Virus record (IMG/VR): IMGVR_UViG_3300037790_000020 | Reading direction: 5' to 3' (one strand) | DNA: 20,000 nt | DNA from: an uncultured virus (IMG/VR IMGVR_UViG_3300037790_000020) | Taxonomy: Duplodnaviria > Heunggongvirae > Uroviricota > Caudoviricetes | Part shown: positions 1-20,000 of the stretch, piece by piece | Layout: each line of letters begins with the position of its first letter | Position numbering within the stretch: the first letter of the stretch is position 1 | Position numbers and translations under genes: made by a program | Notes under the pieces: model-generated | The model's input: the letters and a program-made list of their open reading frames with translations, nothing else | Database searches by the model: none | What the model was told of the DNA's origin: nothing

Positions 1-343
1 AAGCAGCTTTTGGGTCTTTAACTAGATTAACAAGGGTGTCTGGAATACTTTCAGATTCCATAATTTGGTTAATACGGGTTTGAAGTTCAGGGTCTTCTAA
101 TCGGAGCTGGTTAGCTTCCTTGATATTCTCAGTTGCACCTTCATAGTCACCAGTAAGTAACTGACCAGAAGCAATAGAGGATTTCGCACCAGCTTTAGCA
201 CGATTAAGAACATCTCCAGTAGTTCCGGTTTTTTTAGATTGGTATATAGAGTAGAATTGATTGAACTTATCATCATCTAGGTCGTAGCCTTTTTTACCTA
301 GATAATCTCGTAATATTAACTGCTCTTTAAGTAAATCATCCAT
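1..343 (-). CDS. Internal virion/DNA ejection protein, N-terminal part (runs off the window)
   Basis: Not in the ORF track. ATG at 343 preceded by GAGGAG (349-354); frame open to the window edge: MDDLLKEQLILRDYLGKKGYDLDDDKFNQFYSIYQSKKTG...VKDPKAA. Function inferred only from its position after the 826-aa ejection protein. Confidence 0.6.
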   Translation of the reverse strand, partial: MDDLLKEQLILRDYLGKKGYDLDDDKFNQFYSIYQSKKTGTTGDVLNRAKAGAKSSIASGQLLTGDYEGATENIKEANQLRLEDPELQTRINQIMESESIPDTLVNLVKDPKAA

Positions 344-358
344 TAAAGCTCCTCACCA

Positions 359-2839
359 TTATTCAGCCATCTCAGCAAGAATTTCATCAATCTTAGTAGT
401 ATCTAAGTCCGCAAAAGGGTCTAAGAAATCATCATCAGTTTTAATTTTATGTTCCATCTTCTCTCTTTCTAAATCCAATTTATCTCGTTTAAGGTCGAGA
501 GAAGCAGCTTGGTATGGAGTCAGCCCATTACCTTTTCTGGCATTTTGATTTACTTGTTCAATATAAGCTTGTGCTTTTATATAATCAATGTAATCTTGAA
601 ATTCTTGTCTTTTCTTATCTGCAATTGCTTTTTGTCGTTCAAGTTCTAATCTTTTAGCATCCCCAGCACTTTTTGTACCAGCGGATAAACCTGCGAGAAT
701 CTTATCTCCTGAATCACCGTCAGTACCCAGCATAGTTAAACCAGCAATTAAAAGAGGCATATTAATTCCTTTAGAACGGGGTTCTTCTGTTTTTCCGGCC
801 TCTTTATTAATAGGAGTTATCCACGGGGGAAGGACATTTGGAACTGTACTATTACCTTTAGAAGCAACAAATTCGTTTCCTTGTCTAACTGGTCTGTTGT
901 AACTAACTCCTGAATTTGCTTTAAACACTTTACCGGAATCATCCATCTGTAATTGATTTGCATTTAAAGCGGGGATTTTACTTTCATCAAAATCTTTTAA
1001 GTCAGCAACAGTTAGAGGTTTATTTTTGAGACTATTCTCTTGGGTAGAACCCCTATTAAATAGATTTGCAATTTCTTCATTTAAATTATCGTCTACTGAA
1101 ATTTCTTCATACTGAGCTTTAGCATTTTTTGCTAACTGCTGTTGCTTAGCTTCTTTCTTAGCTTGAACTTCCTGTTCGGGAGTAACAAGAAAATCTTTTA
1201 CATGAGGATAAGCGGCGCGGACACCTTTTTCAAGTCCTTCAACAGGGGCAAGAAGCTCATTTAAAATAGAAGCCGGGATATTCTTCAAAGCATTACCTGT
1301 AGAATTAACCATATTCACAGCTTTAGAATTAGCGGGAGAAGTATCTTGTGTTAAATTATAAAGCTCTAAAGAATCCAATTTATCTCTGAAACCTTCAACG
1401 GGTCCGCCATCAGCAAAACCAAATGCACTTAAAAAACTACCGCCAGAACTATCTAAACCAAAAAAGCCATCTGAATTAGGGGAAAGAGTTGGGCCAATAG
1501 GGGCACTATAGTTAGAGGAATCTACACCATCTAAACCACCTTTAAATAAACGGGAGAGCATATTACCATCTGAATCATCAAGGCCAAATTCTTCTATTAA
1601 AGCTTCGAGTCCTAGAGAATCAATTTCTGGGGGTACACCAGAAGCAGGAACAGATGAAGAAATACCGGGGAAACTTGCTCTACCAGCAGGGGCTACCGGA
1701 GCTAGTCTAGCTTGGCTCGCAAGATTAGAAGATACAGGGCCCCCTTCTCTCATCTCAACAGCTTCATCATACTTTACAGTTTTTACACCATTAACTTCAC
1801 CGACTGCATCTGGTTTAACTTGTTCTACATCTTGCGCTATAAGGCCGATTTGTGGGGTTGAATCACCTTTATAATTATATGAATATACAGGTAATCCATT
1901 ATCTAATTCACCTACTTGTTTAATATTCTCTTTTACTCGTTCATCAGAGAACAGTCCTGCAATAGAGGCTACAGAAGATGCAATGCCAGCAACATTACCT
2001 AAAGTACTAGAACCGCCACCACCTTGTTGGTCTTGTGTAGTTGTACCACCTGCATACGCACCAGTTAAAGGATTCATAATATTAGCCAAGAAATTTATAT
2101 TTTCATAAGGATAGGCTTGTTCTCTATCAAATTCTTGGAAATCAAAATCTAGTTCATCTTGTCTTCTTAATCTTTGCAGTTCACCTTGCTTTAACAACTG
2201 AGTAATATCAGCTAAGTTATAGGCTTGCCCACCTTCTACAGTCTGCAAACCTTGAGAAATGCCAGAACTTAGAACATCAGAACCTCGGTTAAACTGGTTT
2301 TGAGCATTATCGAATGCATCAAAACGCCCACGATAATCTAAATCTTGTAATTGTTCTTGTAATAATTCATCTGCTTCAGCTTGTCTAAGTGCAATCCTAG
2401 AACCGCCAAAAGCATTAATCATACCTGCTTCTTGGTCCCGCAGCCGTTGTTGGTCATTATAATTATCAATTGTATTGCGTTTAGAAATATCTAGAACATT
2501 CTCTAGATAAGGATTCATATACTGTTGAATTTGGGCTGAAGTAGGACCGTTAGCTCTACTAATTAAATCGTAAACACTACTAGAAGTAGTATTCAGTAAG
2601 TCATTATACTTACCAGTAGTACTGCGCGTTAAATCAAACGCTGTATTAGCGTCAGTAGTGAAATCAGCGATACGTTGCTGAGTATAGGGAGTAAAGGATT
2701 GCTTAGAAAGAGTTTCAGCGCGTTTAACTAAATTTTTATTTCTTGAATCAAGCCAGCTAGGGACCTGAACTGTTTGGGTAGAGACAGCTCCGCCGCCATC
2801 ATCTCCACCACCTAATAAACCTTTAGCTAAACCACCCAT
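359..2839 (-). CDS. DNA ejection/pilot protein (826 aa) with internal Peptidase_S74-type intramolecular chaperone autocleavage domain
   Basis: Gly-rich N-terminus (MGGLAKGLLGGG), Q/N/A-rich helical region with YMNPY and AFGGSR motifs typical of podovirus pilot proteins; S298-D-E-R-V-K303 followed by VYSYNYKG and GLIAQDVEQVKPDAV (ICA signature); C-terminal hydrophobic segment and coiled coil. Lies directly after a GNAT gene, as P22 gene 7 follows gene 14. Confidence 0.75.
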   Translation of the reverse strand: MGGLAKGLLGGGDDGGGAVSTQTVQVPSWLDSRNKNLVKRAETLSKQSFTPYTQQRIADFTTDANTAFDLTRSTTGKYNDLLNTTSSSVYDLISRANGPTSAQIQQYMNPYLENVLDISKRNTIDNYNDQQRLRDQEAGMINAFGGSRIALRQAEADELLQEQLQDLDYRGRFDAFDNAQNQFNRGSDVLSSGISQGLQTVEGGQAYNLADITQLLKQGELQRLRRQDELDFDFQEFDREQAYPYENINFLANIMNPLTGAYAGGTTTQDQQGGGGSSTLGNVAGIASSVASIAGLFSDERVKENIKQVGELDNGLPVYSYNYKGDSTPQIGLIAQDVEQVKPDAVGEVNGVKTVKYDEAVEMREGGPVSSNLASQARLAPVAPAGRASFPGISSSVPASGVPPEIDSLGLEALIEEFGLDDSDGNMLSRLFKGGLDGVDSSNYSAPIGPTLSPNSDGFFGLDSSGGSFLSAFGFADGGPVEGFRDKLDSLELYNLTQDTSPANSKAVNMVNSTGNALKNIPASILNELLAPVEGLEKGVRAAYPHVKDFLVTPEQEVQAKKEAKQQQLAKNAKAQYEEISVDDNLNEEIANLFNRGSTQENSLKNKPLTVADLKDFDESKIPALNANQLQMDDSGKVFKANSGVSYNRPVRQGNEFVASKGNSTVPNVLPPWITPINKEAGKTEEPRSKGINMPLLIAGLTMLGTDGDSGDKILAGLSAGTKSAGDAKRLELERQKAIADKKRQEFQDYIDYIKAQAYIEQVNQNARKGNGLTPYQAASLDLKRDKLDLEREKMEHKIKTDDDFLDPFADLDTTKIDEILAEMAE

Positions 2840-2851
2840 AATGTATTCTCT

Positions 2852-3328
2852 CTATTCTCTTTTCTTTGTTACCCAAAAGCCTATAGACTCATAACCACGC
2901 TTTTTTAACATCTTAAATTTACGTTCTACATCTTTTGTTGTAAAAAACAATAAACTCAAGGGTAACCCATTAATTTTAGCAAATTCTTCAGCAACAGACA
3001 ACATACGGTTAAATGCATTAAATGACCTAAATTCCTTTTTAATATAGAAAACTACGTCTAGCATTGTTGTTTCATCTGTCCACCAAAAAGAATCTATAAC
3101 TAACCCAAGAACGCCAACTATTACTCCATTATTATCATATACCAGTAAAGTTTTATTTTCTATTAACTTTTCTAATTGTGCTCTTACTTTAGAATCTGAT
3201 GTTGGGGGGAAATACTCCCAATCATTTTCTAAGGGTATTTGGTGTACTAATTCTACACATGCATCTAAATCATCTTTTGTTGCCAATCTTGTTTCAAATG
3301 GCGATACTCTCTTTTTCTCCTCACTCAT
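2852..3328 (-). CDS. GNAT-fold acetyltransferase-like virion assembly protein
   Basis: RLATKDDLD start, LVYDNNGVIVG strand, FYIKKEFRS motif-A region, AEEFAKING, KKRGYESIG end; GAGGAG RBS upstream of 3328. Confidence 0.8.
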   Translation of the reverse strand: MSEEKKRVSPFETRLATKDDLDACVELVHQIPLENDWEYFPPTSDSKVRAQLEKLIENKTLLVYDNNGVIVGVLGLVIDSFWWTDETTMLDVVFYIKKEFRSFNAFNRMLSVAEEFAKINGLPLSLLFFTTKDVERKFKMLKKRGYESIGFWVTKKRE

Positions 3329-3335
3329 TTTTTAA

Positions 3336-3644
3336 TTACTCCTCTGTAATTTCCGGTTGTTCCTCTAAAAGCAACTCTCCTGTCATTAAAATATTCTCTG
3401 CGAAAGCTACGGCTGTTTCTCTATCCATATTATTTACTAAAGCAAAGACTTCTTCTAAAAATCTAAGACCGGGGTCGGTAGCACCGCCTCCTAACTTAGA
3501 AACCTGTTCTGCATTAACCACATACTCTCCTTCAGAAAGCATTGCAGGAATATCATCAGATACACCTGTAGACTCACCATTATCTTTAGGCTGGGCCTGA
3601 ATAGTGTTTAGATAAGAAAGAAGGGGATTTTGGTCTTTATTCAT
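3336..3644 (-). CDS. Stand-alone small protein resembling the SDxIPAxLSxGEYVV domain of tape-measure/internal virion proteins
   Basis: Contains TGVSDDIPAMLSEGEYVVNAEQVSKLGGG; AGGA RBS; has its own promoter candidate just upstream. Confidence 0.65.
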   Translation of the reverse strand: MNKDQNPLLSYLNTIQAQPKDNGESTGVSDDIPAMLSEGEYVVNAEQVSKLGGGATDPGLRFLEEVFALVNNMDRETAVAFAENILMTGELLLEEQPEITEE

Positions 3645-3670
3645 TATTTTTCCTATTTTAAATACTAATT

Positions 3671-3679
3671 ATTATATCA
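3671..3679 (-). promoter_or_regulatory. Extended -10 promoter candidate (TGATATAAT)
   Basis: Perfect TGnTATAAT in the 46-nt intergenic gap, 26 nt upstream of the ATG at 3644; no clear -35. Same motif occurs in two other intergenic gaps. Confidence 0.6.
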
Positions 3680-3690
3680 TATTATCAAGA

Positions 3691-3984
3691 TTATAAGCTT
3701 GTAGTAGTTAAATTACCGGAATTATCTACTTGTACTCGCCATCTCGTACCGTCTGGACTTTCTAATATTAAACCATCATCTGAATCATCCACTTCAATAT
3801 CACCACCAAAAACTAAATCCGTAGAAGTGTCAACATAATTAAGACTGATAACCGTATCAATATTTGTATGTTGATTTTCGATATCCCGGTGAAGTTCAAT
3901 AAGATAACGATTTACTTCCTCTAAAGTTTTAAATTCTAAAGGCGGTTGGGTTAAGTTTAATAAAGGCAGTCTATTTACTGGCAT
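3691..3984 (-). CDS. Small tail protein, possible tail needle/plug
   Basis: Short helical N-terminal part plus C-terminal GLILESPDGTRWRVQVDNSGNLTT beta motif seen in phage trimeric fibre ends; immediately follows the nozzle (P22 gp26 position); TAATG overlap at 3984. Confidence 0.5.
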   Translation of the reverse strand: MPVNRLPLLNLTQPPLEFKTLEEVNRYLIELHRDIENQHTNIDTVISLNYVDTSTDLVFGGDIEVDDSDDGLILESPDGTRWRVQVDNSGNLTTTSL

Positions 3985-5795
3985 TATCGTCTCCCACTTT
4001 GTTGTATAGATGCCAAGATTTCTCCTAATCTATAATTTCCATTAACAGTATTACTTCTTAACTGAAAATTGATATAACGTCCCCGAGCTCTTACAAATAC
4101 TTGAGCAGTTGTTGGATTATAAGAATATGATTTAGAGAAAGTTTCTGTTGTATTAGGAAACTTTTTATATTCTAAATCTAAAGTCATTGGGCTAACAAAA
4201 TCACCATCTAAAATAAATCTATCGACTAACATCATATCATTACCAGTATCATCTATCTTAAAAAATCCAGTTTTAATATACGAATCGATTGGCATACCGT
4301 CGTTATTATGGGTGTCTTCATGTGCATATAATATACCGGAAGAATCAAATGCATAAGGCTTATCATAAACAAACGCATCTTCCCATGCCGTTCGTTCTAA
4401 AGTACCATCATACCAAACATTATCTTTATAATTATATATAATATATCTATTTATTTCTGTACTATTTTTATCTGGTAAAAAATACCATATCTCATCAAAT
4501 TCTCTATTACGGCCAATGAAACATTTAATTTTCTGTTCTTCATTAAAGTAACCGTCTTCATTTGAATCAAAATAAAATAAATCTAATGTAGAAGGGAGAA
4601 TACGTACAACTCCATCATACATCCTAAACCCTTCCTCGCTTAACCAAAATACTCGGCCATCTACATCAGTTACCGCTTTTGGGGATATAATACCTGAGGT
4701 ATCTGATACAAGAGTAACTTCATAAACAAGGTCATCATTTCTGGGGCGCATACGATATACTGCTTTGTCCGTAAAAACAAGTATCTCACCATTACGTGTT
4801 TCAACAGCACTGATAATCTTAGTGCCTCGAGTCAGCCTAAACTCACCCGAATTAGAACCGGGGGCAGTTGGGTCAAATTCCGTATAATCTTCATTATCAG
4901 ACCAACGAATTAAAAGGGGGTCAAATGTACCACTAACATCTTTAGTACCAAATAAAATACATTGCCTGAAATACCCGGAGACAATCATCCAATTAGATTG
5001 GTCTGGGGCATCTGTAACTTCCGTAGCTCGTGTTGAAGTACCTGCGGAAGTATCCCAATAATAAAGTGCCCCGCCGGAAGGTAGTATAAGTAAATCTTCG
5101 CCCCAATTCTCTAAAGAAGTAATTCGGGCATCAGCTATAACACCTTCTGTTCTAGGGGTCCCCCATGTGGAATCGGACCATAAACCTGTACCGTAGCCAT
5201 AACCGCTATTACCTGAGTCACATAGACCACTCTCTAAAAGATAATTAATATCTACTGAGCCACCACCTGTGCCAGAAGCGGTAGCATTACTAGACGCAGT
5301 TATTACGTAATTATCTGCATCGGTTACTGATTGAACTTCATATTCACCAGAAAACGTAATTCCATTATAAGTAACGTCGGAATCAAATTCAATAAAATCT
5401 CCTACCGATGCACTATGAAGAGTATCTTCTATAGATACAGAAGCAGAACCGCTTGTTGTAGTAATTGGGTCTGTCAAATTTGACGTAGCACGAATAGGAG
5501 TTATATCAAAATAAGTACCACCTTCTCGTACATAAAAATGATTATTAGAAGCCGCAGCCAAATAAAGAGTTGTGTCTAATGCTTGCCAAGTATGCATAGA
5601 ACGAATACATCCTTTAGGGGAATTTGAATTGATTTCACTAACCCAACCACCAAGTTTTTGTGGCTTTAATTCACGAAAACGAACTTTATCCCCATCGACA
5701 TAAAAAGGGACATTACCGGATTCAATGGCCGTAGCATTTTTAAAAATACCGGGCTGAATCTGCACTGGAACTAATCGTGAACTTTTTGCAGTCAT
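3984..5795 (-). CDS. Tail nozzle / tail tubular protein B (P22 gp10-like stabilization protein)
   Basis: 603 aa beta-rich; motifs DGDKVRF, ENWGEDL, DPLLIRWSDNED, FDEIWYF, YNYKDNVWYDGTLERTAW, RARGRY and C-terminal SGRR typical of this family; Thr/Gly-rich inserted beta domain near the N-terminus. Confidence 0.8.
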   Translation of the reverse strand: MTAKSSRLVPVQIQPGIFKNATAIESGNVPFYVDGDKVRFRELKPQKLGGWVSEINSNSPKGCIRSMHTWQALDTTLYLAAASNNHFYVREGGTYFDITPIRATSNLTDPITTTSGSASVSIEDTLHSASVGDFIEFDSDVTYNGITFSGEYEVQSVTDADNYVITASSNATASGTGGGSVDINYLLESGLCDSGNSGYGYGTGLWSDSTWGTPRTEGVIADARITSLENWGEDLLILPSGGALYYWDTSAGTSTRATEVTDAPDQSNWMIVSGYFRQCILFGTKDVSGTFDPLLIRWSDNEDYTEFDPTAPGSNSGEFRLTRGTKIISAVETRNGEILVFTDKAVYRMRPRNDDLVYEVTLVSDTSGIISPKAVTDVDGRVFWLSEEGFRMYDGVVRILPSTLDLFYFDSNEDGYFNEEQKIKCFIGRNREFDEIWYFLPDKNSTEINRYIIYNYKDNVWYDGTLERTAWEDAFVYDKPYAFDSSGILYAHEDTHNNDGMPIDSYIKTGFFKIDDTGNDMMLVDRFILDGDFVSPMTLDLEYKKFPNTTETFSKSYSYNPTTAQVFVRARGRYINFQLRSNTVNGNYRLGEILASIQQSGRR

Positions 5796-5808
5796 ATCAT
5801 TTCCCCAC

Positions 5809-6858
5809 TTACTTTGCCACTACTTTTATATTCCATTTAGAGACCGTTAAAGTTCGACCACCACCAGAACCGCCGGGCCTAATAGTTACGATACTGTTAC
5901 CAATATTTACATCTATATTTGTATCATCTACAACAGTAGTAGTTTGGATATAGGAATTACTTTCATCTGAACGAAAATAAGCGGAAGGGGCCTCAATAAT
6001 TTCACCCACGCTGTATTCATTATCTGTGGATATACATTTCAGATAAACTTTCCAATCTATAGGAGTAGTGCCAAGTCCGTGAGTATATGTTTTTGTACTG
6101 TTTGTTGAAAAAGAAGAATACCCACTGTCGTACGCCCAACCTGTTGCAGCAGCTACACCTGCTGGAGTAACCGCTCTTTCTGTATCAGTACCCGCCTGAG
6201 CTTCTGCCACAGTTGCTAATTCTACAATACCTTTTGTTGTTTCATCAGCATCACTTACGGTAACAGTAGCGGTTCCTGCATCAGCATCAATAACTAATGA
6301 CCCACTAGGAGTTAAAGCCACAGGCTCGTTACTTGAATTGAAAGAAACTAATGAATCTTCTGTGCTACCTGAAAAAGCAGCAATAGGCCCAAGACCTAGA
6401 TTAGTTCTGGCAGTTTCAGCATCTTCTAAATCTGATAAATTATTATTTAAATCAAGAAAAGGTAGGGGGTGTACTTCAGTACCGTCACAATATAAAATAC
6501 TTACTTGCCCATCAGTTAATGTTAATGTTTGTCCACTTCCCGTAGTAACAACTACATTGCTCGCATCTGAAGTAGCGTTGTGGACCATATAAACCTTATT
6601 AACAGTAGGAATGGTCACATTTCTTGAAGTTCCGGGGCTTCCAGTAAATTTAAGTACAGCAGCACGAGATTGGTCAGCGGTTCCATTATTAGTTGTTAAG
6701 GTAACATTCCCTGCTGTAACAGAAACCTCTTCTACACCAGCAATTGCTTCTTCTATAAGCTCGATAGTATTTTCATTCAATATATCTCCCCAAGTGTTAT
6801 TATTTTCACCTGTTGCTTGTTTTGCTAACCTTAATAAATTACTATAACTTGTTGCCAT
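5809..6858 (-). CDS. Tail fibre/spike protein 2
   Basis: N-terminal attachment motif MATSYSNLLRL..QATGENNNTWG; NNLSDL..ARTNLGL repeat; ADETTKGIVELATVAEAQAGTDTERAVTP (T4 gp34/gp12-type fibre repeat); C-terminal THGLGTTP receptor-binding-like domain. Confidence 0.8.
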   Translation of the reverse strand: MATSYSNLLRLAKQATGENNNTWGDILNENTIELIEEAIAGVEEVSVTAGNVTLTTNNGTADQSRAAVLKFTGSPGTSRNVTIPTVNKVYMVHNATSDASNVVVTTGSGQTLTLTDGQVSILYCDGTEVHPLPFLDLNNNLSDLEDAETARTNLGLGPIAAFSGSTEDSLVSFNSSNEPVALTPSGSLVIDADAGTATVTVSDADETTKGIVELATVAEAQAGTDTERAVTPAGVAAATGWAYDSGYSSFSTNSTKTYTHGLGTTPIDWKVYLKCISTDNEYSVGEIIEAPSAYFRSDESNSYIQTTTVVDDTNIDVNIGNSIVTIRPGGSGGGRTLTVSKWNIKVVAK

Positions 6859-6863
6859 TTTAT

Positions 6864-7523
6864 TTAACCTTTCGTATTAAGACCCCCTTCAGGATTATAG
6901 ACGTGAGCATTATCATCCCGTCTATCTCGTACTCCTTCTATATTGGTCGAGCCGAGAGCTTCTTGAAGCTTATTTTCCCATTCGGCTTTAAATTCTGAAT
7001 CTCTCATCCATTCTGCTGCCGCACTTAAAGATGCGTATAAAAGAAGGTCGGGGTACTTCGTTATAAATATATTTGTTTGGTTACTAGAACTTAAAGCTGT
7101 TGGTTGAGCCTCATAATCAATAGTAACATTATAGCTTCCGTCGGCAGTTGGAGCCACTGTCCATTGTGTATCATTTTTATTCCCATAATATTTAGGCACT
7201 CCTGTAGCCGTAGTTGAAGGCCAATAATCTCTTATAAAAGATTCACTTTTACGTATAAGCCTGACTAATTCTCCGCCAACTGTTATATATAAATTTTTTG
7301 TTACTCTATGGTCTGTAGGTTTTGTTATCGTCTTATTATTTACCGTTAAAGTTTTACTCGTATCTTCTTTTGTAAAATCATGGTCCACTAAACGAAATAA
7401 ACGTTCTTCGGCTAAATATATAGCTGTAGGTATATAATCAACAAATTCTTGAGAAGTATCTTCTGCAATTTCTTGGATTATCGCTTTTAAATTATTATAA
7501 CTAGTGGGTAAATAAGTAGTCAT
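6864..7523 (-). CDS. Head-tail adaptor / tail tubular protein A, paralogue 2
   Basis: SYNNLKAIIQ..E...F...IP..I.LAEERL, GVPKYY, VAPTADGSYNVTIDY, YPDLLLYASL: podovirus adaptor family pattern. Confidence 0.75.
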   Translation of the reverse strand: MTTYLPTSYNNLKAIIQEIAEDTSQEFVDYIPTAIYLAEERLFRLVDHDFTKEDTSKTLTVNNKTITKPTDHRVTKNLYITVGGELVRLIRKSESFIRDYWPSTTATGVPKYYGNKNDTQWTVAPTADGSYNVTIDYEAQPTALSSSNQTNIFITKYPDLLLYASLSAAAEWMRDSEFKAEWENKLQEALGSTNIEGVRDRRDDNAHVYNPEGGLNTKG

Positions 7524-7526
7524 TGA

Positions 7527-8051
7527 TTATCTAACCTTCACATTCTCTAGTTCTTTTGGCCACAGTCTTTTTAATTCTTCTACGGTCTCAGCTTTTTTTA
7601 AATCAAACTTTTGAGGTATATCTCTCAATTTTTGTTTTTCTAACTGAACATCTTTTCCTTTTAAAGTTTCTATATCTAATTCTCTTAACTTAATATCTCT
7701 AAAAAAGCGAATACGATTCATATGAATATCACGAGCCTTATTTATATCAATATCTACTTTACCATCTCTATCAATAAAGGCTTCTTGAAAAGTGCTATCA
7801 AAAGTTCCATCAGATTTTCCATCAGGTAAATTAGAACTGTCAATCAATTTCCATGTAATTTCTGCATTCTCATAACCTTTTTTAGCTTTTAAATTTTTAA
7901 TAGCTGTATTTGCTGCAAAAGATATGGCCTGTTCTTCTGCCACACCCTGTTCAATAAGTTTTCTAATAATTGAAACGTATTCACCATCTTTTCGGCTTAT
8001 TAAACCAAGCTGAACACGCCCATCCCCAAAAATATATTTAATAACTTTCAT
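7527..8051 (-). CDS. Tail fibre assembly chaperone-like protein (174 aa)
   Basis: C-terminal KAR.IH..RIR..RD.KL.ELD...KQKLRDIPQ...VEELKRLWP pattern; follows the long fibre. Start moved to the ATG at 8051, which overlaps the fibre stop (TAATG) and has GGAG upstream. Confidence 0.7.
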   Translation of the reverse strand: MKVIKYIFGDGRVQLGLISRKDGEYVSIIRKLIEQGVAEEQAISFAANTAIKNLKAKKGYENAEITWKLIDSSNLPDGKSDGTFDSTFQEAFIDRDGKVDIDINKARDIHMNRIRFFRDIKLRELDIETLKGKDVQLEKQKLRDIPQKFDLKKAETVEELKRLWPKELENVKVR

Positions 8052-9754
8052 TATGCTAAATCTCCAAACACTGTTGCACAAACTCTTTCCATATCATAGT
8101 TCGCCCCATTTCCTGTCTGTGATAAAAGAGTGAAAGCTGTTGTTGTATAAACACCCCCATCAGCAGGGTCGAGTAAAGCAAGAGCATCGTTTGAAGTCCC
8201 CCTTTCCGGCTGAGTTCCTGCTAATGCTACAGCGTAGTTAGCATTAGCCATAGTTACCCCAAGATTTACCACCCATTCACCAGCACCACTATCTGTAATA
8301 CTCGATACATTGAAATCATCGTTTATTGCAACGGTACCTTTACCACCAAAATTAACCCATGCTTTAGCTATACCATCACTTGTAGGTACAGCGCCATCGA
8401 CATAAGTCTTAACAGATTGTTGTGATGGGATAGCTGTAGCACTGTTCGAGGACATATCATCCTCATCAACAAAATCTAACTGAGAAAAAGTATCTGTTCC
8501 AGTTGAATATGGAATCTTGTTAGCGCCTGTAGATAAACCGGCTAATGCTGTTAAAGTAGCATCAAAAGCCTGTACATCAGTACCTATAACCAAACCTAAG
8601 TTAGTTCTCGCTCCAGATGCATCAGAAGCCCCTGTTCCCCCATCGGTTACCGCTACGTCTGTACCACTAGGAGCATAATAATCTGTACCTTCAACAGCAG
8701 CAGAAAATGCAGATATACCATTACCCTTTACAATTCCAGTAAGAGTTGAAACTCCAGTACCACCATTGGCTACTTCTAAATCAGTACCCGACCAATCCGC
8801 ATTATTAACTGTAGATTGTTCAGCTAAGGAACCTAGGCCTAAAGTTGTTCTTTGAGCAGAAGCATCTGCATCATCAAGTAAAGCCCGACCTGCCGCAGTA
8901 CATGAAATCTCTTCTATCGTACCCGCACCAGCTGTTTCCCTACCCAACAAAACATTGGTTCCTGATGTATCTTGCATTTTGTCATAAGTAACAGTGTCGG
9001 CATTAATGGACCAAACTGTTCCGGTTCCTGAAACAGTAATATCGCCATAATTATCATCGTCAACCACAGTACTTATATTATTATCTACGTAGGCTTTAAT
9101 ACATTCACTTGTTGCTAAAGAAGTATCGGAAGCTGTTGCAAGGGTATCATCATCAATAACAGTATAACTAGAAAGAGTATCTAACTGAGCATCCCACGCC
9201 TGTACATCGGTACCTATTACAAGACCTAAAGTACTACGTGCATCTCCTGCGGTAGCATCATCTACTAAAGTAGCTCCAAAAGCAGAGATAGTTGTCGAAT
9301 CAGGAACATTGAGAGTTTTAATACCAGAAAGAGAAGTTACTTCTGAATCCATTAATGCACCAGCAGCAGTTACATTTGCCGTATCTGTTACATCAGCTAA
9401 ATCCTCAATTCCATCTAATTTAGTTTCATCAGCAGTTGTAAAACTAGCTGTAGTAGCATCTAAAACTGCGGACCAACCCTGTACATCAGTACCTATAACC
9501 AAACCTAAGTTAGTTCTTGCATCTGCTGCTGTTGAGGCACCTGTACCACCATCGGCAACAGTAATATCAGTAATTCCAGTAATAGAACCGCCTGTAATTA
9601 AAACTGCGTCAGCATCTTGAGTAGCAATGGTACCGTAGGCATCTTCGATAATATCTGAAATAGCCACATTATAAAGAGCACCTGCAATATTAGCGATTAC
9701 GGTAGTAGCCCCGGTTACTACAGTTGAAGTTGGTAAGTCATTTGGTTTTGTCAT
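8051..9754 (-). CDS. Long tail fibre protein 1 (567 aa, repetitive)
   Basis: A/T/G/D-rich; repeated GGTG and ARTNLGLVIGTDVQ motifs; two DxD..S.T...S..S/IK.YVD motifs; C-terminal AKAWVNF...FNVSSITD.G.G domain common in marine phage fibres. Confidence 0.85.
   Translation of the reverse strand: MTKPNDLPTSTVVTGATTVIANIAGALYNVAISDIIEDAYGTIATQDADAVLITGGSITGITDITVADGGTGASTAADARTNLGLVIGTDVQGWSAVLDATTASFTTADETKLDGIEDLADVTDTANVTAAGALMDSEVTSLSGIKTLNVPDSTTISAFGATLVDDATAGDARSTLGLVIGTDVQAWDAQLDTLSSYTVIDDDTLATASDTSLATSECIKAYVDNNISTVVDDDNYGDITVSGTGTVWSINADTVTYDKMQDTSGTNVLLGRETAGAGTIEEISCTAAGRALLDDADASAQRTTLGLGSLAEQSTVNNADWSGTDLEVANGGTGVSTLTGIVKGNGISAFSAAVEGTDYYAPSGTDVAVTDGGTGASDASGARTNLGLVIGTDVQAFDATLTALAGLSTGANKIPYSTGTDTFSQLDFVDEDDMSSNSATAIPSQQSVKTYVDGAVPTSDGIAKAWVNFGGKGTVAINDDFNVSSITDSGAGEWVVNLGVTMANANYAVALAGTQPERGTSNDALALLDPADGGVYTTTAFTLLSQTGNGANYDMERVCATVFGDLA
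8569..9517. repeat. 40-bp perfect direct repeat pair (8569-8608 and 9478-9517) with a degenerate third copy (9199-9238)
   Basis: CCTGTACATCAGTACCTATAACCAAACCTAAGTTAGTTCT is identical at both sites, 909 nt (303 codons) apart; encodes RTNLGLVIGTDVQ. Confidence 0.9.
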
Positions 9755-10108
9755 TTAATTAGCTTCCAATTTGTTTTGTCCTAAGTTATCTATAAATAAT
9801 GGTGTAGAAGAAGTTGTACTATTATTTTCTAAATAAAGACTTGTAACTTCACTTACAGCGCCAGAAGGAACATTTCGAGCATGTTGAAGTTTTTGTGGCT
9901 CAGCAGGCACCTGTGGCTCCTTATAAGCTTCAGTTATATTCCACTTCCCATCATCTTCTGATTTATGAATCCAATGTCCAGTTCCTTCCTCTATTTTCAT
10001 TTGTGAGTACTTATAGGGCATTCCAGAACGGTCACTAAATCCAGTAACTCCTTTAGAACTAGCCCACTTCCGTCTTCCTAATCGTCTACGTCTACTTTTA
10101 AGTCTCAT
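9755..10108 (-). CDS. Small conserved tail-associated protein (117 aa)
   Basis: GFSDRSGMPYKY...EPQKLQHAR matches a family typically encoded right after the adaptor in this kind of phage; start moved to MRLKSRRR at 10108, just after the adaptor stop. Confidence 0.6.
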   Translation of the reverse strand: MRLKSRRRRLGRRKWASSKGVTGFSDRSGMPYKYSQMKIEEGTGHWIHKSEDDGKWNITEAYKEPQVPAEPQKLQHARNVPSGAVSEVTSLYLENNSTTSSTPLFIDNLGQNKLEAN

Positions 10109-10110
10109 TA

Positions 10111-10794
10111 TTATCTTGGGATATCGGGATAAACCCAAAAATCCGTTCTTTCTCTATCCTCTAAAAACGCCCGGTCTAATCGAGCTTCGTATTCTTGGAA
10201 AATTGCTGCTACTTTTTCCGCCTCTATCCCCTCTTTTTTAAATGACATAAAATAGGCTAAACCCATTGATAGGGCGGGAAGATAACGATAATTCATATCC
10301 ACTAATTGATATGACTTTGTAACATCTTTATGGCGGCGCATACCCCAATATTCAATAGTACCGGAAGCTGCATCTGAATCAGGAACAGGCCAAACAATTA
10401 GTTTAGATGGACTTACAGTTCTATCAAAAGCATATGTATTTGGTTTGCCGTCTGTAGATTTAGTTGGTATATTGAAATAATCAAAAAGGGAGGTGGGATA
10501 CATTTGAATTTCAGTACCATCACTAGTTTTAAAATTAACATCTAAAATTCCAATGATATCAGCATCTAGGGTATATTCGGCTTGGTCTTGTACTAAAGAT
10601 ACTGAGTTTTTCTCTAAATGGGCTAAAGGATACTCACGATTAGCCAAATCAATCATTAACAAATTCAGTGAGCGTCTTGCTGAACGCATATCGTAGCCGT
10701 TCGTATATTCACCCTTCAAAATATCAAAAGCTTCTTCTAATATCTCATCAACAGGTAAATTAAACTCAGTTGTAGCTGAAACGGCTTCTACCAT
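10111..10794 (-). CDS. Head-tail adaptor / tail tubular protein A, paralogue 1
   Basis: FNLPVDEILEEAF, GYDMRSARRSLNLL, GKPNTY, VWPVPD, RYLPALSMGLAY, EDRER motifs; strong AAGGAG RBS. Confidence 0.8.
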   Translation of the reverse strand: MVEAVSATTEFNLPVDEILEEAFDILKGEYTNGYDMRSARRSLNLLMIDLANREYPLAHLEKNSVSLVQDQAEYTLDADIIGILDVNFKTSDGTEIQMYPTSLFDYFNIPTKSTDGKPNTYAFDRTVSPSKLIVWPVPDSDAASGTIEYWGMRRHKDVTKSYQLVDMNYRYLPALSMGLAYFMSFKKEGIEAEKVAAIFQEYEARLDRAFLEDRERTDFWVYPDIPR

Positions 10795-10818
10795 TATTTA
10801 TATCTCCTTTGCGTATTT

Positions 10819-10827
10819 ATTATACCA
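10819..10827 (-). promoter_or_regulatory. Extended -10 promoter candidate (TGGTATAAT)
   Basis: Perfect TGnTATAAT in the 45-nt gap upstream of the adaptor 1 RBS. Confidence 0.6.
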
Positions 10828-10839
10828 GTTTCTTAATAT

Positions 10840-12063
10840 TTACGCAGTTCCATCTAATACTCTCGTACCAATTTGCTGAATTGGAACCGTGGTTTCATCC
10901 TGGCAGCAGGCAAATACGTAAAGCCCTGAGGGGGTAACATCGACCACGTTATGGTCGGCCTGAATACCGGGAAAGATGTTTACTTTCGTTGAGGCCGTGC
11001 AGACTAAGCTCTCACTGACGCTCACAACAACAGCTGCCCCGGCCTGAGGCGATTCATCCTGCATACGGGAAGCGAACATAGCGCACCTGTTTGGAAGCTC
11101 CGTGACTGTACCTGTTCCCTGAAAGATATCGTTGCTGCCGAATATAGCCGTTGCCGCCGTGCCTCTTGTGATATTCTCTCCATCCCACGAATAAGCATTG
11201 GCATCAACACTGGAACCGCCAGCGTTTTCATAGGCCATTACACAAACATCATCGGCAATGTAAGCGGCCATCATATCGTCATACTGGTTGGAGGCAGCAT
11301 CGACATCAATCCGGGCTTCTTCCGTGCAGTTTGTGCCAGATACGCTAAAGTACCTCACAGCGGAATCCTCAGCCGCCACATCGGTATTACCAACCCAAAA
11401 AGCGGAACCGTCCGCCTTCGCCTTACAGATAGCCGGGTAGTCCAGAGTGGAGTTAATATCCACTCTCGTGCCAATCGTAATATTATCGCCGTTGGTATCA
11501 ATCACAAACACCTGCCCGTTTGATGTATCGCCATCATCACGCATCACGGCAGCTGCTTTTGTGCCGCTAAGCTCAGTTAAAGCACAGCGGAAATTAGGCG
11601 TGGTCAGGTTAAGGGATGTCTCTACGTCCGTCTCTGTCAGGGTTTTGCCGGATTTGGTAAGTAAGGCCACTACCCCGGTCGAGCCGGAAGTCGTGCTTTC
11701 ATAAAGACAGAGGAATTTTGTATCGCTTAATTTAACGATATTAAAGCCTGTACCATCGGCATGAGTAAGCTGGACTGGCGTGTTGGTGTCTATCGCGTCA
11801 AATGCCTTGTCTGCGATATCGACGACAACGGCCTGAACATTATTATCAGCGTCCTGATAAATCATTACAGCCTCAGTGTCCGAAACAGCAGCTATGTCTT
11901 GCGCGCCTGTACCGCCACCAGTTGCGAGTTGCGTAACACTTCCATCATTGGTACCATCCCAAGAAGCCCAATCAGCAGAAGGAGCTACGACAGTAGATTC
12001 TGAAAACATAGTTTCTTGAGATGAACCTAATACAGAATTAATTAAGGAGTTTCTAATTGTCAT
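10840..12063 (-). CDS. Predicted seven-bladed beta-propeller virion protein with atypical base composition
   Basis: Seven ~50-aa repeats beginning DIAAVSDTEAVMIYQD, NIVKLSDTKFLCLYES, ALTELSGTKAAAVMRD, AICKAKADGSAFWVGN, MAAYIADDVCVMAYEN, TVTELPNRCAMFASR, VVDVTPSGLYVFACCQD; AAGGAG RBS; GC-rich core. Confidence 0.6.
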   Translation of the reverse strand: MTIRNSLINSVLGSSQETMFSESTVVAPSADWASWDGTNDGSVTQLATGGGTGAQDIAAVSDTEAVMIYQDADNNVQAVVVDIADKAFDAIDTNTPVQLTHADGTGFNIVKLSDTKFLCLYESTTSGSTGVVALLTKSGKTLTETDVETSLNLTTPNFRCALTELSGTKAAAVMRDDGDTSNGQVFVIDTNGDNITIGTRVDINSTLDYPAICKAKADGSAFWVGNTDVAAEDSAVRYFSVSGTNCTEEARIDVDAASNQYDDMMAAYIADDVCVMAYENAGGSSVDANAYSWDGENITRGTAATAIFGSNDIFQGTGTVTELPNRCAMFASRMQDESPQAGAAVVVSVSESLVCTASTKVNIFPGIQADHNVVDVTPSGLYVFACCQDETTVPIQQIGTRVLDGTA

Positions 12064-12077
12064 TGTTTAACTCCTTT

Positions 12078-12404
12078 TTAAATAAACCCTTGTACTTTTG
12101 CTACCCCATTAGTACCTGTTTTAACTGCCCTAATAAAAGTAAATGTTCCTATAAGAGCATCATTCTCATCAGTATTTCCTGTATAAGTTTCTATAGTGGT
12201 TATATCGGAAGCCCCTATAACACCAGCTAAAGCAGTGGCATCATCAGCCTCTAGAGTAGTACCTTGAATTGTAATAGTATCTGAAGCATTCATATTCACT
12301 TGAATAGTTCTATAAACAGAAGCATTTTGTGGTTCTAATTGAATCCAATCTCCGTTTCCAGCGCTATCCGTATTTAATAGAACGACATGTCTCATTCCCG
12401 CCAT
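12078..12404 (-). CDS. Small beta-rich virion protein, possible capsid vertex/spike base
   Basis: 108 aa with alternating beta pattern (TIQVN, TITIQGT, FTFIRAVKTG); first gene after the MCP terminator; AAGGAG RBS. Function is inference from position and fold type. Confidence 0.45.
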   Translation of the reverse strand: MAGMRHVVLLNTDSAGNGDWIQLEPQNASVYRTIQVNMNASDTITIQGTTLEADDATALAGVIGASDITTIETYTGNTDENDALIGTFTFIRAVKTGTNGVAKVQGFI

Positions 12405-12439
12405 AATTATTTTCTCCTTTTCAATAATTAACCTTATCT

Positions 12440-12448
12440 ATTATAGCA
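12440..12448 (-). promoter_or_regulatory. Extended -10 promoter candidate (TGCTATAAT)
   Basis: Perfect TGnTATAAT immediately downstream of the terminator and upstream of the RBS of the 108-aa gene. Confidence 0.65.
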
Positions 12449-12463
12449 TCTTTCGATAGAATC

Positions 12464-12491
12464 AGAAAAGGCCCTCAAAAGGGCCTTTTCT
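12464..12491 (-). terminator. Intrinsic terminator after the major capsid gene (possibly bidirectional)
   Basis: Perfect 12-bp inverted repeat AGAAAAGGCCCT-caaa-AGGGCCTTTTCT with a GC core and TTTTCT after the stem on both strands, about 50 nt after the MCP stop. Confidence 0.85.
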
Positions 12492-12539
12492 TTATTGGTT
12501 AGTGAGGAACAACCAAAATTTTAATAATTCATAAGCGGC

Positions 12540-13478
12540 TTATGAACCACCTGCTGAACCGTAAACTTTACGCCAGTTACCAACCATGAAAGCATAACGC
12601 TCAGTAGCAGTAGTAATAATATTACCAGTGTACGGGTCAGTATACTCCATGTCGATTTCTAATGGGCGTCTCTGCCAATGAATAAGACCGTAGTCTACAT
12701 CAGTCATAATGAACCAAGCATTAGAATCCGTCAAGTAATCGTAAATCATAAAATCTTGGAAAAATCCACGAGACTTAAGGCTATTCACATTGTTTGTGTT
12801 AGTACCATAGTCAGGACTTGTACCAGTAGCAATACTAGTGCTCAAGTCAGATTTAAGGATTTCGAAGGCATCAAAAGCATCATCAGGGTGTACAATAAGT
12901 TTCTGAGGAGCAACTTTAATTTTAAGTTGTCTGTCATCAACAAAGTCTGTACGGATAGTCGTGATAGCGTTTTTCAACGACGTATCAGAAATATCAGCAC
13001 TTACAGAGTTAGAAACTGTACCACCAAATTGCAATGGGTGAGCTGTATCACAAAGAGGCTCGCCATCACCAATTGGTGCACCTGAATCAAAAGCTAGGTT
13101 AAAGATAGAAGCTCCACGAAGTTCTTTGGTTTCGCCCATAGAACGTGAAAGATTCTGACCCATCATCTCGGACTTAGACTCATAAAGGTTATCTTCAATA
13201 GCTTCACGAGTAATCGCAAAACCCAATCCAATAACTGAGTGTTCTGCACGAGCGGTATAACCGTCACTCATTGTGTCTAGGAAGATTTGGTCACCTTCTG
13301 GCTTCACAGGTGCAAGACCCGTTCCAACAGTCATAATCATTTCTTCATAGGCTTTATCTGACTTCTTAGTTTCGAAAACTTGTTTACACTGTTCGGTAAA
13401 ACGTGCGTAGTTTTTTCCCATCAATCCCGCAAGACCGGGACGAAGGCGTTTAACAATATCTGCTCTACTTAATGGCAT
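12540..13478 (-). CDS. Major capsid protein (HK97 fold, Mu gpT-like family)
   Basis: MPLSRADIVKRLRPGL, SDKAYEE, APVKPEG, GFAITREAIEDNLY, GDGEPLCDTAHP, KLIVHP, YLTDSNAWF, ERYAF..NWR..YGS motifs; followed by a terminator. Confidence 0.9.
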   Translation of the reverse strand: MPLSRADIVKRLRPGLAGLMGKNYARFTEQCKQVFETKKSDKAYEEMIMTVGTGLAPVKPEGDQIFLDTMSDGYTARAEHSVIGLGFAITREAIEDNLYESKSEMMGQNLSRSMGETKELRGASIFNLAFDSGAPIGDGEPLCDTAHPLQFGGTVSNSVSADISDTSLKNAITTIRTDFVDDRQLKIKVAPQKLIVHPDDAFDAFEILKSDLSTSIATGTSPDYGTNTNNVNSLKSRGFFQDFMIYDYLTDSNAWFIMTDVDYGLIHWQRRPLEIDMEYTDPYTGNIITTATERYAFMVGNWRKVYGSAGGS

Positions 13479-13495
13479 GTCATCTTACCTTTCTA

Positions 13496-14041
13496 TTAAA
13501 CAAACTTAACGAGAACCGTTGCCGGGTCATCGCCGAAGTCATTTCCTTGAGTTTCATCAATTGCTACAATCTCAACAAGACGATTTTCAGAAGTTACTGA
13601 AGCGTCCAAATCAACTACTGCTTGAGAACGTCCAAGGGTAACTGTACCAGCGTTTTTAACGCGGAACTGTTGACCAATGTGTGTCTGAGCAAGAGCAGCA
13701 TCATCTGTATCGATTCTAAACAATCTATCTGCTACAGGTTCGATAATGGCAACAACATCAGTGAAGCCAGCAACCGTACCAGAGTTTGTAGTACCCGCAG
13801 GAAAGTTGTCAAGCATACGCCATTCACCATTAGCATCGATATACTCAATACCTCGGAGAATATGAGTAGCTTGGACTGTCTCGGGGGTAAGAATCAGGTA
13901 ACCATCTGTGTGGACATGTACCGGGTCACCATGACCAATCGCGGTGTTATAACCATTATCAATGGTTGCGCGAGTTAGGCCAACAGCACCAGTAATACCA
14001 CTAGAACTTTTACCTGTAGAATTAAAACCTGTATTAGCCAT
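13496..14041 (-). CDS. Capsid cement/decoration protein
   Basis: MAN start, TAIGHGDPV, G/T-rich beta pattern, located immediately upstream of the MCP. Confidence 0.6.
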   Translation of the reverse strand: MANTGFNSTGKSSSGITGAVGLTRATIDNGYNTAIGHGDPVHVHTDGYLILTPETVQATHILRGIEYIDANGEWRMLDNFPAGTTNSGTVAGFTDVVAIIEPVADRLFRIDTDDAALAQTHIGQQFRVKNAGTVTLGRSQAVVDLDASVTSENRLVEIVAIDETQGNDFGDDPATVLVKFV

Positions 14042-14045
14042 AAGC

Positions 14046-14110
14046 TAGGTCTCCTTCTCTCTGTTTGTCCCCATTATTTATGTGAAACTGAAAGAAGGAG
14101 GGAACACCTA
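14046..14110 (-). promoter_or_regulatory. RNA hairpin sequestering the Shine-Dalgarno of the cement gene
   Basis: mRNA CUCCUUCUUUCAGUUU (14100-14085) pairs with AAACAGAGAGAAGGAG (14066-14051) at 15 of 16 positions including one G-U; UAGGU/ACCUA extends the stem; AAGGAG lies 9 nt before the ATG at 14041. Confidence 0.65.
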
Positions 14111-14710
14111 TTAATCTTCAAAAAAGCCTTTTTTCAGTTTTAAGTTTGATGAACCGTGGTCAAATTTATTAACAATAGTGTCGTCACTAGATTTTTTATA
14201 TTCTTGTTGTGCGGCTGCTAATTGGTCTTCCACAGTTCTGCGGTTTTCTTCCTGACGGAAGTCGCGATATGCGATAGGGAGTTTGATTAGAACCAAATGT
14301 TCTTTTCTAATCCCTTCGACGCTATTTCGTTCATCTTCTAAGTCTGCCCATTCTTCTTCGTAACGATATTTTGTAAGACCGGATAAAAATTCGGGAGCAC
14401 TCTCCTTGATTTCTCTAGCCGTTACAAGTTCGCCACCAAGACTCAAGTAATGGTTAAGTTTTTCATTTGTAAACTGCTTTGTTTTTGCATCTACTATTGC
14501 GGCCCAACGAAGGAAATAACCTTCTTCTTCCATATATTTTATGAGGGCCTCAGGGAAACTTAAATCGTGCGGTTTACGGAAACTAGCTCTATCGTATGTA
14601 CGACGGGCAGGGTCACGAGATGCTCTTGGAGCACGACTAACCACTTCCTCTTCTTCACTAGATTCATTTGATTTAGCGTCTTTATTTTCTTTATCGTTTT
14701 TTCCTAACAT
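14111..14710 (-). CDS. Conserved head-region hypothetical protein
   Basis: Arg-rich N-terminus, GYFLRW, GELV, LVLIKLP pattern seen between scaffold and cement genes in related phages; AAGGA RBS. Confidence 0.55.
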   Translation of the reverse strand: MLGKNDKENKDAKSNESSEEEEVVSRAPRASRDPARRTYDRASFRKPHDLSFPEALIKYMEEEGYFLRWAAIVDAKTKQFTNEKLNHYLSLGGELVTAREIKESAPEFLSGLTKYRYEEEWADLEDERNSVEGIRKEHLVLIKLPIAYRDFRQEENRRTVEDQLAAAQQEYKKSSDDTIVNKFDHGSSNLKLKKGFFED

Positions 14711-14728
14711 ATCTTAAATGTCCTTTCT

Positions 14729-15910
14729 TTAGAACTTTTGCCGTTGGTTATCTTTTTTAATCTCTAGAGCATAATCTTGTAAGGTAATACCATGAGGCTC
14801 TAGGTGATTTTTCCAATACCTATACATTTCCTTATCAATTACGACTTTATTAGAGCCTTTATTTTGGGAATTTGAATTAGGTGAGGACGAACGGGAAGGT
14901 CCTTTTGCAGGAACATTCTTAGATTTATTAGTTGTTCGTGGTTTTTCCGTCTCACCAGACGCGTCGTTGTCAGAGTTTTCTGACTCGCTATGTGTATAGT
15001 TTAACGCATCTAATCCATCTGATGCAAGTGCTTCATAAAAATCAAATTTTCCTGAAAGCCTAATATCCATCTCTTCATAAAAAACCGGGTCAGCATTACT
15101 AAACCCTTCAGCAAGTAATTGACGGGCTATATTAGCCATCTCTTGTCTTACTGGAGAAAGTTTTTTACGTTGTTCAATATCCAAAGATGCATATTCATCA
15201 TTATTGATAAGAAACTCTTTTCCTTCTGTCCACTCTTCAGCAGCTTCACTCAAACCTTGATTACTAGAAGATTGAGTCTTTTGAGGTTGTGGTTTTTGTT
15301 TTTCTGGAGTATCTGCAACATTCTGTAGGTGTCTAATATGACTCTGAGACTCAATAAGCTGTTTAGTGATAGAAGCAATCTTTTCTCCATCTCCATCTTC
15401 TGCCGCAGCCTTTAGAGCAGCTTCTAACCGAGCAACATCAGCTGTTAAACGTTCTAACTCTACTTTGGCGTAAGTAGAAGTAGTTTCATCATACTCAGCT
15501 TTAATAGCTTCCATCTCAGCATTTTGGGTAGCAATAAAATTCTCAAGTTCTTTAATTTTAGCATTTTGCTGCTTAATACGTTCTTTTGCCCGAGATTTTC
15601 GTTTCTTCTCTGCTTTCTCAGCTTCTTCTGCTTTCTTTCTTTCTTCTTCTGAGTCAACAGACTCAGTATCTTCATCTTCCCCAGAATCTTGGGGCTCATC
15701 TACTTCAGAATCTTCTTCTTTTTCAACATATTTATCTTCTTCGTTTTCTTCGAGTTCAACTTCAACATCCTCAATCTCACCAATGGGTGTACCATCAGTG
15801 TCTAGTTGAAAACTAACTCTATTAGAAGAAGGATTATCGTTATCGTCTTCTAAGAAGTCATTTAAACTTTCGTCTACAACTTCTACTTCTACTTTTTTAT
15901 CTTTGGGCAT
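14729..15910 (-). CDS. Capsid scaffolding protein
   Basis: Very acidic N-terminus, long coiled coil (RAKERIKQ...), low-complexity linker, C-terminal GITLQDYA helix; lies between portal and MCP. Confidence 0.7.
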   Translation of the reverse strand: MPKDKKVEVEVVDESLNDFLEDDNDNPSSNRVSFQLDTDGTPIGEIEDVEVELEENEEDKYVEKEEDSEVDEPQDSGEDEDTESVDSEEERKKAEEAEKAEKKRKSRAKERIKQQNAKIKELENFIATQNAEMEAIKAEYDETTSTYAKVELERLTADVARLEAALKAAAEDGDGEKIASITKQLIESQSHIRHLQNVADTPEKQKPQPQKTQSSSNQGLSEAAEEWTEGKEFLINNDEYASLDIEQRKKLSPVRQEMANIARQLLAEGFSNADPVFYEEMDIRLSGKFDFYEALASDGLDALNYTHSESENSDNDASGETEKPRTTNKSKNVPAKGPSRSSSPNSNSQNKGSNKVVIDKEMYRYWKNHLEPHGITLQDYALEIKKDNQRQKF

Positions 15911-16442
15911 TATTCTCTCTTTCCTCTTTCCGTCTATTTATAGTGGCTTTTGGCCCACCATTTACTTCTTGAATCTGATTTTGTAAATCAGCTAGTAAAC
16001 TTTCATCATAATCATAGTATGGATTAATATCTCGGATATCGTCAACTGTATATAATAACGATTCATCTGGCATTAAATAGAATTTACGACCCCCATGAAT
16101 AATCGTCTGAGAAAAGGAAGCTCTAGAGAATACTGCGTAATCACCTGCCTCACACCAAGGGATAAATTCATTTGTTTCGGGATTTTTAAATTTATTATGC
16201 TTATAGGCTAAATCGCCTAATTTTACTACTACCCCTGCGGTAATCATATTTTCATGGGTTTCTGCTACATCTTCAGGTAATTCAAGGGTAAAACCTGTAT
16301 TTGCATCCTTAATAGTAGGTTTAAGGGCAATTGGGTATACTAGAATATACCATGAACCCTTTAGATTTGGCAAGCTCTTAGGTAGTTTAAGTTCTTCATT
16401 ATCAAAAGTCATTAAATCATCTAATTTTTGTATATGTGTCAT
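15897..16442 (-). CDS. groES: Divergent, extended GroES-like co-chaperonin
   Basis: YILVYP, loop TGFTLELPE, GVVVKLGDLAY, WCEAGDYAVF, GRKFYLMPDESLLYTVDD follow the Cpn10 pattern (ILV..GGIxLP..GxVVAVG..GDxVxF..YLIxxExDILAV); 181 aa with N- and C-terminal extensions. Confidence 0.75.
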   Translation of the reverse strand: MTHIQKLDDLMTFDNEELKLPKSLPNLKGSWYILVYPIALKPTIKDANTGFTLELPEDVAETHENMITAGVVVKLGDLAYKHNKFKNPETNEFIPWCEAGDYAVFSRASFSQTIIHGGRKFYLMPDESLLYTVDDIRDINPYYDYDESLLADLQNQIQEVNGGPKATINRRKEERENNAQR

Positions 16443-16867
16443 TATTTATTCTCCTTTAAACTAATCACTGGTGCTACGCATCCCTCTGCTTTTTCAGGTA
16501 GATTACAATTACCTATTAACCTAACCCTAAACCCCACTTTTCTAATACCAGTTAATTCGTCATTCTCTATTAAATATACAGGTAACATACGTAAAACCAA
16601 AGTGGAATTTTCTTCAATAGACTTCACCCAATAATCTAATAACTCTAAAGAAAATTCTCTACACTTTCTGTCTACATCTTCCTCAGTAAAAAGTTTATCC
16701 TCTATCGCTTCTATAGTACAGTTTTCTGGTATACCATAAAAAGCGTAAGTAACATAAGCTCCAAAAGATGTATCATAAGAAAATGGTTCACCAAAAATTA
16801 CATTTACCTTTTTATTTTGTAGCGTCCGCAAGGCTTTAAATATATCTTCGTTTGAATACTGTAGCAT
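16442..16867 (-). CDS. Hypothetical protein between groEL and groES
   Basis: 141-aa ORF with TAATG overlaps at both ends (16867 and 16442) and AAGGA upstream; no family recognised. Confidence 0.65.
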   Translation of the reverse strand: MLQYSNEDIFKALRTLQNKKVNVIFGEPFSYDTSFGAYVTYAFYGIPENCTIEAIEDKLFTEEDVDRKCREFSLELLDYWVKSIEENSTLVLRMLPVYLIENDELTGIRKVGFRVRLIGNCNLPEKAEGCVAPVISLKENK

Positions 16868-18513
16868 TATTCAAGTCCTTTTTCAGTATTGACAATACTT
16901 ACTTCTGTCGTAATTAAGAGGCCAACCACATTAGCAGCATCTTTTAAAGCGTTTTTAACAACTTTTGCAGGGTCAATAACCCCTTGCTTAATAAGATTAC
17001 AGAACTCGTTTTTATCTACATCAAAGCCTTCATCTTTCGTTTTTAGTACTTGTAACATGATAGATTTGGCTTCTTCCTCATCTACACCTGCATTTGCAAG
17101 AATTGTATAGAAGGGGGATTGCAGCGCTTTAATAATTAAATCTGCCCCTTTTGAAGTTCCTGAATTTCGAGATAAATACTCAGATACTCTAAGAAGCATG
17201 GTACCACCACCAGCAACAATTCCCTCTTCTACTGCGGCTTTAGTAGCATTAATAGCATCTTCAATGCGGTCTTTACGTTCACCAATATCAATTTCAGAAG
17301 AACCACCTACTCGAATAACGGCAATACCACCACTGAGTTTAGCCAATCTACCTTCTAAAAGCGTATATTTGGAATCTGTTTTCTTAGTCTCCTCGACCAA
17401 AGACTTTAGGTGAGCAATACGGGTTTCTAATTTTTCAGCATCTTTATCACCATCAATAAATTCAGATAATTCTTGACCTACTCGAACACGTTTACAATAA
17501 CCTAAATGTTCCTGTGTAACACTACCAATACCTAAGCCACTTTCTGCGTTAATAACAATTCCACCAGTCACAATTGCTAAGTCTTCCATCATATCTGCTC
17601 TAGAAGGGAGGAAATCAGGCAATTTAAGAACTGCAATTTTTAATCCATTTCGAACTTTATTCAAAACAAGAGTAGAAAGAACATCACTTGCTATATCAGG
17701 ACAAATAACAATAAGAGCTTTTCCGGCTTCATGGCATAGATTAACTACAGGAAGAATTTCTTTAATATCATTAATCTTTGCATCATAAAATAAAATATTA
17801 CAGTCAGTTAAATCAGCAATACCTTTATCTGGATGCGTAATAAAATGGTTAGAAGCGAAACCCGCAGGAAACTCCATACCCTCAACAATATCTAAAGTCA
17901 TTTCATCTAGAGGTGCGGGTTCTACAGAAATAATACCGTGAGGGCCAACTTCTTCAACAGCCTTAGAAACGATATTACCTACTTCTGTATCGCCATTAGC
18001 TGAAATAGTAGCGATATTTTTTAGGCTTTCAGTATCTTTAACATCTATTGCATTTAAAGAAATATACTCGATAGCTTCTTTAACCGTTTCATCCATTTCA
18101 CGTTTTAACGTAACAGGATTAATACCATTATTAATACATTGCATGGCATCTCTAGCAATAGCTTGAGCTAAAACAGTTGCAGTTGTTGTACCATCTCCTG
18201 CCATCTCATTTTGACGAGTAGCAACTTCTTTTACAATCTGTACACCTAGATTTTGGAATTTATCATCTACATTTATTTCTTTAGCAACAGAAACACCGTC
18301 TTTTGTAATACGGGGCATTAATCCTACATAGTTTTGCATTAAACCAGTAGTTTTAGATTGTTCAATAACTACATTGCGGCCCCTAGGACCAAGGGTTGCT
18401 TTAACAGCGTTAGCAATTAAGTCAACACCTTTCATAATTTCTTCTCGGGATTCACTCCCAAATTTTAATTCTTTATTTTTAGTTGGTGATTCGGGTTGGC
18501 GTAGCTCGTTCAT
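16867..18513 (-). CDS. groEL: Group I chaperonin GroEL (548 aa)
   Basis: TLGPRGRNVVI, ITKDGVSVAKEI, AGDGTTTATVLA, ISANGD, RLAKLSGGIAVIRVG, KDRIEDA, AAVEEGIVAGGG, GVIDPAKV. Start set at ATG 18513 (MNELRQ), which has AAAGG upstream; the track start at 18540 is a TTG. Confidence 0.97.
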   Translation of the reverse strand: MNELRQPESPTKNKELKFGSESREEIMKGVDLIANAVKATLGPRGRNVVIEQSKTTGLMQNYVGLMPRITKDGVSVAKEINVDDKFQNLGVQIVKEVATRQNEMAGDGTTTATVLAQAIARDAMQCINNGINPVTLKREMDETVKEAIEYISLNAIDVKDTESLKNIATISANGDTEVGNIVSKAVEEVGPHGIISVEPAPLDEMTLDIVEGMEFPAGFASNHFITHPDKGIADLTDCNILFYDAKINDIKEILPVVNLCHEAGKALIVICPDIASDVLSTLVLNKVRNGLKIAVLKLPDFLPSRADMMEDLAIVTGGIVINAESGLGIGSVTQEHLGYCKRVRVGQELSEFIDGDKDAEKLETRIAHLKSLVEETKKTDSKYTLLEGRLAKLSGGIAVIRVGGSSEIDIGERKDRIEDAINATKAAVEEGIVAGGGTMLLRVSEYLSRNSGTSKGADLIIKALQSPFYTILANAGVDEEEAKSIMLQVLKTKDEGFDVDKNEFCNLIKQGVIDPAKVVKNALKDAANVVGLLITTEVSIVNTEKGLE

Positions 18514-18739
18514 CTCCGTTACCTTTCGTTTGTTCCTCAATAATATCTTTTAATTCATCTACAACTTCATCTAATTGATAAATACGGGCAGCACAAATAC
18601 CAGCATCATGATGATGGTTATCAATTAGATTTTGAGTCATTTGCCCTTGCAAAAAACTTTTTGTATCTTGTATGTATTTCATTAAATCACTGATAATAGA
18701 ATCATCATCAGCACGTATAACTATCTGTCCATCAGACAT
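18479..18739 (-). CDS. Small helical protein downstream of portal
   Basis: 86 aa, GAGG RBS, predicted two-helix protein in the usual post-portal position; 3' end overlaps the groEL start by 35 nt. Confidence 0.6.
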   Translation of the reverse strand: MSDGQIVIRADDDSIISDLMKYIQDTKSFLQGQMTQNLIDNHHHDAGICAARIYQLDEVVDELKDIIEEQTKGNGDERATPTRITN

Positions 18740-18785
18740 TGTTTCCTCACATTATTTTCCATATATGCCAATCAATATATATGAA

Positions 18786-20000
18786 TTATTTCGTTTTGTC
18801 AACTGGTCCGACATTATTAGGCATATTTAGGTCCTCAAGGGCTTTTTGTATCATTCCAGAACCAGCTTGGAACCTAGCCTTGGCAAAATCTGCCCTAATT
18901 TTATCAGAAGCTTCAGCAGAATCCTGTAAAAGCTCTGCCGCTTTAAGATTCAGTTTTCTATCTTCTAAAGCCAGTTTACCAGTATCGATTTCTTTCTTAT
19001 GAGCAAGTTCCTCTTTACGTGTAGCCGCGTTTTCTAATTCACTTTGAGCTAACATAGCAGCGGGGTCTTTAGAAGCTAATGCCTCTTCAAAGGCAATTTC
19101 TTCATGGAAACGCTGTATCTGTAGAGCGGCATCTGCCATTGCTTTTTCACTTTGAGGATTAGCTCCATTAAGCTTCAGTTGAGCTCCTAAATCACGAACA
19201 TAAAGCAGCATTGCATGTTCTGCAATATTGGCCTGTAAAAGGGGAATAATATTTGCAGCTAATTCTTGCCCACCACCCTTAGGGTCTTGTAAGAAAGCTT
19301 GTTTAAAGGCAATATGGGCTTCGTGGTCTTGACCCTCAAATGCTCTAATTGGTTTACCTTGAGAAAGAGTAACAATATCGGATAATGGGTCAAGAGGTAC
19401 AGCTTCTTGTGGAGAAGGTAGTAATCTTTCAATCTCCTCTGGTTCCATCCCAATTTGGGAATAAAACTCAGTATATGCAGCACGTAGGTCATGAAAATCT
19501 GGAGCTTGTTGTGCAGCAGCTAATTTTGTTTGAGCAATAGCAATTCTATGTGCAGAAGAAGAAAGATTGGGGTCGGCAGCAGGCATAATATCAACTTTGC
19601 CACTAAAGTCTTCTCTCCGAACAGAGAACATCTCTCCTTTTAGGAAAAAGTCTTGTGTTTCATCTAAAACATCATAGTTCAAATCATGTAGAATTTCAAA
19701 TTCAGCTTTTAAACTATTATAAAATCTTTTTAGAATACCTGAAGTAAATTTAGTAGATGCTTCTAGAAGGGCAACAGTTGTACCAACTGGCCCATAATTT
19801 GTGGAATCCGCAATGACCTGCTCTGTCGAGTCTGCGAACTTCTGAGCACGGCCATCTAAGAACTGAACTATTCTTTCCAAGACTTGGCTCGGTTCTTTGA
19901 AATCCAAAGGCATTAGAACATCTTTAATATTTTTCGTACCAGTATCAATCTCTCTAAACTCACCAAAACGAATAGGCATTTGCGAGTCCCGAGTAAATCG
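18786..20000 (-). CDS. Portal protein, C-terminal part (5' truncated by window)
   Basis: Frame stays open beyond 19979 to the edge (RFTRDSQMPIRFGEFRE); GEFREID, LMPLDFKEPS, PVGTTVALLE, PAADPN, AFEGQDHEAHI motifs of this portal family. Confidence 0.85.
   Translation of the reverse strand, partial: RFTRDSQMPIRFGEFREIDTGTKNIKDVLMPLDFKEPSQVLERIVQFLDGRAQKFADSTEQVIADSTNYGPVGTTVALLEASTKFTSGILKRFYNSLKAEFEILHDLNYDVLDETQDFFLKGEMFSVRREDFSGKVDIMPAADPNLSSSAHRIAIAQTKLAAAQQAPDFHDLRAAYTEFYSQIGMEPEEIERLLPSPQEAVPLDPLSDIVTLSQGKPIRAFEGQDHEAHIAFKQAFLQDPKGGGQELAANIIPLLQANIAEHAMLLYVRDLGAQLKLNGANPQSEKAMADAALQIQRFHEEIAFEEALASKDPAAMLAQSELENAATRKEELAHKKEIDTGKLALEDRKLNLKAAELLQDSAEASDKIRADFAKARFQAGSGMIQKALEDLNMPNNVGPVDKTK

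What the first reader, a model, noticed from the sequence alone, without database searches (positions are those of the whole stretch)
1397..3644. Possible split recognition module: xxxGGPV motifs in the ejection protein and a stand-alone SDxIPAxLSxGEYVV domain
Seen: MREGGPV (res 363, 1733-1753) and FADGGPV (res 475, 1397-1417) occur in disordered parts of the 826-aa protein, while the 102-aa protein (3336-3644) consists of the SDDIPAMLSEGEYVV domain and has no such motif before it. Recalled knowledge: in tape-measure C-termini such as lambda gpH, [FY]AxGG motifs flank a GE[FY]V domain within one chain, near the maturation-cleaved end. Inference: this phage encodes the domain in trans, and the GG motifs are tags it binds for packaging or processing of cargo into the head. 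I know of no description of this as a system.
Basis: inference. Interest (0 to 1): 0.7.

Follow-up and report, generated by a model that had tools for sequence, protein, structure and literature searches.

The report
Gly-Gly joints and stand-alone tape-measure module
A short-tailed phage's injected protein carries two conserved Gly-Gly peptides, and a small neighbouring protein carries the other half of a joint module common in phage tail-ruler proteins; whether the two touch is still untested.

Summary
MREGGPV (1733-1753) and FADGGPV (1397-1417) lie in the 826-aa protein. The 102-aa protein carries SDDIPAMLSEGEYVV and has no GG motif before it.

Both are pieces of one widespread module that no Pfam or NCBIfam model picks out. 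Its pattern is [FY]AxGGx[VI], eight residues, SDxIPAxLSxGE[FY]V, a helix, then [FY]AxGG. A profile of the 102-aa family finds 11,647 cluster representatives, mostly giant tape-measure-like proteins with several copies.

The 826-aa protein is a polyprotein-like ejection protein with an internal self-cleaving Peptidase_S74 domain. Of its 87 homologues, 82 carry the GG motif. The first copy typically sits about 72 residues after the S74 serine, where ordinary S74 proteins end.

Every related phage with this fused protein and readable upstream DNA encodes a core-bearing small protein. Split-gene relatives have none. The tree allows only one or two independent events.

T5's only mapped tape-measure cut (after R1127) falls exactly before an AEGG.

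An AlphaFold2 monomer shows no GG-core contact.

Best reading: conserved processing or docking joints plus an accessory core protein.

The parts
359..2839 (-). 826-aa ejection polyprotein (P0001): N-domain, internal Peptidase_S74, two GG joints, C-terminal part with a conserved hydrophobic segment
   Evidence: phrog_4287 'DNA ejection protein', residues 16-359, E 1.2e-33. 87 homologues, some carrying SLT, lysozyme or Hydrolase_2 domains after S74.
1949..2839 (-). N-terminal domain, residues 1-297
   Evidence: Conserved block in alignment A2. It is a separate gene in split-type relatives and in Brucella phage Pr gp23.
1754..1948 (-). Internal Peptidase_S74 (intramolecular chaperone) domain, residues 298 to about 362; predicted self-cleavage before S298
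   Evidence: PF13884, 45.1 bits against a cut-off of 22, residues 298-346. S298, D299, E300, R301 and K303 are invariant in 15 of 15 sequences.
1733..1753 (-). GG joint 1, MREGGPV (residues 363-369), directly after the S74 domain
   Evidence: 46 of 69 homologues with a recognisable S74 serine have a motif 55-125 aa after it, most often at 72. Ordinary S74 proteins end 62-77 aa after the serine.
1397..1417 (-). GG joint 2, FADGGPV (residues 475-481)
   Evidence: G478 and G479 are invariant. 43 of 69 homologues have two or more motifs after S74.
674..772 (-). Conserved hydrophobic, Gly-rich segment (about residues 690-722), possibly membrane-active
   Evidence: G700 and G708 invariant; L696, M703 and G717 nearly invariant. 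The membrane role is an inference.
2852..3328 (-). 158-aa GNAT-type acetyltransferase, a conserved cassette member
   Evidence: phrog_1249, E 1e-11. PF00583 scores below its cut-off. Same position in MW202675.1, in the fused relatives and in Brucella phage Pr.
3336..3644 (-). 102-aa stand-alone core protein (P0002)
   Evidence: Small family of 96-130 aa proteins. Fits the canonical-module profile at residues 22-52, E 1e-15.
3495..3569 (-). Core of the joint module (residues 26-50, includes SDDIPAMLSEGEYVV); no GG half before it
   Evidence: Hits tape-measure PHROGs 6090 and 5448 and the tape measure proteins of phages Douge and JBD30 in the PDB sequence set.
3691..3984 (-). 97-aa protein between the nozzle-like gene and P0002; a small protein sits at this place in relatives too
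   Evidence: Synteny in MW202675.1 and L008. No confident family hit.
3984..5795 (-). 603-aa nozzle-like virion protein, first gene of the cassette
   Evidence: phrog_3287, E 5.5e-47. Homologues lie upstream of the S74 protein in 54 loci.

Best explanation
The window holds the DNA-ejection cassette of a short-tailed phage. The gene order is: nozzle-like protein, 97-aa protein, 102-aa core protein, acetyltransferase, 826-aa ejection polyprotein.

Shown:
- The 102-aa protein is a free-standing copy of the core of an unannotated 55-70-aa 'joint module' of tape-measure and ejection proteins.
- The two xxxGGPV peptides are orphan copies of the GG end-piece of that module.
- They are the only strongly conserved residues in a fast-evolving linker.
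- The first one sits exactly where the internal self-cleaving S74 chaperone domain ends.

Inferred: the GG peptides are joints at which the polyprotein is taken apart or docked. After trimerisation the S74 domain cuts before S298. The GG joints then delimit the spent chaperone domain and the linker ahead of the membrane-active C-terminal part. They are probably cut just before the residue at position -2 from GG, as in phage T5, where the tape measure protein is cut between R1127 and AEGG.

The 102-aa core protein is the most likely reader of these joints. In tape measure proteins the core lies in cis, eight residues after the GG pair. Here it would work in trans. Whether it only binds, guides a cut or cuts by itself is open.
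For: Module definition:
- A profile of the 102-aa family finds 11,647 cluster representatives at E<=1e-3. Among the 150 best listed, most are 1,000-7,800 aa with 3-10 copies.
- In 352 cores from 149 of these proteins, G stands at -10 in 87% and A at -13 in 75%.
- 87 of 107 windows have a second [FYWM]xxGG after the helix.
- In 88 of 125 proteins of 900 aa or more, the last GG motif lies 40-120 aa from the C-end. Lambda (75 and 120 aa), JBD30 (77 aa) and T5 (92 aa) fit this.

Conservation in ejection proteins.

Position after S74: the commonest distance is 72 aa after the serine, against protein ends at +62 to +77 in ordinary S74 proteins.

Cut site: T5 pb2 is cut after R1127 (PMC10038345, passages). 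The sequence there reads R|AEGG, one of only two A.GG sites in 1,219 aa. In lambda, a cut before A734 would give a 12.5-kDa fragment against about 14 kDa reported. The real site and its catalyst are unknown (PMC12617516, passages).

Cassette link:
- A small-protein profile hits 20 of the 80 S74 loci. These are 19 of the 20 fused-type loci plus L009, whose type is unknown because the contig ends. The twentieth fused locus lacks upstream DNA. None of the other 59 loci is hit.
- Brucella phage Pr has the split form, with no core protein and no canonical GG motif by eye.
- A third lineage (80 loci) has a core-bearing protein and tandem GG motifs in the protein after the N-domain gene.
- Across 78 loci: both features 54, neither 14, core only 8, GG only 2.
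Against:
- AlphaFold2 of the complete module (64-row alignment) is confident only for the GEFV-helix part (pLDDT 87-88). The GG stretches score 51-56, and the model has no strand and so no GG-core pairing.
- The P0002 model is poorly ordered over the core.
- The co-occurrence is not phylogenetically independent. There is one change of state on the nozzle tree (branch support 62) and two on the N-domain tree, giving 1-2 independent pairs and a sign test of p = 1.
- The canonical-module profile does not hit T5 pb2, so T5 supports the GG site only, not a role for the core.
- The cut in T5 lies before Ala, which rules out the usual Ser/Thr/Cys self-cleavage chemistry.
- The conserved D and E of the core are not kept in all variants. 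Module 1 of the two-module relatives has GSYV, and lambda lacks the SD.
- GG joint 1 here has Arg, not Ala, after the first residue.
Confidence: 0.42

Rival explanations
1. The 102-aa domain binds the GG peptides non-covalently as tags. This recruits or holds the ejection protein (the cargo) in the procapsid or pre-ejectosome, and no cutting is involved.
For: The same grammar and cassette co-occurrence as above. The core of P0002 is poorly ordered on its own, as expected of a segment that folds on a partner. In fused relatives the next ejection protein also carries RAxGG[RK]V about 55 aa before its C-end, so several virion proteins share the peptide.
Against: The AlphaFold2 module model shows no GG-core contact. 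No other GG-bearing protein was found in about 45 kb of this phage or its near relative. The third lineage (six members read) and some stand-alone relatives carry their own cis GG, which would compete for the core. Nothing in any call links the motif to head packaging. The only experimental anchor, T5, is a cut site in a tail protein.
Confidence: 0.2
2. There is no specific reader. The GG peptides are flexible seams or hinges at module boundaries. They are kept because ejection and tape-measure proteins must thread unfolded through a narrow channel and refold, or because they serve as recombination seams. The 102-aa protein is an unrelated small virion or ejection component that docks elsewhere, for instance on the portal, the nozzle or the membrane.
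For: GG motifs outnumber cores (764 against 352) and 555 have no core within 60 aa downstream. They occur in tandem and at domain borders next to lysozyme domains. The AlphaFold2 model leaves them disordered. The co-occurrence can be explained by shared ancestry.
Against: A plain hinge would not need an aromatic or basic residue, Ala, GG and a branched residue in fixed register, nor invariant GG columns across 27-72% identical homologues. The GG pair sits at a fixed eight residues before the core's SD in most canonical modules. T5 is cut exactly there.
Confidence: 0.3
3. The 102-aa protein, or the core in general, is itself a small acid protease that cuts before AxGG. It would act in cis in tape measure proteins and in trans here.
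For: D30 and E40 are invariant in the 12-member family. All conservation lies on the C-terminal side of the T5 cut, as for self-cleaving S74. The catalyst of the lambda gpH cut is unknown.
Against: The D and E are not universal across module variants. T5 has no recognisable core. No fold was predicted and no structural match found. There is no similarity to any peptidase family in Pfam, NCBIfam or PHROGs.
Confidence: 0.08

Closest known systems
Lambda tape measure protein gpH, glycine-rich C-terminal region (N-terminal part of the cleaved fragment gpHC)
   Same: One chain carries FATGG (733), a GEFV core and YATGG (778). The region lies at the maturation cut. It is unresolved by cryo-EM (residues about 690-817) and has no known function (PMC12617516, passages).
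   Different: In lambda the halves are in cis, in a long-tailed phage. Here the core is a separate 102-aa protein with no GG of its own, and the GG peptides sit in a short-tailed phage's ejection protein. The lambda core is divergent (no SDxIP), and the canonical-module profile matches it only weakly (9.1 bits for the matched stretch).
T5 tape measure protein pb2, cut into pb2* and pb2C after R1127
   Same: The mapped cut lies directly before AEGG, which fits the motif [basic or aromatic]-A-x-G-G. It is 92 aa from the C-end, in the range where the last GG motif of canonical proteins lies.
   Different: T5 has no recognisable GEFV core. The catalyst is unknown. It is a tail protein, not a head-packaged ejection protein.
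Endosialidase-type intramolecular chaperone (Peptidase_S74, PF13884)
   Same: P0001 residues 298-346 score 45.1 bits, with the S-D-x-R-x-K signature invariant.
   Different: The domain is internal, with 529 aa from the serine to the C-end, instead of C-terminal. It sits in an ejection protein rather than a fibre or spike. A GG joint stands where the protein would normally end.
Podophage ejection (internal virion) proteins such as T7 gp14-16, P22 gp7/16/20 and A4 gp26-29
   Same: Gene position after the nozzle gene. Homologues carry peptidoglycan hydrolase domains and are annotated 'internal virion protein D'.
   Different: No sequence match to any solved chain. The review and the A4 paper mention no GG motif, S74 domain or core protein (passages).
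Two-module small proteins of fused-type relatives (for example MW202675.1, 193 aa)
   Same: Same cassette position, between the nozzle gene and the acetyltransferase. Same core type, followed by a G-x-G turn and a helix.
   Different: They have two cores, one with its own cis xAxGG. P0002 has one core, no GG, and a different helical C-terminal half.
Phage polyvalent proteins (Iyer et al. 2017, PMC5512222)
   Same: Large multi-module proteins delivered with the DNA and proposed to be processed into units.
   Different: That paper proposes a zincin-like MPTase as the processor. 'Glycine' and 'linker' do not occur in its main text. P0001 has no such peptidase domain.

Membership tests
Tape-measure joint module (unnamed; lambda gpH 733-785 type) | Core matching SDxIPAxLSxGE[FY]V | tested here: met
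   P0002 residues 22-52 against a profile of 64 canonical modules, E 1e-15. PHROG tape-measure families 6090 and 5448. The tape measure proteins of Douge and JBD30.
Tape-measure joint module (unnamed; lambda gpH 733-785 type) | [FY]AxGGx[VI] with GG eight residues before the SD of the core | tested here: not met
   P0002 has no GG before the core. Only 3 of the 20 aligned stand-alone relatives have it.
Tape-measure joint module (unnamed; lambda gpH 733-785 type) | Helix after the core, followed by a second [FY]AxGG | tested here: inconclusive
   Helices are predicted after the core (45-50, 60-71, 75-94) but no trailing GG motif is present. 87 of 107 canonical windows have one.
Orphan GG joint (end-piece of the module) in P0001 | Aromatic, Met or basic residue, then A-x-G-G-x-[VI], conserved among homologues | tested here: met
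   FADGGPV fits fully. MREGGPV has R in place of A. The GG columns are invariant in 15 of 15 sequences. 82 of 87 homologues carry the motif.
Peptidase_S74 (PF13884) | Profile score above the gathering cut-off | tested here: met
   45.1 bits against 22.
Peptidase_S74 (PF13884) | Ser-Lys dyad in S-D-x-R-x-K (the role of the residues is recalled from the endosialidase literature) | tested here: met
   S298 and K303 are present and invariant.
Peptidase_S74 (PF13884) | C-terminal position, released after cleavage | tested here: not met
   529 aa run from the serine to the C-end. In the 80 S74 loci, 20 are of this internal type.
Peptidase_S74 (PF13884) | Autoproteolysis actually occurs | not testable with these tools
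   Needs protein chemistry.
Ejection / internal virion protein D-like (phrog_4287) | Profile match and position after the nozzle gene | tested here: met
   E 1.2e-33 over residues 16-359. Synteny.
Ejection / internal virion protein D-like (phrog_4287) | Peptidoglycan hydrolase domain | tested here: not met
   None in P0001. Present in some homologues: PF01464, PF07486, PF18013, PF00959, PF05838.
Peptidase (for P0002) | Similarity to a known peptidase family, or a conserved catalytic set | tested here: not met
   No family hit. D and E are not kept across module variants.

The most novel reading that the evidence does not exclude
The GG joint, read by the GEFV core, is a general self-processing system of phage DNA-delivery polyproteins. 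In long-tailed phages the core sits in cis and directs the cut that frees the C-terminal hub-bound fragment of the tape measure protein (lambda gpH to gpH* plus gpHC; T5 pb2 to pb2* plus pb2C). In short-tailed phages a free core protein does the same in trans on ejection polyproteins, after an S74 domain has made the first cut. This would name both the site and the agent of the lambda gpH cleavage, unknown since 1974.
Probability: 0.13. Interest if true: 0.85.

Novelty: new variant of a known kind. Interest (0 to 1): 0.55.

Why it matters
Tape measure and ejection proteins build the channel through which phage DNA enters the cell. How they are matured is poorly known. For lambda gpH a 2025 structural paper still calls the cut site and the catalyst unknown.

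This report describes a short, very widespread module that no domain model singles out (11,647 cluster representatives). It ties that module to the one mapped cut site, in T5. It also shows a natural trans arrangement in short-tailed phages, with the GG peptide placed exactly at the end of an internal self-cleaving chaperone domain.

This gives concrete, cheap tests: the predicted N-termini A734 of lambda gpHC and S298, R364 and A476 of this protein. It also gives a sequence signature that could improve annotation of giant phage proteins.

Tried and rejected
The binding question is therefore open.
- AlphaFold2 of P0002: mean pLDDT 66, with the core region 49-59.
- AlphaFold2 of the canonical module: mean pLDDT 68, no strand and no GG-core pairing.
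- Foldseek of that module model against the PDB: 0 matches.
- No solved structure covers the module. Douge's tape measure protein is modelled only for 1658-1699, JBD30's only for its last 33 residues, and lambda gpHC residues 690-817 are unresolved.
- Pfam, NCBIfam and PHROGs have no model that picks out the module. TIGR01541 spans gpH 472-813 as one lambda-specific block.
- ESM Atlas: only unnamed viral clusters.
- Idea that split-type genes start at the motif's Met, which would mimic a cut N-terminus: rejected. The motif lies 46-176 residues into the ORFs, with upstream in-frame ATGs.
- Idea that fusion of the ejection protein and presence of the small protein are strictly coupled: rejected. 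A third lineage has the split N-domain gene together with both core and GG motifs.
- Independent-pairs test of co-occurrence: too few transitions, p = 1.
- The canonical-module profile does not hit T5 pb2.
- The weak resemblance of P0001 residues 703-721 to the core scored -1.2 bits and is taken as chance.
- 'LARGGTA' in split-type relatives lies in a helical Gln-rich context and was not counted as a joint.
- Literature: a search for the motif strings returned only primer sequences. 'GEFV' occurs in none of the 15 tape-measure papers listed. The P1 virion paper gives no tape-measure cut site. JBD30's 'cleaved at residue 1066' cites the T5 paper and I take it as an analogy, not a measurement.
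Full report
**What is in the window.**

All genes run on the minus strand and form the structural module of a short-tailed phage. In order they are:
- portal (18786-19979, open at the window edge);
- a phage GroEL;
- major capsid protein (12540-13478);
- two SU10-type adaptor paralogues and fibre-like genes;
- a 603-aa nozzle-like protein (3984-5795);
- a 97-aa protein;
- the 102-aa protein P0002 (3336-3644);
- a GNAT-type acetyltransferase (2852-3328);
- the 826-aa protein P0001 (359-2839).

No close relative is in the GenBank phage set. The nearest held record (G001, 75% shared words) ends inside P0002.

**Check of the observation.**

GGPV twice in a shuffled P0001 has P = 5e-5.

Conservation matters more. 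In a 15-sequence alignment (27-72% identity to P0001), the only invariant columns between the S74 domain and residue 650 are G366, G367, G410, G478 and G479.

Among the 87 homologues found:
- 82 carry the motif;
- of the 69 with a recognisable S74 serine, 46 have a motif 55-125 aa after it (most often at 72) and 43 have two or more;
- motif density is 2.9 per 1000 aa after S74 against 0.15 before;
- 139 motifs are observed against 23.8 in shuffles.

**What the 826-aa protein is.**

Residues 16-359 match PHROG 4287 ('DNA ejection protein', E 1.2e-33). Residues 298-346 match Pfam Peptidase_S74 (45.1 bits, cut-off 22). The S-D-x-R-x-K signature (S298 to K303) is invariant. That these residues form the catalytic dyad is recalled from the endosialidase literature, not tested here.

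Unlike ordinary S74 proteins, which end 62-77 aa after the serine, P0001 continues for a total of 529 aa from the serine. GG joint 1 stands exactly at that usual end point.

Some homologues carry lytic transglycosylase, lysozyme or other cell-wall hydrolase domains further on. One is annotated 'internal virion protein D'. P0001 has none. It does have a conserved hydrophobic, Gly-rich segment near residue 700.

The protein therefore looks like a polyprotein: N-domain, self-cleaving chaperone domain, joint, linker, joint, effector part.

**What the 102-aa protein is.**

It has no Pfam or NCBIfam family. Residues 19-55 match tape-measure PHROGs and the tape measure proteins of phages Douge (two copies) and JBD30 in the PDB sequence set.

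It belongs to a small family of 96-130-aa proteins. A profile of this family finds 11,647 cluster representatives at E<=1e-3 among 1.84 billion. In the 150 best listed, most hits cover only positions of about 19-58 and occur 3-10 times in proteins of 1,000-7,800 aa.

**The canonical module.**

From 352 cores in 149 of the listed proteins, the module reads [FY]AxGGx[VI]-x-G-P-G-T-G-T-SDSIPAMLSNGEFV[VI]NA. G stands at -10 in 87% and A at -13 in 75%, counted from the S of SD. A helix ending in ..IN.G follows. In 87 of 107 windows a second [FYWM]xxGG comes next.

GG motifs (764) outnumber cores (352), and 555 have no core within 60 aa downstream.

In 88 of 125 proteins of 900 aa or more, the last GG motif lies 40-120 aa from the C-end. 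The module thus marks the junction between the body of the ruler protein and its C-terminal hub-bound piece.

Lambda gpH fits, with FATGG at 733, GEFVF, and YATGG at 778. So does JBD30.

P0002 has the core but not the GG half. P0001 has GG halves but no core.

**Is 'split' the design?**

Only partly.
- Of the 20 aligned stand-alone relatives, 3 keep a cis GG before the core.
- In related phages with the same cassette, the small protein has two cores, one with its own xAxGG.
- In a third, large lineage (80 loci kept of 390 relatives), the six members I read show the core at the C-end of a protein of about 100-1,000 aa. That protein has several GG motifs, one of them directly before the core.

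The absence of GG in P0002 is therefore particular to this lineage. Orphan GG motifs in the ejection proteins are the general rule.

**Co-occurrence.**

I fetched 80 loci with an S74 domain.
- Twenty have the internal, fused type. A profile of the small protein hits 19 of them. The twentieth (L034) has no upstream DNA.
- The profile also hits L009, which is cut by its contig end.
- It hits none of the other 59 loci, although 32-35 of these show the nozzle gene upstream. L008, L014 and L020 were missed by my first regular expression and found by eye.

Brucella phage Pr shows the split form: nozzle-like gene, acetyltransferase, N-domain plus C-terminal S74, then separate downstream genes. It has no core protein and no canonical GG motif by eye.

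Adding the third lineage, 78 usable loci give: both features 54, neither 14, core only 8, GG only 2. Several 'core only' loci have looser GG motifs.

Kin share labels, however. The nozzle tree needs one change of state (branch support 62). The N-domain tree needs two, giving only 1-2 independent pairs and a sign test of p = 1.

The association is real and spans three lineages, but it is not statistically independent evidence of an interaction.

**What the GG motif may do.**

The T5 paper (PMC10038345, passages) maps the tape-measure cut 'after R1127' by mass spectrometry. In the T5 record the sequence there is R|AEGG. This is one of only two A.GG sites in 1,219 residues and lies 92 aa from the C-end. 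Basic residues are common at the first motif position (K 13%).

For lambda, the Ur-lambda paper (PMC12617516, passages) says three things:
- a peptide of about 14 kDa is removed from the glycine-rich C-terminal region;
- the site and the catalyst are unknown;
- gpH residues 690-817 are unresolved.

A cut before A734 would give 12.5 kDa. This supports 'processing joint' more than 'packaging tag'. It rests on one mapped site.

It also makes sense of GG joint 1. A cut there would release the spent S74 chaperone domain from the effector part, just as ordinary S74 proteins shed theirs.

**What speaks against a GG-core contact.**

- An AlphaFold2 model of the complete module (64 rows) is confident only for GEFV plus the helix (pLDDT 87-88). 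The GG stretches score 51-56, and the model has no strand.
- The P0002 model is poorly ordered over the core and better in two C-terminal helices.
- Foldseek finds nothing.
- No solved structure covers the module.

A monomer model cannot exclude contacts in a trimer or hexamer.

**Against a protease role for the core.**

- The conserved D and E are not universal.
- T5 has no recognisable core.
- The cut precedes Ala, which excludes Ser/Thr/Cys self-cleavage chemistry.

**More tagged proteins?**

In the window plus about 40 kb of the near relative G001, only P0001 carries the motif, apart from one chance-like match in GroEL.

In fused-type relatives the next ejection protein carries RAxGG[RK]V about 55 aa before its C-end. 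In this phage that gene is cut off by the window start.

**Literature.**

I found no description of the motif or module.
- Motif strings returned only primers.
- 'GEFV' is absent from the tape-measure papers listed.
- The ejection-protein review, the A4 paper, the PhiGT1 paper and the polyvalent-protein paper do not mention it (passages).

Supplements were not read. Figure S5G of the T5 paper, which shows the cut site, was not seen.

**Earlier notes of this scan.**

After my own T5 check, a look-up showed several AI notes from other genomes on the same AxGG joint. One concerned a two-module stand-alone protein, and two noted the T5 match. They agree with my reading but are not independent evidence.

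**Verdict.**

The parts belong to a widespread, unannotated joint module.

The best-supported reading is that the GG peptides are processing or docking joints of a self-processing ejection polyprotein, with the 102-aa core protein as their likely reader (confidence about 0.4).

Noticed in passing
window 16867-18540 (-) and 15897-16442 (-): Phage-encoded GroEL (PF00118, E 6.5e-61; phrog_5725, E 6.8e-136) with a weak GroES-like neighbour (phrog_3188, E 3.4e-4). Both sit between the portal and capsid genes.
   Followed up: no
window 10111-10794 (-) and 6864-7523 (-): Two paralogous SU10-type adaptor proteins (PF24175, E 4.4e-12 and 3.2e-24) in one tail module.
   Followed up: no
window 10840-12063 (-): A 407-aa ORF with no family hit lies in the only stretch with GC about 0.50, against about 0.37 elsewhere.
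   Followed up: no
L010 6352-8751, L016 11288-13321, L039 9555-11951 and others: In fused-type relatives the protein after the ejection polyprotein (678-1,052 aa) carries RAxGG[RK]V about 55 aa before its C-end, followed by a conserved C-terminal peptide. This layout resembles a tape measure protein. The matching gene of this phage is cut off at window position 1.
   Followed up: partly
L093-L172 (third lineage): The protein after the separate N-domain gene carries tandem joints of the form xAxGGIVAFxxGGxV, 46-176 residues from the start of its reading frame, after a Pro/Gln-rich stretch.
   Followed up: partly
window 2804-2839 (-), P0001 residues 1-12: The N-terminus MGGLAKGLLGGG is Gly-rich and conserved in homologues (M1, G10 and G11 nearly invariant).
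   Followed up: no
window 2852-3328 (-); L006 8694-9188; L091 2781-3221: An acetyltransferase gene directly precedes the S74-bearing ejection gene in the fused-type phages. Some split-type phages have one in the locus too, including Brucella phage Pr, where it directly precedes that gene. This suggests a virion-associated or injected enzyme.
   Followed up: no
L090 (T5) pb2 residues 1128-1150: The stretch after the T5 cut (GG, then GEHGTEVV) loosely recalls the GE[FY]VV core. The T5 paper places a metallopeptidase motif just after the cut. The module profile does not score it.
   Followed up: partly
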